Shown: one piece after another, positions 1 through 64,000 of the stretch
Numbering within the stretch: position 1 is the stretch's first letter
How the letters are laid out: each line of letters begins with the position of its first letter
Assembly: GCA_964629815.1 (NCBI GenBank)
Contig: CAZVTA010000001.1
Coordinates: 118,357-182,356, forward strand
Direction: 5' to 3'
DNA length: 64,000 nucleotides
Source of the DNA: an uncultured Candidatus Saccharibacteria bacterium
Lineage (GTDB): Bacteria; Patescibacteriota; Saccharimonadia; Saccharimonadales; AWTP1-31
Program-made: the position numbers and the translations under genes
Notes under the pieces: generated by a model
Seen by the model: the letters and a program-made list of their open reading frames with translations, nothing else
Databases searched by the model: none
What the model was told of the DNA's origin: nothing

Positions 1-768
1 AATTTCGTCCAGTTTATTCATAGACGTGTAGAGGTTATGAGGCGCGTAACGATTGTTAACCCGCGTGAATGCGCTGCCATTTGCCCCAAAATCTAGGTCT
101 TTAATCTTCTCGTTACGGATTTTGGCTAATGCGTCACCGCTACCGCCGGCATGCACAATTGCTGCGTCGAAACCTTGCACCCAGTCGAGATAATACGGTC
201 GTGCGCTGCGTACGGGACCAATGTAGTCGGGCTGCGCTTCTTGATACAATGCCAAAAAGCGCGTAATGCCACCCTCTGCAATTGCTTCAAAGACGACTCC
301 TGCCTGATTAAGCGAAGATTGTGGCCGTGCATCGGGGCTGTTTTCGATCATAATACCGATAACGGGGCGTTCATTGAGCTCTGGTTTTACTTGCAGGCCG
401 GTTAGTCTGCTTGCTTCCGTGGTCGGTTTTGGTGGCTCTTCTTGTTTCTTGGTAACAGGTTGTGCGACAGGTGCCGGATCTGACTTAAGCAACAAATATC
501 CTGCTAAGGCACCCCCGGCGATGAGCGTCAGAATAGCTACGAAGAAAAGCAGTTGCTTGGGTTTTGATAGGTCTTTGAACCATTGTACTGGGCTTCGGCG
601 TTGTTTCTTGGGAGGTTTGGTATTAGTAGCCCGTGGTATACGCATATCAGATTGCATAATCGCTTTAGTAGTATCAATAGTATCCTTTGCTTCAGGAATT
701 GGATCCGATTCGTTTGGTTGGGGTGTTGTTTGTTTTTTGTTGCGCGGTGGCAGTATGTCGTCATTCAT
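1..768 (-). CDS. DUF3048-like lipoprotein (YerB-like), C-terminally truncated by window edge
   Basis: Minus-strand reading from ATG at 768 is open to position 1 (not in ORF track because no stop in window). Translation MNDDILPP...GIMIENSPDARPQSSLNQAGVVFEAIAEGGITRFLALYQ resembles the DUF3048 N-terminal domain. Hydrophobic segment LLFFVAILTLIAGGALAG. Confidence 0.5.
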   Translation of the reverse strand, partial: MNDDILPPRNKKQTTPQPNESDPIPEAKDTIDTTKAIMQSDMRIPRATNTKPPKKQRRSPVQWFKDLSKPKQLLFFVAILTLIAGGALAGYLLLKSDPAPVAQPVTKKQEEPPKPTTEASRLTGLQVKPELNERPVIGIMIENSPDARPQSSLNQAGVVFEAIAEGGITRFLALYQEAQPDYIGPVRSARPYYLDWVQGFDAAIVHAGGSGDALAKIRNEKIKDLDFGANGSAFTRVNNRYAPHNLYTSMNKLDEI

Positions 769-824
769 ATACCGAACATTGTAACAAGCTTATGCTTTAG
801 TTGTATAGCAAAAATAAACGATGT

Positions 825-2267
825 TTACGAGCTGGAACGGACGTTGTCGATTGACGAACTCAGCCGTTGTAGGCTAATTTCTTTACCAAGCAAATGAAGT
901 GTATCTGCAAGTCCAGGGCTGGCCGGTGCCCATGTAGTCGCTACGCGTATAAGGCTAAACAATACTGCCGGCTTTTGTTCGGTTTGGGTCAATAGCTCAT
1001 TCAAACTATTAGTTAGCGATTCAACAGTGAAATCATTTTTTTGTAGCATTGTTTTAGTTGTTTCGAGGAGTTCAATTACCTGGACCTTATCAAGCTTCTT
1101 GAGTTGCTTATGCTCGGAAATGAGCTTCATGTCGACTGGTAGATCGATAAAGAAAAAGTTTGTTAGAGCTGGTAGTTCTGCAAAGAATTTGAGGCGTTCT
1201 TGCACGAGGCCGAGCACCTGTTTTTTGTAGGTATCGTCATACTGTTCAGCTTCTTTAGGCCAATAATTTTTCGCACGTTCGTATAGCTCGTCGAGATTGA
1301 GCTTACGAATATGGGCGCCGTTTAGCCACAGTAGGCGTTGTTCATCGAAGCGTGCTCCGCTACGCCCTACTCTATCGAGGCTAAATTTCTCGATCAGTTC
1401 ATCGATAGTGTAAATCTCTTGCTCGGTGCCATCGTTCCAACCAAGACTGGCGATGAAGTTGATGAGTGCCTCGGGAAGGTACCCGTCTCTAACGTAGTCG
1501 AGCATATCTTTGGCGCCGTCTCGCTTACTGAGCTTCTTTGTACCCGTTGGCCCGAGTATGTGAGGCATAGTTGCTAGAACCGGTCGCTCTATGCCGAGCG
1601 CTTCGTAGAGGTTTAAATAGTTTGGTGTAGATGCAATAAACTCTTGTCCTCGAATAACGTGGGTTATGTGCATCTCGGCGTCATCTACAATATGCGCAAA
1701 GTTGTAGGTTGGAAAGCCATCGGACTTAATGAGTACAAAATCGTCTATTGCCTCCTCTCCTGCAGAAAGGTCGTCCATAACTTCGTCGTGCCAGTGGTAA
1801 TCTTTGGGCTCTGATTTGAATCGCAGTGGTTGTGAGCCATCCCATACTGGCGGATTTTCTGGCCGGTGGTTTCGATAGAGAAACGGTTTTTTTGCGTCTC
1901 GGGCTTGCTGGCGAAACGCTTCTACTTCTGCCGGTGTATATGGGTCGGCATAGGCGCGGCCTGCATCGATTAGCTTTTGTGCCCACGGCTTGTAGGTCTC
2001 TAGTCGTTCGCTTTGCCTGTATGGGCCATACGAACCGCCTGTGTCGGGGCCTTCGTCGTAGTCGAGTCCAAGTGCGCGGAGGCTTTCCATAATGTGTTTG
2101 TCTGCGCCGGCAACTTCGCGTGCTTGGTCGGTGTCTTCAAGACGCAATATAAACTGGCCTTTGTTCTGTCGAGCGAGTAGCCATGCAAAGAGCGCGGTTC
2201 GAATACCACCAACATGCAAATATCCAGTTGGGCTTGGTGCAAAACGTGTACGAACAGTTTTAGACAT
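825..2267 (-). CDS. gltX: glutamyl-tRNA synthetase
   Basis: 480 aa. N-terminus RFAPSPTGYLHVGGIRTALFAWL (HIGH-type motif) and KLSKR (KMSKS-type) are typical of class I GluRS. Confidence 0.9.
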   Translation of the reverse strand: MSKTVRTRFAPSPTGYLHVGGIRTALFAWLLARQNKGQFILRLEDTDQAREVAGADKHIMESLRALGLDYDEGPDTGGSYGPYRQSERLETYKPWAQKLIDAGRAYADPYTPAEVEAFRQQARDAKKPFLYRNHRPENPPVWDGSQPLRFKSEPKDYHWHDEVMDDLSAGEEAIDDFVLIKSDGFPTYNFAHIVDDAEMHITHVIRGQEFIASTPNYLNLYEALGIERPVLATMPHILGPTGTKKLSKRDGAKDMLDYVRDGYLPEALINFIASLGWNDGTEQEIYTIDELIEKFSLDRVGRSGARFDEQRLLWLNGAHIRKLNLDELYERAKNYWPKEAEQYDDTYKKQVLGLVQERLKFFAELPALTNFFFIDLPVDMKLISEHKQLKKLDKVQVIELLETTKTMLQKNDFTVESLTNSLNELLTQTEQKPAVLFSLIRVATTWAPASPGLADTLHLLGKEISLQRLSSSIDNVRSSS

Positions 2268-2307
2268 ATGACCAATTGTAACAGATTGAAGCTAAATTCT
2301 CATCTGT

Positions 2308-3372
2308 TTAGCGAAGTGCTGCAAGGCGCGTAATCTGGTCGGTAGATAGATCGGTATTACCAGTAAGCGTGAATAAGTTGCCATCCTTGATCCATGAGGC
2401 GCTCTTATTGCCGGCTACAAAAATTGTTATGCCGCCCTTTTCGATGCGCTGATAGTCGTTGGTGTTTTGAGACAAAGTTGCCTCTAACTCGCTCGAATTT
2501 TTATACGCAGACAACTGCTGGTCTACTTGTATCCAGCGGTCGTCGTTGTGCGAAAGATATCGGAAGCTTACCAAACCATGCGAATAGTCGATGGCGTTCG
2601 ACAGAGAAAAACCTGCTGGTGCTGTACCCGGAAGCTGCATGGCAACCCCCGCTTGCTTCGCCGCCATTGCGTAACTTATTTTGGCGCTGTTTTGTACGCC
2701 GATGAATCCGGAAAGAATCACAACTATCGCCACAATAGCCAGAGCGTTGACGCTGCGTTTGGGTTTAAGCGAAAGCTTGGGTGCTTGGTGTGTCGATGCG
2801 TTTACGAGTGCATTGTGCAGTATGCGTTCGGTTGCTGCATGGTTTGTGGAGGCTTTTGGTGTATGCTGTGCTGCCTGAGTTTGGTGAGTGGATTGTGGAA
2901 CCACGGGCGCAGATTTAACAGAAATGCTGCCTTGTTTTTTTATAACTTTAGCAAGACCATGAGTGCCAAATTTTGATATTACCGCACTTTTTGATACTGC
3001 TTGGGCACGCGCAAGCTTGTCGGGGGCAACACTGTGCGCCCGTGGTTTGTTGTGTACGGGTATAGTGTACGCAATGCTACTGGTTGCTTTGATATGCTGG
3101 CTGTGAGGTTTTTTTACCCCGGTACGCATGAGGGTTTGCGCGCTTTTCGTACGGACATGTATGCTCGTAGCCTTCGCTGCTTTATGGTGAATTTGTCGTT
3201 CGGCTGGTTTGTGTTTTGGGGGCGAATGAGGCGTAGTATGCACCTGGATTGGTGTTGTTTTAGGTGCCTGCGGCACAATAGTTGAATTATTGACCGCTGT
3301 TTTGAGCGGCAAGCCACTGATCGCGTCGTATACGCGACCATTGATAACGATAGTTGTTTGTTTTGCGCTCAC
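2308..3372 (-). CDS. hypothetical single-pass membrane protein with a low-complexity basic N-terminal region
   Basis: 354 aa. One TM helix (ALAIVAIVVILSGFIGV). The N-terminal ~200 aa are rich in K/H/T/S/A. The C-terminal extracytoplasmic domain is unrecognised. Confidence 0.45.
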   Translation of the reverse strand: MSAKQTTIVINGRVYDAISGLPLKTAVNNSTIVPQAPKTTPIQVHTTPHSPPKHKPAERQIHHKAAKATSIHVRTKSAQTLMRTGVKKPHSQHIKATSSIAYTIPVHNKPRAHSVAPDKLARAQAVSKSAVISKFGTHGLAKVIKKQGSISVKSAPVVPQSTHQTQAAQHTPKASTNHAATERILHNALVNASTHQAPKLSLKPKRSVNALAIVAIVVILSGFIGVQNSAKISYAMAAKQAGVAMQLPGTAPAGFSLSNAIDYSHGLVSFRYLSHNDDRWIQVDQQLSAYKNSSELEATLSQNTNDYQRIEKGGITIFVAGNKSASWIKDGNLFTLTGNTDLSTDQITRLAALR

Positions 3373-3513
3373 AGGCGTGTGTTACCCTCAGTACTAAATG
3401 CTTATGCACATATAGTAGCCTTGACAGGCGTAAAACACAAGCATTCTTCAGGTAATTTTGTGCTTGTGTTCTGCAAAATATGGTATAACTAAGGGAGCTA
3501 ACCAGAAACAAAA

Positions 3514-4977
3514 ATGGATTTTTTAGACCCAAAGAAGAAGCGAGCCCACACAAGACGACTTTTTATCGGCTACGGTTTGATTGCAATCGCAATCGCCTTG
3601 GCGTCGTTAGTGCTCTTGTTTACTTCGTATGGATATGACCTAGACAGAAAAACCGGCCAAGTTATCCAGAATGGATTAGTTTTCGTGAACGCCAACCCAG
3701 AGCAAGCAACGGTGTATTTAAATGGTAAAAATGTAGCAAAAACCGATGCACGTCTTACACTGCCAGCCGCGACATACGATGTTGAGTTACGGCGCGAAGG
3801 TTATCGTACATGGAAAAAAACAATTAAGCTCGAAGGTAGCAGCATCGAGCAGCTGGTCTACCCTGTTCTGTTTCCGACTACCTTAACGCCAAAAGATGTT
3901 AAAGCATACGATGCAGCGCCTGCGTTTGCGACACAGTCCCCCGATCGGCGGTGGGTACTAGTGCAAAAACAAGGAGACGTAAATACCTTTGACTTATTTG
4001 ACACCAATGATCCAAAGAAGGCCCCGACTATAGTAAGTCTGCCAGCGGGTGTTGTATCGTCGGGCAAAAACCATACATTTAGTGCAGAGGAGTGGTCAAC
4101 CGATAACCGGCATGTTCTCTTAAAGCATACTTTTGGTGACAGCGTAGAGTTTATTGTTCTCGATAGAGAGACGCCTGCACAATCGCTGAATCTTACCAAG
4201 CAGCTTGGCATAGCTTTTACGTCGATCAGCCTACGCGATAAGAAGTACGATCAGTACTATCTGTATGACAAAGCCACTGAAACGCTAAAGAGTGTTTCGC
4301 TCAAAGATAAAACTGTTAAATCTACTCTCGAACGTGTTATTGCATATAAAAGCCATGGTAGCGATATGCTGCTCTATGCGCAGAAAGACAAAGCCGTATC
4401 GGGTATAACTACAGTTATGGTGCGCAACAATAGTACAGATTACGTGCTGCGCACTAATGCAAAACCTACAGACTACCTGCTAGACTTGGCACAATATGAA
4501 AACCATTGGTATGTTGCAGTTGGTGAAAAGAGTCTTTCCCAGATAGTCGTGTACAAAGATCCTCTCGATACTCTGAAAGCCGGCTCAAAAGCGGCGGTAC
4601 CGGCATTGACTACTATGAAGCTAGAAAACTCCTCTACCCTGAACTTTTCGCAGAATACGCGGTTTATTGCGGCTCAGAATGGTAGTAAGTTTGCGGTGTA
4701 TGACATAGATACAAGTCGCAGGCATTACTTTGATGTCGAGCAATCACTAGCAAGGCCTGCAAGTTGGATGGACGGACATCGATTGGCCTATATCTCTAGT
4801 GGCAAACTGTACGTAGTAGACTTTGACGGTATCAACAAGCAAGAGCTCGTGGCAGTAAATGAAGCGTTTATGCCGTTTTTTGATAGAAATTACGACAGAC
4901 TGTTTACGCTTGGCGCTTCGGCCCAAGACGCAAAGAAAGCCAGCCTGTCTGTGGTTGATCTGCAACTCAACTTGTAA
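3514..4977 (+). CDS. PEGA domain-containing membrane-anchored protein
   Basis: 487 aa. N-terminal TM helix, then NGLVFVNANPEQATVYLNGKNVAKTDARLTLPAATYDVELRREGYRTWKKTI, which matches the PEGA domain pattern. Confidence 0.6.
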   Translation: MDFLDPKKKRAHTRRLFIGYGLIAIAIALASLVLLFTSYGYDLDRKTGQVIQNGLVFVNANPEQATVYLNGKNVAKTDARLTLPAATYDVELRREGYRTWKKTIKLEGSSIEQLVYPVLFPTTLTPKDVKAYDAAPAFATQSPDRRWVLVQKQGDVNTFDLFDTNDPKKAPTIVSLPAGVVSSGKNHTFSAEEWSTDNRHVLLKHTFGDSVEFIVLDRETPAQSLNLTKQLGIAFTSISLRDKKYDQYYLYDKATETLKSVSLKDKTVKSTLERVIAYKSHGSDMLLYAQKDKAVSGITTVMVRNNSTDYVLRTNAKPTDYLLDLAQYENHWYVAVGEKSLSQIVVYKDPLDTLKAGSKAAVPALTTMKLENSSTLNFSQNTRFIAAQNGSKFAVYDIDTSRRHYFDVEQSLARPASWMDGHRLAYISSGKLYVVDFDGINKQELVAVNEAFMPFFDRNYDRLFTLGASAQDAKKASLSVVDLQLNL

Positions 4978-4988
4978 GTGTAAGTCAG

Positions 4989-6224
4989 CTAATTTCTTAG
5001 CCAGCCTGTAAGCCGAGACCAAAGCGATGGAGCATTGCTAGGTATTATGGCGGGTTGTGTGCCGGCAGCGACTGCAGTGCTGGCTTTATTGCTGTTGGGA
5101 TCGGGCGAGATTTGTTCGCCAATTACGATAAGACGATTAATCGATGTGCCTGGTGGGTCACAAGTTATAAGCGTAGCTGTGGCTGTTTTATCGGTGGCAC
5201 CCAAAACGCCAAGTTCTGTAGGTTTAACAATCTTTTTTTCATAAATACGGTACGCAAATCTGGTGCTATTTTTTGTCAGATAAAATGTATCCCCTACCTC
5301 GAGCTTATTAAGTAGAACAAAGGCAAATTTATATTTACCACTGTTTAGTATGTTGTTGCTGGAGTGGCCAAAAACAACTGCGTTGCCCTTCTCGCCTGGT
5401 TGCGATGTCGTGGCGTAATGAACGACACCTCGTTCGAGTGCTTTTTGAATCGCATGCTCCTCGACAGAGGGTTCGTCGTAGACGGTTGGTATTTCGACAT
5501 TAATTTTAGGAATAATGACTTTTGGTGTTGGGTCAACTGCAGTTGTACTACTGTCGATAATAATTGGTGTTGAACTTACTTGTTTACTGGGGGTTATAAA
5601 CGGAGCGATAAATCGTTCGTTGAAAAAACTAAATAACAAAAGCAGTACAACTACTGAACCAAGACCGAGCCCGAAGAGTATAGACTGGAAATGCTGTTTT
5701 TTACTGAGTCTGCCCTGACTATGCTTGTTGGCTTTTGCAAGGAGTTGCTCTTTAATTTCTCCAATTGTTCTTGGTTCATTTTTATGAGCAAACTTAGGAT
5801 GGGCTTTTTTTGGTTCGGGAGTGCTTACGTGGCCAACAACAGGTCCGCCAGCTTTTTGTTCGTCATGGTCATTTTTTGTTGAAGCTTCCTCTTTGGGCTC
5901 AGCATGAGTGCGTTTTTGTTTGTGTTGGGCATAGAACTCTTGCCATACTTCGTGTTTTTCGTTATCTGGCAGCGCTTCGTAGTATTTGTGCCACGCAGTT
6001 TGAATTTCGGCCAGGGGCATACCCGATTCAGTCAGATTCTTCATGTATGACTGATGCTTGCTTAAGGGTTTTGTCTCATCGATAATTTCTTCGGCTTCTT
6101 CACGAGCATCGGGCTCTTTCTTGTAGATGGCGTTCAGTTTTTGGCGTACTAAATCGGCGGCCAGGTTTGCATCGTTCCCACCGCTTGCGTGTTTGTTACT
6201 ATGTTCGTCTGATGTATCGGTCAT
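4989..6224 (-). CDS. sortase family transpeptidase (class E-like), with a long acidic N-terminal extension and a TM anchor
   Basis: 411 aa. Catalytic motifs VVFGHSSNN (His) and TLITCDPPGT (TLXTC Cys). TM helix FGLGLGSVVVLLLLFSFF precedes the catalytic domain. Confidence 0.75.
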   Translation of the reverse strand: MTDTSDEHSNKHASGGNDANLAADLVRQKLNAIYKKEPDAREEAEEIIDETKPLSKHQSYMKNLTESGMPLAEIQTAWHKYYEALPDNEKHEVWQEFYAQHKQKRTHAEPKEEASTKNDHDEQKAGGPVVGHVSTPEPKKAHPKFAHKNEPRTIGEIKEQLLAKANKHSQGRLSKKQHFQSILFGLGLGSVVVLLLLFSFFNERFIAPFITPSKQVSSTPIIIDSSTTAVDPTPKVIIPKINVEIPTVYDEPSVEEHAIQKALERGVVHYATTSQPGEKGNAVVFGHSSNNILNSGKYKFAFVLLNKLEVGDTFYLTKNSTRFAYRIYEKKIVKPTELGVLGATDKTATATLITCDPPGTSINRLIVIGEQISPDPNSNKASTAVAAGTQPAIIPSNAPSLWSRLTGWLRN

Positions 6225-6316
6225 GGTACTACTGGAGTATACTCGTTAAGTATAGTACAATTGGCGATGCGATTATACCCCGTTTTATGAGGTAGTCGCA
6301 GTATTATTCATCGCTT

Positions 6317-6404
6317 GCCGCAGTGGTGGAATTGGTAGACACGCTAGACTCAAAATCTTGTGAGCTTTACGCTCGTGACGGTTCAAGTCCGTCCTGCGGC
6401 ACCA
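6317..6404 (+). tRNA. tRNA-Leu(CAA)
   Basis: GCCGCAG acceptor pairs with CTGCGGC. D-arm GTGG/AATTGGTAGA. Anticodon loop CTCAAAA gives anticodon CAA. Long variable arm. T-arm GACGGTTCAAGTCCGTC. CCA is encoded. Confidence 0.85.
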
Positions 6405-6443
6405 TGATTGACTACATTACGTTTAATAATTACAATCATAAAC

Positions 6444-6683
6444 ATGGCATTAGAATTTGATGAAATCAGGCATATTGATGGCCCAGATGGAGAAGTAATT
6501 AGTGCTAGTATAGAGCCCTGGTCTTGGCCAGAATTTTCTGAAGAACAAGCTAGATGCATTGGTGATTATGCAGTGGCACTCAATAACTCACCTGAATGGT
6601 GGGCACGTCGTCGTGAAAGGGAGTCGTCAAATGAACCGTTTGATCCTACAATCCCTCCAAAGTTAGTTGACTTTAGACAATAA
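6444..6683 (+). CDS. small hypothetical protein
   Basis: The ORF-track ORF 6408-6683 begins at a TTG only 4 nt after the tRNA. The internal ATG at 6444 (MALEFDEIRHIDG...) is the more plausible start. No recognisable domain. Confidence 0.3.
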   Translation: MALEFDEIRHIDGPDGEVISASIEPWSWPEFSEEQARCIGDYAVALNNSPEWWARRRERESSNEPFDPTIPPKLVDFRQ

Positions 6684-6779
6684 TCAATCTTCTCGTATAG
6701 TACAATTGCACCCAGGAAAAGCGAGTCAAATAATAATCCAGTGAGCGCACCAGAAATAATTGCCCTGTTTTGGGCATTT

Positions 6780-7568
6780 TTATATTTCTGCTACGGCTGT
6801 TGTGAGTGCTTCGAATGTTTTGCTCGGGTTTTGGATTTTCCAAACTGCTACAGTTGTTGCTAGTGGCAGCCGCCAAGCTTTGTCGGCAAATTCTTGTGGC
6901 GTAGTACTTACTGTTCCTGAATGAGCTACGTATGTTGTAGATTGGTGATTCATGACAATCGCCACAGAAAATTGTGATGTAAAGTTATGAAGCCATTCCA
7001 CGATATTGAGAAGGCCCAGACTGTATTGGAGCGGAACGGTGTATTTGGCGTCGGTGGCCAGCTTTTGTAATTGTGCTAGCGAAACAACAAGGGTGGTATT
7101 GGGGCGCTGTAATAGTGCAGCAGCGTTAGTCTTGAAATAGTCAGCTGCATCTTTGGTAACGACTAATGCCCCAGTGTATTTATTTACAAATTTTTCGAGT
7201 AAGATTGCTGTTTCGCTGTTTCGGCCTAGATCGCCAGGTAACAATACTCCGTCTGCCCAGGCTGCTTCATCGAGCAGTGTGCCAAGTGCTTTGACGCTAA
7301 AACTACCGCTAGGCGTAGAAGGTGCGAATACACCGGCATGAATAATCTGGCGCATAGAAGCATGAATCGCATCCGGCAACACAACTCGACAGGTGCCTAT
7401 TCCGTGTTTCTCTGCTAGAGCATAGCTTTCGGCAATACTTGCAAGGCCATGCGCATTGCCGCCGATAATGAGTAGTTTACCAGCATGCAGTTTGTTTTCT
7501 GGGCGCGCCCAAATAAGGTCCGGAAAAAGCGGTTCACTCCCCTGTCTTTGCCAGTATGTATGTTCCAT
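6780..7568 (-). CDS. YjeF C-terminal-like (NAD(P)H-hydrate dehydratase / carbohydrate kinase fold) protein
   Basis: LLIIGGNAHGLASIAESYALAEKHGIGTCRVVLP and DGVLLPGDLGRNSETA match the YjeF_C / ribokinase-like pattern. The start is chosen at an internal Met to limit overlap with the upstream HAD gene and is uncertain. Confidence 0.5.
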   Translation of the reverse strand: MEHTYWQRQGSEPLFPDLIWARPENKLHAGKLLIIGGNAHGLASIAESYALAEKHGIGTCRVVLPDAIHASMRQIIHAGVFAPSTPSGSFSVKALGTLLDEAAWADGVLLPGDLGRNSETAILLEKFVNKYTGALVVTKDAADYFKTNAAALLQRPNTTLVVSLAQLQKLATDAKYTVPLQYSLGLLNIVEWLHNFTSQFSVAIVMNHQSTTYVAHSGTVSTTPQEFADKAWRLPLATTVAVWKIQNPSKTFEALTTAVAEI

Positions 7569-8256
7569 GCTGGTATTGTAGCGTATAGATGACATTTTTT
7601 CGCTCAACGACAACGTCTCGGTGGTTTGTTGTAGCCCACTCGAACAACCCTTTGTCGGGGTTGAATGCAATCGGTTGATCCACCAGCTGTAGCATGGCTA
7701 TATCGCTTTTGGAGTCACCAACGGCAATACTGTCCTTAAAACTTGCTCCATGTTTCTTAACAAGCAGTTTTAATGATTCGTCCTTGTTGTGGCTTCCTAC
7801 ATGCGACTTGCCAGTAAAATTACCCTGCTTTCGTTCGTAGACAGTGCCGATATAATCGTCAAACCCATAGGTCTTAGCTATTCCCTGTACGAGCTCTGCA
7901 TGCGAACCGGAAATTGCAAATAAAAGATAGTTTTGTTGTTTGAGTGATGTGATGAGGTCGCGCGTGTATACGTATACTTGGTTTTTGTAGCGATCTAAGA
8001 CGCTGCTTACGATTGTATCGAAAGCCTCGGTATCTATGGACGGTGCGCTCGCTTCGTATGCATCGATTAAAACTCGTTCATAATCGGTAAACGCAAAACC
8101 TGCTTCTCGGTTTTTCCAGCGCATACGTGCAGTGCGAACGGTTTGCATACTATCTTCGCTAATATAGCCGGCTTTAGCGAGTGAATCTACGACCGCATGG
8201 TACAACTGCCAACGGATGATAGTCCCATCTATATCGAATGCCGCAAACCGTTTCAT
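7534..8256 (-). CDS. HAD-superfamily hydrolase (phosphoserine phosphatase-like)
   Basis: N-terminal FDIDGTI motif (DxDGT) and later GDSKSD are typical HAD motifs. Confidence 0.7.
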   Translation of the reverse strand: MKRFAAFDIDGTIIRWQLYHAVVDSLAKAGYISEDSMQTVRTARMRWKNREAGFAFTDYERVLIDAYEASAPSIDTEAFDTIVSSVLDRYKNQVYVYTRDLITSLKQQNYLLFAISGSHAELVQGIAKTYGFDDYIGTVYERKQGNFTGKSHVGSHNKDESLKLLVKKHGASFKDSIAVGDSKSDIAMLQLVDQPIAFNPDKGLFEWATTNHRDVVVERKNVIYTLQYQHGTYILAKTGE

Positions 8257-8257
8257 G

Positions 8258-9055
8258 CTACTTAAGCTCGATGCTTACGGGGCAATGGTCGGATCCCATA
8301 ACGTCTGCATGGATTTCGGCCGCCACAATTCTTTCTTGAAGGGACTTTGAAGCGAGCCAGTAATCTATACGCCAACCAATGTTTCGAGTACGAGCATTTG
8401 CCCAGTGTGTCCACCAAGTGTAGGCCTCGATCTTGTCTGGATATAACGAGCGGAAGGTGTCGATAAAACCTGCATCGAGAAATTTCTGAAAACCCGAACG
8501 TTCTTCGTCGGTAAAACCGTGCTTGCCTATGTTTGGTTTTGGATTTGCGAGGTCGATCTCTTGGTGGGCAACATTTAAGTCGCCACAGAAAAGGACGGGT
8601 TTTGTGGCCTCGAGTTGTTTTACATACGCAAGAAACGCTGGGTCCCAATGCTTTTCGCGAAGCCCGAGCCGCGACAGATCGCCTTTACTGTTTGGTGTGT
8701 AAACGGTAACCACCCAAAAATCTTCAAACTCTGCGGCGATTACCCTTCCCTCGTCGTTTGGGTTACCATAGCTGTCTCCGGTTACAGCATGAGCGCTAAT
8801 GATGTCTTCAGGAAAACCGTCAATATAGCGCAGTGCTTTATGTTTCGAAAAAATTGCCGTGCCACTATAGCCCTTTTTGACGGCACTAAAAAAATGTTCT
8901 TCGTACTGGGGAAGGTCTAGCTCGAACTGTCCCCGTTCGGCTTTGGTTTCTTGTAAACATAGAATATCTGGATCATGTTTTGAAAGAAAATCTTCAAACG
9001 CCCCTTTATTAATTACTGCTCGAATGCCATTTACGTTCCAGGAGTATAGTTTCAT
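8258..9055 (-). CDS. xthA: exodeoxyribonuclease III
   Basis: MKLYSWNVNGIRA...DILCLQETK...GSDHCPV are ExoIII/AP endonuclease family signatures. 265 aa. Confidence 0.9.
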   Translation of the reverse strand: MKLYSWNVNGIRAVINKGAFEDFLSKHDPDILCLQETKAERGQFELDLPQYEEHFFSAVKKGYSGTAIFSKHKALRYIDGFPEDIISAHAVTGDSYGNPNDEGRVIAAEFEDFWVVTVYTPNSKGDLSRLGLREKHWDPAFLAYVKQLEATKPVLFCGDLNVAHQEIDLANPKPNIGKHGFTDEERSGFQKFLDAGFIDTFRSLYPDKIEAYTWWTHWANARTRNIGWRIDYWLASKSLQERIVAAEIHADVMGSDHCPVSIELK

Positions 9056-9134
9056 ACAGACAGTATAGCAGTAATACCAGATAATAAAATTGACACAACA
9101 GTGATATAATTAATTCATAGTTAATGAGGTAACA

Positions 9135-9785
9135 ATGAAAGAAATTGACACTACGCTACTGCATGCGAACGACCTAACATTATCCGAGTGGTCGCATATT
9201 TACACTCTGCAACAAGCAGCGCTAAGGGATGCGATGCCTGACCGTACAGAGGAGCAAATTACGGCAATGCTCGGCAATGGCACGTTTGCACGTTATGTAG
9301 AATCGCGGATAGACCCAAATAGCGAGGTTGGTAAAACTTTTAATGATGACCAATCATATTGGGCACCGCGGGTTGCGATTGCGTTCCGCCGAGATGATCC
9401 AAATCAAAAGCCGATTGGTTATGCTTATGCGGCGGGTAATGTGTCTGGTTCGCGTAAAATAGTGCGCGCTGCGAAACATATAATGCCAAGTAAAAACTAT
9501 TTATGGATGCGGGAGATTGCAGTTGACCCAGATCATCAGCGTCGTGGTATTGCTAAAGAATTGGGTCGCACTTTACTGCGCGATGCTATGCCTTTTCGTG
9601 CGGTTAGTACCTATATTTGGCCTGGCGAGACGCCAGGATTGCAGCACGCACTTGAAACGCTTCGCTTTGTCCCACAAGATGAGCAATATGTTGAAGTATT
9701 TGGTGAAGGTTCGTATCGTATTCGGCAAGTACGTATGGTTGCCCCGCGCGTTGGACGTGTTCTTGGCGCACTTAAAGACAGCTAA
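9135..9785 (+). CDS. GNAT family N-acetyltransferase
   Basis: REIAVDPDHQRRGIAKELGRTLL matches GNAT motif A (Q/RxxGxG/A). Confidence 0.6.
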   Translation: MKEIDTTLLHANDLTLSEWSHIYTLQQAALRDAMPDRTEEQITAMLGNGTFARYVESRIDPNSEVGKTFNDDQSYWAPRVAIAFRRDDPNQKPIGYAYAAGNVSGSRKIVRAAKHIMPSKNYLWMREIAVDPDHQRRGIAKELGRTLLRDAMPFRAVSTYIWPGETPGLQHALETLRFVPQDEQYVEVFGEGSYRIRQVRMVAPRVGRVLGALKDS

Positions 9786-10142
9786 CATTATTTGATGCGC
9801 GAACGTTAGTTGGTACACTGTTTCTATGAATATTGATAGTGGCAAGCCAAATCATCCAGCACATATACCCGACGAGGGATACGAACGGTTCGATGCAACG
9901 AGCGGCGAACGATATGTTACCTCGGGTATGCCGGTACACCCAGATTTGTACCGTACAGCAACTCGGTATGCAATCAGCCAAATTGATAGTCGTTTTGTCC
10001 GTGATGAGATTGAACAGCCTGCCGATCAAAAGTAAGTCTTGTTGGACCAATTGTGTGAATGACGGTGGTTATAATTGAAGATTTTAAAACCGGTAGCCAT
10101 TAGAGGGATTCATGCGAGCGCCTGCGGATTGAAAACCGTAAT

Positions 10143-10976
10143 TTATGCTATCAATGATTCAGCGTTTGCTACGGTATTTTCTAATAGCTGGCGTACCGTT
10201 ACTGGCCCAACGCCTCCCTTTTTAGGCGTAAAGGACCAGCCATTAGATAAGCCATATTCACGCAGAGCATCAGAGACATTGCCAACTACTCGGCCCCCAA
10301 GCTCGGCTGCCCCAACGTCTATGACTACCTTTGGACCCATGCCAGCAAACAATTCTGGAGTTAGTACTTCAGGTAAATTCATGGCTGCAACAATAACGTC
10401 GGCTGCGTCTAGGCCCTTCACAATATCTAAAGGGTCGTCGTGTTCATCATAGGTTCGATAGTGCTTTGCTCCACCCCAATGAGCCCAGTTATGCATTGGT
10501 CTGCCAAACACTCGGCCGTAACCTAGTTGCGCTACTTTAGCTTCAAAAAGATCAATTCCGTAAAAGCCAGCTAATCGCCTGACTGCCATTGGTGTTGCTG
10601 GTATATGTGATGCGTTTGGGTTGAGTCCATCGACGTCCTTTATGCTATCTACTAAACGAAATTGCTTTTCTGTACGAGATGGGTCAACTGACGGAGCTTG
10701 CACTATGATTCCATGCACCGCTTCATCGTCGTTAAACTGGCGGATTTTGTCTGCAAGTGCATCGGTGTCAGGATCTTCAGTTAGATTTGCTATCATGCCT
10801 AGTTTGCGAGCCACACTCACTTTTATTCCTGAATAAACCACAGACGGGTGGTATTCGAGGTTGTCATTTACTATTTCTAACCTAGGAGTAATATCGTGCG
10901 CACGTAGTATGTCGATCCTTGTCATCAGATCAAAATCAATTTGCTCTAACAGTGGTGCAGCTAAAAGTTCTGACAT
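10143..10976 (-). CDS. folD: bifunctional methylenetetrahydrofolate dehydrogenase/cyclohydrolase
   Basis: 277 aa. The C-terminal segment VIDVGAAE...PKKGGVGPVTVRQLLENT is typical of FolD. Confidence 0.8.
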   Translation of the reverse strand: MSELLAAPLLEQIDFDLMTRIDILRAHDITPRLEIVNDNLEYHPSVVYSGIKVSVARKLGMIANLTEDPDTDALADKIRQFNDDEAVHGIIVQAPSVDPSRTEKQFRLVDSIKDVDGLNPNASHIPATPMAVRRLAGFYGIDLFEAKVAQLGYGRVFGRPMHNWAHWGGAKHYRTYDEHDDPLDIVKGLDAADVIVAAMNLPEVLTPELFAGMGPKVVIDVGAAELGGRVVGNVSDALREYGLSNGWSFTPKKGGVGPVTVRQLLENTVANAESLIA

Positions 10977-11095
10977 GTGTTCTCCCGGTGCTTATAAGCT
11001 CACTATAAATTATAAGCAGAACCAAAATCAAGGATTTATTATGCCTAACAATAAGGTATTAGCTGTTTTGAATTGTTAGCTTGAAAGTAGTTTCT

Positions 11096-11186
11096 TGGCG
11101 GAGAGAGAGGGATTCGAACCCTCGATGAGGTTGCCCCCATACCACCTTTCCAAGATGGCGCACTAGGCCAACTATGCGATCTCTCC
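11096..11186 (-). tRNA. tRNA-Ser(GGA)
   Basis: The reverse complement reads GGAGAGA..CCATC-TTGGAAA-GGTGG (anticodon GGA), a long variable arm, GAGGGTTCGAATCCCTC, then TCTCTCC-G-CCA. Confidence 0.85.
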
Positions 11187-11323
11187 GCAGCACATTTACC
11201 ATAGCAATTTTTTGTCTAAAACCCAAGTAGCAGAAGATTTGTAGTGCTTGTTCGACAGAGGCCAAAAATACTACATTACTTGCTTGCGGATTTTGCAAAA
11301 TACATCGTAAACTAAAACAAGCG

Positions 11324-12193
11324 ATGCCAATCATTAGTCTAAAAGAAGTCAGCAAATTGTATGGCTTCGGCGATGCCACTACAGTGGCGCTCGACGAAGT
11401 TAGTTTAGATATTGATGCCGGTGAGTTTGTGGCGATAATGGGTCCAAGTGGCTCGGGCAAATCAACACTGCTTAATATTATTGGTCTGCTCGACCGGCCA
11501 ACACACGGAAATTATCAACTTGGCGGACGTAATGTAGAAAAGCTACGAGCGAACCAGCGTGCCAAAGCCAGAAGAGATAAAATTGGCTTTGTGTTTCAGG
11601 CGTTTAATCTACTTCCAAAACTGTCGGTCATCGATAATGTTGCACTGCCCCTTGCCTACAAGGGCATGACCCAAACAAAGCGGTACAGAAAAGCATCTGC
11701 CGTTCTCGAACGTGTTGGTTTGTCTGACCGTGAATATTTTTTGCCTAAAGCGCTCAGCGGTGGTCAAGTACAACGCGTTGCTATCGCACGCGCACTAGTA
11801 AATGATCCAAATATTATTATTGCCGATGAGCCTACGGGAAACCTTGACAGTGGTAGCAGCCTAGTGGTTATGGAATTATTGAGTGAATTACACAAAACGG
11901 GAAACACTATTCTGATGGTTACGCATAACCCAGAACTTACCAGGTATGCAGACCGCGTAGTCTTTATGCAAGACGGTACAGTATTGCAAGATGTACAAAC
12001 TCCTGTTGGTGAGGTGCCACGCTTGGCTCGAAAAACTATGATTTTTCGTTATCACAATACCGAGGAAGACGATCTAGCAGGTGTGTCGGCACTAATGGGG
12101 GCGATTCCGCAAAAAAATAGTAAACGAAAAAATGGCACAAAAAAGCGCCGCGCAAAAACCACCGTTCGCTCAAAAAGGAGTAAGAAAAGCTGA
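11324..12193 (+). CDS. ABC transporter ATP-binding protein (MacB/LolD/FtsE-like) with a basic C-terminal tail
   Basis: Walker A GPSGSGKST, signature LSGGQVQRVAIARAL and Walker B IIIADEPT. About 60 aa of K/R-rich C-terminal extension. Confidence 0.9.
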   Translation: MPIISLKEVSKLYGFGDATTVALDEVSLDIDAGEFVAIMGPSGSGKSTLLNIIGLLDRPTHGNYQLGGRNVEKLRANQRAKARRDKIGFVFQAFNLLPKLSVIDNVALPLAYKGMTQTKRYRKASAVLERVGLSDREYFLPKALSGGQVQRVAIARALVNDPNIIIADEPTGNLDSGSSLVVMELLSELHKTGNTILMVTHNPELTRYADRVVFMQDGTVLQDVQTPVGEVPRLARKTMIFRYHNTEEDDLAGVSALMGAIPQKNSKRKNGTKKRRAKTTVRSKRSKKS

Positions 12194-13425
12194 TGTTTGG
12201 CGGAAACTTAAAAATGGCTATAGCTACACTACGTGCATCTAAATGGCGCAGTTTATTAACCATGTTTGGCATTATCGTTGGTGTAGTCTCGGTAGTTACG
12301 ACGGTGAGTCTTGGCGAAGGCGTGAAGCGTCAGGTGCTTGGTCAGATTAATCGGCTTGGCAGTGATCTTATTACAGTGCGACCCGGTAATTTGGTTACAA
12401 GGGACGACAAAGGAACAATTACGAGCGTGAATGCCATCGGAACGTATGGTTTTGGTACAGGCAGCCTTAATGATCAAGATATTGCAACCGTTCAGCAAAC
12501 CAAATACATAAAACAAAGTTCGCCAATAGGACTACTAAATTCTGGTCTAAAGAGTGGTGATGCTAGTTATGGCGAAGGTTTTGTCTTGGGCGTTAACCAA
12601 CATATGCCGGATCTACTTCAGCAAAAGGTTGAGTTTGGTAGTTTCTATCAAGACAGCGACCAAAACAAACAAATTGCGGTTATAGGTAAGCGCGTTGCAG
12701 AGAAACTGTTTAACGAGAATGTGCCAATCGGGCAGTCGTTTGAAATTAGAGGGCAAGAATATGTGGTGCGTGGCGTGTTCGAAGAGTTTAATGGTAGCAC
12801 GCTCAGTACGGGCGTTGATTTAAACAAAGCTGTCTTCGTGCCTTTCGATGGCATAAAAGAACAAGTCGGCAATTCATTGCAAGTGGTGCAGATTATTGCC
12901 CGGCCCGAAAAATCTAGTCAAACTAATGACGTAATACGTGAGTTGAATCAGAGTTTTACTACCACTCACAACGGCCAGCAAGACGTAACGATATTAAGGC
13001 AAGACGAAAATCTCACTGTTACTAACACCCTTCTTAATATTCTTACGAGTTTTATAGCAGGTATTGCGGCGATCTCTCTACTTGTTGGTGGGATTGGCAT
13101 AATGAATATCATGCTGGTATCAATTAGTGAACGAACGCACGAAATCGGCATTCGCAAGGCTGTAGGAGCAACAAACCGTCAAATCAGTAGACAGTTTTTA
13201 CTTGAGGCGGCAGTGTTGAGCTTTGTGGGCGGTGTTCTTGGTGTCTTGCTTGCTCTGTTAACAAACTTTATTATCCGTATCAGTACAAATTTGCGGCCGG
13301 TAGTGGCCTGGCAAGTGGTATTACTCGCTGTTGCAGTTGCATGGCTGGTGGGAATTGTCTTTGGTATTATCCCTGCTATACAGGCGGCACGTAAAGATCC
13401 AATTGACGCGCTGCGTTACGAATAA
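12193..13425 (+). CDS. ABC transporter permease, FtsX/MacB type
   Basis: 410 aa. TM1, then a ~230-aa extracytoplasmic domain, then three C-terminal TM helices. Start overlaps the ATPase stop (ATGA). Confidence 0.85.
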   Translation: MFGGNLKMAIATLRASKWRSLLTMFGIIVGVVSVVTTVSLGEGVKRQVLGQINRLGSDLITVRPGNLVTRDDKGTITSVNAIGTYGFGTGSLNDQDIATVQQTKYIKQSSPIGLLNSGLKSGDASYGEGFVLGVNQHMPDLLQQKVEFGSFYQDSDQNKQIAVIGKRVAEKLFNENVPIGQSFEIRGQEYVVRGVFEEFNGSTLSTGVDLNKAVFVPFDGIKEQVGNSLQVVQIIARPEKSSQTNDVIRELNQSFTTTHNGQQDVTILRQDENLTVTNTLLNILTSFIAGIAAISLLVGGIGIMNIMLVSISERTHEIGIRKAVGATNRQISRQFLLEAAVLSFVGGVLGVLLALLTNFIIRISTNLRPVVAWQVVLLAVAVAWLVGIVFGIIPAIQAARKDPIDALRYE

Positions 13426-13428
13426 GTA

Positions 13429-14847
13429 TTAAGCAAACAAAGAGAATAGTGCAGCAATACCTGCGAGCGACATAATACCGGTAATTAACCAACCAAATGT
13501 TTTGGCAACTGGCCCATTAACCCATTCGCCCATCACTTTTTTGTTGCTACTTATGATGACAATAAGTGCAAGAATAAGGGGTGCCACAATACCATTCGCA
13601 ACCGCAGAGTAGATAAGCGCTTTAATGGGGTCGAGTCCTATAAAGTTCATGCCGAGCCCAATAAGCATTGAGATAATGATCACACCGTAAAAAGCGTAGG
13701 CTTGCTTAAGCTTGCTGTTGAGTCCGCCTTTCCAACCCAGTGATTCTGCTAAAGCGTATGAGCTAGAACCCGCTAACACTGGAATGGCGAGCATACCCGT
13801 ACCAATGATACCAACAGCAAAGAGTACAAATGTTGCGTCACCGGCGAATGGTCGAAGTGCTTCTGCTGCCTGAGCAGCACTCGTAATTTCTGTAATGCCG
13901 TTCTTGAAAAGTACAGCGCCACACGCTGCGATAATGAAGAACATAACGATGTTACTGAGGAGCATGCCTGACCATACGTCAATGCGCATATCTTTTACTT
14001 CTTGTTTGCTGGCACCTTTTCTTGATACTATCGACGTTTTGCCTGCTGCCACCTGCTCTTCGATTTCCTGTGAAGTTTGCCAGAAGAACAAATATGGAGA
14101 AATGGTCGTACCTAAAATTGCACAGACGAGCAGTATCTGATCTTTCGAGAATGTTAACTGTGGTATAACTGCATTGCGCCCAACTTCTGCCCAATTGAGT
14201 TTGGCGAGAATAGCTGAAAATATGTAAGCCAATAGAACCATAGCGAGCCATTTTAAATATTTCGCATACTTAGCGTACGGTGTAAATATTTGCAATAGTA
14301 AGCTCACGCCAGCAAAGCCAACGACGAGCCATGTGAAGTTCATCGATGGTCTGAGCAGCTGCGCCCCCTTTGCCATCGCACCGAGGTCGGCGCCAATGTT
14401 GAATGAATTTGCGGCAAACAATAGCAGTGTGCAGATGTGCAAAATCTTTTTTGAAAAGTATACACGTATATTGCCAGCGAGGCCGCGGCCTGTCACAAGA
14501 CCAATGCGTGCACACATCTCTTGCACGATAGACATCAACGGAAAGGTGAATAAAGAAAGCCACAATAAGCCAAATCCGTATTGCGCCCCCGTTTGTGAGT
14601 ATGTAGCGATACCAGACGGGTCATCGTCTGAAGCTCCGGTTGTAAGTCCCGGGCCAAGCATGTGCCAATAGTCGCCTGTTTTTTTGACGGTTTTTTTGAC
14701 GGTTTCTGTTGGGAGGGCTTGCGCTATCCTCTCCCCTGTCTCGACTGTTTTTTCTAGTACGTGCGCAGGTGCCTCGACGGTCTTGGTTAGAAAATCTTTA
14801 TCTTTGCTTGCCATGGTTATGCTTACTATAATACACCCAATACCCAA
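13429..14847 (-). CDS. mntH: Nramp family divalent metal (Mn2+/Fe2+) transporter
   Basis: GPGLTTGASDDDPSGIATYSQTGAQYGFGLLW is the Nramp consensus. Multi-TM, 472 aa. Confidence 0.85.
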   Translation of the reverse strand: MGIGCIIVSITMASKDKDFLTKTVEAPAHVLEKTVETGERIAQALPTETVKKTVKKTGDYWHMLGPGLTTGASDDDPSGIATYSQTGAQYGFGLLWLSLFTFPLMSIVQEMCARIGLVTGRGLAGNIRVYFSKKILHICTLLLFAANSFNIGADLGAMAKGAQLLRPSMNFTWLVVGFAGVSLLLQIFTPYAKYAKYLKWLAMVLLAYIFSAILAKLNWAEVGRNAVIPQLTFSKDQILLVCAILGTTISPYLFFWQTSQEIEEQVAAGKTSIVSRKGASKQEVKDMRIDVWSGMLLSNIVMFFIIAACGAVLFKNGITEITSAAQAAEALRPFAGDATFVLFAVGIIGTGMLAIPVLAGSSSYALAESLGWKGGLNSKLKQAYAFYGVIIISMLIGLGMNFIGLDPIKALIYSAVANGIVAPLILALIVIISSNKKVMGEWVNGPVAKTFGWLITGIMSLAGIAALFSLFA

Positions 14848-14876
14848 AAAACTAGCTTTTCAATCGGGGCGCATGC

Positions 14877-15380
14877 TTGCATACTAGGGTGATGACATTT
14901 GTTCTATTACTGCTCATAACCATATTATTAGTCGCTGCAGTAATTGCGGGGTTTTCTGGAGCCCCGTGGGTTCCGGCTCGTCAAAAGGATGTAGATGCAC
15001 TTTTGCATGTCCTTGGTGATATTAAAGGTAAACGTGTAGTTGAGCTTGGATGTGGTGATGGGCGCTTGGTGTTGGCGGCGGCTCGGGCTGGGTCAATAGT
15101 TACTGGCTATGAAATCAATCCGCTATTATATTTGGTTGCAAAGTTACGCTGCCTGTCCTTCAAAAATGCAACGATAAAAATGCAGAATTTCTGGCACGTT
15201 GATTTGTCGAAAATGGATATTGTGATTGCATTTCTTGTGCCGCGCACCATGCCTCAAATTACACAAAAGGTAGATAAAGAGTTAACGAAAGGGGCTATAT
15301 TTGCTTCTTACGTATTTCCGATTGTAGACCGTGATTACTCTAAGCACACCGCTTCTTGGTATTTGTATTATATAAAATAA
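14877..15380 (+). CDS. class I SAM-dependent methyltransferase-like protein with an N-terminal TM segment
   Basis: VVELGCGDGRLVLAAA matches methyltransferase motif I. 167 aa. Confidence 0.5.
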   Translation: MHTRVMTFVLLLLITILLVAAVIAGFSGAPWVPARQKDVDALLHVLGDIKGKRVVELGCGDGRLVLAAARAGSIVTGYEINPLLYLVAKLRCLSFKNATIKMQNFWHVDLSKMDIVIAFLVPRTMPQITQKVDKELTKGAIFASYVFPIVDRDYSKHTASWYLYYIK

Positions 15381-15438
15381 CCTGTTATTTCGTGGGTTCC
15401 TCACGTATACTAAGACGTAAGCAACATAAGGAACCTCT

Positions 15439-16365
15439 ATGATACGAATATTCCATAGTAGCGTAAAGGCGCCCAATCTCGTTGAACTGTCGGAATTTAC
15501 CGATGGGGCATGGCTTCATGTAGAGGCGCCAACGACCGATGAGCTTGAATCTTTGGCCCAGAAGTATCACCTCGAGCTAGACTTATTGGTCGACGGCATT
15601 GACCCTAACGAATCGCCGCGTATTGAACGTGAAGAAGAAGTAACATATATCTATACGCGCTACTGTCTTCCCGAAGCAGAAAAAATGACAACCAGTCCTC
15701 TGCTTATAGTTATGGGCAAGGGTTTTGTAATGACGGTTTGCCGACGGCCGTTTACCAGTATGGAAGTTTTGCTCAATGGTCCACTCATGATTGTTACGAG
15801 TAAAAAAGCTCAACTTGTTTTGCAGATTTTAAGTGAGATTAATAATGGTTTCAAGCATCGTATTAATCATGCAAGTAAACGTATCTGGAACATACGATCG
15901 CAGCTCAAGAAAGACCAAATTGCCAACGAAGATTTTGTTGCCTTTATCGATATCGAAGAAGACCTCAATGACTTTCTGCTTGTACTCGAACCTATGGATG
16001 GGGTGCTAAATAACTTGCTCGGCGGCAAATACATGCGTTTGTACGAGGAGGACCGCGACCTGATTGAAGATATCTCGCTCGGAACCCAAGAGCTTACCCA
16101 GCTTGCCCAGAGCCGCGTGAAAACACTGCGTAATATTCGTGAGGCATACGCTACAATCACCGCCAACAACCTTAACCGTATCTTCAAACTCATGACCAGT
16201 ATCACAATTTTGATGGGTATATTTACCCTCATTACCGGCGTCTACAGCATGAATATTAGCCTACCTGCCGCGCACAACCCGAATGCGTTTTGGATTATCT
16301 TGGGTATCACCGCGCTCTTTATTGGCAGTGCTACAGTATTCTTTAAACGAAAGAAGTGGTTTTAG
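15439..16365 (+). CDS. CorA-like divalent cation transporter (GMN motif replaced by SMN)
   Basis: 308 aa with two C-terminal TM helices. GVYSMNISLP lies at the position of the YGMNF signature. Confidence 0.6.
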   Translation: MIRIFHSSVKAPNLVELSEFTDGAWLHVEAPTTDELESLAQKYHLELDLLVDGIDPNESPRIEREEEVTYIYTRYCLPEAEKMTTSPLLIVMGKGFVMTVCRRPFTSMEVLLNGPLMIVTSKKAQLVLQILSEINNGFKHRINHASKRIWNIRSQLKKDQIANEDFVAFIDIEEDLNDFLLVLEPMDGVLNNLLGGKYMRLYEEDRDLIEDISLGTQELTQLAQSRVKTLRNIREAYATITANNLNRIFKLMTSITILMGIFTLITGVYSMNISLPAAHNPNAFWIILGITALFIGSATVFFKRKKWF

Positions 16366-16380
16366 CTCTTTCTCAGCTAG

Positions 16381-16629
16381 GTGTGCTACCATTTGTATAT
16401 GAGAGAGGTAGCCCGAGCGAGTAAAAAATTTTTCGTCGCCGTCGCAGGCATGACCATACTCGGTATTGGCGTACTGCTGCTTGCATTGCCAGGGCCAGGA
16501 CTACTGGTGATTATTCTTGGTCTTATTGTTCTAGCAAGCGAGTTTGCATGGGCTCAGGGTGCGCTCGATAAAGCTCGGGCGAAATATCAGCAAACAAAAG
16601 AAAAGATTAAACAAAGAACCTCCGAGTAA
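16381..16629 (+). CDS. PGPGW-domain small membrane protein
   Basis: LALPGPGLLVIILGLIVLASEFAWAQ. Confidence 0.55.
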   Translation: MCYHLYMREVARASKKFFVAVAGMTILGIGVLLLALPGPGLLVIILGLIVLASEFAWAQGALDKARAKYQQTKEKIKQRTSE

Positions 16630-16650
16630 CCGGGGGGTTCTTTGCTAAAA
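16611..16650. terminator. possible bidirectional stem-loop between convergent genes
   Basis: AAAGAACC...GGTTCTTTG inverted repeat spanning the stop of the PGPGW gene. Weak T-tract. Confidence 0.3.
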
Positions 16651-16672
16651 GTGTGACAGTATTTAGGTTATA

Positions 16673-17287
16673 TTAGCTCATTCGTGAACGAAGCTGTGCG
16701 ACGCGCACCGCGAGAGCACCGATGCCAATTGCCAAGGCACTGATACCGAGTATCTCGCCATTGTTGGCGCCCGTTTCTGCAAGCATAGTTGGTGTCTCAG
16801 GCTGGGCAACAGTAGTGGTAGTGTTTTCGACGTTAATTGACGGAATATGATACGCCTCTTCACTCGTCGTAGTGGTATCTACAGTACTTGTAGTAGTCGT
16901 ATCCTTGAATACGGTTGTAGTGGTAGTTTCTTTGTTAGGTTTTTCGGTAGTCGAAGTTGTTTTAGGAACTTCAGTAGTAGTGGTTTTGGGTGTTTCGGTT
17001 GTAGTAGTCGTATCCTTGAATACGGTTGTAGTGGTAGTTTCTTTGTTAGGTTTTTCGGTAGTCGAAGTTGTTTTAGGAACTTCAGTAGTAGTGGTTTTGG
17101 GTGGGTTTACACTTATTGTTGTCGTGGTTTTTTCTGGACAGTTTGGGTCCTTTTTGTAGTGGTTATTATTGCCACCTTCAAATGTAAAGCTAAATGCTTC
17201 CATGCGTGTTCTCCTTCTTGTGAGCATTGTGCTCCGAGTAGAGTTAATTAATAGTCGTGGGTTCGCTACTGGCTCCCTGTAATCCAA
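16673..17287 (-). CDS. LAETG-motif cell-wall-sorting surface protein, Thr-rich with a 2x37-aa tandem repeat
   Basis: C-terminus LAETG + hydrophobic stretch + RVAQLRSRMS. Two near-identical repeats KTTTTEVPKTTSTTEKPNKETTTTTVFKDTTTT. The track start is a TTG. An RBS-supported ATG (AGGAG-8nt-ATG, MEAFSF...) lies about 84 nt downstream. No signal peptide is evident. Confidence 0.65.
   Translation of the reverse strand: MDYREPVANPRLLINSTRSTMLTRRRTRMEAFSFTFEGGNNNHYKKDPNCPEKTTTTISVNPPKTTTTEVPKTTSTTEKPNKETTTTTVFKDTTTTTETPKTTTTEVPKTTSTTEKPNKETTTTTVFKDTTTTSTVDTTTTSEEAYHIPSINVENTTTTVAQPETPTMLAETGANNGEILGISALAIGIGALAVRVAQLRSRMS
16891..17103. repeat. tandem direct repeat, 2 x 111 bp, within the LAETG protein gene
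   Basis: The unit tagtagtcgtatccttgaatacggttgtag... recurs with period 111 nt (16891 and 17002), near-perfect. Confidence 0.8.
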
Positions 17288-17444
17288 GCGACCAAATGAA
17301 GATTACAATTCAACGCTGACAATAATTACATTGTCAAAGATATATTACACTAAAAAATCAAAAAAGTCAATAACGACGCTTGCTTGTACTTGTATTCTTG
17401 CACGTACAGTCTTGCATAAAAAAGAGCGTTTAAAGGCTCTTTTT

Positions 17445-17603
17445 TTATGTAGTGCTACTCCAATCTTTTGTCAGCGATTCGTAACAGTCTACGCAGAGAT
17501 GGAATTTGTGAACCATGCTTTGTTCGTCTGGTGGACTGAGCAGTATCGCTCCAAAATCGGATAGTTCATTTTTGCACTTGTCGCAAATTGGTCGTATTGC
17601 CAT
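17445..17603 (-). CDS. small zinc-ribbon protein (CxxC-x27-CxxC), 52 aa, not in the ORF track
   Basis: Hand translation: MAIRPICDKCKNELSDFGAILLSPPDEQSMVHKFHLCVDCYESLTKDWSSTT. It lies in the gap between metK and the LAETG gene. It overlaps, in another frame, a 112-aa TTG-initiated track ORF that itself runs into metK and is likely spurious. Confidence 0.4.
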   Translation of the reverse strand: MAIRPICDKCKNELSDFGAILLSPPDEQSMVHKFHLCVDCYESLTKDWSSTT

Positions 17604-17702
17604 AGCATCAGTATAACTAAAGTTGTAGCGCCTGCAATGGTTTGAATTTTCAGTGCTTCACTGCCACTTCGAATTCCTATGTTTGCTTTAAAGTATTCGT
17701 CT

Positions 17703-18683
17703 TTACTTTTCCCAAGTGAAGTCTTTGTGGCCAAAATGCCCCCACTGGGCTGTTTTTTCGAACTGAGGTTTTTGTAGGTCGAGCCATTTAACAATGCCAC
17801 GAGGCGATAAGTCGTAGCCTTCGACAACTTTTTGCACGCCGTCTACAACCACGGTTGCTTCCAGTGGCTGGTCGTAGCCAATTGCATAAGCTAAGTAGCA
17901 ATATACTTCTTTGGCATTCTCTTTTTGTAAGTAGTCTATAGCTATTTTTCGCGCTGCATAGGCGGCAGAGCGGTCTACCTTGCTTGAGTCTTTGCCGCTA
18001 AAGCAGCCACCACCAATTGGGACGCTTGGGCCGTAGTTGTCTACAACCAGCTTGCGCCCGGTTAGGCCGGTGTCGGCTTCAAAGCCACCAATCTGCCAGT
18101 CACCCGCGGGGTTGATGTGTAAGCGAATTTCGTCGGTTGTTTTTGCAAGGGGTTCGCTTCTTAGCCATTCTCGAACACGAGCTTCAAGTTCGGCCTGCGG
18201 TGCGTTCTGAAAACTCGCTACTGCCGATTCAATAACCCCATCTTTCAGCGTTACTTGAGTTTTACCGTCGAAAGGCCATTTTTCGAAAATATATTGGTTG
18301 AGTTTGCGGCTTAGTACTACTTCGAGTGGTAATAGCTCGGGTGTGTCGTTGCAAGCATAGCCAACCATAATGCCTTGGTCGCCTGCTCCACCCGTATCAA
18401 CGCCCTGCGCAATCTCGGGGCTTTGCTTTACGAGCCGAACCTCTAGCTCTACATCGCCCGCAATGCGTTGTACAATTGGTGCAACATCGGGGTGGCCCGT
18501 GCTAGTAACTTCGCCCACTACAAATACCTTGCCGTGGCCGCCAACGGTTTCAACAGCTACACGGGCTTTGGGGTCTTGTACTAAATATGCATCCAAAATA
18601 GCGTCGGAAATTTGGTCGCAGAGTTTGTCGGGGTGCTTGGGCGAAACACTCTCGGCGGTTTTATAGGTTGTTTGTGCAGACAT
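17703..18683 (-). CDS. metK: S-adenosylmethionine synthetase (short form, 326 aa)
   Basis: AESVSPKHPDKLCDQISDAILDA and GGGCFSGKDSSKVDRSAAYAARKIA are MetK signatures. Confidence 0.9.
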   Translation of the reverse strand: MSAQTTYKTAESVSPKHPDKLCDQISDAILDAYLVQDPKARVAVETVGGHGKVFVVGEVTSTGHPDVAPIVQRIAGDVELEVRLVKQSPEIAQGVDTGGAGDQGIMVGYACNDTPELLPLEVVLSRKLNQYIFEKWPFDGKTQVTLKDGVIESAVASFQNAPQAELEARVREWLRSEPLAKTTDEIRLHINPAGDWQIGGFEADTGLTGRKLVVDNYGPSVPIGGGCFSGKDSSKVDRSAAYAARKIAIDYLQKENAKEVYCYLAYAIGYDQPLEATVVVDGVQKVVEGYDLSPRGIVKWLDLQKPQFEKTAQWGHFGHKDFTWEK

Positions 18684-18840
18684 AAAAAAACTCCTTTCTG
18701 TCTACACCGCTGGGTCGAGTCAGAAGGAGCATGCCTTGCGATATCTTCCCCTTGCGGGCTGAACGTAGCACCGTACCACGAATGGTTGGTTGCTGGTGGG
18801 TCGACGGGTCAGATCCCTCGCCACACTCTTGATACTTAAA
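18684..18840 (-). ncRNA. SAM-I (S-box) riboswitch with terminator/SD-sequestering expression platform
   Basis: The minus strand reads GUAUCAAGAGUGUGGCGAGGGAUCUGACCCG...CAGCAACC...GGUGCUACGUUCAGCCCGC...GGAAGAUAUCG, which matches conserved SAM-I blocks. It is followed by the hairpin CUCCUUCUG...CAGAAAGGAG + U7 that contains the metK RBS, immediately 5' of the metK ATG. Confidence 0.65.
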
Positions 18841-18886
18841 TTGTTAATGCCTACCTATGGTAGCATTGTTCTGCGCGTCAGCAAAA

Positions 18887-19402
18887 TTATTCGAAGTTAA
18901 AGAATGCTTCGGCTTGTTGTGCGAGCTGGTCACGGATTTCGCTCATTCTGTAGCCGAGATCAAGTTTTACTGTTTGACTATTACTATCAAGGAGAACTGA
19001 ACCTAACTCATTTTTTAGGGTATTGTGGCCAATTGCAAGAACGGTGTCGTCGGGACGCTTAAGGAATATGCCGGTGCCGCATTCAATCTGTGGTTCTCTG
19101 TCTGTGCTACGCGTGACGATACGAGAGACCGCTCCGTTAGCCCAAGACGGCTCATAATCGTATGCAGTGAGTTTTCCATAACCACCAACAAAAATTTCTT
19201 CGACGGGATGAGACTCTGATTGCTTGCCTTTGTTAAAGGTTGCAACAAGAAGTCTACCAAGAGTGTGCTGAGCCCTCAAAGTGTCGGTTGCGGGTGTAAA
19301 GTAGCCTGCTAACACATCTGCAAAGCGTGGATCTACCAGTAAGACCTTTTGTGAACGATCGTCAGTTGTCGGTCGGTATGCATCAAACTCGGGGGAATTC
19401 AT
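18887..19402 (-). CDS. hypothetical protein
   Basis: 171 aa, no recognised motif. Co-oriented with the next two genes. Confidence 0.4.
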   Translation of the reverse strand: MNSPEFDAYRPTTDDRSQKVLLVDPRFADVLAGYFTPATDTLRAQHTLGRLLVATFNKGKQSESHPVEEIFVGGYGKLTAYDYEPSWANGAVSRIVTRSTDREPQIECGTGIFLKRPDDTVLAIGHNTLKNELGSVLLDSNSQTVKLDLGYRMSEIRDQLAQQAEAFFNFE

Positions 19403-19448
19403 GATAGTTAATTATAGCACAAAATAGTTAAAACGTCTATTCTATAAC

Positions 19449-20165
19449 TTAATCTGTAGCTTGTTGCTGTTGGTATGTCTGGTACTGGCGGTATGCAGCT
19501 TTTGCTCTGCGTAAATCTGCTGCTTTTTCTACTGGCATTACCATGCCCGCTAAAGAAAGGCTTCCAAGAAAATAGCCTTGCATTAGTTCGCCAAATTGCG
19601 CGCCTGGTTTGTTATGAAACAGCTCGCGCGCCCATTGCCAATGCTCGTCGAAATTTACACCAAAGTGGCGAATCCAGAACCCGCCACCAATTACAGAACC
19701 CGCAAGTGCAAGGCAGCCCATGCAGCCAGTACTGTGCTCTGCTAATGTGTTATCTACTTTTTCGGTTCCGTATTCTTCAATAATCTTTTGGCCACCACCA
19801 CTTAGTTCGTATCGGTCGATTCCATCTTCGCCCGGTTTTGTTACAAGTAATTTTGCATCGTATGCAAGCTTAGTCGATATATCTTGGCCGATGACGTCAA
19901 TCATTTCATTTGGCAAACGTTTTAAGTAGGGACCAAACGGTATGCCGTTGCGGTGAGTGCCGTAATGTTCTGACTCTGGTGGGCTGTACAATGTGCTGAC
20001 AATGCGCGATGCAACAACCGCATAGCCAACTCTGCGGCATAGCTGGCTATCTTCATAGTACGGGTTTATGTTGCCGGCAAGGGGGTGTTTGCGTACTGCT
20101 TCGAGTATGGTGCCATCGAACACGGCGGTAATTTGGTCGATTGGCTGAGCTTTTTCAAAATCCAC
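19449..20165 (-). CDS. hypothetical protein
   Basis: 238 aa, Gln-rich C-terminus, no recognised motif. Confidence 0.4.
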   Translation of the reverse strand: MDFEKAQPIDQITAVFDGTILEAVRKHPLAGNINPYYEDSQLCRRVGYAVVASRIVSTLYSPPESEHYGTHRNGIPFGPYLKRLPNEMIDVIGQDISTKLAYDAKLLVTKPGEDGIDRYELSGGGQKIIEEYGTEKVDNTLAEHSTGCMGCLALAGSVIGGGFWIRHFGVNFDEHWQWARELFHNKPGAQFGELMQGYFLGSLSLAGMVMPVEKAADLRRAKAAYRQYQTYQQQQATD

Positions 20166-20233
20166 TGCGTATACCTAATTTATTGCTTGCCCAATTGTAT
20201 CAATCCCCTGCCCGATAACCAAAAGCACGTCGT

Positions 20234-20590
20234 TCAGGTGAGTTTGGTGTATTTGAGGTTTTTGCCTTTGGCTTTCTCGACGGGGTATTTTTGTTCGTTG
20301 ATACGCATTTTACGCTCGAACTCGGCCGGAATATCTATGTCGAGATCGTGGCACAACAGTAGTGTGCTGTAGAGAACATCCATAAGCTCGTCTGCGACGG
20401 CTTGTTTGTTGGTACGTACGTGCTCTTCGATTTGCTGAGGCGTCTTCCACTTAAACTCGTCAAGCAGCTCGGCAGCCTCGCAGATGATGGATATAGCAGT
20501 GTCTTTGGGGTTATGGAATTGTTTCCAGTCGCGCTCGTCGCGGAAGCCTACTATACGTGCCTGCAGTTTTTTGATGTCGCTCATAACCAC
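20234..20590 (-). CDS. MazG-like nucleotide pyrophosphohydrolase (small all-alpha NTP-PPase)
   Basis: 118 aa. EAAELLDEFKWK...ELMDVLYSTLLL matches the MazG/NTP-PPase EExxE motif pattern. Confidence 0.65.
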   Translation of the reverse strand: MVMSDIKKLQARIVGFRDERDWKQFHNPKDTAISIICEAAELLDEFKWKTPQQIEEHVRTNKQAVADELMDVLYSTLLLCHDLDIDIPAEFERKMRINEQKYPVEKAKGKNLKYTKLT

Positions 20591-20629
20591 AGTATAACCC
20601 AGCGACCAAAACTGCTGTATAGTGTAGGC

Positions 20630-20884
20630 ATGACCGAGCGTTGGATTGGTGAGATAGATAACGTTTTTGACGACGGTGACTTTAATGCAACCGTTGGCCC
20701 AACATTTGATGAACGACCTTGGGTAGTACAGGTGCCGTCACGAAATGTTACTGAAACAGAACGCTCAAAGATTGTTCCTTGCAGGCGATTTTATTGTGAT
20801 ATCGAATTTGTGGATGAAGTGCTTCGTACCGTACGCGGCATAGAGTTTATTGAACCAGATTCGTTACCGTCTAGCACAGTCTAG
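20630..20884 (+). CDS. possible small hypothetical protein
   Basis: This is the downstream in-frame part of track ORF 20402-20884 that does not overlap the MazG gene. There is no SD, so support is weak. Confidence 0.2.
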   Translation: MTERWIGEIDNVFDDGDFNATVGPTFDERPWVVQVPSRNVTETERSKIVPCRRFYCDIEFVDEVLRTVRGIEFIEPDSLPSSTV

Positions 20885-20889
20885 CTCTT

Positions 20890-21558
20890 CTATTGGCGGT
20901 TTTTGCGGCGCTTGGTTGGGAGTAGTTTGCGAAGCTTGCTTCTGAACAAGAAAGCCGTGCCAGCAATGGCCAAGGCTGCGAGGACTACGATGAGTACAAG
21001 CGGTAGTGAGTCCTCTTCTTTTGAGGTTTCTTCGATTTTAGCAGGCTGAGCTGTGTCGGCTGTTGTTGTGGTGTTGCTGGTGGTTGTGGATGTGTCTGAG
21101 CTGGTTGACGTAGATGGTGTGTTTGCAGTAGGCGTAGTGGTAGTAGCCTTCTTGGCAGTGGAACTGCTGTTTGATGACGGGCTGCTGGTAGTAGATTTGA
21201 CGATTGGGTTGATGATAATTTTGCTAGCAACTGGCGTGGAACCTATCGGGCAGTCGTTTACAAACACAGGGTCAGTGTAGTTAATGGGTACTGGTGTGAT
21301 GGTAATTGTTTGCTGACTGGTAACAGTGCCAAGCGAAAATGTCTTGATGTAGTTTGTCGAGCCACGACTACCTGGACCGATTTCTCCAGAAATGCCTGCC
21401 CCGCTGACTGTTTGCGATACCACGGGGTCTTGATTGCTAATCGTTATGTTAGATGAGGCATCGGATTCAACCGATAGCGTAACGGTTTGAGCACTATTAA
21501 CGACACTTTTACAGTCGGTGTTGGCGTCGATAATTGCCGTAAGGCTAGTCGCATGCAC
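20890..21558 (-). CDS. Ser/Thr-rich surface protein with a C-terminal TM anchor and basic tail; the N-terminal signal peptide is encoded out of frame upstream
   Basis: The track ORF starts at a GTG. Upstream in the same frame there is no stop until after KLLTLTLLIALIAGNTPQVHA (a signal-peptide-like stretch), but the only ATG (21617-21615) is in another frame and is followed by an A5 tract. See the frameshift finding. Confidence 0.55.
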   Translation of the reverse strand: MHATSLTAIIDANTDCKSVVNSAQTVTLSVESDASSNITISNQDPVVSQTVSGAGISGEIGPGSRGSTNYIKTFSLGTVTSQQTITITPVPINYTDPVFVNDCPIGSTPVASKIIINPIVKSTTSSPSSNSSSTAKKATTTTPTANTPSTSTSSDTSTTTSNTTTTADTAQPAKIEETSKEEDSLPLVLIVVLAALAIAGTAFLFRSKLRKLLPTKRRKNRQ

Positions 21559-21684
21559 CTGTGGCGTATTTCCGGCAATTAGAGCAATAAGGAGTGTAAG
21601 GGTCAGTAGTTTTTCATGTTTTTGTGTCCTTAATTATGCTGCAATTGTAGCATAATCGAACATCTGTAAACTAGCGCTCGGTGT

Positions 21685-23085
21685 TTACTTGGCTGGCTTA
21701 GTGATGCCACCGTAGTGGTATATATCGCGGTTAGATACCACGACTTCCTTGCGTGGTAAGCCTTCGCATGGGTCGGTGGGTTTTGCGGCAGGCGCATGTG
21801 GTTTGTCGGCTGGGCCGTCGTCGCAGCTTTTAATAACTACACCGGCGCCAACGAGTACGATTGGTGCAAGGATCCACGGCAAGAAGCGTCGCTTCTTTTT
21901 CTCGGGTTTCTCTGTTGGCTCTTCGACTGGCTCTTCTGATTCTTCGATTGGTTCTGGACCTGCTTGGTCTGCAGGAAGTGGTTCGTCGTCTCCTTCACTG
22001 TCGTCTGGTTCTCCGTCTACGCCACCAGCACCTGAGCCTGTTCCGCCACCTACTCCTGCTCTGCTGCCGGCCGTTGAAGCATTACGTCGAATTTCCGAGA
22101 TGTTACGCATAAACAAGAAACCACCAGCAGCAATAGTGCCGAAAGTTACACCACCAATAACTATTGGAAGCGCGTATGGCACCGTAGCCTCAAAAGATTC
22201 TACTTCGGTACGGTGCTCGGTTACAGTTTTAATAGCAACAATACATACTTCTTCTTCCGTTGGTTTGCTACCTGGTTCGCCCTCTATGGTACGCGTTGCA
22301 ACAATGGTTTGAATAGTGCCGCGTTGACTATCGAGGAGTATATCGAACAAAGCAGCAACGGTAGGTGGTAGCTGATTTCTATCATCGTTGTAAGCTTTTA
22401 CGAGTGCCTCGGCGTTTGCATAGCCAAACTGGTCTGCAAGACCTTGAATAATGTGTACCTGGTTATCTTTTAAAAAACCTTCGCGGCCGGGGACTGCTAC
22501 AACCGCAATGTCCTCTAGCTTATTGGCCGCTTTGGTTTTTTCGATAGTGTCAATAACTGCGTCACGGCGGGTGTCGGCTAGTTCTATGTTCTTGGTACTT
22601 GGCGTTTGTAAGCCGGCGCTGCCGTCTGTGCTGTCGTCTTCTGCCGAGCTCAAGCCCTGTACTTCTATAGATACGCTATCCCAACCGTGCGTCTTGAGAG
22701 TAATGGCGGTTTTAAGCATTGCTTCGGCATCTTCTTGGCTAAATTCGCGTGCAACTGCATCCTCTGCAAACTCACGCGCATAGGGGCTTTTTACATCTGT
22801 AATGCGTGTAATCTGCTCTGTTTCGTCTGCTGTTGGCTCGCTGCCATCAATCGTAGTTGACTGTACATAAGGTTCGCCAGCTGGTTCGCGAGAAATAATA
22901 CGAGATGTTTTAACTTTTTCTGCAAAGGGGTTGAGGTCGCCTATCTCTACACGTGGTCCATGGCCTTCGTGCTCTGGCGTGTACTCAATATATAGGTGTA
23001 ATAGTGCGCTTGCAGCAACGGTAGCCGCAAGTGTTCCGCGGAATATACGGTCGCCGAGAGCTTGCGTTTCGGGGTTACGTGACAT
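21685..23085 (-). CDS. hypothetical membrane protein with an acidic low-complexity linker
   Basis: 466 aa. An N-terminal TM helix, a central TM helix (IVIGGVTFGTIAAGGFLF), then a G/E/D/P-rich tract and a further TM helix. Confidence 0.45.
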   Translation of the reverse strand: MSRNPETQALGDRIFRGTLAATVAASALLHLYIEYTPEHEGHGPRVEIGDLNPFAEKVKTSRIISREPAGEPYVQSTTIDGSEPTADETEQITRITDVKSPYAREFAEDAVAREFSQEDAEAMLKTAITLKTHGWDSVSIEVQGLSSAEDDSTDGSAGLQTPSTKNIELADTRRDAVIDTIEKTKAANKLEDIAVVAVPGREGFLKDNQVHIIQGLADQFGYANAEALVKAYNDDRNQLPPTVAALFDILLDSQRGTIQTIVATRTIEGEPGSKPTEEEVCIVAIKTVTEHRTEVESFEATVPYALPIVIGGVTFGTIAAGGFLFMRNISEIRRNASTAGSRAGVGGGTGSGAGGVDGEPDDSEGDDEPLPADQAGPEPIEESEEPVEEPTEKPEKKKRRFLPWILAPIVLVGAGVVIKSCDDGPADKPHAPAAKPTDPCEGLPRKEVVVSNRDIYHYGGITKPAK

Positions 23086-23127
23086 AATATGCTTATTTTA
23101 GCATAATAAGAATAAAAAAGCAATACT

Positions 23128-23793
23128 TTATTGCTCTGTTGGAGCTGTGTCAACAGATACGATACTGTCTTGATAGATACTAACTGAAAGAGTTGTTGTT
23201 CGATCAACCTTATCCCAAAGATCACGGTCAACCTCTTGGCGTCCGGTAATTTGTTTTGGTTTGCTGTCTGGGTCGTCTGGATCTGCTGGTTTTGTGGCAG
23301 TTATCCATAAGAAATAGCGTGTCGTTCGGTTGGCGACTGCGTCTTTTGGTGCACGGGCTTCGCAGCCAGTGTTGCGAGAAGGTGGCGCCTTGAATTCGCG
23401 TCTTGGAAAAACAGTCGGACATTCAAGAACAGTCACCTCTTCATCGAGCGTGTAGTCGTATTCTGTTCTGTACTCTGCCTCGCAGTGCGAAGTTTCATCA
23501 GATAGGCATGTCGACCAAAAGCATTCGGTGTCGTCTATGCTTATGTCGAACGGACCATCTGTTACTTCTTTGCATCCGTCAAACTCGCGATGAGTGCGCA
23601 CATGATAGGCGTTGAATGGCAGGTATGTTTCGTTCTGGTGCTCTACTGGCCTCGTAGCGGTAAATTCAGTTTCGATGCCTTGCGAAAAGCCAACCGCATG
23701 CCCTTCTACGCTTATTTCTGATTCCCCACATCCACCCGCAATCAGTGAAGCGCTTAGGCCTGTTGCGGCGGCAATGGTGCGTAGTTTGTTCAT
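23128..23793 (-). CDS. Cys-rich putative lipoprotein
   Basis: MNKLRTIAAATGLSASLIAGGCG gives a signal peptide and lipobox. Multiple Cys residues in the mature part. Confidence 0.55.
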   Translation of the reverse strand: MNKLRTIAAATGLSASLIAGGCGESEISVEGHAVGFSQGIETEFTATRPVEHQNETYLPFNAYHVRTHREFDGCKEVTDGPFDISIDDTECFWSTCLSDETSHCEAEYRTEYDYTLDEEVTVLECPTVFPRREFKAPPSRNTGCEARAPKDAVANRTTRYFLWITATKPADPDDPDSKPKQITGRQEVDRDLWDKVDRTTTLSVSIYQDSIVSVDTAPTEQ

Positions 23794-23878
23794 TAAAACA
23801 AAGATTACAATATTACGAATAATAAGTAAATATTGCTCGTTTGACCAAAGCGCTATATATCAGATAAGATAAAGCAAT

Positions 23879-25426
23879 ATGGCAACACTTAAAGACTACC
23901 GCGACGAGCGACTCCGCAAACTAGGCGAACTGAAAGAACTCGGCATAAATCCCTACCCTGCAAAAGCCACGCGTACGTACACCAACCAAACCATTGTCGA
24001 CGACTTTAAAAGGCTTGAAGGTCAGTCGGCCACTGTTGTGGGGCGAATTGTAAACATTCGTAAGTTTGGCAAAATTGCATTTATTGTATTGCGTGATGCC
24101 ACGGGTAGCCTGCAATTGTTTTTGAAAGAAGGCGTGGTTACTGACCTCGATGCAAATAAAGGAACACTTGGTATAGATCAGTTGCCGTTGCTCGACAGTG
24201 GTGATTTTATTCAAGCAAGTGGTACGGTTATAAAAACCCAAACGGGAGAAATATCGGTCGAAGTACAAGAACTTCGCTTGCTAACCAAAGCACTGCGCCC
24301 CCTGCCAAGCGTGCAAGATGGCTTTACGAATAAGGAAGAACGTCTGCGCAGACGCTATGTTGATACCAATGTGAACGTAGATGTCTACGAGCGATTTTTA
24401 CGCCGAAGCGCCTTCTGGCAAGCAACCAGACAGTGTCTTATCGACGAAGGTTTTGTCGAGATTAATATTCCTGTACTTGAAACCACCACTGGCGGAGCCG
24501 ATGCCAACCCGTTTGTAACGCATATGGATGCGCTCAATCAAGATTTTTACCTGCGCATTAGCCACGAATTGCCACTTAAGCGATTGCTTGTAGGTGGCTA
24601 CGAAAAGGTATTCGATATTGGCCCACGCTTCCGTAACGAAAACTATAGCGACGAGCATTTACCAGAGCACGTTGCTATGGAGTGGTACTGGGCATATGCC
24701 GACTGGGAAATGGGTATGCAGTTTACGCAAAAGTTGGTTCGGACTGTAGCCGACAAGACCTGGGGTAGTCGTACCTTTACGCTGGCAAATGGCATGAAGG
24801 TAGATCTAGGCAAAGACGGCGAAGATTGGCCACGGATTAGCTTTGTTGACACCATTAAAGAAAAGTACGGGCTCGATGTATTTGCCTGTACACTTGATGA
24901 AGTAAAAGCACAGCTGAAAAAACACAATCTGGAAGTAGAAAAAAGCGAAAACCGCTCGCGTGGAATCGATAAGCTCTGGAAAAAAGTCCGCACCACTATA
25001 GCGGGGCCGGCATTCTTGGTCGACATCCCTACATTCTTGCAGCCCCTTGCAAAAACCCAAGCAGATAACCCAGAGTTAACCGAGCAGTTTAATCTGCTAC
25101 TTGGTGGCAGTGAGTTATGCAAGGCGTATTCTGAGCTGAACGACCCAATTGACCAGTTGAACAGATTTAAAGAACAGCAAGCCATGCGCGATGCGGGCGA
25201 CGACGAAGCCATGATGATGGATATCGACTTTGTTGAGGCGCTCGAATATGCTATGCCGCCTGCCTGTGGTTTTGGGTATTCAGAGCGACTATTTTGGTAT
25301 CTCGAAGGTGTTACTGCGCGCGAAGGTGTGGTCTTTCCGCAATTGCGCCGCGAAATAGACGAAGTTACCAAAACTATTTATCCTGAACTGTACGGCGAAA
25401 AAAAAGCTGCAACGAAGGAATCCTAA
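23879..25426 (+). CDS. lysS: lysyl-tRNA synthetase (class II)
   Basis: 515 aa. An OB-fold N-domain (GRIVNIRKFGKIAFIVLRD) and class II motifs (FRNEN...HLPEH, ELCKAYSELNDP, GFGYSERL). Confidence 0.92.
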   Translation: MATLKDYRDERLRKLGELKELGINPYPAKATRTYTNQTIVDDFKRLEGQSATVVGRIVNIRKFGKIAFIVLRDATGSLQLFLKEGVVTDLDANKGTLGIDQLPLLDSGDFIQASGTVIKTQTGEISVEVQELRLLTKALRPLPSVQDGFTNKEERLRRRYVDTNVNVDVYERFLRRSAFWQATRQCLIDEGFVEINIPVLETTTGGADANPFVTHMDALNQDFYLRISHELPLKRLLVGGYEKVFDIGPRFRNENYSDEHLPEHVAMEWYWAYADWEMGMQFTQKLVRTVADKTWGSRTFTLANGMKVDLGKDGEDWPRISFVDTIKEKYGLDVFACTLDEVKAQLKKHNLEVEKSENRSRGIDKLWKKVRTTIAGPAFLVDIPTFLQPLAKTQADNPELTEQFNLLLGGSELCKAYSELNDPIDQLNRFKEQQAMRDAGDDEAMMMDIDFVEALEYAMPPACGFGYSERLFWYLEGVTAREGVVFPQLRREIDEVTKTIYPELYGEKKAATKES

Positions 25427-25469
25427 ACCGTTTTTGTTTAACAGTGCCTGCTAGGCGTACTATGTAGCT

Positions 25470-26237
25470 ATGAGCACTTACGATACCTATCATCCGTGCG
25501 AAGCATTAAAAAACCCCAATGCATACTATGAGCGTGCTTTTCGGAATTATCCGCGGCCATGGTTGGTGCCCATTGTTGGCAACGCAGCATTAATGTTGAC
25601 GCGTCCTGATGTGCGTTTTTCTCAGCTTGAATACGATTGTGACACGTATTTCGAGCAGATTCCTGATGATATACCGCTTATTATGGCGTTCTCCCACCGT
25701 GGTAAACGCCAACTACACGACCCCGCTGCTGGCATTGCAGCAGTGTATGCACTCGACCCAATGCGCGACCGCATACCAGGTATGAGACCATGGGCGGCCG
25801 TAACGTATATGACCGATAAAAAGCTCGGCCCCATTATCGTTCGGCATGGTGGTGTGTCGGTTATTCGTAGCGGCGACTATGCAAAGTTTGGTCTGAACCC
25901 GAGCGAAGAAGACCGAGAAATGGTGACTGAAGCGCTCATTGACCACACGGCCGAATATCTTGACCGAACTGGTGGAACGGTTCCGATATTCCCTGCCGGC
26001 ACCAAAGGTGCCGAGCAAATGCGAGCGGGTGTAGGTATGGTTATGGAGCGACTTGAAGACGCAGTTGCGGTACCGGTTGCCATAGCCTCTGCTAATGAAG
26101 ATTCCGGACAGATTCCGAAAGATTTACGGCTGTGTTTCGGTGAGCCTATCTACTGCGAATCTGGTACTAAAGCCGATGAATACGTTGCGAGTTTGCAAAG
26201 CTCTATGGATGTAGCAAGCTCAGTTGCACGCGCATAA
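25470..26237 (+). CDS. hypothetical protein with an acyltransferase-like FPxGT motif
   Basis: IFPAGTKG resembles motif III of PlsC-type acyltransferases, but no clean HxxxxD is present. Confidence 0.35.
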   Translation: MSTYDTYHPCEALKNPNAYYERAFRNYPRPWLVPIVGNAALMLTRPDVRFSQLEYDCDTYFEQIPDDIPLIMAFSHRGKRQLHDPAAGIAAVYALDPMRDRIPGMRPWAAVTYMTDKKLGPIIVRHGGVSVIRSGDYAKFGLNPSEEDREMVTEALIDHTAEYLDRTGGTVPIFPAGTKGAEQMRAGVGMVMERLEDAVAVPVAIASANEDSGQIPKDLRLCFGEPIYCESGTKADEYVASLQSSMDVASSVARA

Positions 26238-26261
26238 TTATTTTCATGCTACACTAGCAGT

Positions 26262-26465
26262 ATGGCAAAAGAAGAACGAAACTTTATAAAAATTAACAAA
26301 CGTGATGGCTCTGTCGGTGGTGCCATGTTCTTGTCGTTTGTTGGTGCGGCAGTTTATTTTGTAAATCAGGTCGACGGGTTTTGGAATATTATCGTAGCGC
26401 TCCTTAAAGCAGCAGTCTGGCCCGCAATTTTGGTTTATAACATCTTGCAGTCGTTTACTGCATAG
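26262..26465 (+). CDS. small membrane protein
   Basis: 67 aa with two hydrophobic helices. Confidence 0.35.
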   Translation: MAKEERNFIKINKRDGSVGGAMFLSFVGAAVYFVNQVDGFWNIIVALLKAAVWPAILVYNILQSFTA

Positions 26466-26512
26466 AATATTCCTCGATGGAGAGCGTATACTAGTAGTGG
26501 AGGATTATTGTT

Positions 26513-26776
26513 ATGACGAAACAATGTCAAAGTTGCGGTATGCCACTAAAAACCAAAAAAGCTGGTGATTGCCGTGGTACAGAAAAAGACGGTTCAAAGA
26601 GCGAGAAATGGTGCAAGCTCTGTTATAAAAACGGTTCGTTTATAGGACCGGATTGTACCTTGGATGAAATGAAAGGCATTGTTGATAATGCCCTCAAAGA
26701 ACAAGGCAGTGGACGAATCATGCGCTGGATGGCACAGAAGCAGCTCCCCCGATTAGAGCGATGGAGAGGCCGGTAG
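26513..26776 (+). CDS. putative zinc-ribbon domain protein (CQSCGMPL type)
   Basis: MTKQCQSCGMPL...DGSKSEKWCKLCYKNGSF matches the 'putative zinc ribbon' family pattern. Confidence 0.55.
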   Translation: MTKQCQSCGMPLKTKKAGDCRGTEKDGSKSEKWCKLCYKNGSFIGPDCTLDEMKGIVDNALKEQGSGRIMRWMAQKQLPRLERWRGR

Positions 26777-27033
26777 TCATGGATGGATCGATAACAGCAG
26801 GTACGGTGCACCAAGTTCCGGCCGATCTAAAGCAAGCCTTGCTTGCTGATAAAAAGTCTTTAGAACTGTGGGAAACACTTACACCACTTGGAAGGAATGA
26901 GTTTATTTGCTGGACCATAACCACCAAAAAACCCGAAACCCGAGCTAATCATATCAGGCGTATTGTCACCGAGGTAAAACAAGGTAAACGTCGTCCGTGT
27001 TGTTGGGCAGGTTGTCCACACCGCAATAAATAA
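26761..27033 (+). CDS. YdeI/OmpD-associated family protein
   Basis: VPADLKQALLADKKSLELWETLTPLGRNEFICWTITTKKPETRANHIRRIV matches that family. It overlaps the previous gene by 16 nt; the alternative start is 26779. Confidence 0.55.
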   Translation: MERPVVMDGSITAGTVHQVPADLKQALLADKKSLELWETLTPLGRNEFICWTITTKKPETRANHIRRIVTEVKQGKRRPCCWAGCPHRNK

Positions 27034-27057
27034 CAGATTGCCTGTTACAATGTAGTC

Positions 27058-27561
27058 ATGAAGAAGAATGTAATTATTGTAGTCTTGGTTATAGTAGTAT
27101 GCGTGCTTGGATATGGTATTTACACAAACAAAACAACAAGCGACACACAGACTACGGCGACCAGTGATACCAGCACAAGTACTGGCAAGGCTATTGATCT
27201 TGCCAACACGCAGCTCACGCAATTGAATAAAGATATATTAGATAACAAAAACATAACAAAACTAGATGTGAGTAACAATAGACTGACTGGTGCTCTACCT
27301 GCCGAACTACGTAAGCTAGTTAATCTCGAGATCTTGGATGCTTCGGATAACTTAATGACTGGCATCCCAGCAGAGATTGGGCAGTTAAGAAAGTTACGTG
27401 TGGCAAATTTTGCCAACAATAACATATCGGGTTTACCTTACGAGCTAGGCAACCTGAGTAACCTAGAAACACTCGACTTGCGTGGTAATCCGAACATATC
27501 TAAGTTTGACATTGATAAAATTCAGCCTAAAATTCCTCGTTGCAAAATTTTAGCAGATTAG
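27058..27561 (+). CDS. leucine-rich-repeat protein with an N-terminal TM anchor
   Basis: LDVSNNRLTGALPAELRKLVNLEILDASDNLMTGIPAEIGQLRKLRVANFANNNISGLPYELGNLSNLETLDLRGN are LRR units. Confidence 0.7.
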   Translation: MKKNVIIVVLVIVVCVLGYGIYTNKTTSDTQTTATSDTSTSTGKAIDLANTQLTQLNKDILDNKNITKLDVSNNRLTGALPAELRKLVNLEILDASDNLMTGIPAEIGQLRKLRVANFANNNISGLPYELGNLSNLETLDLRGNPNISKFDIDKIQPKIPRCKILAD

Positions 27562-27571
27562 TCAGTTGTCT

Positions 27572-28033
27572 CTAGAATTTATTAACCTCTATTTTGTGCA
27601 TTTGCATTAGCTTCTTGAACGCACCTGGCTTCTTCATAAGTTCGCCCATGTTTGCAGGTACGATCTGCCAGCTGAGACCGTATTTGTCTTTGCACCAACC
27701 ACACTGCTCTGATTCTGGCACAGCAGAAAGTTTGCCCCAAAAGTAGTCTATTTCTGCTTGATCTTTGCATGAAACAGAAAATGAAACGGCTTCGGTGAAC
27801 TTAAATTCTGGTCCCGCGTTGATGGCTACAAAAGCCATGTCTTCCAGTTCGAACTCTATCGTCAAAACCTTGCCAGCTAGATTTTTCTGAAAGTCAGCCA
27901 GGCCTTCATCGCTGTTTTGTGGATAGTACTCGGTCGAGATAATTTTGCTGTTTGGAAAAACTGATACGTAATAATCTACAGCTTCTTTTGCGTTGCCATT
28001 AAACCATAAGTTTGGAACAATCTTTGCTTGCAT
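27572..28033 (-). CDS. PhnB-like VOC-family protein (3-demethylubiquinone-9 3-methyltransferase-like domain)
   Basis: The true start is probably MQAKIVPNLWF, with AAAGGAG 7 nt upstream, rather than the longer track ORF. YYVSVF...GWCKDKYGLSWQIV. Confidence 0.7.
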   Translation of the reverse strand: MQAKIVPNLWFNGNAKEAVDYYVSVFPNSKIISTEYYPQNSDEGLADFQKNLAGKVLTIEFELEDMAFVAINAGPEFKFTEAVSFSVSCKDQAEIDYFWGKLSAVPESEQCGWCKDKYGLSWQIVPANMGELMKKPGAFKKLMQMHKIEVNKF

Positions 28034-28064
28034 ACTACTCCTTTTTCGTAATGTAATATAATAA

Positions 28065-28430
28065 CTATTCTTCCCAAGGGGTGGCGAGCTGTAGATAATT
28101 GCCTTCTGGGTCTGCAACAGTTGCCTGCCAGAACTGAGTGTTCTCAGGGTCGGGGTGGTATGGCTTCGCAACTTCAGTGCCACCAGCTTCTATAAGCTTT
28201 TCATATGCAGCTTCGACATCCTTGTCTTCGAGTGCGATCATGATTCGCTCTGGCTGTGTTGCTTTTCCGTGAACTTCGCTGTGGGGGCCAAAGAATAGGT
28301 GCCCCGATCCGATATCCCATCCATACCAATCGCCTGGCATAGCCCATTTTGGCTCTCCAAACGCTTTTGTATAAAAAACCGCTAATTTTTTTGCATTTGC
28401 TGCACCCATCTGTACGCCATTAAGTTTCAT
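28065..28430 (-). CDS. VOC family (glyoxalase/bleomycin-resistance fold) protein
   Basis: 121 aa with a VOC-like beta-alpha-beta pattern (GHLFFGP...ATVADPEGN). Confidence 0.65.
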   Translation of the reverse strand: MKLNGVQMGAANAKKLAVFYTKAFGEPKWAMPGDWYGWDIGSGHLFFGPHSEVHGKATQPERIMIALEDKDVEAAYEKLIEAGGTEVAKPYHPDPENTQFWQATVADPEGNYLQLATPWEE

Positions 28431-28516
28431 GTGCTCTCCTTGTGTTGAGTATTATAGCGGTACGATAACGTAACACAATGCGAAATATATTACATCGCAT
28501 ACTGCCTTGGTATGGG

Positions 28517-29011
28517 CTAACTAGTTAGGTAGCTTCCAAAAGGACGTACATAGTGACAGGTGTACCCGTCGGGGTTGTTTTGTAGGTAATCTTGATGGTA
28601 TGTTTCGGCTGGCCAAAATTTGGTAAATGGCTCTAGTGTGGTGGCCACAGGCTCTTTCCAATTACCAGAAGCGTTGACTAGGTCGATCATTTCTTTTGCA
28701 TCTGCTAGCTCTTCCGCGTTTTGGTAAAAAACGGCTGACCGATAGGCATCGCCAATATCATTTCCTTGGCGATTGAGGGTGGTAGGATCGTGAGACCTGA
28801 AAAAGAAATCGAGGATTTTTAAATATGACGTTTTAGTATCGTCATAGGTTATTTCAAGTCCTTCTGCATGCCCCGGATGATTTTCATAGGTTGGATTATT
28901 GTTTTTGCCACCTGTGTAACCAACTTCGGTATCAATAATGCCGGGTTGCTTTCGCACTAAATCTTCTAACCCCCAAAAACACCCGCCAGCCAGATAGGCT
29001 TTCTTAATCAT
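28517..29011 (-). CDS. msrA: peptide methionine sulfoxide reductase A
   Basis: The GCFWG active-site motif at the N-terminus. 164 aa. Confidence 0.9.
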
Positions 29012-29104
29012 ACGTGAGCACCCTGTCTCCTATTTAGTTCTAATGGTGGTTTGCTTTAACTAATCTCGAGCGCTATTGTAGCATATGCGCGTTGATAAGT
29101 CTGG

Positions 29105-30694
29105 CTATAGGCCTTCTTGGTGTCCGGGCATATTGATTTTGCCGCCCTCCATTCGGGAAATAAAAGCGACTATACCTGCAGTGCCCCAATGCCAAGATGG
29201 ATCTTTTGAGTAGTTTTGTTCGCCATCGTTGTCGTTCCAGAATATGACAGACCCATCCTTCCGTGCCATATTTTGAATCCATTGTAGTGCTTCTTTTGCA
29301 CCTACTTCATACCGTTTGTCGTTGGTCGTTTCTGCTAATTCTTTCAAGAACATGCCAACTCCGGCTGCGCCGTTATTTAGATTTGCATGTATGATTGGAT
29401 TTTGTGGAGCCTCGTCTTCGTGCCACGAATAGCCATTTTGGTCTTTTACTGCTACCGCGCCGAGCCAGTTTCCTGCACTGCGTGCAATGTCAAGATAATG
29501 TTGCTTGCCTGTAACTTTGTACGCCTGTAAGTATACCCAGCCAATTCCGGCGGCACCTTCTTCGAAACCGGTTGCAAGCTGTGAGTCGTCGCCACCTTGT
29601 GGGTCTAGGGTAAGTTTCCATGCCGTTTGATCGGCGTTCTTTACCATGGGGCCATTATCTTTATCTTCTAGCCAGCTAAACAATTCATCTGCTTTTTGTA
29701 AATATGTTTTATCACCGAATGTTTTGTAGAGCTTTAAGTACATAAAGGCTGCACCAGCTGCACCAGATAAATACCCTGAATTCATGGTCGTGTCACCGTC
29801 TTGTCCGATAACGCCAGTCTCTGGTATGGCTCGTGAATCACCATCATTGTTCCCAAGTTTAGCTCTCGTGATGTCTATATAGCGAAGTGTTCCATCGATA
29901 TGTTTTTTGCATAACTTTGCGAGCATTGGGTCGCTTGTTTGGAGTCTTTCGTAGAAAAGCGAGAATGTATGCACGAGACCCACCGCACCCATCCCCATAC
30001 CCATGTTCACGGGTGAATCTGGATCGTTTGCATCCCACTTCCAGCGATAGACTGGCGTGACGTCGTCTCCGACGTTTTTTGCTTGATCGAATGTCCATTG
30101 CAGCGAACCAATTGCCACTGCTTTGTACTGAGGGTCTTTTGTTTTTTCGTATAGGTTCCAGAAAAAATCGCCAATGCCAAGGGTGCCATCGTCAAACGAT
30201 GTATAGTATGATTCCGATACCTCGTTATCGTCTGCAAAATCAGGCCAGTACGGGTTGCCGTTTGCGTCTCGTTTTGCTACGGACGCAAGCCAGCTCGCTG
30301 TCGATTTCGCCGCAGACACCCACTTTTGATCTTGGGGAAACTGGTCAGCTAAAACCAAAAAACCCATACCAATGCCTGATGCGCCAACATCTCGATCGGT
30401 CTGGAAATGAGGCGACTGGATAGAACTTTGATACCTCCATCCATCTTTTGTCTCGTCGCGCATGTCGATGAGTGATTGACCAGTAAGGGTAAGTAGTTCT
30501 GTAGGCGACGCAATTTCGGCAGCTCGGCCAATGGTTGAATGTTCGTTATCTGTCAATTGGGGGTTGCTGTCTGGTTTGAGCGAGCAACCAACAAGACCTG
30601 TCGTAAGCAGAGCGCCCACGCCAATGGCGGTCAATAACTGCCTGCGTGAGGGATGAAAATTGTGTGTGGGTGGGGGTGTCTCGGGACCAGACAT
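29105..30694 (-). CDS. (alpha/alpha)6-toroid LanC-like / glycoside-hydrolase-like lipoprotein
   Basis: Lipobox LVGCS. Seven repeated G-[AS]-[AS]-G-x-G motifs (GASGIGMGF, GAAGAAFMY, GAAGIGWVY, GAAGVGMF) as in LanC-like / AGE-superfamily toroids. No Cys/His zinc ligands. Confidence 0.45.
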   Translation of the reverse strand: MSGPETPPPTHNFHPSRRQLLTAIGVGALLTTGLVGCSLKPDSNPQLTDNEHSTIGRAAEIASPTELLTLTGQSLIDMRDETKDGWRYQSSIQSPHFQTDRDVGASGIGMGFLVLADQFPQDQKWVSAAKSTASWLASVAKRDANGNPYWPDFADDNEVSESYYTSFDDGTLGIGDFFWNLYEKTKDPQYKAVAIGSLQWTFDQAKNVGDDVTPVYRWKWDANDPDSPVNMGMGMGAVGLVHTFSLFYERLQTSDPMLAKLCKKHIDGTLRYIDITRAKLGNNDGDSRAIPETGVIGQDGDTTMNSGYLSGAAGAAFMYLKLYKTFGDKTYLQKADELFSWLEDKDNGPMVKNADQTAWKLTLDPQGGDDSQLATGFEEGAAGIGWVYLQAYKVTGKQHYLDIARSAGNWLGAVAVKDQNGYSWHEDEAPQNPIIHANLNNGAAGVGMFLKELAETTNDKRYEVGAKEALQWIQNMARKDGSVIFWNDNDGEQNYSKDPSWHWGTAGIVAFISRMEGGKINMPGHQEGL

Positions 30695-30850
30695 AGATGA
30701 AGATTACAATAACATATTGTCTTAAAAAATTCAATAATAAGTCAGAACTTTTTTACAGTTCTGACTTCGTCTATTCCGGCTTGGCTCAGCATACAGGTCA
30801 CAGACTAGAACAGAGCAGCTGAGCCGCTCTGTAAGTAGTTGGTTATTGCT

Positions 30851-31009
30851 CTAGATTTGAGATAAAATCCAGACGCAACCTGCTAGTGAAAGCAGAAAGA
30901 TACTCAATCCAATTGGAGAGCCCCAGCTAAACCACGAACCCCACGCACGCCAATGTTTGTGCGTTCGTTCGTACCAGTCCATCTGCTCTTCTTTTGGTAT
31001 TTTTGACAT
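30851..31009 (-). CDS. small membrane protein (52 aa), not in the ORF track
   Basis: Hand translation: MSKIPKEEQMDWYERTHKHWRAWGSWFSWGSPIGLSIFLLSLAGCVWILSQI. AGGAGT lies 8 nt upstream of the ATG. Confidence 0.4.
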   Translation of the reverse strand: MSKIPKEEQMDWYERTHKHWRAWGSWFSWGSPIGLSIFLLSLAGCVWILSQI

Positions 31010-31146
31010 AGTTTCGACTCCTTATTTATTAATAGTGAGCCTCTTTAGATGCGTGTACCAGTAAAATATGTATTCCTAGAGACGAGGATATTTCTTTGTC
31101 TGGATTTACCAACATTCAGATTATAGCAAAGAGTTAATATATTCAG

Positions 31147-31545
31147 CTAGACGTGTAGTTCAGGAATGACCCATTCTTTGTTTTTAGGGTGTGTAAGAAG
31201 GTCTGGGTAGTATATGGTCAATTCTTCGCCTGGCTTTATGTTACGGGCTGCAAACAACTGCCATTTATGAGTTGCGATGTTTGGATCTCGATCGTGATTG
31301 ATATACCAAAAGACCGACATGAGTGCAAAATTTGCAGGAGCCAAAAACTCGCCAGTCTCGAGCAGCGGACAATATTTTAAGTGTGAGTCAGGTATCTCTT
31401 CTAATGCTAATCGGCGGTTAGTGTTTTCGTGTTCGGGTATGTATAAACGCGTGCCTTGTTGTATTGTGTCTACGGCAAAACAGCCTACGCCAGTGGTGTC
31501 TCTTAGCGACGGGCGTAGCATAAATGCATTTTGTACTGATTCCAT
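31147..31545 (-). CDS. SET-domain protein (putative lysine methyltransferase)
   Basis: GVGCFA (GxG) near the N-terminus, YINHDRDPN (NHSCxPN-like) and ELTIYY (ELTxDY-like). Confidence 0.65.
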   Translation of the reverse strand: MESVQNAFMLRPSLRDTTGVGCFAVDTIQQGTRLYIPEHENTNRRLALEEIPDSHLKYCPLLETGEFLAPANFALMSVFWYINHDRDPNIATHKWQLFAARNIKPGEELTIYYPDLLTHPKNKEWVIPELHV

Positions 31546-31641
31546 TTCAATATTTCATCTCAGCGTCAGTACTTTTGCAAGCTTAAACAAAACAAATCAG
31601 TAGCTTTCGCTAATCTATGCACTGCTATTCGCATAGTCTTT

Positions 31642-31665
31642 GCTTCGGGGAAAGGATGCGCTACG
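31642..31665 (-). repeat. partial duplicate of the tRNA-Asn 3' end (repeat A)
   Basis: The minus strand reads GCGCATCCTTTCCCCGAAGC, matching T-stem 3' + acceptor 3' of the tRNA at 32342-32382 with one mismatch. It shares a further 9 nt with repeat B. Confidence 0.6.
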
Positions 31666-31750
31666 CTAATGCATCATTAGGCAGGTCTACTTTAGTATTG
31701 AGTATTATTTCTAATGTGAGTCAGTATTTTCCTGTTAGCGTTTACTGTAG

Positions 31751-32116
31751 TTATAAGTCTGCTGCGCCAGGAAATTGTTGTTCTATTGCGACATTATAAG
31801 CCATAATGACTTCCCAAAGTGGGCTAGATGTCAACGCATAGGTTTTTTCATCATAGCTTCTAGCATCACGAACAAGGCTTACCATTCCAAGGGGTGAACC
31901 ATTCATTCTGTCTATGGATTCTTTAACTTGGCCGCCGGTCATAATGCTTCGTGGTCTTAATTCTTTGTAACGACCTATAGCTTCACTCACAGTAAACTGG
32001 TGAGGCAGCCGAGGAGCAAATCCCTCTCCGTCAAGAGTTATGATTGCGCATGCAACGTCTATGGTTCTTGGACCGCCGAATAATGCTTCGTTGATCTTTT
32101 CCCGATTTGTAGTCAT
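31751..32116 (-). CDS. hypothetical protein flanked by tRNA-3'-end repeats
   Basis: Start chosen at MTTNREKIN, immediately after a hairpin + T-run. The longer track ORF would run through the terminator and repeat B. No recognised domain. Confidence 0.35.
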   Translation of the reverse strand: MTTNREKINEALFGGPRTIDVACAIITLDGEGFAPRLPHQFTVSEAIGRYKELRPRSIMTGGQVKESIDRMNGSPLGMVSLVRDARSYDEKTYALTSSPLWEVIMAYNVAIEQQFPGAADL

Positions 32117-32118
32117 AA

Positions 32119-32146
32119 AACTAAAAATACCACAAAATGTGGTATT
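32119..32146 (-). terminator. rho-independent terminator
   Basis: The minus strand reads AUACCACAUUUUGUGGUAU followed by UUUUUAGUUUU. Confidence 0.55.
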
Positions 32147-32158
32147 TGTAAATGTCTT

Positions 32159-32247
32159 GGCTCCGAGGAAAGGATGCGCTACGTTTGCACGGACTACGCT
32201 TTTCGATGTAAGCATCTGCACGCTTCGTCCTGTACGAACCTTCGACC
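32159..32247 (-). repeat. partial duplicate of the tRNA-Asn 3' end with a ~60-nt insertion in the T-loop position (repeat B)
   Basis: The minus strand reads GAAGGTCGAAGGTTCG-[60 nt]-GCGCATCCTTTCCTCGGAGCCA, versus the tRNA sequence GGTCGAAGGTTCGAATCCTTTCCCCGGAGCCA. Confidence 0.6.
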
Positions 32248-32382
32248 TTCAAAGTTGATGCTGGCACAAATTTAAGTCGAAGAGCCGTACCCTTCCCAGA
32301 AAAATACAAAAACAGCCCACAAAACGTGAACTGCTTTTGTATGGCTCCGGGGAAAGGATTCGAACCTTCGACCTAGTGGTTA

Positions 32383-32922
32383 CACTTGTTCGTTATTTTC
32401 ATAACGTGTGGACTATATCATCATCCATAAACGGATGTTGGGCGCTGATGAACGATTATTGTTAGGCTCACGTTCTAGTCTCTGAACCTTCCAAACTCCT
32501 TTATCCTAAGCTTGGCTTGGCTGCGGATTACCTTATCTTTCGACGTAGGCTTCCCGACAATTCACCCAATTTTCACTACTTAGTTTCCCAAGTAGGCTGC
32601 TTATAGCCTGCGTGAATTTCCCGATGACAGTTTGCACACAGAAGCACACATTTGTCTGCCTCTGCTTTATTCTTTTCCCAAGATCTTGTAAGTCCACTAG
32701 AGGATATACCAAAATCTTTTTGAGATGCATCTTTGTGGTGAAGATCGAGTGCATTAATACACTCATCGTAACCGCAGATGATGCATGCACCGCCTTTGTA
32801 GTCAACAAGCATTTGTCGGACTTTTTGGCGACGCTTAGCCACTGCCTTCTTGAGATATTCAGCGCGATCGGCATAACTTCGTCTATCTGGCATACACATA
32901 ATTGTATGCCAAAGTGTCGACT
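32383..32922 (-). mobile_element. group I intron (about 540 nt) in a tRNA anticodon loop, carrying an HNH ORF
   Basis: Contains the conserved group I core elements P (AUUGUCGGGAAGCC), Q (UAAUCCGCAGCCAAGCC), R (GGUUCAGAGACUAGAACG) and S (GAUAUAGUCCACACG). The 5' exon ends in U and the intron ends in G. Confidence 0.8.
32576..32899 (-). CDS. HNH homing endonuclease encoded in the intron
   Basis: CIICGYDEC...LDLHHKD...CVLLCANCHREIHAG is an HNH motif with two CxxC pairs. Its start codon lies in the loop of a 9-bp hairpin (UGGCAUACA/UGUAUGCCA). Confidence 0.8.
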   Translation of the reverse strand: MCMPDRRSYADRAEYLKKAVAKRRQKVRQMLVDYKGGACIICGYDECINALDLHHKDASQKDFGISSSGLTRSWEKNKAEADKCVLLCANCHREIHAGYKQPTWETK

Positions 32923-33035
32923 ACAGCCACCCGCTCTACCGCTGAGCTACCCCGGAATATGCAAATAAGGTTCTTTGCGAAATACGCAACCGCCAAATTA
33001 TATCTAAAATAACCCCTTATGGCAAGCGGTGCGAT

Positions 33036-33548
33036 TTATGGAAACAGAATAGGCCAATGCATCTGAACACTTGGCGTATACGTATCGGGATTTTTGGCGA
33101 TATCGGCCGATAGCCATGTCTTGTCGACCCATTTTGTTGCGGCTACGGCATCTTCGAGAACTAGCCTTGGAGAAGGTTCGTTAACATCGCCTGCAAACCA
33201 TGCAATAAAGCGTTGTTCGCCCTCTTGCCGGGTAATGGGTAGTTTCTTGATAAAGCGAAGACGGATGTTCGTTAAGCCGAGTTCTTCTGCGAGTTCTTTG
33301 TAGGCGTTGTCTTCGTATGACTCGCCTTTTGCGACCGTACCTGCAGCAGACGGGCCCCATTTGCCCGGATCTACCGATTTATGAAAAGCGCGCTGAGCAA
33401 TAAGTACCTTGCCTTCTGGATTTGTTAGCCAAATTGCGCTAACCCGAATACGGTCGGTAGTGGCGAGCGAAGATCGCAGTTTGTATTGAATAATGTTGTC
33501 GTGTTCATCTACAACAATTGCTTCTTCGCCTATTTCTTGTGATTGCAT
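33036..33548 (-). CDS. NUDIX hydrolase
   Basis: Nudix box GTVAKGESYEDNAYKELAEELGL. Confidence 0.8.
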   Translation of the reverse strand: MQSQEIGEEAIVVDEHDNIIQYKLRSSLATTDRIRVSAIWLTNPEGKVLIAQRAFHKSVDPGKWGPSAAGTVAKGESYEDNAYKELAEELGLTNIRLRFIKKLPITRQEGEQRFIAWFAGDVNEPSPRLVLEDAVAATKWVDKTWLSADIAKNPDTYTPSVQMHWPILFP

Positions 33549-33574
33549 ACGTTGCAGAGTATAGCGTGGTTACG

Positions 33575-33850
33575 CTACATTACAAACAAGTAAAGTAGAA
33601 CTACAACCGCAAGACCAACGGCAGCAGCAATAATAATGGGCTTTTTGCTGTCTTTATTGGCGGATGTGGGTGCTTGTGAAGGCATAGTGCTTGCTTGAGG
33701 TGCTTCAGGCGTTGCAGGAGCCGCAGCCATATCTGGCGTTGGTGTATCGGCGGCCGCAGGAGTTGGGGCTTCTACCGGCGCTGGTGCAGCGGTAGGTATT
33801 GGGTCTGGATTGGCTGCCGGTGGTGTTACTGGTTGTTCGTTTGGTTGCAT
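33575..33850 (-). CDS. Pro/Ala-rich tail-anchored small membrane protein
   Basis: 91 aa, a PA-rich N-terminal region and a C-terminal TM helix. Confidence 0.4.
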   Translation of the reverse strand: MQPNEQPVTPPAANPDPIPTAAPAPVEAPTPAAADTPTPDMAAAPATPEAPQASTMPSQAPTSANKDSKKPIIIAAAVGLAVVVLLYLFVM

Positions 33851-33913
33851 ATAAGCTCCTTACATAAATATGGTTATGGTTTAATTGTACAACCTTTGTG
33901 TGGTTTGGCAAAC

Positions 33914-34381
33914 TTAGCGACTATGGTGTTTTATGGCAGCGTGAATGGCGCGGGTTTCGTCGCGTTTTTTGAGTGATTGGCGTTTGTCATATTGTTTTTT
34001 GCCACGGCCGACTGCAATTCGTACTTTTATATAACGACCAGCAGTCAGGATTTGTAACGGGACGATAGATTTTCCTTGTTGCTTAGCTTCGATGAGCTTA
34101 TCGATTTCGCGTTGCTTGGCGAGCAACTTACGTGTTTGCGTAGATTCACTTTCGCTAATAGGAACACCAGGCATACCGGCAATGGTCGCATTGAATAGCC
34201 ATAGCGAGCCGTCTTTAATGGTTACATATGCGCCACGAAGATGGCCATGTCCATGGCGCAGTGCCTTGGTTTCTCGGCCATTGAGTACAATGCCAACGAC
34301 AAGATCGTCCCCGAGCTCGTAATCGTGCCGGGCACGACGGTTGGCGATTGCTTTTGGTGTGGCTGACTTATGTTTTGTCAT
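33914..34381 (-). CDS. smpB: SsrA-binding protein
   Basis: NRRARHDYELGDDLVVGIVLNGRETKALR matches the SmpB N-terminal signature. Confidence 0.9.
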   Translation of the reverse strand: MTKHKSATPKAIANRRARHDYELGDDLVVGIVLNGRETKALRHGHGHLRGAYVTIKDGSLWLFNATIAGMPGVPISESESTQTRKLLAKQREIDKLIEAKQQGKSIVPLQILTAGRYIKVRIAVGRGKKQYDKRQSLKKRDETRAIHAAIKHHSR

Positions 34382-34409
34382 AAGATATATTGTACGTCAA
34401 AAAACGGGA

Positions 34410-35588
34410 TTAGTAACATACCGAGCACTGATTTTCTTTAATGCCTCGTTTCGCTGCGTCCCATAGGCTCGAGTCGCCTAACGCCACTTTACGCCAATAC
34501 CACATCTCGGCACCCCATAGGTCGATAGTTCGCATACCAGTGGCCTTTCCGTAGCGGAAGCGTTCCTCAAGACGATCGGCGTTGAGCGATTTATTCTGCT
34601 CGGCAATAGTGTTATCTTTTATGCCGCCACTTGGCGTCCATGGTTCAGCCTGTAGCTCGTGAATTACTAAATCTCGGCCAGTAAAAATTTTGCCCCACCC
34701 TGCCAACGATGCATAGAACCATGCGGGAAACGGATATTCGAAATAGCGTTTAGTGATAGTTTTATCCCATACACGTTTGTAGATAGAGATCGCAAACACA
34801 TCGGCGCGCGGTGCATATAGTGGAATCCCCCAGGCGTTGTTGCTGCGGCTTATGACAACGGGGTGATGGGGATCTTGTTGTTTTACAAAATTAAACTCAT
34901 CGACGAGACGCTCGCGCTCGAAGTCTTTACACTCGCCAAACACCTTTAGAAAATATTCGTTCTCGAGCTGATAACTTTCGAGTGCTGGGCTGTTTTTGTA
35001 TCGTTCTATAACCTTGCCCATAAACTCTTTTAGTTCTGGGTACCACTCTGATTTTGGAATATTTTCTGCCCACGTAGGTGGGTGGCATTCGGGCCAGCGT
35101 GGTTGCCGTAGGCCAATAGCAAGGCTGACTTTTGCGTTCGCATCTTCTGCTTTTTTAAACTGCCAATCTAATTCGTTAAAGTTGTATTGATCTTTAGTTT
35201 TTTCGATGTCTTTCCAGTAGCTTACGAGCCGAAACCTGCGGATACTCAGGTCATTGATGAGTGCATCCATAGTTTCTTCGGGGTCAATGCCATAGTAGCG
35301 AGCATAGTTTGGTATAAATGTAACCCCATAGGTTAGGGGTTTGTGGCGATGTGTAAAAATATACCACTGCCCCACCCCATACGACGCAGCCGTGAAAAGT
35401 ACCAAAAGTGCAGCCAAAATGAGTGATATTTTTTGCCATATTTTGCGCTCTTTCCACCAGAATGACGGTTTTTCTATGCGGAATTTGCTGAGGAGTCTAT
35501 GGCGTAGCCGAGCTTCTTTCTGTCCGTAATGTTTAGAAAGAAGTTTTCGCTCTTCGATAAGATCGTTATTTTTATCTCGTTCTTGCAT
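34410..35588 (-). CDS. membrane-anchored glycoside hydrolase (clan GH-A-like, LENEY catalytic-acid motif)
   Basis: An N-terminal TM helix, then QLENEYF (NEP-type acid/base motif) and aromatic-rich TIM-barrel-like segments. Confidence 0.5.
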   Translation of the reverse strand: MQERDKNNDLIEERKLLSKHYGQKEARLRHRLLSKFRIEKPSFWWKERKIWQKISLILAALLVLFTAASYGVGQWYIFTHRHKPLTYGVTFIPNYARYYGIDPEETMDALINDLSIRRFRLVSYWKDIEKTKDQYNFNELDWQFKKAEDANAKVSLAIGLRQPRWPECHPPTWAENIPKSEWYPELKEFMGKVIERYKNSPALESYQLENEYFLKVFGECKDFERERLVDEFNFVKQQDPHHPVVISRSNNAWGIPLYAPRADVFAISIYKRVWDKTITKRYFEYPFPAWFYASLAGWGKIFTGRDLVIHELQAEPWTPSGGIKDNTIAEQNKSLNADRLEERFRYGKATGMRTIDLWGAEMWYWRKVALGDSSLWDAAKRGIKENQCSVCY

Positions 35589-35611
35589 CTGCTAGTATCA
35601 ATATTACGTAC

Positions 35612-36454
35612 ATGAAAAAACCATTAACAGTTTCAATCATTATACCTGTTTATAACGAACAGGACTACCTTGTTCATTGTCTTGACTCTATAGCAGCACA
35701 AACCGTGCGTCCTAACGAAGTGCTGATTGTCGATAATAACTCAACTGACGACACTGTTGCTATTGCTCGTACGTACCCATTTGTGCGCGTGCTTTCAGAA
35801 AAAAAACAAGGCGTTGTCTTTGCTCGCAATAGAGGCTTTAATGCTGCAAAAAGCGAACTCCTTGCCCGCATAGACGCCGATACTCAGCTGCCAAAAGATT
35901 GGGTCAAACAAGTGCGCGCAGTAATGCGCCCTACCAAGATCGCAGCTGCGACAGGCCCTGTTTCGTATTTTGACCAACTTGCGCCTGCCCGTAACTACGC
36001 GTTAGATCACTTTATTCGTAAAACGCTTTATGTTCGCGCGCCAACTGCCCCATTTTTATTTGGTACGAATATGGTTATTCGAAAATCGGCGTGGGATTCA
36101 GTGAAAAAGCTGGTGTGCCATACGCCCGATGTGCATGAAGATATTGACCTAGCAGTTCACCTATATACACAGGGACTACAAATTGCCTACGACAAGCGCA
36201 TGCTAGCTGCTACCTCGTCTCGTCGCTGGGACGATTCGCCACGCCAATTTGCGTACTATATGAAAGTTTTTCGGGACAGCTGGCGGGTACATGGTATTAC
36301 CAGCAAGGCACCAGTGTTTGCATCGGGCGTGTATCTTTTGGGCTATGTTCTCTTTCGTCCTGCGCGACTTTCCTATGATGTGAATACAAACACTAAGTCC
36401 TTTTCCGTGCGGTTTCGCAATCGTTTTAAACCGCGTAAACACCCAATGGACTAA
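35612..36454 (+). CDS. family 2 glycosyltransferase
   Basis: VSIIIPVYNEQDYL...VLIVDNNSTDDT...RIDADTQL match the GT2 DxD pattern. Confidence 0.8.
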   Translation: MKKPLTVSIIIPVYNEQDYLVHCLDSIAAQTVRPNEVLIVDNNSTDDTVAIARTYPFVRVLSEKKQGVVFARNRGFNAAKSELLARIDADTQLPKDWVKQVRAVMRPTKIAAATGPVSYFDQLAPARNYALDHFIRKTLYVRAPTAPFLFGTNMVIRKSAWDSVKKLVCHTPDVHEDIDLAVHLYTQGLQIAYDKRMLAATSSRRWDDSPRQFAYYMKVFRDSWRVHGITSKAPVFASGVYLLGYVLFRPARLSYDVNTNTKSFSVRFRNRFKPRKHPMD

Positions 36455-37029
36455 AGATTGTTTGTTTGCTTTTGGCCACTTTTCGTGTTTTGCAGCGAAC
36501 AGCTTGCCCATAGACCGCGATTACTCGCTTTTGCCTCTGCTTCGGTGGCTTCAAATTCGTCTATTTTTGTGAACGGAAAGTACGTGTACGCAAAACCATA
36601 GCCTTGCTTGATAATCTCGGCATTGACGAGGGTTTGATCGGGCAAATACACATAGCGTAACAAGCGATTGTAGCGGTCGCGGTTTGTATTGGTTGGGTCA
36701 GCTTCGAGGCGTACACGGTTACCACCAATGAGTTGTTTCGTGAAGTTTGCGGCGGCTTCACCATAGCATTGGATGCTTTTGCGTGGGTCGTGTGTTTCTG
36801 GCGTATCTACACCAATCATACGTATCTTTTCGACAGTACCATCCATATTTACTGCAATTGTATCTCCGTCTATAAATTCGGTTACTTGGTAGGTCCCTGG
36901 CTGATTATCGAGTACTATCTGGCGTGGTTTTTCCGCAAAAGGCTGTTGGCTTGTCCAGGCTACGCCAAAACTCAGCAGCGCGATAATGAGTGTGACGAGC
37001 TTTTTAGTTTTTCTCTTGCCGAGTGCCAT
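36451..37029 (-). CDS. thermonuclease (SNase-like) with an N-terminal TM anchor
   Basis: MIGVDTPETHDPRKS...YGEAA...RLEADPTNTNRDRYNRLLRYVY is the micrococcal nuclease fold signature. The start is set at the internal Met (MALGKRK) to reduce overlap. Confidence 0.7.
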   Translation of the reverse strand: MALGKRKTKKLVTLIIALLSFGVAWTSQQPFAEKPRQIVLDNQPGTYQVTEFIDGDTIAVNMDGTVEKIRMIGVDTPETHDPRKSIQCYGEAAANFTKQLIGGNRVRLEADPTNTNRDRYNRLLRYVYLPDQTLVNAEIIKQGYGFAYTYFPFTKIDEFEATEAEAKASNRGLWASCSLQNTKSGQKQTNNL

Positions 37030-37540
37030 CGAGTGCCTCACGTACTGTGTCTTTCGTAACATCAATTCCAACTATCGAGAGACAGGGTTCTTCTGATCGT
37101 GGAGGTTCTAGCTCGTCCGAAAGCCGATTAAAAACGTCGGTCTTGAGGTTGCCGAACGGTCGGTGCGGGTCGTTTTCGCCGTCTTGTGTAGCACGCTGTT
37201 TTGCAATATGCTTCGGCGTATTGATCCATATAAGCTGTACGTTAACGCCAAGCTTATGGGCAATGTCATACTTCTCTTTTCTGTGTATATAGCGGTTCAG
37301 GTTTGCGTCGTAAACGACGCTTTTTCCCTTCTGTAATAGCTGTTGGGTTTCTTTGTTGAGTCCGCTATATACTGCATCGTGTTCGTCTTGTGAAAAAGTT
37401 GGGTTTTTAAAATGAGTTACGCGAAACTGATCAGAAGACAAACGAACAGCACCGGTTGTATCAGCAATTATGCGTGCGATAGTTGTTTTGCCTGCGCCCG
37501 GATAGCCAAGCATCAGGTAAAGCGTTGGTCGTTGTTGCAT
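37004..37540 (-). CDS. P-loop kinase (AAA_33 / zeta-toxin-like NTPase fold)
   Basis: Walker A GYPGAGKTT. 178 aa. Confidence 0.55.
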   Translation of the reverse strand: MQQRPTLYLMLGYPGAGKTTIARIIADTTGAVRLSSDQFRVTHFKNPTFSQDEHDAVYSGLNKETQQLLQKGKSVVYDANLNRYIHRKEKYDIAHKLGVNVQLIWINTPKHIAKQRATQDGENDPHRPFGNLKTDVFNRLSDELEPPRSEEPCLSIVGIDVTKDTVREALDGTRQEKN

Positions 37541-37607
37541 ATAGTTAGACTACCGCGAAACGCAAAAGCAGACAAAATGTTTTGTCTGCTTTTAGTGTAA
37601 GGGCTGC

Positions 37608-38051
37608 TTACTTATCGCCAATCTCAATCTTCTTGGGCGTAGGTAGTTCCTTGAAAGGTACTTCTACGGTAAGGACGCCTTTGTTGAAGTGTGCTTTTAC
37701 CATATCTCCATCGGCGTGTTTTGGAAGCGCTAGTCGGCGATAAAAACTACTGTGGCTTTCGTGTACCATGTAGTTTCGCTTTTTAGCTTTGTCTTCGCTT
37801 TTTTCTTTGTGCTCACCTTTGATTTCGAGCACGCCATTATGTACGCTAACTTCGATCTCGTCTTTATCGAAGCCAGGTGCATGCACTTCAGTGACAAGTT
37901 TTTTATCATCCTCTGTGTACACATCGATTGCAGGCATTTGCTGGCCTACAGAAGGCATGCCGCTAAACATAGTGTTGAACATATCATCCAACTGCGAGTG
38001 CAGCGAAGTCAGTCCCGCAAAGGGATCATTAAAACGAATTAAATTACTCAT
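37608..38051 (-). CDS. Hsp20/alpha-crystallin family small heat-shock protein
   Basis: AIDVYTEDDKKLVTEVHAPGFDKDEIEVSVHNGVLEIKGE...GVLTVEVP. Confidence 0.85.
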   Translation of the reverse strand: MSNLIRFNDPFAGLTSLHSQLDDMFNTMFSGMPSVGQQMPAIDVYTEDDKKLVTEVHAPGFDKDEIEVSVHNGVLEIKGEHKEKSEDKAKKRNYMVHESHSSFYRRLALPKHADGDMVKAHFNKGVLTVEVPFKELPTPKKIEIGDK

Positions 38052-38134
38052 TTTTTCCTCCTTTTCTGGTGTTTCACCACCTACAGTGTAATAAAATTAG
38101 CACTCTCGTGTCAAGAGTGCTAGCTACGTTTATG

Positions 38135-38704
38135 TTAATAATCTATACCAGGGTTCGCGAGAAATTTATCGTCAAAATGATGTTTTATTTTGCTCATATC
38201 GGTAGCAATGTCGACGAGCGGTAAGAGTTTTTTTGGAAAATTGCGTCCGGTAAGACACAGGCTGGTGCTTGCGTGTTTTTTTTCGATGAGAGCACGAAGT
38301 TGATTTTCGGATAGCAGTCCGTCGTGTACGGCATTGTTTATCTCGTCGCAAATCACCAGCTGAAAATCTCCGCTGGTTGCGGCTTTGAAGGCTTCGTCAT
38401 ATGTGTGTTGTGCGGCAGCTTTGTGTTGTTCGGGAGTGATGTCTTGAGCGCTCAGTTCGCCAGCATTATAGAAGCCTTTGCCACCTTTATAGAAATGTAG
38501 TTGGTCTTTATAGAGCGGCAGAATGTCGCGAATGAACACATGTTCGCCAACGCCCCAATACTTTATAAACTGTATATACGCTACGTTCCATCTGCTGCCC
38601 AACGCCCGTACCAACAACCCTAGGCTCGCGCTAGTTTTTCCCTTGCCTTCACCCGTATACACCAGTACGACCGAATCTTTGCTATTAAAATCCTCGAAAC
38701 TCAT
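38135..38704 (-). CDS. cob(I)yrinic acid a,c-diamide adenosyltransferase-family (CobO/BtuR-like) protein
   Basis: YTGEGKGKTSASLGLLVRALG and LVICDEINNAV match the CobA/CobO/BtuR P-loop family. Confidence 0.65.
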   Translation of the reverse strand: MSFEDFNSKDSVVLVYTGEGKGKTSASLGLLVRALGSRWNVAYIQFIKYWGVGEHVFIRDILPLYKDQLHFYKGGKGFYNAGELSAQDITPEQHKAAAQHTYDEAFKAATSGDFQLVICDEINNAVHDGLLSENQLRALIEKKHASTSLCLTGRNFPKKLLPLVDIATDMSKIKHHFDDKFLANPGIDY

Positions 38705-38708
38705 ATAA

Positions 38709-39290
38709 CTATTCTACCTCGAATGTGAGCTGTCCTGGAACGACTTTTCGCCGACGAACTGCACGCTGATTATTTATCGCAGCTGTTACGGGCTCGAGGT
38801 GTCTTGGGTAGCAACAGCGCTTATTGTCGCACAAATGATCGAGCAAGTTAGAACCCGGGTGACCTACGAATTGCATGTATAATCCGCGGTGCGCCAGCAT
38901 AGGTACTTTGTCGAATGAATCACGGTTGTGGATCTGACCATAGCGCGCTCGTTTAATATTTGTGCCGGGGAATGTGTCGGTACCGTCTTTGTAGACGGGT
39001 TTTTCCCAACAGCCTAGCTCTGCATTGAACGTAATGTTGGCGATGTCTTTTGGTGATAGTAGTGGGCGATCGTTGGCAGCAATAAACGGCTCTGGTAAGC
39101 CTGAAGATTCAATAACAAGTGCTTGTAGGATGGCTAGCTCGGCAATGCTGAGCGCTAAAGGCGGTAGGACTTCGCCGCTGTCACGTACGACAGGGGCGCT
39201 GTGTTCGGCGTGTGTTAATTCAGTAGTACGAACTACAAAAAAATGTTCGCCACCACATAGATAAAATCTTTCGGCACACTCCTCTGTCAT
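38709..39290 (-). CDS. free-standing HNH endonuclease (phage-type)
   Basis: YGQIHNRDSFDKVPMLAHRGLYMQFVGHPGSNLLDHLCDNKRCCYPRHLEPVTAAINNQR is an HNH/AP2-like nuclease motif. Confidence 0.6.
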   Translation of the reverse strand: MTEECAERFYLCGGEHFFVVRTTELTHAEHSAPVVRDSGEVLPPLALSIAELAILQALVIESSGLPEPFIAANDRPLLSPKDIANITFNAELGCWEKPVYKDGTDTFPGTNIKRARYGQIHNRDSFDKVPMLAHRGLYMQFVGHPGSNLLDHLCDNKRCCYPRHLEPVTAAINNQRAVRRRKVVPGQLTFEVE

Positions 39291-39315
39291 GCACCAAATA
39301 ATACTCTATTATGTA

Positions 39316-39543
39316 TTATGCGCGAAGTGCGAGGTCGATCTGTTCGCGGTCAAATCCAACAACTATGTGCCCGTTAATATCGATAACTGGCGTAACAATC
39401 TGTCCAACATTATCCATGACCCACTGAGCAGCTTTTGGGTTTTCGCTTACATCAATTTCTTTGATTTTTTGTTTCCGGCTCTTCAGGTATTCGCGCGCCA
39501 TATGACAGTATGCGCAGGTGGGAGAGGAATATAGTGTAATCAT
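39316..39543 (-). CDS. glutaredoxin/NrdH-like thioredoxin-fold protein
   Basis: MITLYSSPTCAYCHMAREYL has a CxxC active site. The start is taken at the internal Met. Confidence 0.7.
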   Translation of the reverse strand: MITLYSSPTCAYCHMAREYLKSRKQKIKEIDVSENPKAAQWVMDNVGQIVTPVIDINGHIVVGFDREQIDLALRA

Positions 39544-39626
39544 AATCTTTATTATACGCCTTTCGCGCAAATTGTGCTTGTTTTGATGTGTCTATGACAG
39601 TAAATTTGTACTTCGGCAAAAACCTG

Positions 39627-39656
39627 TTGCGACATAGTAGTCACTCCTGTTATACT
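39627..39656 (+). promoter_or_regulatory. candidate sigma70-type promoter of the atp operon
   Basis: TTGCGA - 18 nt - TATACT about 75 nt upstream of the atpB ATG. The RBS ACAGGAGG precedes the ATG. Confidence 0.4.
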
Positions 39657-39730
39657 AGGTAAGAAATGAGCATACCTACCGCCATATTCATGACGAGTAC
39701 TGCCCTACTGGACAATACACAGGAGGCGCT

Positions 39731-40582
39731 ATGCTAAACTCTCTTCTAAAATTTGCAAATACCGATGGACCACACATTGCTTTAAGTCCGGAAAAGATTA
39801 CCGAAGTCGGTGGATTCACGATTAGTAATTCGATTATTTATGGATCGCTGTGTGCGCTATTGCTTGCCGTGCTACTTATTGTGGCGCGTTTTAAGATTCA
39901 CCGAAAAGCAGCCCGAGGATTCGCACAAATTGTAGAGATTTTGGTTGAATTTATTATTGGCCTCGTCGAAGGTCCGCTTGGTTCGCGCAAGAAAGCAGTA
40001 AAGTACGCCCCAATTTTTGGGACGTTTTTCTTGTTTATTATCTTTAGCAACCTCATGGGCTTATTGCCGATTGTTGGTCCTGGGGTGTTTGCGCGCACTG
40101 CCGAGGGCAATACACCGCTGTTCCGTCCATTTACTGCAGATCTTAATGGAACAATCGCTATGGCTGCCATCGCTATTATTACGATCCAGTATTTATCAAT
40201 TAAAGAGTCTGGGTTTCTTGGTCATTTAAAACACTACTTTACCGACAAGCCATTCAACCCGATCAATATGTTTATCGGAATCTTGGAGGTCTTCGGCGAG
40301 TTTACACGTATGATCAGCCTAAGCCTTCGACTATTCCTTAATACTGCCGTAGGAGAGATTCTTATTAGTGTCTTTGCTTACATAGGTAAAGATTTTCGTT
40401 CGTTTACTATTCTGCCTGTTGCCATGTTCGAGATGCTGGTAGCAGGAATTCAGGCGTACGTATTTACTGTACTGTGCGCAACGTATCTCGGGTTGGCCAT
40501 TAGCCATGGCCATCATGACGAAGAACATCCTGTCCACGAAGCCGACCCAGTGGTCGCGCAGCTGGAAGGTGATGTTACATAA
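39731..40582 (+). CDS. atpB: F0F1 ATP synthase subunit a
   Basis: MISLSLRLFLNTAVGE (conserved Arg helix). Multi-TM. Confidence 0.85.
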   Translation: MLNSLLKFANTDGPHIALSPEKITEVGGFTISNSIIYGSLCALLLAVLLIVARFKIHRKAARGFAQIVEILVEFIIGLVEGPLGSRKKAVKYAPIFGTFFLFIIFSNLMGLLPIVGPGVFARTAEGNTPLFRPFTADLNGTIAMAAIAIITIQYLSIKESGFLGHLKHYFTDKPFNPINMFIGILEVFGEFTRMISLSLRLFLNTAVGEILISVFAYIGKDFRSFTILPVAMFEMLVAGIQAYVFTVLCATYLGLAISHGHHDEEHPVHEADPVVAQLEGDVT

Positions 40583-40654
40583 GCCATTACAAAATATCCG
40601 CGAGATAGTTCGCTAAGCGGGCACTCGTGGTACTAAGGATAAAAAGGAGTACAA

Positions 40655-40921
40655 ATGGCACCACAATTAACACGATTTGCAGCAGAGGCTGCAGAAGTGG
40701 CACAAAGAGGCGGTTGGAACCCAACTGCAAGTAAAGCTTTCATGCTTGGTATTGCGTTTGCAGCAGCAGCGCTTGGCCTGGGTATGGTAGGTGCAAACTA
40801 CATGAAAGCATTGGGTCGTAACCCAGAAGCTGGTAAGGCTGCCGGCCAAATCGTTATTATCGCAGCCATGATCGAGGTTACAGCGCTTCTCGCCTTCCTC
40901 GGTGCGTTAATCGTTAAATAA
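40655..40921 (+). CDS. atpE: F0F1 ATP synthase subunit c
   Basis: Two-helix hairpin with LGLGMVGANYMKALGRNPEA...IIAAMIEVTALLAF (conserved carboxylate E). Confidence 0.9.
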   Translation: MAPQLTRFAAEAAEVAQRGGWNPTASKAFMLGIAFAAAALGLGMVGANYMKALGRNPEAGKAAGQIVIIAAMIEVTALLAFLGALIVK

Positions 40922-40929
40922 AGGTATAT

Positions 40930-41484
40930 ATGCTCGAGCTTATTCAATTTGTTACATTCGCGTCGACAGCGGCAGAAGCCGAAGAAAAATCTGGTATTGC
41001 CGTATTGGGTATTGATCCAAAAGTAATTCTTTTGCAGGCAGGAACATTCTTGCTCTTGTTCTTTATTCTCAAAAAGTTTGCGCTAGAAAACATCGTGAAG
41101 ACGCTCGAGCAACGCCGAAAAACTATCGACAAAGGTGTTGAGTTGGGTTTGTCTATGCAGGCCCAGAAACGAGAGTTCGATGAAGACCTCAAAAAACTGC
41201 ATCATCAGGCTCGTGCGCAAGCCGATAAGATTATCGCCGAAGCTCATCAAGAAGCCGGTACGATTATCAAAGATGGCGAAGCAGCTGCCGCTAAGAAAGT
41301 TGATAGCATGCTTGCCGATGCGCAGGCGCGTATCGACCGTGAAATTACTTCGGCTCGTGAAGGTTTGCGTAATGAAATGCTTGCGTTGGTAAGTGAAGCA
41401 ACCGAAGTAATCCTAGAAGAAAAAATCGACGCCCAAAAAGACAAAGGTCTTATTGAGCGAGCATTGGCACGGGTAAAGGGTTAA
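40930..41484 (+). CDS. atpF: F0F1 ATP synthase subunit b
   Basis: An N-terminal TM helix followed by a long charged coiled coil. Operon position. Confidence 0.75.
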   Translation: MLELIQFVTFASTAAEAEEKSGIAVLGIDPKVILLQAGTFLLLFFILKKFALENIVKTLEQRRKTIDKGVELGLSMQAQKREFDEDLKKLHHQARAQADKIIAEAHQEAGTIIKDGEAAAAKKVDSMLADAQARIDREITSAREGLRNEMLALVSEATEVILEEKIDAQKDKGLIERALARVKG

Positions 41485-41485
41485 T

Positions 41486-41881
41486 ATGGCCAAGCCTAGC
41501 GTTCGTACTCTCGCAGAAGTGATGCTCAGTCGTATTGATGCGGGTGATTCATCGGCTGCAGTTGTAGAGCGCATGGCGGCGTATTTGGTTGCTGAGCGGC
41601 GTACCGCCGAAGCACCGGCAATTATTCGTGCGCTCGACCGGTTGCTGCTTGAAAAGCGCCATACACTGAATCTGACGGTTACGTCGCGAACATCAGTCGA
41701 TACTGCGCAGTTGAATGCAATCAAAGAGCTATTTTTAGCCCAGACACAAGCAAAACATGTACACATAGAAACCAAACAAGATTCGTCTGTAATTGGCGGT
41801 GTGTTGGTTGAGTCAGCCGACCACCGACTCGATTTGACCGTACGCCGGCAATTACAACGACTAAAAGGTGTGAAGAGATAA
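41486..41881 (+). CDS. atpH: F0F1 ATP synthase subunit delta (short, 131 aa)
   Basis: C-terminal [24 protein letters not shown]. Operon position. Confidence 0.65.
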
Positions 41882-41895
41882 CAGGAGTACTATAT

Positions 41896-43422
41896 ATGGC
41901 ACAAGTAAGTATTAAAGACCTGAGTGCAGATATTCGAAAAGCCATCGATGCACTCAAAGTAAGCCCCGACGTAGAAACGGTCGGTATTGTAACGCGTATC
42001 GGTGACGGTATTGCATGGATATACGGGCTGTCTAACTGTGGTTATAACGAAATGATCGAAATTGAAACCAGTTCGGGCGTGGTTCCGGCTTTTGCGCTGA
42101 ACCTTATGGACGGCGAAATCGGTGCAGTACTCATGGACGAAGACGTAAAAGTGCGCGCTGGCGACCGAGCTAAACTAACGGGCCGCGTTATGGAGGTTCC
42201 TGTTGGCGAAGAGTTGGTTGGTCGTGTGGTTGATCCGCTTGGCCGTCCGCTCGACGACAAAGGACCAATTAAAACCAAGCATACCGGTCTTGTAGAGCGC
42301 CCTGCTCCGGGAGTGTTAGATCGAAAAAGCGTGCACGAACCACTCATGACTGGTCTTATGGGTATTGATGCCATGGTTCCGATTGGCCGTGGTCAGCGTG
42401 AGTTGATTATCGGTGATCGTCAGACAGGTAAGACAGCCGTTGCGATCGACACCATGATCAACCAATATCGCCAAAAAACTGGGGTTATCAACATCTATGT
42501 TGCGGTTGGCCAGAAGATGAGCAAAGTCTCGCGCATTATCGAGCGCCTAAAGCGCGAAGGTGTCATGGATCAGACTATCGTAGTTGCCACGGGCGCATCA
42601 GACCCTGCATCACTACAGTATCTTGCACCATATGCCGGTGCTGCCATGGGCGAATACTTCCGCGATAATGGCAAACATGCACTTATTATCTATGACGACC
42701 TTTCAAAGCATGCTGTTGCTTACCGACAAATGTCTTTGCTCCTTCGTCGCCCACCAGGTCGCGAAGCGTATCCGGGCGATGTTTTCTACTTGCACTCGCG
42801 CTTGCTCGAGCGCGCAGCTAAAATGAGCGACGCCAAAGGTGCTGGTAGTTTGACTGCCCTACCGATTATCGAGACGCAAGCGGGCGATATTAGTGCCTAT
42901 ATTCCAACCAACGTTATTTCGATTACCGACGGTCAGATCTTTATGGAAACCAACCTGTTCTATCAGGGTATTCGACCAGCGGTATCTGTAGGTCTTAGTG
43001 TTTCGCGTGTGGGTGGTAGTGCCCAGACTAAAGCCGTAAAGAGCGTGGCGGGTAGCTTGCGTCTGGACCTGGCACAGTTCCGTGAACTAGCTGCCTTTGC
43101 ACAGTTTAGTACCGACCTCGACCCAGAAACAAAGTCAAAGATTGAACGCGGCCAGCGCCTTACCGAGCTCCTAAAACAACCACAGTACAGCCCTTTGAGT
43201 GTGTGGGAACAAACAGCTTCGCTGTTAGCTGCCACAGAGGGTGCTTTTGACACGGTGCCGGTTGCAAAAATCAAAGAAGCCCAGAGTGCGCTTCTGCATG
43301 AACTGCATGCGCAGCACCGTAAAGCCATGGACGAGCTCAATAAGGGCGACAAGCCAACCGATGCAATTAAAGAAGCAATTCTTAGTGTTGCTAAAGGCAT
43401 CGCCGAAGGACTCGAGGGCTAA
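41896..43422 (+). CDS. atpA: F0F1 ATP synthase subunit alpha
   Basis: P-loop [18 protein letters not shown]. 508 aa. Confidence 0.95.
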
Positions 43423-43426
43423 TTAT

Positions 43427-43891
43427 ATGCCTCGAAGAGATTATTTAGGCGAAGCCCATGGCCAGAGGCAGATTTTTGCTGCTGGAATAAAAGAAGGTCA
43501 ACGATTGGGGCGTGAAAGAGCGGATGCTGCTCATCATATCAGTTGTGCCGATGCGTATATTATGGGAGAGAAAGAATTTGTTAAGGATGATGGTAGGGGT
43601 GGCTATCGAAGATGGGGTAATGCTTTGTTTGTGGCGCTTGGATTTGACCTTTATAGTAGTTTAAGAAATCACATTGGAACCGTAGAGTTTGAAGAGCTTG
43701 AAGCTCGATTAGACGTGGTTATTGATTTTGTAGTTCAGGCGGCTTTGGCGGTTGAGCGTGGTGAGATAAAGCCAACACGAGGACAGCGTCATGCAGGAGA
43801 AACAGCAGAAACATTTCCGGTACCGACTGCAGAAGTTCTTGCTCGCTTAGGATTTGAGGCTCAGCCAGCAGTTGGGGATGTAGATGGCTAG
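43427..43891 (+). CDS. hypothetical protein inserted between atpA and atpG
   Basis: 154 aa (MPRRDYLGEAHGQR...). It starts 4 nt after the atpA stop and its stop overlaps the atpG start by 8 nt. No recognised domain. Confidence 0.5.
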   Translation: MPRRDYLGEAHGQRQIFAAGIKEGQRLGRERADAAHHISCADAYIMGEKEFVKDDGRGGYRRWGNALFVALGFDLYSSLRNHIGTVEFEELEARLDVVIDFVVQAALAVERGEIKPTRGQRHAGETAETFPVPTAEVLARLGFEAQPAVGDVDG

Positions 43892-44753
43892 TCGACAGCA
43901 GCTTAAAACACGCATTGGCTCGGTTAAAAATACCAAGCAAATTACCAAGGCTATGGAGCTGGTTAGTGCTAGTAAAATGCGCCGTGCCCAAGAGCTTGCT
44001 AATCGGAGCCGCGAATATCGAAATATGGCACGGCATATTCTGCTGCGACTCCGTGAATTGACCGACGTATCGAAACACCCGTTGTATGTGCAGCGTCCTG
44101 TAAACACGCGGCTACATATTGTAGTAACCAGCAACCGCGGGCTGGCTGGTGCGTATAACAGCAACGTACTGCGCCGCCTCACGACCGAACTGCAGGCCGA
44201 TAAAGACGCGGGTATTGCAAGCAAGGTTATTGTGGTTGGTAAACAAGGTGCAAAGTTTATTGTTCGGTTTGATGATGTTGAAGTATTAGCCGTCTATGCC
44301 GACTTCCCTGACCACCCGTCGGCCAACGATATTCGCCCAATTATGGAATCAGTCAAAGAAGCGTTTACAACTGGAGCAGTCGATGCGGTTGACGTGCTTT
44401 ATACCGACTACAAGTCAAGCATCAATCAAGAAGTAACCGCAGAACGAATTTTACCTGCTGCACACAGCGATACTGAAATTGAATCGGTTGAAGTTGTTGA
44501 TGTTGAGTTTGAGCCGTCGCCACAAACTGTGCTTAATGCCGTTACCGAACGACTTATCGAAGCACAGTTATCGCAGGCATTTTTAGAGTCGAGTGCCAGC
44601 GAACAGAGTATGCGCATGATGGCCATGAAGAGTGCAACCGACAATGCCAGCGACCTGATAGACGACCTAACACTTGCTTTTAACACAGCGCGCCAAGCAG
44701 CAATTACACAAGAACTCGCAGAAATTACCGGTGGTGTGGAGGCGATAAAATGA
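43884..44753 (+). CDS. atpG: F0F1 ATP synthase subunit gamma
   Basis: MASRQQLKTRIGSVKNTKQITKAMELVSASKMRRAQE. Confidence 0.9.
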   Translation: MASRQQLKTRIGSVKNTKQITKAMELVSASKMRRAQELANRSREYRNMARHILLRLRELTDVSKHPLYVQRPVNTRLHIVVTSNRGLAGAYNSNVLRRLTTELQADKDAGIASKVIVVGKQGAKFIVRFDDVEVLAVYADFPDHPSANDIRPIMESVKEAFTTGAVDAVDVLYTDYKSSINQEVTAERILPAAHSDTEIESVEVVDVEFEPSPQTVLNAVTERLIEAQLSQAFLESSASEQSMRMMAMKSATDNASDLIDDLTLAFNTARQAAITQELAEITGGVEAIK

Positions 44754-45043
44754 GCGGGGTGCATGTAACTGGCCAGGTAGGCGCTGATATTGAAGCATTG
44801 GTTGGAGATGCTAAAGCGGGATATGCAGAGGCAATTGACAAGTTGGCATCTGGGTACGTTTCTACTGTAGAAGTTCGTACAGGTCGGTTTGGTGGTTTTC
44901 GTGGTGCAGAAGTGGTCGTCGATGAGACTGCTAGGCAAAACGCAATTTCGTTGATTGAAGCTATGATAGGAAGTATTGTTACAAAAGCATACCATTCTGG
45001 TCGCCAAGCAGAGAGCCTTGGTCGTGCGGAGGAAGCAAAATGA
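44750..45043 (+). CDS. hypothetical protein (97 aa) inserted after atpG
   Basis: ATGA overlap with the atpG stop. Gly/Ala-rich, no recognised domain. Confidence 0.45.
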   Translation: MSGVHVTGQVGADIEALVGDAKAGYAEAIDKLASGYVSTVEVRTGRFGGFRGAEVVVDETARQNAISLIEAMIGSIVTKAYHSGRQAESLGRAEEAK

Positions 45044-45530
45044 GCCAGCAAGAACTTGGTTTTCCGGACTACGTAAGTCTCGAACGTTACCCACACGAGC
45101 CGATTGTTAAGGACATGGCCATAGACCTTGTGACTATTGCCGAACAAAAAAGCAGCCGGCTACCCCGCCGAGTACGTAAAGCATTTCATAACAATAAAGA
45201 TCTAATCGTCAAAGGTGCGCAGTGGTCAACGACAATCTTTGTAACAGGACAATTTGAGTACGAGTCCGACTTGCAACAGCCGGAACTGTTTAGTGAAGTT
45301 CATGCCGACGCGTTGAATGAACGTGTGCTAAGAGGCGCTCAGTATGTGGGTGCAGCAATAATGCACGACGTAACACGGACTATGCCGTTTCGTTATCGCT
45401 ATAATCCGATCGTTCGTATTGATGATAAAAGAATGTCAGTAGCAGATTGGGCCGAGAACGTATGGGCACCAAACTATACCAAACGTTTTGTGATGGCCGC
45501 AACAATGCATGATGCTCGGGAGATGCAGTA

Positions 45531-45531
<1 letters not shown>
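45040..45531 (+). CDS. hypothetical protein (163 aa)
   Basis: ATGA overlap with the upstream ORF. No recognised domain. Confidence 0.45.
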
Positions 45532-47579
<2,048 letters not shown>

Positions 47580-47580
<1 letters not shown>

Positions 47581-47822
47581 TGGGCGGCGGTGTTACAGGC
47601 TATGGTAGTGACGAACAGCCAAGAATTGGTGTAGGTTTTGACGGCTTGCAACCTGGTTGGGCACAAGATCATGTTGAGCTTCGCGCAGCCTTCTCAGACT
47701 GGCTAACAGGAAAATATCCAGAAGCGCGCGTATTGGGTGATGTGGTGGATGCGCGTAAAGCGGCTGCTGAACTTGGGGAACTTGCTATCTCGGATGCAGC
47801 CGAAGGATTAAACAATGCTTAG
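47580..47822 (+). CDS. hypothetical protein (80 aa) inserted after atpD
   Basis: TAATG overlap with the atpD stop. No recognised domain. Confidence 0.4.
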
Positions 47823-47878
47823 ATTCGAGATCGTTCAATAGGAGTGTAGTGATAGGTCGGGGTCTAACTGGTTAAATG

Positions 47879-47887
47879 TGGTATAAT
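47879..47887 (+). promoter_or_regulatory. possible internal extended -10 promoter element (TGgTATAAT)
   Basis: aaatgTGgTATAATag in the 98-nt gap upstream of ORF 47921 and atpC. Confidence 0.3.
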
Positions 47888-47920
47888 AGTATGTATAAGT
47901 TATAAGTTGAGAGGCACAGA

Positions 47921-48184
47921 ATGGTGTACAAAGCTGAACAATCCAGAATAGATCGTGCGCGAGCGCATGCACAGACTGAAGCCATGGATCGAGCTGGTTT
48001 TACTGGAAGCAAAGAGGAATATGCGGGTCTTGATAGTATTAATAGTCTGGTACAGCAAAGATTGGGTTGGCTCGCGACACATCCTAGACCAGGTGAGAGC
48101 GGAGGCGCTTCTCAAGCTGCAATACATCGTGAAAAGCTAAGAATTAGAGCCGAGCTAGATACTTTAAGACGCCCGGATTATTAA
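47921..48184 (+). CDS. hypothetical protein (87 aa) preceding atpC
   Basis: Ends 4 nt before the atpC start. Charged/helical, no recognised domain. Confidence 0.4.
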   Translation: MVYKAEQSRIDRARAHAQTEAMDRAGFTGSKEEYAGLDSINSLVQQRLGWLATHPRPGESGGASQAAIHREKLRIRAELDTLRRPDY

Positions 48185-48188
48185 GAGA

Positions 48189-48623
48189 ATGATAAGGTTT
48201 GAGCTAGTCACATTGTCGGGTGTAAAGTCGCGCAGCGAAGTCTATGAAGTTGTGCTCCCTACCCCACAAGGTTATATTGCGGTGTTCCCAGAACATGCTC
48301 CGCTTGTTAGTATTGCGCAAACTGGTGTTATTAGTGTACGCCTTAAACAAGGCGATGCAGACGAGCGCATGAAGCACTATGCGGTCAATGGTGGTGTAAT
48401 AGAAATTGCCAATAACACGGTACGCGTGCTTGTAGACGAAGCTGATGACGAAGTAGATATTGTTGAGGCGGAGGTTCAAAAAGCATTGGCCGAGGCAAAA
48501 GAACTGGCAAAAAATGCGCGAGATTCGATATCGCTTGCTCAAGCACAAGCCCTCGTAGACAGACAATCAACACGTCTGCGCGTAGCAGAGCTGCGTCGTC
48601 GCAAACAAAGCACCATGCGCTAG
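48189..48623 (+). CDS. atpC: F0F1 ATP synthase subunit epsilon
   Basis: MIRFELVTLSGVKSRSEVYEVVLPTPQGYIAVFPEHAPL is the typical epsilon N-terminal beta-sandwich, followed by a helical C-terminus. Confidence 0.85.
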   Translation: MIRFELVTLSGVKSRSEVYEVVLPTPQGYIAVFPEHAPLVSIAQTGVISVRLKQGDADERMKHYAVNGGVIEIANNTVRVLVDEADDEVDIVEAEVQKALAEAKELAKNARDSISLAQAQALVDRQSTRLRVAELRRRKQSTMR

Positions 48624-48678
48624 TTGAAAATACTAGCAAGTAGTGTATAATACTAATTTTGTAAGATGAGGAATATGC

Positions 48679-49731
48679 ATGGTTGACTACGATCGCTCTG
48701 AAACTGTGCCTTGTGATCAAGCAGAACGCGAGGTTATGAATGTTGCCAGCACAATACCAAAAGGAGAAAGAATAGGAGCTATGGCTGTTGATCGAATGAT
48801 ACAAATTGAAAACGCCGGAATTATTGACTGTGGTGTACTGAGCGATATCAAGTGGCCCGGAAAAGTATCTGCCGCTGATATGGTTGAACAGGGTGAGACG
48901 ACCGAAGCTATTTTGAAGGAGGCGTTAAACCGAATCAATGACTACTATGTTGCGGTCAATCCTTCGGCAAAGACACGCTGCATAGACGGCCGACATGATC
49001 CTGAGCTCGACGAAGCACATTTAGGACCACAGGTGCCTGGTGGCGCTCCTGGTGCTGCACTTGCCTTTAGGCTTGGTGTCGATAAAGACGATCTTACGCG
49101 TGGAACATTCTTGTATGACGCAGAAACGATGATCGGGAGCTTTATGAGGCTAGGGTTTGCGCCCGGAGGTCATCGTGATGAACACAGTGAAGGTGAGCCT
49201 ACTGTTGGTTGTGGCGCGATTGATGGTATGGATAGAATCTTAGCAACCATGACAGAGCCAAGCCTTGTCGATGATCATAAACGGGTTGTCAAGAACCTAC
49301 TTGGTGGCCAGTTCGACAGAGACACCTATCTTCGGATTATGGGTGCGGCAGTCGTGGTTAATGGTCGTTCTGCGGACTACTTCCGTGGAAGAGAATCAAT
49401 TATTGACATCCTTGAGAAGAAGGCCAACAAAAGTATTGCGACACTAAAGGGCGATCATAAAGAGTGTTTTGTGATCGTAAACATGGTTCCAAATACGACG
49501 TTATCATCAAATAGATTCTCTCATGATTTTGGCGGCGTTCAGGCATTTGGTTATGATTTATGGAGATCACTTCAGATGGCAGGAAAGATATTGCCTCGTC
49601 CAGATCAGTCAGTGGACCGGGAGCGTTTTGTGATGGCTCGTGTAATGAGTACTGTCGCGACATTGATGGCTCTGACAGATGGTTCACAGCGACTTGTAAT
49701 ACGTATGCCAGCAGAAGCAAGAGCCAAGTAG
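48679..49731 (+). CDS. hypothetical protein with Cys/His motifs (CIDGRH; HRDEHSEGEPTVGCG)
   Basis: 350 aa. The motifs are faintly reminiscent of beta-carbonic-anhydrase metal ligands (CxDxR...H...C), but the spacing is atypical. Confidence 0.35.
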   Translation: MVDYDRSETVPCDQAEREVMNVASTIPKGERIGAMAVDRMIQIENAGIIDCGVLSDIKWPGKVSAADMVEQGETTEAILKEALNRINDYYVAVNPSAKTRCIDGRHDPELDEAHLGPQVPGGAPGAALAFRLGVDKDDLTRGTFLYDAETMIGSFMRLGFAPGGHRDEHSEGEPTVGCGAIDGMDRILATMTEPSLVDDHKRVVKNLLGGQFDRDTYLRIMGAAVVVNGRSADYFRGRESIIDILEKKANKSIATLKGDHKECFVIVNMVPNTTLSSNRFSHDFGGVQAFGYDLWRSLQMAGKILPRPDQSVDRERFVMARVMSTVATLMALTDGSQRLVIRMPAEARAK

Positions 49732-49808
49732 TAAATACTACTGCACACAATATTTGATTTTTCTGCGCGTTCGTATTATCGTTGAGATATTAATTCATAG
49801 GAGGGGTT

Positions 49809-50531
49809 ATGCTCACGAGACAAAAGGTGGCCATGTTGGTCGCTGAGGTTTTTGGTACTACAACACTTGCGGTTGCGGTATATTCAATGGTTGCACGAAC
49901 ATCATTTCCATTGTTCGGCGGAATGGCAGCAGGTCTAACACTTGCACTTATGGTACTTGCGGTTGGCAAAGTATCGGGCGCACTGATTAACCCAGCGGTT
50001 ACTGTTGGTCTGTGGTCTATTCGCAAGCTTAAGACTACCAGCGCAATTATGCTGCTTGCAGCGCAAATGCTTGGTGGTGTTGCGGCGTGGTCGCTTATTA
50101 AATACTTTATTGGACGCCCGCTCGATAGCTTGGTGCAAGGTCCATTTGATTGGAAGGTGCTCATCGCTGAAGCGGTAGGAGCTATCGTATTCACATTTGG
50201 TCTTGCCTCTGCGGTATACCAAAAATATGAAGGCGGCAAACTAGCATTTGCAGCTGGCGCATCGCTCACACTTGGTATCTTGGTTGCTTCAATGGCAAGC
50301 AATGGTGTTATTAACCCAGCCGTTGCAGTCGGTCTACAATCATGGAGCTGGGCATATGCAGTTGGTCCGCTTATTGGTAGCGTTATTGGTATGAACCTAT
50401 ACGCACTGCTTTTTGAAGCAGACCTACCAAAAATTCGCGTCGTACGCGTCAATGCAAAACCAGCTGTTAAAGCAACTAAAGCTAAAGCAGCAAAAACTGT
50501 TACCAAAAAGACAGCAAAAAAGCGCAAATAG
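49809..50531 (+). CDS. MIP family channel (aquaporin/glycerol facilitator) with a Lys/Ala-rich C-terminal tail
   Basis: Two NPA boxes (GALINPAVTVG and GVINPAVAVG). The tail is KPAVKATKAKAAKTVTKKTAKKRK. Confidence 0.85.
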   Translation: MLTRQKVAMLVAEVFGTTTLAVAVYSMVARTSFPLFGGMAAGLTLALMVLAVGKVSGALINPAVTVGLWSIRKLKTTSAIMLLAAQMLGGVAAWSLIKYFIGRPLDSLVQGPFDWKVLIAEAVGAIVFTFGLASAVYQKYEGGKLAFAAGASLTLGILVASMASNGVINPAVAVGLQSWSWAYAVGPLIGSVIGMNLYALLFEADLPKIRVVRVNAKPAVKATKAKAAKTVTKKTAKKRK

Positions 50532-50548
50532 CTAAAAGAATATAAACC

Positions 50549-50590
50549 AAAAGACCCGTGGTTTATCACGGGTCTTTTATGTTTTTATTG
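50549..50590. terminator. bidirectional rho-independent terminator
   Basis: AAAAGACCCGTG-gtttat-CACGGGTCTTTT with T-runs on both strands, between convergent genes. Confidence 0.7.
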
Positions 50591-50613
50591 GTGCGAACCA
50601 TGTTAAGACACGG

Positions 50614-50835
50614 TTATTCTAGCTGTCTGTTGCGGTTTTGTAGCGATTGCTTTATTAATTGTGCAGCGTACGTTAAGAATACGTTCTCGAGGCGTTCTGC
50701 TACAGGTACGCTCGCTAAGCGATGTCTGGCGGCTTCTTGTTCTCTGCTTAGAGCCGAGTCATAGACTTCAAGAGCGTGATCATCATCATCTGTCCACGGG
50801 TATAAAAATGGGGTTTCTATTTCATGCAAAGACAT
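50614..50835 (-). CDS. small acidic hypothetical protein
   Basis: 73 aa, immediately downstream of the helicase gene on the same strand. Confidence 0.3.
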   Translation of the reverse strand: MSLHEIETPFLYPWTDDDDHALEVYDSALSREQEAARHRLASVPVAERLENVFLTYAAQLIKQSLQNRNRQLE

Positions 50836-50837
50836 AG

Positions 50838-53800
50838 CTATAATTTCTTAGAGATTAATGCAGACTCAAAATCAATTATTCCCCGTAATGAGGCAGGAAA
50901 TGCGTCAATATCAGGGAGTGATAGCTTTTGAATGTGTTCCCACACGGCTTGTATTAGTTTTTTAATTTCTGTTTCTTCCTGGGGATCGAATGTGAGTAGC
51001 AGCTCGGAAATACTTCCTTCCTCGTTGGGTTCAACAAAAAGCAGGCGAGCACCAGTTACCCGGTATCCCTTAAAGGAATGAGAATTTTCTACCAGTAATT
51101 TATAACAATACAATTGCTGGCGGTATTTATGGAGTTTCGCATCTGGTTTCCATGTGGTATATGACGTTCCAGTTTTATAGTCGATGATCTCGATTGTACG
51201 AGCGGCTTTGTCTACGATGAGTAAGTCAATTTTACCGGTCATGTGAGCATCGTCAATAAAGACGCCTTCATTTTTGAAGTTGTGCTCTGCTACATTGTCG
51301 GCAGAAAAAAGTGACTGGTGGCTGGAAAATAATGTTTCTAATGCCTGTTTTCCGCGTGTTAATAACAGCTGTGTTTCGTGCTCAGGTAAAAGATTGGTAG
51401 TGAGTTGTTTTTCGAAATATCGAACAACATCTTTGGCCGAAGGCGCGTTCTTGTGTGTAGTGGCGTACTTTTGCGCCCACTCTAATGCGCTATGGGTACA
51501 GCTACCAAAGATGCTTGCCGTTGATGGTGCGACCGGAAATCGTAGTAGCGTATACAAAAAGAATGATTGGGGTCCGCCATAAAGAAGATCGGTAAATGTG
51601 TTTAAGTGAGTTGGACTAAGCTGATAAGTGTGTAGGTGCTCTGCTACGAGTTCTCGGAGAGTCGTGTTAGTGAGCGAGTTGGTATGTGTGTCGTGCCAGT
51701 CATGGAGTATATCTTGAATGCGCGGCATTGGCTCATTACTTGGTTGGTGAACTTTTCTTGAATCCTCAGGAAGTAAGGGTGTGAGAATATGCCCATCGTT
51801 GTCTGTTTTTTCTTGAAGATAGCTAAGTGGTTTTGTCGGTTTGCCGTTCAATGACTCGGCGTGGCTCGTAAGGTACAGCGCATGCTTGGCACGCGTTATG
51901 GCAACAAATAGTAAGCGTAGTCGTTCATCGGTTGTTGTGCCAGCAGGACGGATGTATTGCATGTTGGGGGGCAAAGTCAGGCGATTAGATTGCGAACGTG
52001 AGCTTTCTCCCCACACATCATCATGGCAAAATGGTAAAAATACATAGGCAAATTCCATGCCTTTAGCCTTGAAGACTGTCATGAGCTGTACTGAATCGGT
52101 GCGTTGTTGGTAGGGGCTTGTGTTGGTAATTGACTGCCCTGCTGCAATGTGCGTGTCATAAAACTCTACAAAATCACGAACATAGAGTAACTGTTGCCGA
52201 AATTTCTGATGATCGCGCATTTTTTGCCGAATGATCGTTAAGTGTGTTACCGCGTCGTAAAACTCATGGGCGTGCTGGTTTTTATGGATGTCTTTGTCTA
52301 GGTAGTATGCTCGAAATGGTGAAGTATATGTAGTATCACTTGCCGTATGTATGGTCACGGGTTCTAGACCAATTATTTGGTCGAGTATTGTTTCGAGTGA
52401 ATGGAGCTGTGCATTTTTCGACAGCGCAAGCAAAAATGCAGCGGTATTTTTTGTTTCTTCGTGTGCAAGCGCCGCAACGCCCCAATTACTGTTTTTGGTT
52501 GCAACCTGCCAGTTTATCTGCCAAATTGCTTGGGGTGATATATTCCAAAAATCAAAACTTAACACCTCTGGCCATAGTGCGCTTGCTTCAGGAATACGAT
52601 TTTCGCTGACCGCATTAATAAGTTTAGTTATTTTATATAAAACCTGAGTTAATGGGTGGTGTAAGATGTTTTCGCGACGTTCGTAGGCAACCGGAATATC
52701 CTTTTCTATGAGATACGGAACGAGTGCCTCGAGATATTTATGCTTTGGTGCCAACACCGCTATTTCACTTGCGGGCACGCCCGTGTCAACAAGTCGTTTG
52801 ATTGATGCTGCAATCCAACTGTATTCTCCGATATGCCCCCTAAATTCATGACGTTCTATTTGCGCGTTATTAGGCAACTGTTTTGAGGCGGCTTCAAGAG
52901 TTTTTTCGATATGTTCGAACGAATGGTGAAGTCTTGTCTGTATTTGGTTTGCGATATTGTGCGCGACATGAAGGATGTGCGCATGCGAGCGGTAGTTTAG
53001 GGTGAGATTTATAACGGATGTTTCCTTATAGGCGCTGTAAAATGAGCGCATATTAGAAACCTCTGCTCCTTGAAAAGCATAAATTGCTTGATCGTCATCG
53101 CCTACTGCAAGTATGTTCGGACTGCCTTCGCTCACCGGATTATTGGTAAGCAGATGCACGAGCTCAAGCTGTGCTTGGTTGGTGTCCTGAAATTCATCGA
53201 GTAATAAGTAAAGGTATTGCTCTTGTAGTGAATAACGTAAGTCAGCGTTGTTTTTTAGTGCGTCAACGACAGTTATTATCATGTCATCAAAGTCGTATAG
53301 TCCTCGGTTTTTTAGTGCTTGTTGATATGCACTAAAAACGTCAGCCAAAGCATGGAGTCGTTTTGTGGAAAGACTTGTGTTGATGACGAGTGCGTTATTC
53401 TTATCCTTGGCGAGCCAGCTATTCTTCCATCTTGTAAGGTGCGTGGTTTTGCCTGTCTCTTGAGCTAATTCAATCGCGTGCGAAAGATCGGCTACAAACA
53501 ACTGCAGCAACGTTGGTGGGTTGGTGGAGTTTGATGTATTGCTCGAACTGTCGTGTAAGAGGGCCAGAAATCCGCTCGAAAGTGCTGTGTCAACTTTGCT
53601 TGACATACGCGTAAATGAGCCAAGGTGTTTGTTTAGTAGTGCATTTAAGCGGGTTTCGTCTTGCGCGTTTTTGTCTGCAACGCTGCGGATTTGTCGAGGC
53701 GTTAGCAGGGCTCGTTTTATATCGCTTATTGTAGATATTAGATCGTGCAAATGGTACTGTGTTTGCTTGAGGGGGTTGCGGTAGTCTAGTTGCGCGATAA

Positions 53801-54179
53801 TTGTTTCAAGTAATGCAAATTTTCCGATATCGTCTATGGGCTGTTCTGCTCGAAAATCTTCAAAGTATTCAGGATAGCGACGTATTATCTCTCCGCCAAG
53901 GGCATGATATGTGTAGATGTTGATACTATAGGCGTCTTGACCGATAAATCGTGCCAAGCGAGTTCGCATTGTGGCGGCTGCACTTTCAGTAAATGTAAGA
54001 CATAAAATGTTTTGTGGAAGTGTGTCTGTTTTCTGCAAGATGTTAACAATGCGTAAACTGAGCAGTTGAGTTTTTCCTGTACCAGGGCCGGCAATCACAA
54101 GTACAGGTCCTTCTATAGTGTCGACAGCAGCTCGCTGTTCGTGATTCAGTTGTTTGTAATATTTCCCAAAATCTTCCAT
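50838..54179 (-). CDS. UvrD/PcrA-type helicase fused to a C-terminal PD-(D/E)xK nuclease (AddA/RecB-like)
   Basis: Walker A AGPGTGKTQ near the N-terminus, UvrD helicase motifs throughout, and C-terminal DLLIVDKAARTIEIIDYKTG (nuclease motif). The start is set at MEDFGKYY; the track start is 54236. Confidence 0.8.
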   Translation of the reverse strand: MEDFGKYYKQLNHEQRAAVDTIEGPVLVIAGPGTGKTQLLSLRIVNILQKTDTLPQNILCLTFTESAAATMRTRLARFIGQDAYSINIYTYHALGGEIIRRYPEYFEDFRAEQPIDDIGKFALLETIIAQLDYRNPLKQTQYHLHDLISTISDIKRALLTPRQIRSVADKNAQDETRLNALLNKHLGSFTRMSSKVDTALSSGFLALLHDSSSNTSNSTNPPTLLQLFVADLSHAIELAQETGKTTHLTRWKNSWLAKDKNNALVINTSLSTKRLHALADVFSAYQQALKNRGLYDFDDMIITVVDALKNNADLRYSLQEQYLYLLLDEFQDTNQAQLELVHLLTNNPVSEGSPNILAVGDDDQAIYAFQGAEVSNMRSFYSAYKETSVINLTLNYRSHAHILHVAHNIANQIQTRLHHSFEHIEKTLEAASKQLPNNAQIERHEFRGHIGEYSWIAASIKRLVDTGVPASEIAVLAPKHKYLEALVPYLIEKDIPVAYERRENILHHPLTQVLYKITKLINAVSENRIPEASALWPEVLSFDFWNISPQAIWQINWQVATKNSNWGVAALAHEETKNTAAFLLALSKNAQLHSLETILDQIIGLEPVTIHTASDTTYTSPFRAYYLDKDIHKNQHAHEFYDAVTHLTIIRQKMRDHQKFRQQLLYVRDFVEFYDTHIAAGQSITNTSPYQQRTDSVQLMTVFKAKGMEFAYVFLPFCHDDVWGESSRSQSNRLTLPPNMQYIRPAGTTTDERLRLLFVAITRAKHALYLTSHAESLNGKPTKPLSYLQEKTDNDGHILTPLLPEDSRKVHQPSNEPMPRIQDILHDWHDTHTNSLTNTTLRELVAEHLHTYQLSPTHLNTFTDLLYGGPQSFFLYTLLRFPVAPSTASIFGSCTHSALEWAQKYATTHKNAPSAKDVVRYFEKQLTTNLLPEHETQLLLTRGKQALETLFSSHQSLFSADNVAEHNFKNEGVFIDDAHMTGKIDLLIVDKAARTIEIIDYKTGTSYTTWKPDAKLHKYRQQLYCYKLLVENSHSFKGYRVTGARLLFVEPNEEGSISELLLTFDPQEETEIKKLIQAVWEHIQKLSLPDIDAFPASLRGIIDFESALISKKL

Positions 54180-54227
54180 CTGTATACATTGTACCGATTT
54201 TTGAATCAGTTTGCCTGATGAATTAAA

Positions 54228-55154
54228 ATGGTTCACACTATTGGTATGACTGCAAAGCTTACAGCCTCACACAAAAATCGTGTTCGTGCCGAACTAGCAC
54301 AAGCTGGCGTATCTGGCTACGGACTGCTCAAGTTCGCTTCTCGGGCGTTACCGAGTATCATTCACGAAAACGAGCACATTCGTGCTGCAATAACGGGAAG
54401 ATACGAAAATGGCGCAGCTCTATTGGTAGCGACAGACGCGCGCATTGTGTTTGTTGATAAAGGAGTGCTGTATTCGAAAGCCGATGAGATTCGTTACGAA
54501 ATGGTTTCGGGCGTGCGCAGCACTATTCAGGCGTTATTCTCTAGTGTTAATTTACACACCCGTATTAAAGACTATCGACTGAACTATGTTAACCCCAAGG
54601 CCAGTCAGCGCTTTGTCCATTATATTGAACAGCGCCGTGTTGAAATGTCAGAACAAAATGGCATACCTCTATCAGATAGTAAAGTAGTTTCGGTTATTGG
54701 TGAGCAAGAACTCCCCGAAAATCTTTTTGTAATGCCCAATGAAACAAAGCGTTTTCTACTAAGTCACGAGCTGTGTGTACTGAGTACGATAGACAGAAAC
54801 GGATATGTGAATGCTGCACCCGTATACTATTTTCTGAATGACCTAGGATTTATATACGTTGTTTCAAAGTCTCAAACGAACAAAATGCATAATATTATGC
54901 ATAACAAACATATTGCACTAACGGTTGTCGATGAACAAGGACTCAGTGTTGCACAATTACGCGGTATTGGTGAATTAGAGACCAATACTGGCGCCAAACA
55001 GGAAGCGTTTCAGAAAATTGTGCGAGAACGTATGTATAACGGCAAAAAACGTTTGCCGCCAGTTACCGACCTGGACAAGGGCGCTTATGTAATTTTTCGA
55101 ATTACAATTACTGATGCAAAATACACCGACTTTAATAAGATTTCGCGAAAGTAA
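54228..55154 (+). CDS. bacterial PH-domain protein fused to a pyridoxamine-5'-phosphate-oxidase-like (FMN-binding split-barrel) domain
   Basis: N-terminal ENEHIRAAITGRYENGAALLVATDARIVFVDKG (bPH-like). C-terminal LCVLSTIDRNGYVNAAPVYYF...HIALTVVDEQG (PNPOx-like). Confidence 0.5.
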   Translation: MVHTIGMTAKLTASHKNRVRAELAQAGVSGYGLLKFASRALPSIIHENEHIRAAITGRYENGAALLVATDARIVFVDKGVLYSKADEIRYEMVSGVRSTIQALFSSVNLHTRIKDYRLNYVNPKASQRFVHYIEQRRVEMSEQNGIPLSDSKVVSVIGEQELPENLFVMPNETKRFLLSHELCVLSTIDRNGYVNAAPVYYFLNDLGFIYVVSKSQTNKMHNIMHNKHIALTVVDEQGLSVAQLRGIGELETNTGAKQEAFQKIVRERMYNGKKRLPPVTDLDKGAYVIFRITITDAKYTDFNKISRK

Positions 55155-55223
55155 TACGCATCAAAATGCTTGCGCATTGTCTATGAACGGACTATTCTTT
55201 AGATATAAAATAAGGAGAAGGTT

Positions 55224-55751
55224 GTGAGTCAGTTAGACACAATAGAAAATAAATTTGAAGAAGCGTTTGTAAAGAAGGCGCCGTTTCAGCTTCCGGAAAA
55301 TGCAAAGAAGTGGATTGTTCAGTATAGCCCATATATTGGTCTTGTGCTCGGTATCCTTGGTCTATGGGCTGCGTTATTGTTGTGGCGCGCGGCTCATAGA
55401 GTAAACGAATTAATCGAAGGCCTCGATGCATTTACTCGTGCTTACGGAGTGAATACTGGCGTTGATGAGGCGCGTTTAGGCGTACTTTTTTGGCTTTCTT
55501 TCTTTGCTTTGGTCGCGCAGTCTGCCGTTTCTATAATCGCGTTTCCGGGGCTTAAGGAACGTAGTAAGAAGAGAGGCTGGGATCTGTTATTCTATTCAGC
55601 ATTATTTAGCCTTGTGTACGGTGTATTCAATGCATTTTATGATAAAAGCTTCATGAGTCTCGTGAGCTCCCTCATTGGCTCAGTTATCGGTTTTTACTTC
55701 TTGTTTCAGATTCGCAGTTACTATACTGCCAAAAAGGAAAAAAGCAGCTAG
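55224..55751 (+). CDS. hypothetical membrane protein (about 4 TM helices)
   Basis: 175 aa with hydrophobic helices. Confidence 0.45.
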   Translation: MSQLDTIENKFEEAFVKKAPFQLPENAKKWIVQYSPYIGLVLGILGLWAALLLWRAAHRVNELIEGLDAFTRAYGVNTGVDEARLGVLFWLSFFALVAQSAVSIIAFPGLKERSKKRGWDLLFYSALFSLVYGVFNAFYDKSFMSLVSSLIGSVIGFYFLFQIRSYYTAKKEKSS

Positions 55752-55775
55752 CACGTAATTACTTGTATAAAACAA

Positions 55776-55803
55776 TGAGCCCCCGCGATTGGGGCTTTTT
55801 GTT
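55776..55803 (+). terminator. rho-independent terminator
   Basis: GAGCCCC-cgcgatt-GGGGCT followed by TTTTGTTTT. Confidence 0.65.
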
Positions 55804-55810
55804 TTGTGGG

Positions 55811-57004
55811 CTAGAGCGCATGTTTACAGCGAGGACATTGCTCTTCTTGTTGATTACGTTTGATCCATATCTTGATGGCCTTATTCCATCCCATGACGTC
55901 GCTGTAACCAATAAGGTCCGCAAACATTCTTAGCAACGACGCAGGCCACCCGCTGAGCATAATACGACCCCATTCGACTACCGCCCAGCGAGACCCGACG
56001 GGAATAACTGATATCGGCTTAAATGGTTTGTAATCATGGATTTGTTTGCCATGTAGTACTCTTTGTATGTCCTTTGCTACAAATCTACCATTGTGCACGG
56101 CAGTTAGTGCCATTCCGCTATAGTGTGTGGCAGCATTGTCACCAATGACGTACACAGAGCTATCTGTTCGAAGTCGGTCGTCTACGAGAACTCGCCCTCG
56201 TTCATTAAGGGTGAACTCATGTTCGTTAACTTTAAAAAATGGATTATTAATGACGCCTGCCGTCCATATAACAGTTCGACTTGGTATTGTTCGACTATTA
56301 ATGGTGATCGTATCGTGGTTTTGGCTACGCACTGTCGTGTTAGTAAGAATCTTGACTCCCAATTTACGCAAGCGTTTATGAACCTCACGAGATACGTGTT
56401 CGTGTGAATTTGGTAATATTCTGGGCGCTGCCTCTACGAGCTCTATGCTGATTTTGTCACGCCATACACCATGTTTTCGCGCAATTGTGCGAAGATAGCT
56501 TGCTAGTGATGCGGCTAATTCGACGCCTGTCGGCCCTGCTCCAACCACAACATAGTTCTTATCCATGCGATTGTCGTCGAGCAGCTCTTTATGAAGATGT
56601 CGTTGTAGTGCACGTAAGCCCTTTGCAGTTTTAATACTATACGAAAATTGTTCAAGACCTTTAATGCCGAAATATGACGTAACAACTCCTAATGCAATAA
56701 TTGCGAAATCATAATGATAGGTGCCATGTGTTGTATGTAATGTCTTTTCTTTGTGACCGATATGAGTTGCGCGTTCGTATACTACTTGGACATTGGGCTG
56801 ATTTTTGACGATGTCGTGTATTGGAATAAATGATTCGCACTGTCTGTGTCCGGTTGCTGTTCTATACAGCGCAGGACAGTAACGAAAGCTATGTTCGTCG
56901 GTTACGAGGGTAATGCGAATATTTTTTTCGTGGCGCAGTGAGCGGATGAGAGACAGACCGGCAAAACCACCTCCAACAACAACGATGTGCTGTTTGTTGC
57001 TCAT
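55811..57004 (-). CDS. ndh: type II NADH dehydrogenase (NDH-2)
   Basis: HIVVVGGGFAGLS (first dinucleotide fold) and VVVGAGPTGVELA (second). The start is at 57004, overlapping the upstream stop (TAATG). Confidence 0.85.
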   Translation of the reverse strand: MSNKQHIVVVGGGFAGLSLIRSLRHEKNIRITLVTDEHSFRYCPALYRTATGHRQCESFIPIHDIVKNQPNVQVVYERATHIGHKEKTLHTTHGTYHYDFAIIALGVVTSYFGIKGLEQFSYSIKTAKGLRALQRHLHKELLDDNRMDKNYVVVGAGPTGVELAASLASYLRTIARKHGVWRDKISIELVEAAPRILPNSHEHVSREVHKRLRKLGVKILTNTTVRSQNHDTITINSRTIPSRTVIWTAGVINNPFFKVNEHEFTLNERGRVLVDDRLRTDSSVYVIGDNAATHYSGMALTAVHNGRFVAKDIQRVLHGKQIHDYKPFKPISVIPVGSRWAVVEWGRIMLSGWPASLLRMFADLIGYSDVMGWNKAIKIWIKRNQQEEQCPRCKHAL

Positions 57005-58659
57005 TAAAATTTCTCCCTTAGGTGATTCATACTGAATTCCCACGAGGCATCGGTCTTTTTGTGAGGATTAAAAATATTCTGTGGATCAAATATGCGCTTA
57101 GTTTCTTTAAAAATCTGAAATGTTTTTTGCCCGTACATTTTTTGAAGCCAAGGTCCTCGGATCATGCCATCGTTGTGTTCACCCGAGAGTGAACCTTTGT
57201 ATGATAAAACAATTGCATTAATTTCTTTCATGGCGGGTTCAAGTTTGGCTTTTTCTTTTTTGTTTTCAATATTCATGAGTGGAATGATATGGAAGTTGCC
57301 GTCTCCCATGTGCCCAGCAATGGTAGCGAGGAGGTTGTACTTTTTAATGATTTTCCGAATTTTAGGCAAGAACTCCGGTAAGTACTTGGGCTGAACAATC
57401 AGGTCGTCCATAAACGGCGCTGTATGCTTATCTTTAATCTTAGAACGAAGTAGATTAAAGCTTTCACGTCGCATGATCCAAAATTTTTTTGCTTTTGCTT
57501 CGTTTTCGTCTTCTTCGAAGAGGGCTTCGTGCTTGTATTTAGCTAAATTATTTCGGGCGGTATGTACTTTTTCTGCGACTTCTTCTGGCGTTTGGCCATT
57601 AAACTCTATCAGTAATACCATTTTAGGCACCCCCCTAAACAGCATTAATGCATCAGGAATTAATTGTAGTCCGAGTTTGAGAAGCCCTGGCCATCCGAGT
57701 TTTTTATGAAAGTAAAAAAAGAGTTTAAAGCTGAGCATAAGGGTGTAGTTATCAAAACCTTCAAAGGTTACGGGTTTTTCTTTCATGACATCGTTAATGA
57801 GGTCACCAAGATCATCGAGCGAACGAAGAAACATTACAAGCGTACCAGAATGCTGAGGAGCCTGAACAAGATCAAAATGGATATCGGTAACAATGCCGAG
57901 TGTTCCTTGTGCGCCACAAATAACTTGGGTCATGTCAAAAATGCCTGTTTCCCTGTTCCATACGTTCCATAGGTGATATCCAGTCGAGTCTTTACTGACA
58001 GGAGGTTTTGCCGCCTGAATATGGTCGTAGTTGTTATCAATCAGTGTGTACAGATTTTTGTAGAGCTTGCCCTCGTAAGTATTTTGCGACATTTTTTGTT
58101 GCAGTTCGTGTTTATTGAGAGGTTTAACGGTATATTCTTTGCCATCGGCGAATATGACACTAAGTTTTTTTACGAAACGTTCTGTTTTGCCAAATTGCAA
58201 TGACTTCTCGCCGCCGGCATTGTTAGAGACCATTCCTCCCACGGTGCATAGATCTCTCGACGCTGGGTAGCTTGGCATAATCGCGTTATGACGCAGGGTG
58301 GCCTTTTCAAAATCGCGGTAGTACGTCCCTGGCTGTACACGAGCACTGGTACGGGATACGGGTCCGATTTTATTCAGATATTTTGCAACATCAATAATGA
58401 TTGATTGGTTGATTGAGCCGCCTGACATGCATGTTCCACCGCTTCGTACGGTTAGCGATAGGTCTGGGTTTGCGGCTTTGCGCGATGCGACGTATTGCAC
58501 TAAACGTTGAATGTCGTTGCTATCTTTCGGCTGCACTACTACAAGGGGCTTGAGCTCAAACATGCTTGCATCATGGCTATAGAACTCTAAGAAGGTGTCT
58601 TCAAAGAGTACGTCGCCACGAACTAGCTTTTGCAGATCTGTATGGAGCTCGGAAATCAT
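57004..58659 (-). CDS. FAD-linked oxidase (D-lactate dehydrogenase / GlcD-like)
   Basis: A PCMH-type FAD-binding region (VRSGGTCMSGGSI...) and a C-terminal FAD-oxidase domain. 551 aa. Confidence 0.75.
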   Translation of the reverse strand: MISELHTDLQKLVRGDVLFEDTFLEFYSHDASMFELKPLVVVQPKDSNDIQRLVQYVASRKAANPDLSLTVRSGGTCMSGGSINQSIIIDVAKYLNKIGPVSRTSARVQPGTYYRDFEKATLRHNAIMPSYPASRDLCTVGGMVSNNAGGEKSLQFGKTERFVKKLSVIFADGKEYTVKPLNKHELQQKMSQNTYEGKLYKNLYTLIDNNYDHIQAAKPPVSKDSTGYHLWNVWNRETGIFDMTQVICGAQGTLGIVTDIHFDLVQAPQHSGTLVMFLRSLDDLGDLINDVMKEKPVTFEGFDNYTLMLSFKLFFYFHKKLGWPGLLKLGLQLIPDALMLFRGVPKMVLLIEFNGQTPEEVAEKVHTARNNLAKYKHEALFEEDENEAKAKKFWIMRRESFNLLRSKIKDKHTAPFMDDLIVQPKYLPEFLPKIRKIIKKYNLLATIAGHMGDGNFHIIPLMNIENKKEKAKLEPAMKEINAIVLSYKGSLSGEHNDGMIRGPWLQKMYGQKTFQIFKETKRIFDPQNIFNPHKKTDASWEFSMNHLREKF

Positions 58660-58668
58660 TGTTCGTTG

Positions 58669-59208
58669 CTACATAATCCAGCGTAAAGATTTTGATATGC
58701 TTTGTTTATGCCACCATGCCCGTAATCCAAGCCTTTGCTCGCTGTCAAAGGCGGCGATTGCCATAAGTACGGCAATGTATACGATATGATCGTCTACGAT
58801 AGGGTTATTTTCTGGCCACAGCATTGCTGACCACATCATGAGCAATAGTACAGATCCTCCGATTGCTGCAAGACGCACACCGATACCGCTTATCAGTGCG
58901 ATGCCAATAAGGAGGAGTCCCGCCATGAATAACACATCGACAAGTCGGTTACCTGCAAGCCCTTGATAAAAATCAGCCAGCGGGCCTTTAGTCGCAAATT
59001 TCAAAAATCCGGTCGTTGGCGAACCTCCTTCTATCCATGCCTTACTGCACATCGTCTCTATAGCTCCTGTTTTTGCGTCACGACAGGTAGCAAAGCCGAG
59101 TCCAAATAATTTGTCGAAAAATGCCCACAGAAAAATAAAACCAATGCTTATGCGTGCCAACGCAAGATATACCAGACCAAGCGGTCTATTTGTGTTCTTT
59201 TGAGCCAT
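58669..59208 (-). CDS. DoxX-family membrane protein
   Basis: LARISIGFIFLWAFFDKLFG plus further TM helices. Confidence 0.55.
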   Translation of the reverse strand: MAQKNTNRPLGLVYLALARISIGFIFLWAFFDKLFGLGFATCRDAKTGAIETMCSKAWIEGGSPTTGFLKFATKGPLADFYQGLAGNRLVDVLFMAGLLLIGIALISGIGVRLAAIGGSVLLLMMWSAMLWPENNPIVDDHIVYIAVLMAIAAFDSEQRLGLRAWWHKQSISKSLRWIM

Positions 59209-59271
59209 AACCCACTCCTTTATGCTTATGGTTTTATAGTAGGTTAAAACGGTGATTTTCTCAAGAATAAA

Positions 59272-59817
59272 TTAACGTTTTGGCCGAATAAGTGACCATA
59301 TTATTGCTGCATAAATAATAATGGTTGCTGCATAGAATAAGACTTCTCCATACAGTTCAATTTTGTAGCCTTCGTTAAAGTTCAGCACAAAATATGCAAC
59401 TGTCGTTGCAACATATGCAATTGAGGCGAAAATAGCAGTAGCATATAACGATGCCCGTGTACGTAGAGTGGCTATGGTTCCGAGAGCGAGTATGTATAGA
59501 ATAACTGCCCTGCTTGACATGCCACGCTGGGTGTAAATATTAAAGCTTGCAAAGGCTATATCTGTAAGAGTTAAAAGATATACGAGCTTTCGGTATTGTG
59601 AATCGGTTAGGTTGTTATTATGTGATTTAACCCATGCAAGTGTGGCGATGCTCAGCAAGGCGCCAATAGCGATCCATCGCCACAGTACAGCATTTGGTGT
59701 AATAAGCTTGCCGGCGTCGAACGCTATGATCTGGGCTATGTATATAACAACAAAAATTAAATGAATGCGTGTAACGCGAAGCAAAAGCGGTCTAATGTGT
59801 GAGTGGTATGACGACAT
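59272..59817 (-). CDS. hypothetical membrane protein (5 TM helices)
   Basis: 181 aa, hydrophobic. Confidence 0.4.
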   Translation of the reverse strand: MSSYHSHIRPLLLRVTRIHLIFVVIYIAQIIAFDAGKLITPNAVLWRWIAIGALLSIATLAWVKSHNNNLTDSQYRKLVYLLTLTDIAFASFNIYTQRGMSSRAVILYILALGTIATLRTRASLYATAIFASIAYVATTVAYFVLNFNEGYKIELYGEVLFYAATIIIYAAIIWSLIRPKR

Positions 59818-59855
59818 TACCTGTATTCAAGCATCAAGCTTATGCTTGTGTCAAA

Positions 59856-60767
59856 CTATTCGCCTAGATAAACCACGTTTGAAGATGAGGAACTCACAAA
59901 CCCAAGGAGCACGCCATAATTTCCTGTTTCGTTACACGGTGTATCTGTAGGTTGTTGAATGATCTTGCCTTCTTGCGGGAATAAAACAGCTGCCTGTTGG
60001 GGGTCAATATTTGGTGCCTGGTCTTCATCGGTGTTTTGGTATACCTCGTCAAAGTAGGTGCGCTGCATGGTGCTAATAATGCGCTCGATTAGTTCAGACA
60101 TGCCATCAACAGTATGTGCGACCATCTCCCAGCCAGTGCGCGAAGCAAAGCGTTCCATTAATATATTGCGAGCATAATGACTTGCTGCTTGATGCAGTAA
60201 CGCATCGTTGTCCATAATGCGCAAATCTACATTGCCGCCACGTTCTGTAAGTTCGTTGGCGATCTTCTCGTAAAAATCAACCACCTCAGCATGGCCGACA
60301 GGAAATGGGAGCTGTATAGGTGCGAGTGGATGATGAAACTGTTGTTCTATATGTCTAAATACTCGTCTTCCAGCAAATCGCCCCAACTCGTAGACGGCAG
60401 TCATACGCTGTGCAAATATGTCGCTATTCGTCTTATCGATGATAATATTTGGACTTTGAGCTAGTGCTCGAGCGGCTTGTGCTTCTATTTGTTCATGATA
60501 AAAAATTGTATCTTCTGATTTGTATCCAAGCAGATCGATTACATTTTTGCTACCTGTTGCTGCAAGTGTCCCGAGGGCGAACACGTGTGTTCTGTTGGGG
60601 CGAACTTGGGCAAGCTTTGCGGCGGAGGCGGTTTCTTCGGCGATTTCTTGCGAGACGGTGAGCTTTTTTGCGAGAAAATTTTCAATACCAAAATCGCTAC
60701 GAATGCACGCAAGCATACGTTCAATGTCGTCGCCAGTTCGAAAATGTTGCCCAGCAGAAGTATCCAT
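59856..60767 (-). CDS. hypothetical protein
   Basis: 303 aa, no recognised motif. Confidence 0.4.
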   Translation of the reverse strand: MDTSAGQHFRTGDDIERMLACIRSDFGIENFLAKKLTVSQEIAEETASAAKLAQVRPNRTHVFALGTLAATGSKNVIDLLGYKSEDTIFYHEQIEAQAARALAQSPNIIIDKTNSDIFAQRMTAVYELGRFAGRRVFRHIEQQFHHPLAPIQLPFPVGHAEVVDFYEKIANELTERGGNVDLRIMDNDALLHQAASHYARNILMERFASRTGWEMVAHTVDGMSELIERIISTMQRTYFDEVYQNTDEDQAPNIDPQQAAVLFPQEGKIIQQPTDTPCNETGNYGVLLGFVSSSSSNVVYLGE

Positions 60768-60799
60768 GCATTATTTATACAACAAAAAAAGCAATTTGT

Positions 60800-61960
60800 C
60801 TATATGTCGAGTAAGGCTTGTGCCTCAGCAATGAGCGTTGTTTCGTCTGAGGTTCTGATTGGCGTAGCAACGCGCGCGAGGGCCACTACGGTATTGTGCA
60901 GCTGAGCACGCTGCATAGCACGCTCCGATACGAGATCACCCAGAGCTAACCCAACTTTACCGCGTAGTAGTTCTATGGGGTCGCCTCGTGCATCGATCAG
61001 TGTAAGCTGCAATGCTTCTGTCTCGCGTGGCTGAAGGCGTTGTTTGACGCCATCGACGTGGTTGCGAATGTACGCTTTACCATTTGTTATATGACGTTTT
61101 AGCCTGCCATTAAATACTGCAATAAGGTGTTCTAGCTCGAGCAGTACCCCTTCCCTGATTGCGGTGCCGTCCATGGCTTTTTCGTCTTTTGACAATTGCT
61201 GTACGATGTCCTCGTATAGAACAGGTAATGCACGACCAAGCTCGACAGCAATACTGTAAGGTAATAATCCAGCATCGGTTGCAAGTCTGACTTCACAGGG
61301 TAAGTCGGCATAGTACAGCGCGCTTGTTAGATAGCCTGCGGTAATGCCATGTTTTCGTGCGAACTCTGCTTTACTTAATGGCTGGTTTGTATTTTCGGTG
61401 TGCCATCGATATGCCTCGGCATAACCACGAGCACTTCGTTCTACGGGTGGTTGCGAATGTATGTTCTCAGATATCTGCAACCCAAGAAAATCCTCAATAG
61501 AGTTTATGGGGCGAAGCTGGGTGTCTACAGGATAGCTATGAGGATCAATATCGTTATCGTTTGCAATAGTTTTGTGTGATAAAAGTCGCGAATGGCCCGC
61601 AACGACAACGATGAAGTGGTCCGGTGCATACGGCACGCATTCGTCCAGTCGTTTTTCCTCGCCCCATAGCCTGTTGGTGAAATCTATGTAAGAAGCGAGG
61701 TCGTCTTTGCATAGTATGGTAGCATCGATCGGGTTAAGCATGCCCTCGGCAAGTATACTGCCAGTAAGTGCTGCTTGCTGTCCGTTACGTTCACCTCTGT
61801 GCTGTGCAATGGTGTTGAGCACTGCGAGCGGAATAGGCTGAACCGGTATGAGCTCTTTGCATATGTCTGGCCTTTTCTCTACGATTGGTACTATTGGAAA
61901 ACGTTCCGATTCTAGCTCGGAATAGTCAGAACCAAATCCCTCAACAACTGTTAAAGCCAT
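60800..61960 (-). CDS. ParB/Srx-fold N-terminal domain protein with an HTH
   Basis: HFIVVVAGHSRLLSHK resembles the ParB-N (sulfiredoxin-like) motif. SKAEFARKHGITAGYLTSAL is HTH-like. Confidence 0.4.
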   Translation of the reverse strand: MALTVVEGFGSDYSELESERFPIVPIVEKRPDICKELIPVQPIPLAVLNTIAQHRGERNGQQAALTGSILAEGMLNPIDATILCKDDLASYIDFTNRLWGEEKRLDECVPYAPDHFIVVVAGHSRLLSHKTIANDNDIDPHSYPVDTQLRPINSIEDFLGLQISENIHSQPPVERSARGYAEAYRWHTENTNQPLSKAEFARKHGITAGYLTSALYYADLPCEVRLATDAGLLPYSIAVELGRALPVLYEDIVQQLSKDEKAMDGTAIREGVLLELEHLIAVFNGRLKRHITNGKAYIRNHVDGVKQRLQPRETEALQLTLIDARGDPIELLRGKVGLALGDLVSERAMQRAQLHNTVVALARVATPIRTSDETTLIAEAQALLDI

Positions 61961-62073
61961 GCAACCTCCACGTTAGGGTTTATTCTATGACTATAGTGAG
62001 ACACTGTCTATTGTAAAAAACACGAAATAGTAGTCTTGCCATCATGTGTGCAAGATACTAACGGCATGAGTCA

Positions 62074-62661
62074 TTATTCCTGATAACTTTCTTTATCGTC
62101 ATTATCATAGATAACTTTAATCTTATTGATTTTCACATTCTTTAGTCCACTTGTCTCCAGCGTCTTGTAGCCTTGATCGGTGCAAAAGACTGTAAAATCA
62201 TTATCTTTACTACAGTCGATATCCTTCTCAAATTTATACTCTAAAACAATACTTCTATTTCCGTTTATGGTTTTAAAGTAGACGTCGTGATCTGAACTAC
62301 TCGTGTTGGTATAGCCATCGCCCGTGTAGCCTTGTGCTTTTAGGTTTGTCATCGTTTTGTTGTATAGATTTTCAAGAGTATCATTTACCTCTAGTTCTGC
62401 GATAGCAAGCGCATCAGACGCAGTAAGGCCATCGCCATCTGGACGAGCTGTTGAATCTAACTTATAGCCCTCTAAAATAGTGATCTTATTGAGATAATTC
62501 TTGTTGGAATATGCTTGAATCCACATATAAAACGGAAAAAGTGATGCGAAAAATAACAGAAAATATAGTATTGGTGCGATGGCTATCACTAATACCACGT
62601 CTCTTAGCAGGAGTTTTTTCCCGCTGTAATTATTTGTTTTTTTGTTTGCTAATAGCTTCAT
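62074..62661 (-). CDS. hypothetical N-terminally anchored secreted protein
   Basis: A TM/signal anchor LLLRDVVLVIAIAPILYFLLFFASLF, then a soluble domain. Confidence 0.4.
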   Translation of the reverse strand: MKLLANKKTNNYSGKKLLLRDVVLVIAIAPILYFLLFFASLFPFYMWIQAYSNKNYLNKITILEGYKLDSTARPDGDGLTASDALAIAELEVNDTLENLYNKTMTNLKAQGYTGDGYTNTSSSDHDVYFKTINGNRSIVLEYKFEKDIDCSKDNDFTVFCTDQGYKTLETSGLKNVKINKIKVIYDNDDKESYQE

Positions 62662-62691
62662 ACAAAGAGTATAGCATTAATGCTTAGATCC

Positions 62692-62706
62692 GCTAGGGTG
62701 GAGGGA
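62692..62706 (-). repeat. 15-nt exact duplicate of the tRNA-Gln 3' region
   Basis: gctagggtggaggga at 62692-62706 is identical to 62866-62880 (T-stem 3' + acceptor 3' of tRNA-Gln), 155 nt downstream of the tRNA. Confidence 0.6.
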
Positions 62707-62827
62707 TGAGCGCTTTGCTACTCCCTGCGGAGCTTTCTCGAAACGAGTTTCTGCGATAGCTCCTTGTGATCTAATCCCCTAATATGCTCACATTGTTCGC
62801 TATTCGTGGTTTCAGATCTCTCAACAA

Positions 62828-62863
62828 TTCAAAAAGCCGGGCCTGATGACCCGACTCTTTGAA
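62828..62863 (-). terminator. rho-independent terminator after tRNA-Gln
   Basis: The minus strand reads GUCGGG-ucaucagg-CCCGGC followed by UUUUUG. Confidence 0.5.
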
Positions 62864-62938
62864 TGGCTAGGGTGGAGGGATTCGAACCCCCGAATGCTGG
62901 GACCAAAACCCAGTGCCTTACCACTTGGCGACACCCTA
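62864..62938 (-). tRNA. tRNA-Gln(UUG)
   Basis: The reverse complement reads TAGGGTG-TC-GCCAAGTGGTAAGGC-A-CTGGG-TTTTGGT-CCCAG-CATTC-GGGGGTTCGAATCCCTC-CACCCTA-G-CCA. Anticodon UUG. U1-A72 as in bacterial tRNA-Gln. Confidence 0.85.
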
Positions 62939-63032
62939 CTGTCGAAAGTTGTTTTGACTGGGGTGATTATAGCGTAAAAATGGTATTGTTTCAATTGCTA
63001 CATAAAAGTAGGTATACTTAAGCATATTAGAT

Positions 63033-64000
63033 ATGCGTGTAATCGAACACCAACGGATTTTGGAGCGGTATAACAAGCGAAAGATTAATCAGCGTTTGCT
63101 GCGTTGGAGTGCGGTCATAGTTGCACTGGCATTGATAAGCTTCGGTGTATTAAATACATTCTTGTACATGACGGTTGCAGATAGTGTCGTGCCCGACACT
63201 AAGCGTATTGCGTTTTCGACAGGTCAACCGCAATACGCATGGCCGGGGTACGGACAATCGGCTATCGGTGAACTTGAACAGGGTGTTATCGCGCAGCATG
63301 GTGATGGTCGCCCACGGCCGACAGCCAGTGTGGCTAAAGCAATGACGGCGCTTGCTATTGTTCGTAAAAAACCTTTGCAACCAAAGTCGCAGGGCGAGAC
63401 GTTGCAACTAACTACGGAGGACGTTGTATTTTACGATCAATATATTGCAAAGAATGGCGCAGTCGTAAGAGTAGCTAATGGCGAGAAAATTACGCAATAT
63501 CAGGGGCTTCAGGCAATGCTATTACCGTCGGCTAATAACATGGCAGATACTATGGCAACATGGGCATTTGGAAGTGTACAAAAATACACAGATTATGCCA
63601 ACACGCTCGCGGTCTCGCTGGGTATGAAGTCGACTACCATAGCAGATGCAAGTGGATTTTCTGAAAAGACTGTTAGTACTGCAAGTGATTTGGTTGTGTT
63701 AGCACAGGCGGTTCTTAAAGAGCCGGTGCTGGCCGAGATCATAAGTCAGTCCACCGCAACCATTCCGGTACATGGAACAATTAGGAACGTAAATAGCTAT
63801 TTGGGTGAAGATGGAATAAATGGCATCAAAACTGGCAACACTGATGCTGCAGGCGGCTGTTTCTTGGTGTCTGCGACTCGTAAGATGAGCGATGGATCAA
63901 CAAAAACACTGATAGCAGTCATTCTTGGTGCACCAACACGCCCACAAGCCATGAACGATAGTCTTCCCTTGCTCGACCAAGCACAAACAAGTTATAAAAA
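63033..64000 (+). CDS. D-alanyl-D-alanine carboxypeptidase (PBP5/DacA-like serine peptidase), 3' truncated by window edge
   Basis: Not in the ORF track because no stop is reached. SVAKAMTA (SxxK), PSANN (SxN) and KTGNT (KTG) motifs in the right order. N-terminal TM helix. Confidence 0.75.
   Translation, partial: MRVIEHQRILERYNKRKINQRLLRWSAVIVALALISFGVLNTFLYMTVADSVVPDTKRIAFSTGQPQYAWPGYGQSAIGELEQGVIAQHGDGRPRPTASVAKAMTALAIVRKKPLQPKSQGETLQLTTEDVVFYDQYIAKNGAVVRVANGEKITQYQGLQAMLLPSANNMADTMATWAFGSVQKYTDYANTLAVSLGMKSTTIADASGFSEKTVSTASDLVVLAQAVLKEPVLAEIISQSTATIPVHGTIRNVNSYLGEDGINGIKTGNTDAAGGCFLVSATRKMSDGSTKTLIAVILGAPTRPQAMNDSLPLLDQAQTSYK

Follow-up and report, generated by a model that had tools for sequence, protein, structure and literature searches.

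In the stretch of Saccharibacteria DNA analysed here (64 kb, hereafter the window), a minus-strand gene (20890-21617) that would encode an exported surface protein is separated from its start codon by a one-base frame break at a run of five adenines. The cause that fits best is also the simplest and was absent from the earlier note on this DNA, namely a plain loss of function through a recent deletion, fixed or in the majority, in an accessory gene that is dispensable. We consider it probable that this recent one-base deletion created a null allele of a lineage-specific surface gene, and that the GTG start assigned to the gene is an annotation artefact. This account builds on direct observations of the anatomy of the start region, of homology that continues across the break, of intact relatives and of the agreement of two assemblies.

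The start region and the repaired protein

In the ORF list and in two public gene calls, the gene appears as a 222-aa ORF (20890-21558) starting at GTG 21558. The earlier note had observed that this ORF opens without a signal peptide, that a signal-peptide stretch devoid of a start codon lies open in the same frame upstream of the GTG, and that an ATG (21617-21615) sits one frame off, directly followed by five A (21614-21610); all three observations were borne out by the sequence and the ORF check. The long frame is open from 21633, immediately after a TAA (21636-21634), and reads LRTQKHEKLLTLTLLIALIAGNTPQVHA↓TSLTA... (the arrow marks the cleavage site). As translated from 21633 on (LRTQKHEKLLTLTLLIALIAGNTPQVHATSLTA…), this neighbouring frame holds no ATG, GTG or TTG before GTG 21558. 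The orphan ATG, in turn, opens a mini-ORF of five codons, ATG AAA AAC TAC TGA (MKNY, then stop; 21603-21617, stop codon 21605-21603, minus strand), within which the A5 run (21610-21614; T5 on the plus strand) is the putative site of the one-base deletion.

The frame is restored by a run of A6 or A3, i.e., by adding one A, as the note had proposed, or by removing two, and either change yields a 242-aa protein. Its N-terminus is MK(K)LLTLTLLIALIAGNTPQVHA↓TS..., and the whole start reads MKKLLTLTLLIALIAGNTPQVHA↓TSLTAIID…. By hydropathy and homology, the start-less segment LLTLTLLIALIAGNTPQVHA (21550-21609, minus) is a signal-peptide remnant with a hydrophobic core and a V-H-A cleavage motif. The annotated GTG (21558-21556) falls inside this remnant and encodes Val21 of the 242-aa protein, which is the Val of V-H-A. 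While the premature stop follows closely behind the lesion, the 238 codons beyond it are open and free of any further lesion, and they align with the family profile over their full length (hmm positions 12-262).

Sequence reading also places a Shine-Dalgarno (SD) motif, AAGGA (21627-21631, minus), 9 nt 5' of the ATG. Comparable motifs occur at 20 of 46 other ATG/GTG starts in the window; GTG 21558 has none. Further upstream, a promoter-like region (21644-21670, minus) was identified by eye, made up of TTTACA (21670-21665), a 15-nt spacer and an extended -10 element, TGcTACAAT (21652-21644). It sits in the 67-nt gap 3' of the upstream gene, whose stop codon is at 21687-21685. A consensus promoter scan of the region did not flag this TTTACA/TGcTACAAT pair, because the scanner's spacer rule is 16-18 nt and the pair has 15.

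The repaired 242-aa product falls into five parts: a signal peptide, a two-Cys domain, a stalk, a transmembrane (TM) helix and a Lys/Arg tail. Its Sec signal peptide begins with MKK, continues into the hydrophobic core (up to 2.93 in an 11-residue hydropathy window) and ends in V-H-A; in the unrepaired sequence, the n-region and the Met are missing. Signal-peptidase processing is predicted to leave the N-terminus TSLTAIIDANTDCK, behind which alignments and AlphaFold2 point to a mature extracellular domain (residues 24-140; 21199-21549, minus) with two invariant Cys and a predicted seven-strand beta-sandwich, containing the peptide TFSLGTVTSQQTITITPVPINYTDPVFVNDCPIGSTPVASK. AlphaFold2 modeled this domain (~115 residues) at a pLDDT of 70-80, with helices at both ends of the protein and the beta-sandwich between them. 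The domain is followed by a 64-residue stalk (residues 141-204; 21007-21198, minus), Ser/Thr-rich (57%) and predicted to be disordered, and then by a C-terminal segment (20890-21006, minus) comprising the predicted TM helix LPLVLIVVLAALAIAGTAFLF (21006-20944), a Lys/Arg-rich cytoplasmic tail and a TAG stop (20892-20890). Judged by these sequence features, the repaired protein would be a Sec-exported type I membrane surface protein.

Pfam assigned the protein to no family; sub-threshold matches to CD1107-like, Plasmodium Vir and TMEM154 domains lay in low-complexity sequence and were rejected as compositional. A fold search with the AlphaFold model returned only weak, generic matches to cupredoxin-like sandwiches (TM ~0.25). 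An identity as a cupredoxin was rejected as well, the family having no conserved His/Met/Cys set of copper ligands beyond the two Cys.

Relatives and genomic setting

An exhaustive profile search of 1.84 billion representatives retrieved 39 proteins, counted as representatives at the 50% identity level (e.g., P0002, P0003, P0004 and P0017), and the family is therefore small; a word-indexed search found three homologues only, at 41-50% identity. All its members are unnamed and lack both a Pfam domain and a known function. The mature domains of the relatives share 36-50% identity, with invariant C36 and C123 and the motifs VVxQ..SG.G and NxCP..STP, and the cleavage region is conserved across the family as (V/A)-H/x-A↓(T/D)-S-L. 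The relatives thus resemble the window copy in their homologous mature domain, architecture and cleavage region, whereas the window copy is cut off from its start codon. An in-frame signal peptide is present as called in 33 of the 38 family sequences that reach 150 aa, and P0026 adds one after correction of its start (~34/38). We had considered P0026 as a second signal-less member and rejected it: it was called from an internal ATG, and an in-frame ATG upstream gives an intact MTSRRYKSISLPVFISAVFLYLVFGYSSAKA. Its locus (L086 1307-2386, JGI 3300014499) has a mis-called start and no lesion.

The most similar signal peptide is that of P0017 (…AHA↓TSLA), an intact relative whose gene begins ATG-AAAAAA-TAC and whose identity to the window gene is only 47%. 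In a BLASTP comparison with P0017, both proteins align from their residue 9 on, a point 17 residues upstream of the GTG, and the family HMM alignment likewise begins there. The GTG itself aligns with an internal Val/Ala of the relatives' cleavage motif. Homology thus continues across the break in the register of the ATG, indicating that the start-less stretch is a real signal peptide and not a chance open frame.

Two family loci were found to be disrupted in other ways. In P0024 (L085 1372-2139, JGI 3300043411, contig Ga0451708_0000241), a gene starting ATG-A7, the signal peptide reads MKKTRTFVLALGLAFSIFTLSYTGRASA-VS and is followed by an in-frame TAA two codons past the cleavage site, after which the mature domain resumes in the same frame; gene callers split this locus into genes of 30 and 212 aa. 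P0030 (183 aa; L088 1-642, ENA ERZ28593807 scaffold_47833) has neither a signal peptide nor the beginning of the domain. Upstream of it lies AT-rich, non-coding-looking DNA, 90 nt from the contig end, and P0030 is either a 5'-truncated remnant or an edge effect of assembly. Searching a genome collection with the family alignment yielded no match, the same search of a metagenome collection yielded only another copy of P0002, and the HMM found no second family copy in the window.

The gene lies in a block that includes five neighbours (18887-23793) and is missing beside LysRS in 80 of 80 related Saccharimonadales species; this absence from the syntenic position marks it as a lineage-specific accessory gene. 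The organism is an uncultured Saccharimonadales bacterium (Saccharibacteria/TM7), whose LysRS is at best 83% identical to that of any species representative, and the base composition of the block is unremarkable. The two genes upstream of the target (21685-23793, minus) encode lineage-specific envelope proteins with no Pfam match. One of them, 466 aa long, contains three hydrophobic segments as well as a region rich in Gly and acidic residues; an exact look-up aimed at other strains gave no record for it. The other (221 aa) has an N-terminus of the lipoprotein type (…LSASLIAGGC…). The target and these two genes make up a small surface-gene cluster absent from the 80 related species.

Several further features of the window were recorded. 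The S-adenosylmethionine synthetase gene (17703-18683, minus) is immediately preceded by a SAM-I riboswitch (18738-18838, 50.7 bits), the standard arrangement. On the same strand, a group I intron interrupts a tRNA gene (32343-32956) that ARAGORN misses in the raw sequence. The tRNA's 5' exon runs from 32956 (TCCGGGGTAGCTCAGCGG…), its 3' exon ends near 32343 (…GGTTCGAATCCTTTCCCCGGAGCCA), and the Intron_gpI match in Rfam, at 98.9 bits, covers 32390-32651. An ORF located between the intron core and the 5' exon contains an HNH motif (…CANCHREIH…) and probably encodes a homing endonuclease. When spliced artificially after a scan of splice points, the tRNA folds, tentatively, as tRNA-Thr(GGT).

The F-type ATP synthase operon (39731-47822, plus) contains extra ORFs without a Pfam match, one in the ~460-nt gap 3' of atpA (43422-43884) and two (45040-45531 and 45531-46175) between a 289-aa ORF (43884-44753) and a 475-aa ORF (46153-47580), which by position and size we take to be the gamma and beta subunits. 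As for translation starts, 26 of the 46 gene starts examined show no SD motif (e.g., 2267, 9055, 19402, 27058, 33548, 34381 and 62661), and several of these carry, 6-9 nt 5' of the ATG, a -10-like box (TACAAT, TATAAT or TATACT), suggesting that leaderless mRNAs are common in this genome.

Origin of the frame break

The central claim of the earlier note, that a one-base frame error displaced the signal peptide and that the GTG is not the real start, stands. Neither of the two causes it proposed comes out as the best: sequencing or assembly error is disfavoured because a second assembly has the same A5 and no gene is split among the ORF pairs tested, and phase variation in the usual sense is unsupported because the tract has five bases, 201 tracts like it occur in the window and no in-frame allele is public.

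According to the null-allele reading, the gene would encode a member of a small, unnamed family of Saccharibacteria/Patescibacteria type I surface proteins. Its ancestral start would have been ATG-AAAAAA (Met-Lys-Lys), and the sampled population would have lost one A (A6 to A5) in what was presumably a biological event. Ribosomes loading at the SD-served ATG would then make Met-Lys-Asn-Tyr and stop, leaving the remaining 238 codons, i.e., the signal-peptide core and the mature protein, out of frame and with no usable start, while the gene caller would have settled on GTG codon 21 for want of a better one. A product started at this GTG would have no export signal, and neither its synthesis nor its function is likely, so that no exported protein would be expected. 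Back-mutation from A5 to A6 could restore the gene, at a rate that may lie only little above that of ordinary mutation.

The in-frame state can be reconstructed from the homologues, and one indel restores MKKLL…. Since the promoter, the SD and the downstream frame are otherwise intact, the lesion is probably recent. In kind, it appears to match the inlA null alleles of Listeria monocytogenes, in which A7 has become A6. Several points weigh against a null allele. An intact promoter, SD and 238 codons are also expected of a functional, switchable or recoded gene; a minority A6 subpopulation may exist, both assemblies probably being from one sample; and the ancestral A6 would be taken over from P0017, which is related at only the 47% identity given above.

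We consider it unlikely that the A5 is an artefact, i.e., a homopolymer miscall in the deposited consensus of a genome that truly has A6 and an intact gene. Such an error is suggested by the position of the break at a homopolymer, by its being exactly one base short in an otherwise intact gene, and by the source, a metagenome-assembled genome. However, a Logan contig (L001, SRR16481183), assembled independently and on a k-mer basis, matches window positions 18372-24558 at 100.000% over 6,187 of 6,187 nt with 0 gaps and shows the same ATG-A5-CTACTG, an agreement that requires accurate reads. The two assemblies, probably made from one sample, may share reads, so a systematic error could be common to both; a literature search for the run SRR16481183 gave no match. 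Both short-read and HiFi chemistry read runs of five A reliably, with margin to spare.

The homopolymers of the window likewise argue against a miscall. They number 201 A5/T5, 87 A6/T6, 22 A7/T7 and 3 A8/T8, about 330 runs of at least five bases in all, and the length of the A5 is not statistically unusual among them. A platform prone to miscalls would break the longer tracts first, yet the A6-A8/T6-T8 runs that were checked show no frame break. Nearly all runs of at least five bases fall within long open frames; where a run does come near the end of a frame, no switch of frame occurs at it. Moreover, when 20 ORFs from overlapping or abutting same-strand pairs were compared with Pfam, every match ran end-to-end within one ORF, 7 of the ORFs having no match; this check for broken genes covers the tested pairs only, of ~80 genes in the window. 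As no other broken gene came to light in these tests despite the ~330 homopolymers, a sequencing error is improbable.

Somewhat less likely still is reversible slipped-strand on/off switching at the 5' poly(A), whereby the sampled population would be mostly OFF (A5), and ON (A6) cells would arise and be favoured whenever the protein benefits an episymbiont, e.g., by helping it attach to its host or avoid phages. The tract does occupy the classic site, immediately behind the start codon of a gene for a surface protein, where a change of one unit flips the frame; the expression signals and the downstream frame are all intact, and the relative P0017 is in the A6, ON configuration. In addition, gene starts are enriched in 5' poly(A) tracts, and the A6 and A7 alleles of inlA interconvert in nature (PMC2831843).

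InlA offers the closest comparison. In L. monocytogenes, A7 is in frame and A6 leads to an 8-aa peptide (Orsi, Bowen & Wiedmann 2010, PMC2831843). As in the window gene, the protein bears a signal peptide and is anchored at the surface, the short poly(A) lies a few bases past the start codon, and loss of one A cuts the product down to a few residues and silences the gene, leaving the rest intact and reversion by one A possible. The proteins themselves are unrelated, InlA being an LRR internalin with LPXTG and ours a beta-sandwich with a TM anchor, and the tract of the window gene is one to two bases shorter (A5 with a probable A6, as opposed to A6/A7). Furthermore, both Listeria alleles are known from many isolates and their rates have been measured, at ~5.5e-7 for A6 to A7 and ~4e-8 for A7 to A6, the shortest poly(A/T) case measured (PMC2831843), whereas here the OFF allele alone was seen, in one sample.

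A similar likeness and a similar difference hold for the contingency loci (Mycoplasma hominis vaa, Campylobacter coli flhA and the poly-G/C genes of Neisseria, Haemophilus and Helicobacter), where the tract likewise lies in the 5' part of the coding sequence of a gene for a surface protein and its length sets the frame. These loci are polymorphic in every population examined, unlike the present five bases, which are ordinary for the genome and read A5 in both assemblies (probably one sample). Documented poly(A/T) switches alternate between A7 and A8 (vaa) or T7 and T8 (flhA), at rates of ~1e-5 to 1e-3, and classical homopolymer contingency tracts of at least 7 bases switch at ~1e-5 to 1e-2, according to figures quoted in the same paper (PMC2831843). 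The window tract falls short of the at least 7 bases of documented poly(A/T) switches, and A5/A6 is shorter than every such switch cited.

Among ~15 billion public proteins, we found no ON allele or length variant (the 242-aa form), and the 90% cluster consists of one member on two contigs; titles and abstracts gave no literature match for tract-based switching in the Saccharibacteria phylum. The other broken family members also speak against switching, disrupted as they are by a nonsense codon (L085) and a truncation (L088) and not at tracts; lesions of these other types point to ordinary decay of a dispensable gene rather than to a tract switch.

It is very improbable that recoding or non-canonical initiation yields the full protein after all, through a slip of Lys-tRNA by +2 (or -1) on AAAAA or through reinitiation at the CUG at 21606-21604. 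Lys-tRNA can re-pair at three registers on A5, the CUGA places a near-cognate CUG over the UGA that ends the mini-ORF, and the SD 12 nt upstream of the run is loosely reminiscent of the dnaX arrangement. However, the site reads G AAA AAC and offers no canonical X XXY YYZ heptamer, so that only the unusual +2 slip would work, and the arrangement is not conserved, the relatives having their signal peptide in frame with both the ATG and the mature domain. For the CUG, the SD is too far off to be of use (20 nt), and a signal peptide begun there would miss its basic n-region. A fold of 21650-21530 gave no sign of a stimulatory RNA structure (-19.3 kcal/mol, z = -0.80, 39 of 200 shuffles equally good), and Rfam had no match at the frameshift site. 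We give equally little credence to the annotation as it stands, by which GTG 21558, the first canonical start of the long frame and so called in two public records, would yield a 222-aa tail-anchored, cytoplasm-facing protein lacking a signal peptide, given that this GTG has no SD and occupies the position of the relatives' cleavage motif, that the family is otherwise exported, and that two conserved Cys and a Ser/Thr stalk are typical of extracellular proteins.

Implications for annotation and surface variation

The main value of the finding lies in annotation, as the deposited 222-aa GTG protein would, on present evidence, be better recorded as a frameshifted gene or pseudogene of a 242-aa exported surface protein. 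A null allele produced by a frameshift in a short 5' poly(A) is a well-known kind of lesion, as in inlA, and the case described here is a new instance in an uncharacterised family.

A mixture of A5 and A6, should the reads contain one, would be a first sign, in this phylum, of surface variation based on tracts. It is doubtful that a slow, inlA-like reversible A5/A6 switch controls the display of this lineage-specific protein in an episymbiotic Saccharibacterium; if it did, the repeated N-terminal disruption (the frameshift, the TAA of L085 and the truncation of L088) would reflect recurrent selection against surface display, e.g., for escape from phages or host responses, and very short 5' poly(A) tracts would be low-gear contingency sites in small-genome Patescibacteria.

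The analysis also defines a small, uncharacterised Saccharibacteria/Patescibacteria surface family, built from a signal peptide, a two-Cys beta-sandwich, a Ser/Thr stalk and a TM anchor. The genes of this family are accessory and in some cases occur in inactivated form, which bears on the surface variation of episymbionts.

Follow-up and report, generated by a model that had tools for sequence, protein, structure and literature searches.

The two partial copies of the tRNA-Asn 3′-end that lie downstream of the tRNA-Asn gene, here termed B (the nearer) and A (the farther), are probably recombination scars that mark the boundaries of small mobile cassettes added serially at the 3′-end of this gene, a reading to which we assign a probability of roughly 60%. 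All positions refer to the window, i.e., the whole 64-kb stretch of DNA that was analysed. On this reading the locus would be a variant of tRNA-anchored accretion of integrase-less elements, a kind already known, and two att-like scars alone are a fairly ordinary footprint of tRNA-targeted insertion. More tentatively, and at somewhat less than even odds, the locus may represent an undescribed integron-like cassette system of Saccharibacteria. Such a system would consist of promoter-bearing one-gene cassettes with leaderless starts, anchored at the tRNA-Asn 3′-end, delimited by elements ending in GAGCCA 4 nt before the next promoter, and shuffled between genomes either by a recombinase encoded elsewhere or by competence combined with short-homology recombination; the window would then be a two-to-three-cassette example.

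The gene at the head of the locus and its immediate surroundings comprise the following features:

32956..32342, minus strand: tRNA-Asn(GUU), whole gene, split by a group I intron
32923..32956, minus strand: 5′ exon of tRNA-Asn(GUU), TCCGGGGTAGCTCAGCGGTAGAGCGGGTGGCTGT
32383..32922, minus strand: group I intron, 540 nt, in the anticodon loop (Rfam RF00028, 98.9 bits, E 2e-24)
32899..32576, minus strand: HNH endonuclease ORF inside the intron (PHROG HNH, E 9e-30)
32342..32382, minus strand: 3′ exon of tRNA-Asn, ending ...GGTTCGAATCCTTTCCCCGGAGCCA; reference copy of the repeat
32304..32342, minus strand: terminator hairpin directly 3′ of tRNA-Asn, 18 pairs plus a T-run

The intron sits between anticodon nucleotides 35 and 36, and the joined exons have the same sequence as the intron-less tRNA-Asn of a relative (locus L130); because the intron splits the anticodon loop, the gene was missed by ARAGORN. 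It is exactly in this loop that the assemblies of seven samples are broken, an indication of heterogeneity there. An intron with an HNH reading frame in this very tRNA gene, the position of the assembly breaks and the retention of much of the 3′ exon in copy B are all compatible with the repeats being by-products of intron homing, in which HNH cleavage of tRNA-Asn and sloppy repair duplicated the 3′ exon region. However, the same boundaries occur at the intron-less tRNA-Asn genes of loci L064 and L145, the homology of copy B starts elsewhere than the intron insertion site, and the occurrence of ORF121 (the reading frame between B and A) in three neighbourhoods is left unexplained. Since arrays are found at intron-less tRNA-Asn genes, an origin by homing is largely excluded, and we consider it exceedingly improbable; the group I intron is the context of the repeats, not their cause.

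The last 18 nt of tRNA-Asn are found again twice on the minus strand, in B (32175-32158, 17/18 identical) and in A (31657-31640, 16/18), giving same-strand direct repeats of the 3′ segment downstream of an intact tRNA gene. The pattern ATCCTTTCCYCGRAGC has exactly three sites on the minus strand, namely 32359-32344 (tRNA), 32175-32160 (B) and 31657-31642 (A); with up to two mismatches allowed, 0.10 matches are expected by chance, and the observed number was reached in 0 of 100 shuffles. These results bear out the initial annotation, which had derived the repeats from the tRNA-Asn 3′-end and had counted two downstream copies; its distances of 165 and about 680 nt become 167 nt (tRNA end to the start of B) and 685 nt (to the start of A) upon measurement. 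The repeats and the cassette between them are laid out as follows:

32249..32300, minus strand: 5′ portion of the region around copy B, non-coding
32235..32248, minus strand: left block of copy B, AGGTCGAAGGTTCG, 14/14 identical to tRNA 32374-32361
32176..32234, minus strand: insert of 59 nt in copy B, at the T-loop position
32158..32175, minus strand: right block of copy B, ATCCTTTCCTCGGAGCCA, matching the tRNA 3′-end
32124..32152, minus strand: promoter-like palindrome TTTACAAATACCACATTTTGTGGTATTTT after copy B
31751..32116, minus strand: ORF121, 121 aa, bracketed by B and A
31658..31675, minus strand: upstream arm of copy A, GATGCATTAGCGTAGCGC, with homology to the B insert end
31638..31657, minus strand: copy A, ATCCTTTCCCCGAAGCAAAG, matching the tRNA 3′-end
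31615..31636, minus strand: small hairpin after copy A, CTATGC-N10-GCATAG, read from the sequence

Copy B had been described as a longer tRNA 3′-half homologue with a ~60-nt insertion in the T-loop, and this description holds: the left block covers the variable loop, the T-stem and the start of the T-loop (tRNA positions ~42–56 are kept in B), and the 59-nt insert stands in place of one T-loop base. The last 8 nt of this insert, CGTAGCGC, also lie upstream of copy A, and both copies are followed by AGAC, whereas the tRNA carries neither. The extra stretch common to A and B that had been noted earlier is real, and flanks of this kind, missing from the tRNA, are as expected from related element arms. 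Aligned over 38 nt, A and B are identical at 32 positions, with one 2-nt gap.

The non-coding stretch at 32249..32300 holds a degenerate GAAGGGTACG (cf. GAAGGTTCG in the tRNA) together with CTCTTCGAC, which is complementary to GTCGAAG. The candidate interpretation of B as a full-length decayed tRNA-Asn was dropped, its 5′ similarity being too weak for a homology claim. A tmRNA or tRNA-like gene at B was likewise rejected, as neither ARAGORN nor Rfam gave a signal, the putative acceptor stem is not followed by CCA, a plausible T-arm is missing and relatives do not have the region. Hints toward a tmRNA at this position are the nearby smpB, the likeness of the 5′ GGGAAGGGUACGGCUCUUCGAC to the 5′-end of a tmRNA, and a G3-U70-type pair.

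More generally, the repeats might be functional tRNA-derived RNA, whether a tRNA trailer, a tRNA-like small RNA from B, or tRNA-like signals for processing or stability at mRNA 3′-ends. Folded by itself, the B region has z = -2.7, a fold equalled by just 2 of 200 shuffles; GGGAAGG on its 5′ side pairs with CCUUUCC on its 3′ side, and it is located between a terminator and a promoter/terminator. Furthermore, boundary element X, widespread in the arrays described below, is able to fold into an 11-pair hairpin whose end falls directly ahead of CCA. Yet complementary pieces derived from the tRNA (GAAGG/CCTTT and GTCGAAG/CTTCGAC) account for the fold of B, copy A has no upstream pairing partner, and the consensus structure of X (-3.5 kcal/mol) contains one compensatory pair and several broken pairs. 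Nor was the arrangement found to be conserved within a structured RNA, the outcome that the initial annotation had named as counting against scars: at B there was no Rfam match even at E ≤ 10 and no ARAGORN tRNA or tmRNA, and the B region is missing from relatives with the same tRNA. We regard a functional RNA as very unlikely.

As previously described, the scars B and A bracket a 121-aa ORF of unknown function (ORF121), for which no match was obtained in Pfam, PHROG or PADLOC, and the B–A cassette consists of att-type repeats around one ORF without a detectable domain. Only three homologues were found in 5.8e9 proteins, a profile search of a 1.8e9-protein representative library added one further remote homologue, and the low quality of the AF2 model (pLDDT 41.5) precluded a fold search. 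The cassette is present in three unrelated neighbourhoods (the window, L003 and L004). Homology across these loci extends from GAGCCAAG/CATTTACAAATACCAC to a few nucleotides past the stop codon; the left edge coincides (GAGCCAAG) between the window and L003, and L004 has it at roughly this point. In L003 the cassette has its own clear flanking 29-nt direct repeat; its flanks are more degenerate in L004.

The hairpin that follows copy B had been taken for a terminator, and it does score as a weak one; it reads equally as a promoter of sigma-70 type, comprising a -35 TTTACA, a 17-nt spacer and a TG-extended -10 TATTTT. The ATG of ORF121 lies 7 nt downstream, a spacing from which the mRNA is predicted to be leaderless. 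This palindrome, TTTACAAATACCACATTTTGTGGTATTTT, occurs only once in the 64-kb window, and its apex is resembled by that of the tRNA terminator (CAC-GTTTT-GTG). The palindrome unit adjoins a GAGCCA end also in L003, L010, L064 and L069; the gap from GAGCCA to TTGAC[A/T] or TTTACA is exactly 4 nt in seven junctions and 5 nt in the window.

Beyond copy A, the following features form the distal side of the locus:

31147..31545, minus strand: SET-domain ORF between copy A and the anchor gene (Pfam SET, E 2.9e-9)
30851..31125, minus strand: conserved anchor block; its 52-aa membrane ORF (31009..30851) has a TATAAT promoter and a 5′ UTR of its own
30811-30782, minus strand: element C, GTTCTAGTCTGTGACCTGTATGCTGAGCCA, distal boundary module
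30768-30739, minus strand: terminator of element C, GAAGTCAGAACTGTAAAAAAGTTCTGACTT

The stack in the window thus reads, in order, tRNA-Asn, B, ORF121 cassette, A, SET gene, 52-aa gene and element C. The SET ORF is probably a second piece of cargo; its right boundary shows no recognisable repeat, and SET homologues occur in other contexts without such elements (those of L005 and L006 are in unrelated surroundings, with no tRNA nearby). The segment between tRNA-Asn and copy B contains no ORF, and since the SET gene also has no clear right repeat, the history of events is not a clean one. Element C is a third boundary element, outside the segment covered by the initial annotation, and its module is near-identical in L069 and L004. 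Base composition revealed no clear compositional island around the segment.

Comparison with relatives, for which L130 and L145 were retrieved via the Nudix protein and thus independently of the palindrome, indicated that the segment is not conserved. The gene order shared with relatives (ATP synthase ... SmpB, Nudix) stops at tRNA-Asn, and the cargo behind it differs among related genomes, as in a genomic island. In L130-132, the cargo behind an identical, intron-less tRNA-Asn consists of AadA/APH/ABC-F genes, of a large serine recombinase and of phage genes, a combination of resistance-like genes and a prophage, and copies A and B are absent there. In L145, a Fic gene follows tRNA-Asn, and after it come a degenerate tRNA-end repeat (CCCGGGAG..GAGCCA) and the 52-aa block known from the window (tblastn, 77% identity), the DNA alignment with the window being continuous from about 31125. 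Same-strain contigs (L001, L002 and L007) have an arrangement identical to that of the window.

A recurrent layout was found elsewhere in Saccharibacteria, namely arrays of one-gene cassettes on the same strand, with short elements between them that end in GAGCCA and stand 4 nt ahead of a promoter palindrome. It was the palindrome itself that led to most of these additional arrays, an ascertainment bias; the metagenome scan gave 120 matches, mostly unrelated terminators, and about ten informative loci. The arrays begin at a genuine, intron-less tRNA-Asn in L064 (at least five same-strand cassettes) and L145, and L069 holds four cassettes with five boundaries. Units measure about 0.5–1.3 kb, usually with one ORF and with their own promoter abutting the repeat. 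The boundary-plus-promoter unit of window B matches that of L010a in 49 of 51 and that of L003u in 57 of 61 aligned columns, gaps counted, and within L064 the unit made up of the final 11 nt of the tRNA, 4 further nt, the promoter and the ATG is duplicated (46/53 identical, one 1-nt gap). Judged by sequence, the demonstrably tRNA-derived boundaries are only some of those found (window A and B, L064 e4 and L145). The widespread boundary element X was also considered as a diverged tRNA-Asn 3′ half, an idea that was rejected upon finding alignments no better than shuffles (P = 0.3–0.5), so that only the GAGCCA end and the fixed promoter spacing are claimed for X.

The cargo of these arrays is typical accessory content, including Fic, ASCH and many unknowns by Pfam. 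Fic is common to the L145 and L119 arrays (74% identity), and a second family unites L069 cassette 3 with a 68-aa ORF of L119 (67%). One L069 cassette has a weak match to the T6SS immunity domain Tdi1_C (26.2 bits, below the cut-off of 27.4), a deoxyribosyltransferase-like protein scores just below its Pfam cut-off, and L064 contains what its translation alone suggests to be a BrnT/BrnA-like toxin-antitoxin pair. The earlier wording of "decayed" elements undersells arrays of intact one-gene cassettes with their own promoters.

A further candidate history is one in which the repeats are purely local pseudogene debris of an old tandem duplication of tRNA-Asn and the intervening genes are ordinary and vertically inherited. 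Such a history would fit the two separate tRNA blocks kept in copy B, the further degenerate T-arm-like piece upstream of them and the failure to find a recombinase among the window ORFs scanned. It does not fit the wholly different content of the locus in relatives with the same or a very similar tRNA, the recurrence of the ORF121 and Fic cassettes elsewhere with equivalent boundaries, or the conservation of the boundary-plus-promoter unit across genomes, and we give it very little credence.

The statement that no integrase is present was confirmed for 37 scanned window ORFs, among them all those from 27.5 to 35.6 kb, none of which has an integrase or recombinase Pfam domain. None was found beside the arrays of L064, L119 and L010 among the larger ORFs scanned. 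Scans of viral contigs with the palindrome, X and the tRNA-Asn end gave nothing, or only phage tRNA-Gln genes and matches in coding sequence; a BLAST search of 30700-32345 against plasmids and phages gave no match; and no integrase-bearing relative of the cassettes was identified in these viral, plasmid and phage searches. In the literature searched, we found no conjugative elements documented for these organisms and no description of cassette arrays or tRNA-Asn islands in Saccharibacteria. The proposal of att scars from integrase-mediated insertion stands in part: the tRNA-derived repeats, the variable locus and ORF121 in three neighbourhoods support scars, and an integrase as their maker is conjectural.

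If A and B are scars, the incoming cassette, presumably circular, would carry the terminal segment of the tRNA-Asn 3′-end (ending in GAGCCA) and, a few bases on, the promoter palindrome. A single crossover of this unit with the chromosomal tRNA end or with an existing repeat would insert the cassette and duplicate the unit, one copy keeping the tRNA intact and the other becoming a boundary that then decays; copy B would be such a relic, with a 59-nt remnant at the T-loop position. With its own sigma-70-type promoter and a putative leaderless start, the cassette would be expressed wherever it is inserted. Our preferred guess for the enzyme is a site-specific recombinase acting in trans and encoded at a distance. 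Under this scheme, the circle junction is expected to read ...GATGCATTAGCGTAGCGC + ATCC..GAGCCA + AGACATTTACAAATACC, and the empty site to be a B/A hybrid followed by AGACTATGCGAATAGC, or tRNA-Asn directly joined to the downstream unit.

Alternatively, cassettes could be shuffled by DNA uptake and RecA-type recombination between boundary units (about 50–90 nt), with the repeats serving as portable homology rather than as att sites. Saccharibacteria are naturally competent, no recombinase was found near any array examined, and the boundary units are alike across genomes (49/51 and 57/61) and within L064 (46/53), which may suffice for short-homology recombination. Against this, the tracts of homology are about as short as RecA-type recombination can use, short element-type arms are common to A and B, and the shared left edge of the ORF121 homology (GAGCCAAG) suits a fixed crossover site better than variable exchange; we consider exchange by homology alone unlikely.

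Saccharibacteria and other CPR bacteria have tiny genomes; to our knowledge, few mobile elements have been described in CPR bacteria, and their acquisition of accessory genes is poorly understood. If serial addition of cassettes is correct, a standard tRNA-Asn docking site for ready-to-express cassettes would provide a compact route of gene flow and strain-level variation, and could serve as a natural neutral landing pad for engineering Saccharibacteria. The arrays and the tRNA intron break short-read assemblies exactly at this locus, so this variation is probably largely missing from metagenome-assembled genomes.

Among known systems, the ssrA islands of Dehalococcoides (PMC3146451) have same-strand downstream direct repeats of the gene 3′-end that start in the T-loop, each with a short conserved motif, unlike the gene, just upstream; they form tandem stacks within a region of high variability and span kilobases; an integration module with a serine recombinase accompanies attL in many of them, and some have no such module. 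The present locus shares the same-strand repeats, the tandem stacking at a variable site and the non-matching upstream motif (here CGTAGCGC) and differs in its units of about 0.5–1.3 kb, the promoter abutting the repeat and the lack of a recombinase in the ORFs scanned. CIMEs retain attL/attR-type repeats after loss of integration and transfer genes and are by definition decayed ICEs or IMEs mobilised by a related ICE, while accretion, the entry of a new element into a resident element's att site, yields tandem structures (Guedon et al. 2017, PMC5704250). Like CIMEs, the cassettes here are bounded by att-type repeats and are devoid of integration and transfer genes; unlike them, they look designed rather than decayed, with an intact promoter, a single ORF and standard spacing.

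Recombinase-associated arrays of orphan immunity genes in Bacteroidales (rAID-1) lie next to a tyrosine recombinase and have no tRNA anchor. In outline, the present arrays resemble them in their small accessory or immunity-type genes (cf. the weak Tdi1_C match in L069) and conserved, promoter-bearing intergenic repeats. Integrons differ in having an adjacent intI, where the array head here is tRNA-Asn with Nudix and SmpB genes upstream, and in a common Pc, where each cassette here has a promoter. The boundary elements, as read from the alignment, are also without attC GTTRRRY/RYYYAAC cores and form a weak hairpin (consensus -3.5 kcal/mol). Nevertheless, as in integrons, same-orientation and mostly single-ORF cassettes (L069, L064, L003 and the window) alternate with short recombination-type separators, the same cassette occurs in different arrays (the ORF121, Fic and L069 cassette-3 families), boundary elements are more similar within than between genomes, and the cargo is rich in small unknown proteins and toxin-related genes.

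All features of this finding lie on the minus strand, where a tRNA-Asn(GUU) gene could be read from the sequence as interrupted in its anticodon loop, between anticodon nt 35 and 36, by a group I intron (Rfam match RF00028 at 32651..32390, 98.9 bits). ARAGORN called no tRNA at this locus of the window. The spliced tRNA is identical to the intron-less tRNA-Asn of the relatives L130 (8591-8665), L131 and L132, and the gene is also intron-less in contigs L064 and L145. A promoter-like site (TTGCCA-17-TATAAT) lies upstream and an 18-pair terminator downstream of the following features:

32956..32923, minus strand: tRNA-Asn(GUU) 5′ exon (sequence reading)
32922..32383, minus strand: group I intron, 540 nt (sequence reading and Rfam)
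32899..32576, minus strand: HNH endonuclease ORF inside the intron (PHROG HNH, E 9e-30)
32382..32342, minus strand: tRNA-Asn(GUU) 3′ exon (sequence reading)

Short-read assemblies from 7 samples break inside the anticodon loop (contig ends of L008, L009 and L133-L137), which suggests either heterogeneity in intron presence or multi-copy intron/HNH sequence; the same-strain contig L001 restarts within the intron.

The initial annotation described repeats of the tRNA-Asn 3′ end flanking a single ORF, and this arrangement was confirmed: ATCCTTTCCYCGRAGC occurs exactly three times on the minus strand, in the tRNA and in partial copies B (32175-32160) and A (31657-31642), compared to a chance expectation of 0.10 matches with ≤2 mismatches permitted, and the two copies bracket a 121-aa ORF (ORF121, 32116..31751). 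Copy B additionally shares AGGTCGAAGGTTCG (32248-32235) with the tRNA and carries 59 nt in place of one T-loop base, matching the ~60-nt insertion first reported; its appearance is that of a tRNA 3′ half displaced earlier on, the 59 nt at this position probably being left over from a former insert. The 38-nt alignment of A and B takes in CGTAGCGC upstream and AGAC downstream, neither being present in the tRNA. The hairpin after B (32147-32125), a palindrome unique within the 64-kb window, had been annotated as a terminator; it is a weak one, and can as readily be read as a sigma-70-type promoter (TTTACA-17-TATTTT behind a TG), the ATG following 7 nt downstream. As first written, the finding is an ordinary att-scar footprint.

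No family could be assigned to ORF121, and only three homologues were found among 5.8e9 proteins; a full HMMER search added a single remote one. Of the three, one comes from Logan contigs L001 and L002 and is this very locus, and the other two (78% and 69% identity) lie in unrelated neighbourhoods (L003 and L004). In an alignment of the three loci, homology starts where the tRNA-like block finishes, at GAGCCAAG/CATTTACAAATACCAC, and ends a few bases past the stop codon. Window copy B and L003 are identical in 57/61 aligned columns; the L003 homologue also lies between direct repeats (...CCAACGCCACCGAGAGCCA and ...CCACCGCTACCGAGAGCCA), and there the palindrome additionally precedes an adjacent methyltransferase gene. 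Judging from these alignments, the ORF121 cassette is mobile. Purely local pseudogene debris fits poorly, as it leaves cassettes common to unrelated neighbourhoods unexplained.

Gene order from the ATP synthase through CobA, SNase, GT2, SmpB and Nudix is kept in relatives L130-L137 and stops at tRNA-Asn. Behind it, L130-132 carry AadA_C, APH and ABC-F genes, a large serine recombinase and phage genes, and neither copy A nor copy B. A T-arm-like fragment (GAGAGTTCGAACCCAGTCC) in L130 (8720-8760), ~60 nt past the tRNA-Asn terminator, may be an att remnant of the downstream island or prophage with the large serine recombinase. In L145, retrieved independently via its Nudix protein, tRNA-Asn is followed by ~350 nt of non-coding sequence, a Fic gene, a degenerate tRNA-end repeat (CCCGGGAG..GAGCCA) and the same 52-aa gene block (promoter, 5′ UTR, ORF and terminator) as at 31125-30851 of the window. 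What separates tRNA-Asn from this anchor gene is thus B, ORF121, A and a SET-domain ORF in one genome and Fic in the other. This presence/absence comparison, called for in the initial annotation, favours insertion, and is one between distant relatives (Nudix ~50% identical) rather than strains. In the more distant relative L146 (7384-8504), a SET-domain gene lies directly upstream of the Nudix gene, making SET a recurrent neighbour of the region that falls within the variable interval in the window.

Elsewhere in the window, a second, free-standing HNH_3/His-Me finger endonuclease ORF (38709-39290, minus strand) lies beside a cobA-like gene, flanked by blocks syntenic in relatives. Within the ATP synthase operon, three ORFs (97, 163 and 214 aa; 44750-46175, plus strand) separate the atpG-like gene from the atpD-like one; the 163- and 214-aa ORFs, the two scanned, have no Pfam match. 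A SAM riboswitch (RF00162, 50.7 bits; 18738-18838, minus strand) lies upstream of ORF 17703-18683, taken to be a metK-like gene.

The part worth following is the occurrence of promoter-bearing cassettes in a recurrent tRNA-Asn-anchored array. A metagenome scan seeded by the palindrome alone yielded mainly unrelated terminators, along with about ten Saccharibacteria-like contigs; the majority of the extra arrays were retrieved through the palindrome and carry that ascertainment bias, the query itself containing no GAGCCA ends and no X or Y elements. In L064, a genuine intron-less tRNA-Asn runs directly into AATA-TTGACAAATAGCAC..GTGCTATTTT-ATATTT-ATG and is followed by at least five same-strand cassettes with separators ending in GAGCCA or GGGCCA; the unit that runs from the 11 terminal nt of the tRNA through 4 nt and the promoter to the ATG is duplicated in this array (46/53 identical, one 1-nt gap). 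L069 contains 4 cassettes and 5 boundaries, and L047, L010, L119 and L004 contain one to two cassettes apiece. GAGCCA lies exactly 4 nt ahead of the -35 hexamer in 7 junctions, with ATG 6-10 nt past the -10. Since arrays also occur at intron-less tRNA-Asn genes, generation of the repeats by intron homing fits poorly.

Boundary elements of two families, X (...GGTTATAACTTCCTCTATCGTGGTGAGCCA) and Y (GTTGCGAAG...GGGAGCCA), are found repeatedly on different contigs. The window has a third boundary, C (30811-30782), along with a terminator module whose counterparts in L069 and L004 are nearly the same. X has no significant similarity to tRNA-Asn beyond GAGCCA, so that the boundaries established as tRNA-derived are limited to A and B of the window, e4 of L064 and the repeat in L145. 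A functional structured RNA in the B region also fits poorly: B gives no Rfam or ARAGORN signal, its fold reaches only z = -2.7 and is accounted for by complementary tRNA-derived pieces, the region is missing from relatives, and the X consensus folds at -3.5 kcal/mol with one compensatory pair. Another multi-copy unit, consisting of a conserved ~30 nt (..CTCGCTCTCGCTCGGTCGCTGCAATAAAGA..) followed by TTGACAAATACCACGAGAGTGGTATTTT, occurs in L034 (3 copies), L081 (2) and L078 (1). Its copies share one strand at intervals of 1.2-2.3 kb, and it is possibly a repeat system of a related kind that also bears promoters. L010 (5400-5610) supplies a further tRNA-fragment relic from a variable region: a tRNA-Gln(CTG) on the opposite strand is accompanied, ~100 nt away and directly beside a cassette boundary, by a partial copy of its 5′ half.

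Array cargo includes clear Pfam matches (Fic, ASCH and DUF4097) and others just under cut-offs (T6SS-immunity-like and deoxyribosyltransferase-like), and many ORFs have no Pfam match; a putative BrnT/BrnA-like pair in L064 was read from translation only. Fic is common to the L145 and L119 arrays (74%), and a second cargo family to those of L069 and L119 (67%).

The simplest account is Campbell-type insertion, in which a circular cassette would recombine with the chromosome via the common unit of tRNA-Asn end and promoter, duplicating this unit, such that repeated insertions would build a stack (accretion). A site-specific crossover within the final ~20 nt of the tRNA would agree with two observations: the short arms that A and B have in common, and the constant left edge of the ORF121 cassette. 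Consistent with the earlier report of no integrase, no recombinase domain was detected in the 37 window ORFs scanned, nor in the larger ORFs scanned around the arrays of L064, L119 and L010, and viral, plasmid and phage searches returned no attP-bearing match; homologous recombination between conserved units following DNA uptake therefore stays a serious rival to Campbell-type insertion.

Among documented systems, tandem islands at tRNA/tmRNA genes come closest, such as the Dehalococcoides ssrA islands, which have direct repeats from the T-loop onward and include integrase-less members (PMC3146451); CIME/accretion is a related concept (PMC5704250). Integron arrays have a similar layout, but the tRNA-Asn arrays contain no intI or attI and no attC cores and, unlike in integrons, their cassettes bring their own promoters.

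Follow-up and report, generated by a model that had tools for sequence, protein, structure and literature searches.

The window analysed here, a stretch of DNA of 64,000 nucleotides, very probably carries a Saccharibacteria-like gene for tRNA-Asn(GUU) into which a self-splicing group I intron has inserted, separating positions 35 and 36 of the anticodon, with the gene of an HNH homing endonuclease lodged in the loop of helix P1. The whole unit occupies c[32342,32956], where an earlier note, made from the bare sequence, had placed it; our results support the reading proposed there, in which a tRNA-Asn(GUU) gene is interrupted by a group I intron with an HNH endonuclease gene of its own. This class of element has already been published, and the locus itself is nothing new in kind. 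What goes beyond previous work (Nakagawa et al., 2026, and the text of Williams, 2020) is that the HNH family also stands free next to tRNA-Asn in phages and other genomes, with or without ORF-less introns, and that partial copies of the 3′ end of the tRNA, or ghosts, lie downstream. All the features described below are on the minus strand.

A split tRNA-Asn gene and its published relatives

The 5′ exon (32956-32923, 34 nt) holds nucleotides 1-35 of tRNA-Asn(GUU) in standard numbering and ends in ...GGCUGU. The 3′ exon (32382-32342, 41 nt) comprises U36, A37, A38, the 3′ strand of the anticodon stem, the variable loop, the T arm, the 3′ strand of the acceptor stem, G73 and an encoded CCA. Between them lie the 540 nt of the intron (32922-32383), recognized through RF00028, ARAGORN and covariation. 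Once joined, the exons give a canonical cloverleaf with anticodon GUU, both when ARAGORN is presented with the spliced sequence and in its intron mode, where an independent call returned tRNA-Asn(gtt) with a 540-nt intron at c[32342,32956]. The exon lengths, the intron of about 540 nt and the rebuilt canonical tRNA announced in the earlier note were all recovered, and intron-aware tRNA detection, which it had recommended, agreed. No separate, intact tRNA-Asn of the kind that the note had set against its own reading lies in the 64-kb window, where this locus is the sole tRNA-Asn seen by ARAGORN. The gene was not called in standard ARAGORN and Rfam tRNA scans. Because standard tRNA finders either miss such a gene or name it Thr, the genome would seem to be devoid of tRNA-Asn, an annotation pitfall that has already been raised (Nakagawa et al., 2026; PMC13011429). 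All of the nearest loci (72-85% amino acid identity) bear the label Candidatus Saccharibacteria or Saccharimonadales, and one homolog of the intron-borne ORF is named as coming from Ca. Saccharibacteria.

The idea that an Asn host would be unusual for a bacterial group I intron is out of date. The tFind survey listed tRNA-Asn introns at 35/36 under the name 'Asn.4Ug' as early as 2020 (Williams, 2020; bioRxiv 10.1101/2020.01.27.920355), and they are the commonest tRNA intron of Patescibacteria (Nakagawa, Amikura, Omae and Suzuki, mSystems 2026, PMC13011429; preprint 10.1101/2025.07.03.662931). Like 'Asn.4Ug', the intron of the window follows the fourth nucleotide of the anticodon loop of tRNA-Asn, with U(-1) before it and G at its end. 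The text of the survey also remarks on 'ghost exons' that ARAGORN reports close to the genuine exons, and it contains no analysis of the ORF, of its position in P1 or of the nature of the ghosts. With the introns of Nakagawa et al. (2026) our locus shares the host tRNA, the site, the two-base Asn/Thr ambiguity in ARAGORN, detection by RF00028, a length above 500 nt with an HNH gene and, as judged by its nearest relatives, the phylum; unlike theirs, the locus and its ORF are identical to none on record (best amino acid identity 88%). The classical bacterial tRNA introns, located in tRNA-Leu(UAA) at 34/35, in tRNA-fMet at 33/34, and in tRNA-Arg(CCU) and tRNA-Ile(CAU) at 36/37, are also self-splicing group I introns of the anticodon loop, with a P1 that involves the anticodon stem/loop and the same R/S core sequences. 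They differ by host tRNA and position and they belong to subgroup IC3, whereas those of Patescibacteria are reported as IA (Nakagawa et al., 2026). The intron of tRNA-fMet carries I-Ssp6803I, a PD-(D/E)XK endonuclease, which is not the family of the endonuclease of the window.

The ribozyme core and the position of the splice junction

The covariance-model search suggested in the earlier note matched RF00028 over the full length of the model (positions 1-253) at 32651-32390, with 98.9 bits and E=2.3e-24 for a gathering threshold of 50 bits, which is far beyond chance. The strings that had been read as the P, Q, R and S elements fall, in the RF00028 alignment, on J3/4-P4, P4′-P6, P6′-P7 and J8/7-P7′. 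The P2 hairpin, UACUUGG-GAAA-CUAAGUA (32594-32577), displays compensatory changes in 7/7 pairs. It is followed by a segment defined by the Rfam alignment, helix coordinates and covariation (32569-32486), made of the 5′ strand of P3 (32569-32563) and of the P4-P5-P5a-P6-P6a domain: P4 (32559-32553/32527-32522), P5 (32549-32547/32533-32531), P5a (32544-32542/32537-32535), P6 (32521-32519/32488-32486) and P6a (32515-32508/32498-32491). The next segment (32480-32411) begins and ends with P7, where 32480-32476 pairs with 32415-32411 as GACUA/UAGUC, invariant in 52/52 sequences. It encloses the P7.1 hairpin (32475-32471/32454-32450), the 3′ strand of P3 (32444-32438) and P8 (32437-32432/32427-32422), and both P3 and P8 covary. 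The hairpin between P7 and P3′ sits where IA introns, the subgroup to which the tRNA-Asn introns of Patescibacteria have been assigned (Nakagawa et al., 2026), carry P7.1/7.2; most relatives have two hairpins there. P9 is the hairpin CGUUAU-GAAA-AUAACG (32406-32391), with compensatory changes in 6/6 pairs, and 3′ of it comes GAACAAGUG, which ends in the terminal G of the intron. Across 52 relatives, 87.4% of the cells of the core helices are paired, as against 66% in shuffles and 33-45% in slid controls, and 47/59 core pairs show compensatory changes. The P3-P9 core, on the folding of which the earlier note had staked its interpretation, does fold, with comparative support that extends to the P3/P7 pseudoknot.

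The internal guide sequence (IGS) GCAGCC (32600-32595), which is the 3′ strand of P1, immediately precedes P2, 322 nt from the 5′ end of the intron. In the precursor it pairs with GGCUGU, the final 6 nt of the 5′ exon (32928-32923) and the 5′ strand of P1, with a wobble U35·G, as the sequence and its conservation show: nearly all of 61 loci have GCAGC(C/U) in this place, immediately 5′ of P2. In ORF-less relatives the IGS comes 5-10 nt past the splice site. Covariation of P1 with the anticodon stem was looked for among the relatives and none was found, because CUGU is invariant in tRNA-Asn. The IGS is GCAGC(C/U) whatever nucleotides 30/31 may be, so that P1 varies between 4 and 6 bp, with 6 bp in the window and 4-5 bp in many relatives. 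Inspection gave no convincing pairing of the 3′ exon with the flank of the IGS that would make a P10.

The junction had been left ambiguous between 35/36 (Asn) and 33/34 (Thr), and this ambiguity is real: no other junction satisfies the rule that the intron follows a U and ends in G. A host tRNA-Thr(UGU), with its intron at 33/34 and both ends moved two bases upstream (CU|UGUAA), thus obeys the rule in the window too, and about half of the homologous loci are called Thr(tgt) by ARAGORN, a call which Nakagawa et al. (2026) consider an artefact of this type of tool. Comparison of the relatives goes the other way. In the Asn register the intron-terminal G (omega-G, 32383 in the window) is present in 60/60 relatives, against 41/60 in the Thr register, where 19/60 would have an intron that does not end in G; furthermore, U33 would pair with an A of the IGS instead of forming the U·G wobble. 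The window has U1-A72 together with G73, and so do 61/61 homologous loci. G73 and the anticodon are identity elements of AsnRS, U1-A72 is used by the transamidation pathway, and bacterial tRNA-Thr normally begins with G1-C72, so that by established knowledge these are features of tRNA-Asn. A Logan contig, assembled independently from the same organism, stops precisely at 32923, after GGCUGU and not after GGCU; allele polymorphism could be one cause of this break among others. Finally, a homologous intron was spliced in vitro and its product, once sequenced, was Asn, with the junction at 35/36 (Nakagawa et al., 2026). The rule check, the IGS pairing, the terminal-G counts and the contig break lead us to discard the Thr(UGU) junction; a Thr host has next to no chance of being right and is close to refuted already.

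With the junction at 35/36 in tRNA-Asn, and once the P3-P9 core, supported by covariation, has folded, an external guanosine would attack after U35, the terminal G would then take the place of this guanosine, and the exons would be joined as CUGU|UAA in a normal tRNA-Asn. Guanosine-dependent self-splicing was observed in vitro with the homologous tRNA-Asn intron of GCA_016700035.1 (Nakagawa et al., 2026); for the present locus we infer splicing and its junction from sequence.

An HNH gene in the P1 loop, with a hairpin at its start codon

The ORF (32893-32576) lies in the P1 loop and encodes 105 amino acids from a conserved MPD start, or 107 if read from 32899. The 107-residue HNH ORF of the earlier note holds as an ORF and as an HNH protein, not for its start: homologs begin at the second AUG, which gives 105 residues. 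Its assignment to the HNH endonucleases is made on PHROG families and on an invariant motif, Pfam remaining below threshold. PHROG 2255, 3106 and 35854, all 'HNH endonuclease', match with E=9e-30 (PHROG 2255) to 8e-19. In the alignment of homologs the motif CxxC...HH...N...CxxCH...H is invariant (C39, C42, H54, H55, C88, N90, C91, H92 and H96), and the ORF of the window, of full length, has every one of these residues. Neither Pfam nor NCBIfam gave a family at threshold, PF01844 reaching 13.6 bits (E=0.075) for a cut-off of 21.4. Profile matches in the PDB are to the HNH domains of 6me0 (E=3.7e-5) and of McrA (6ghc, E=0.04). An AF2 model (pLDDT 86.9) compared with the PDB by Foldseek had as top matches nearly exclusively HNH nucleases (Cap5, the HNH of Cas9, Gme HNH, T4 endo VII), with a best E of 0.14 and none of them significant. 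There are 1662 homologs of the ORF, and no sequence on record is identical to either its 105- or its 107-residue form.

The coding sequence runs into the ribozyme. Its final 25 nt or so overlap the IGS and P2, the CAG of the IGS being the codon of a conserved Gln, and the UAG stop (32578-32576) lies within P2. Since the last codons are at the same time IGS and P2, ribosomes that reach the stop codon and formation of P1/P2 should be mutually exclusive.

At the other end of the gene there is a 9-bp hairpin, UGGCAUACA-AUUAUG-UGUAUGCCA (32911-32888). The earlier note had described an AUG in the loop of a perfect 9-bp hairpin and proposed a translational control: the hairpin (UGGCAUACA/UGUAUGCCA) is there, and its conservation favours such a control, yet the AUG of the loop (32899-32897) is not the start used by homologs, which is the second one (32893-32891), in the 3′ strand of the stem. 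When 44 homologous leaders were folded, the AUG was fully paired in 41, in 40 of these within the conserved hairpin. The hairpin also precedes free-standing copies of the ORF (8/10); it is therefore part of the endonuclease cassette and not of the ribozyme. In phage T4 the start site of I-TevI, encoded by the td intron, is reportedly sequestered from translation in a comparable way. In the window, too, a hairpin at the beginning of the ORF hides the initiation codon; in contrast to the T4 case, there is no evident Shine-Dalgarno sequence here and the hairpin accompanies free-standing copies as well. The 105-residue protein would thus be translated from a sequestered AUG, its expression probably being kept low or limited to one form of the RNA.

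Proposed homing and turnover, and the tRNA ghosts

Membership of its family suggests that the predicted HNH protein would nick or cut intron-less tRNA-Asn genes, and that repair would then copy the intron into them, which is homing. Indirect evidence for it lies in the linkage of the whole family to tRNA-Asn genes and in assembly breaks at the borders of the intron and of the ORF. This family is widespread, with members in at least 574 species-representative genomes, 267 viral contigs and 387 annotated phage genomes, whereas HNH genes were counted in only 4/333 introns of complete genomes, from which a limited mobility was inferred (Nakagawa et al., 2026). In 36/60 distinct viral cases it adjoins tRNA-Asn. 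Relatives of the ORF stand free inside phage tRNA arrays, much as SegB does in the tRNA gene cluster of phage T4; SegB, however, is a GIY-YIG nuclease and is not tied to one tRNA (PMC2330249). In the literature searched we found no description of an association between HNH genes and tRNA-Asn in phages, which does not prove that there is none.

Three arrangements are met. The HNH gene is free-standing beside an intron-less tRNA-Asn in phage tRNA arrays and at loci L026 and L078; it is free-standing beside a tRNA-Asn with an ORF-less 35/36 intron at L014, L049, L053, L112 and others; in the window it is inside the P1 loop of the intron, fused to the IGS and P2. The 194-nt intron of L112 scores 54.1 bits when scanned alone with Rfam and is unsupported at default filters. 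A neighbour-joining tree of the HNH cores, built on 82 columns and devoid of support values, was used qualitatively only.

This distribution bears on another possible role of the ORF, that of a maturase-like helper of splicing or of a nuclease retained for some purpose other than, or besides, homing, the intron persisting because it cannot be lost precisely from a single-copy essential tRNA. The closest relative of solved structure, 6me0, is an HNH domain from a group II intron maturase/RT, conservation of the intron-borne ORFs extends to many lineages, and Nakagawa et al. (2026) favour retention through constraint or regulation. We nevertheless hold this role to be improbable: a maturase function is impossible where the family stands free beside tRNA-Asn, as in many phages and genomes, the catalytic and zinc-binding residues are invariant, assembly breaks, which fall at the borders of the intron and of the ORF, suggest ongoing polymorphism, and the homologous Patescibacteria intron splices in vitro without protein.

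A promoter-like site, TTGCCA-17 nt-TATAAT (32997..33025; 11/12 consensus matches, by pattern only), precedes the tRNA by about 40 nt, and transcription might begin there; a terminator-like hairpin with its U-run, again a pattern match, comes directly after the tRNA (32304..32342). Further downstream, a first ghost (32158..32248) is made of a copy of nucleotides 43-56 of tRNA-Asn (32248-32235), an insert of 59 nt in the T loop (32234-32176) and a copy of nucleotides 58-75 with one mismatch (32175-32158). The terminator after it (32147-32125) is homologous to the one directly 3′ of the tRNA in the relative L008, and we infer that this ghost is linked to the main element. A second ghost (31636..31665) consists of the last 8 nt of the insert of the first and a tRNA tail (CGUAGCGC|AUCCUUUCCCCGAAGC). 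As the only extra copy of the insert in the window, it speaks against a repeated MITE. A tmRNA or any other Rfam family was also considered for the ghost element and discarded: ARAGORN and Rfam remained silent, even at E values up to 10, and its acceptor-like end has G73 in place of the A73 needed for charging by AlaRS. The gene smpB lies 1.6 kb upstream.

That a locus is rearranged, as the nearby ghosts of tRNA-Asn show this one to be, might mean that it is a dead or dying copy, with a ribozyme that splices poorly or an inactive endonuclease, the functional tRNA-Asn being elsewhere in the genome. Homing endonuclease genes commonly decay after fixation, and the search for another tRNA-Asn covered 64 kb only. 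A dead or dying copy is most unlikely here, where the core helices are all intact, P7, the IGS and the terminal G agree with the consensus of the family, the ORF is of full length with all the invariant residues of its family, and the exons make a perfect cloverleaf. An active intron remains the preferred reading.

Invasion of introns by endonuclease genes, or 'collaborative homing', is said to have been described by Bonocora and Shub, and by Zeng, Bonocora and Shub in 2009, for psbA and DNA polymerase genes of phages. As in that scheme, a free-standing endonuclease gene is found here beside a gene whose likely target is interrupted by an ORF-less group I intron (the second arrangement above), and relatives carry the same ORF within the intron. 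The differences are that the putative target is a tRNA gene and that all stages belong to one ORF family. All the arrangements expected for such an invasion coexist, and these comparisons suggest that the mobility of tRNA-Asn introns may have been underestimated so far. Whether a single tRNA-Asn-specific HNH lineage moves among the three states, free-standing without intron, free-standing with an ORF-less intron, and inside the P1 loop, is a question to which we give somewhat less than even chances of a positive answer. If it did, we would have a natural series for the way in which a group I intron becomes mobile, and ORF-less tRNA-Asn introns would be mobilized in trans, contrary to the immobility now inferred for them. 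Phages could plausibly act as carriers from one phylum to another, and the ghost fragments, together with the breaks exactly at the borders of the intron and of the ORF, would be traces left by continuing turnover. The association of this HNH family with tRNA-Asn, which holds inside the intron and outside it, would make a good test system for the origin of mobile introns and for their crossing between phages and ultra-small bacteria.

Exons and splice junction of a split tRNA-Asn gene

In its intron mode, ARAGORN reports a tRNA-Asn(gtt) with a 540-nt intron at c[32342,32956]. The gene lies on the minus strand: a 5′ exon (32956-32923; UCCGGGGUAGCUCAGCGGUAGAGCGGGUGGCUGU) and a 3′ exon (32382-32342; UAACCACUAGGUCGAAGGUUCGAAUCCUUUCCCCGGAGCCA) flank an intron spanning 32922-32383 and, spliced together, rebuild a cloverleaf of 75 nt, which bears out the split tRNA-Asn-like gene proposed at this place in an earlier note. 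The gene escapes both ARAGORN in its standard mode and the tRNA model of Rfam, and the intron mode finds no second tRNA-Asn within the 64-kb window. The smpB gene (33914-34381, minus strand) is located 1 kb upstream, on the same strand, and neither ARAGORN nor Rfam reports a tmRNA gene in the whole 64 kb. Elsewhere in the window, a SAM riboswitch (RF00162; 18738-18838, minus strand) scores 50.7 bits, slightly over the gathering score of 44.4.

The earlier note had hesitated between two junctions. The 7-nt anticodon loop can be closed in five ways, but the intron follows a U and finishes with a G in just two of them, 33/34 (Thr UGU) and 35/36 (Asn GUU). We retain 35/36, hence tRNA-Asn(GUU), because of the internal guide sequence (IGS), the terminal base, the acceptor end and the end of a contig. 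The IGS, GCAGCC, occupies 32600-32595, immediately before the P2 hairpin; paired with GGCUGU at the end of the exon, it makes a wobble at U35. Nearly all relatives have GCAGC(C/U) at this position, and in ORF-less relatives it follows the splice site by 5-10 nt. Read in the Asn register, the intron ends in G in 60/60 relatives. The pair U1-A72 and the discriminator G73, which are features of tRNA-Asn, are present in all 61 genes (61/61). Finally, a Logan contig (SRR16481183), the last 140 nt of which are window sequence, stops exactly at 32923, after GGCTGT. A junction two bases upstream is what ARAGORN itself calls, as Thr(tgt), for about half of the homologous loci, but it would use U33, which faces an A in the GGCUGU/GCAGCC helix, and would give a terminal G in only 41 of the 60 relatives. 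Nakagawa et al. came to the same junction; they sequenced the product ligated after splicing of a homologous intron and consider the Thr calls of ARAGORN and tFind to be a two-base artefact (PMC13011429).

A group I ribozyme with an endonuclease gene in P1

The Rfam group I model matches 32651-32390 (minus strand) over its full length (98.9 bits, E=2.3e-24), and the P, Q, R and S strings that the earlier note had picked out correspond to the J3/4-P4, P4′-P6, P6′-P7 and J8/7-P7′ segments of its alignment. The window and 51 relatives were aligned from the IGS to the terminal G, and helices P2, P3, P4, P5, P5a, P6, P6a, P7, P7.1, P8 and P9, defined in the window, were projected onto the alignment. 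Standard pairs fill 87.4% of the cells in these 52 sequences, a share that falls to 66% in shuffled controls and to 33-45% if partners are displaced by 1-3 columns; two-sided changes affect 47 of the 59 helix pairs, P2, P3, P4, P6, P6a, P8 and P9 covary, and P7 (GACUA/UAGUC) does not vary at all. The P3-P9 fold on which the group I reading depended is therefore upheld. In Saccharibacteria-type introns, the stretch separating P7 from P3′ contains a single hairpin with a conserved loop, UGAGCCUAACAAUAAU (window 32475-32450; alignment columns ~230-283); two (P7.1/P7.2-like) are present there in most other relatives, and none in a few.

The intron-borne ORF, of 105 aa, extends from 32899/32893 to 32576 (minus strand) and is contained in the loop of P1, so that 322 nt separate the IGS from the 5′ splice site, as compared with 5-10 nt in ORF-less relatives. 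Its final codons coincide with the IGS (CAG encodes a conserved Gln) and with P2, which holds the stop codon. No significant match was found in Pfam, NCBIfam or Foldseek; the HNH assignment rests on PHROG HNH families (E=9e-30) and on columns of the ORF alignment that never vary (CxxC, HH, N and CxxCHxxxH). Profile searching of the PDB yields McrA and, at E=3.7e-5, a group II intron maturase, matched in its HNH domain. Homologs number 1662, many of ~105 aa and 60-88% identical, the closest at 88%; no record is identical to the ORF. The 9-bp hairpin noticed at its start does exist (32911-32888), but the start codon is not in the loop, as had been thought: homologs begin with MPD/E, which is the second AUG of the window ORF (32893), in the 3′ strand of the stem. 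This AUG is fully paired in 41 of 44 relatives, and in 40 of them within the same hairpin (consensus UGGUAUAC...GUAUGCCA).

Logan assemblies made independently from this organism (L001/L165, L166, L167) break at two positions: 32923, exactly the 5′ exon-intron junction, and 32617, which lies 17 nt ahead of the IGS and is where contigs of two sister samples begin. These breaks suggest differences between co-occurring alleles in the P1-loop/ORF segment. In ten related contigs, the end falls no more than 100 nt from the 3′ end of the tRNA.

The window locus adds another member to a class already described. In the Williams 2020 catalogue (bioRxiv 10.1101/2020.01.27.920355), "Asn.4Ug" designates tRNA-Asn introns inserted after the fourth loop nucleotide. 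Among 95 complete Patescibacteria genomes, Nakagawa et al. (mSystems 2026, PMC13011429) identified 15 tRNA-Asn(GUU) genes with 35/36 introns, four of them carrying HNH (PF01844) genes, assigned these introns to subgroup IA and demonstrated self-splicing in vitro. Every one of the closest relatives of our locus is labelled Saccharibacteria or Saccharimonadales. The observation is real, and the earlier reading right once the junction is set at 35/36, with low novelty, since this kind of element has already been published with experimental proof.

Partial copies of the tRNA gene

Past the tRNA and the terminator behind it comes a partial copy of the tRNA-Asn 3′ end, ghost 1 (32248-32158, minus strand): tRNA nucleotides 43-56 are followed by nucleotides 58-75 (one mismatch), with 59 nt inserted between them in the T loop. 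The terminator that follows it is the one directly following the tRNA in a related locus, L008, and would, on this resemblance, be the ancestral one. Ghost 2 (31665-31636, minus strand) is a shorter copy of the right end of ghost 1, and the two bracket a 122-aa ORF (32117-31751) without a Pfam match; no integrase is present near them. Similar 3′ ghosts occur downstream in 7-8 of 50 loci (L018 ~3116-3260, L039 ~3130-3255, L062 ~3112-3248, L080 ~3134-3275; also L005 and L017), and 5′ ghosts upstream in 3 of 61 (L010, L022, L029). Every 3′ tail matches that of its own host's tRNA-Asn. The fold shared by several is closed by an acceptor-like stem, includes a 9-bp hairpin and has its T stem lengthened into a three-way junction; those of L018, L062 and L080 adopt this tRNA-like form, with the hairpin and an expanded T arm. 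None matches an Rfam family. Ghosts may be recombination relics, old attachment sites or functional tRNA-like RNA.

The endonuclease gene inside and beside the intron

At least 574 species-representative genomes, the majority from Patescibacteria, contain the ORF family, as do 267 viral-contig stretches and 387 annotated phage genomes. Some MAGs are labelled Gammaproteobacteria, Pseudomonadales, Pyrinomonadaceae or Limisphaerales (loci L014, L017, L021, L025, L026, L070, L076, L077, L069, L073), which may reflect transfer outside Patescibacteria or mis-binning. On viral contigs (L083-L161) the gene is mostly free-standing within tRNA arrays. Its immediate neighbour is an intron-less tRNA-Asn(GTT) in 36 of 60 distinct cases, while Asn accounts for just 45 of the 387 tRNAs of those loci; in four cases tRNA-Asn stands on both sides. 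Annotated phages display the same association: tRNA-Asn - HNH - tRNA-Asn in Bacillus phage Bastille (L162), tRNA-Asn - HNH in Klebsiella phage Muenster (L163), and an HNH gene overlapping tRNA-Asn in Synechococcus phage S-WAM2 (L164). The literature searched contained no account of this association in phages. In one viral contig (L083, 1766-1888), the tRNA-Asn directly after the free-standing HNH gene has a 48-nt insert exactly at 35/36, ending in G; at that length it cannot house a ribozyme, and it may represent an intron in decay or a disrupted target site.

Among 80 genome loci surveyed for their arrangement, the ORF is within the intron in about 65. At nine (L014, L021, L034, L041, L042, L046, L057, L066, L068) the ORF is intact and precedes, by 3-66 nt, a tRNA-Asn whose ORF-less intron measures 190-255 nt, or else overlaps that gene by 10 nt; at two (L049, L053) it is just downstream of such a gene, and at two or three (among them L026 and L078) it sits beside an intron-less tRNA-Asn. 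The ORF-less introns next to free-standing HNH genes are group I introns located at 35/36: seven score 38.7-80.4 bits with Rfam, four of them over the gathering score, and that of L041 has no Rfam match at E<=0.001. A viral contig (L112) likewise has the ORF outside its intron (54.1 bits). In L041, a LOOT RNA (RF03000, 3336-3459, 71.9 bits) is found ~240 nt downstream of the intron-containing tRNA-Asn. Free-standing ORFs lack the C-terminal Gln-Pro/Leu encoded by the IGS and P2, 8 of 10 keep the start-codon hairpin, and in a rough tree the free-standing copies from genomes are interleaved with intron-borne ones. Judged by sequence comparison, these arrangements look like stages in the invasion of the intron by an endonuclease gene, the intermediates that such a process would be expected to leave. 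They also call into question the inferred immobility of ORF-less tRNA-Asn introns. It is this comparative pattern around the endonuclease gene that is worth pursuing.
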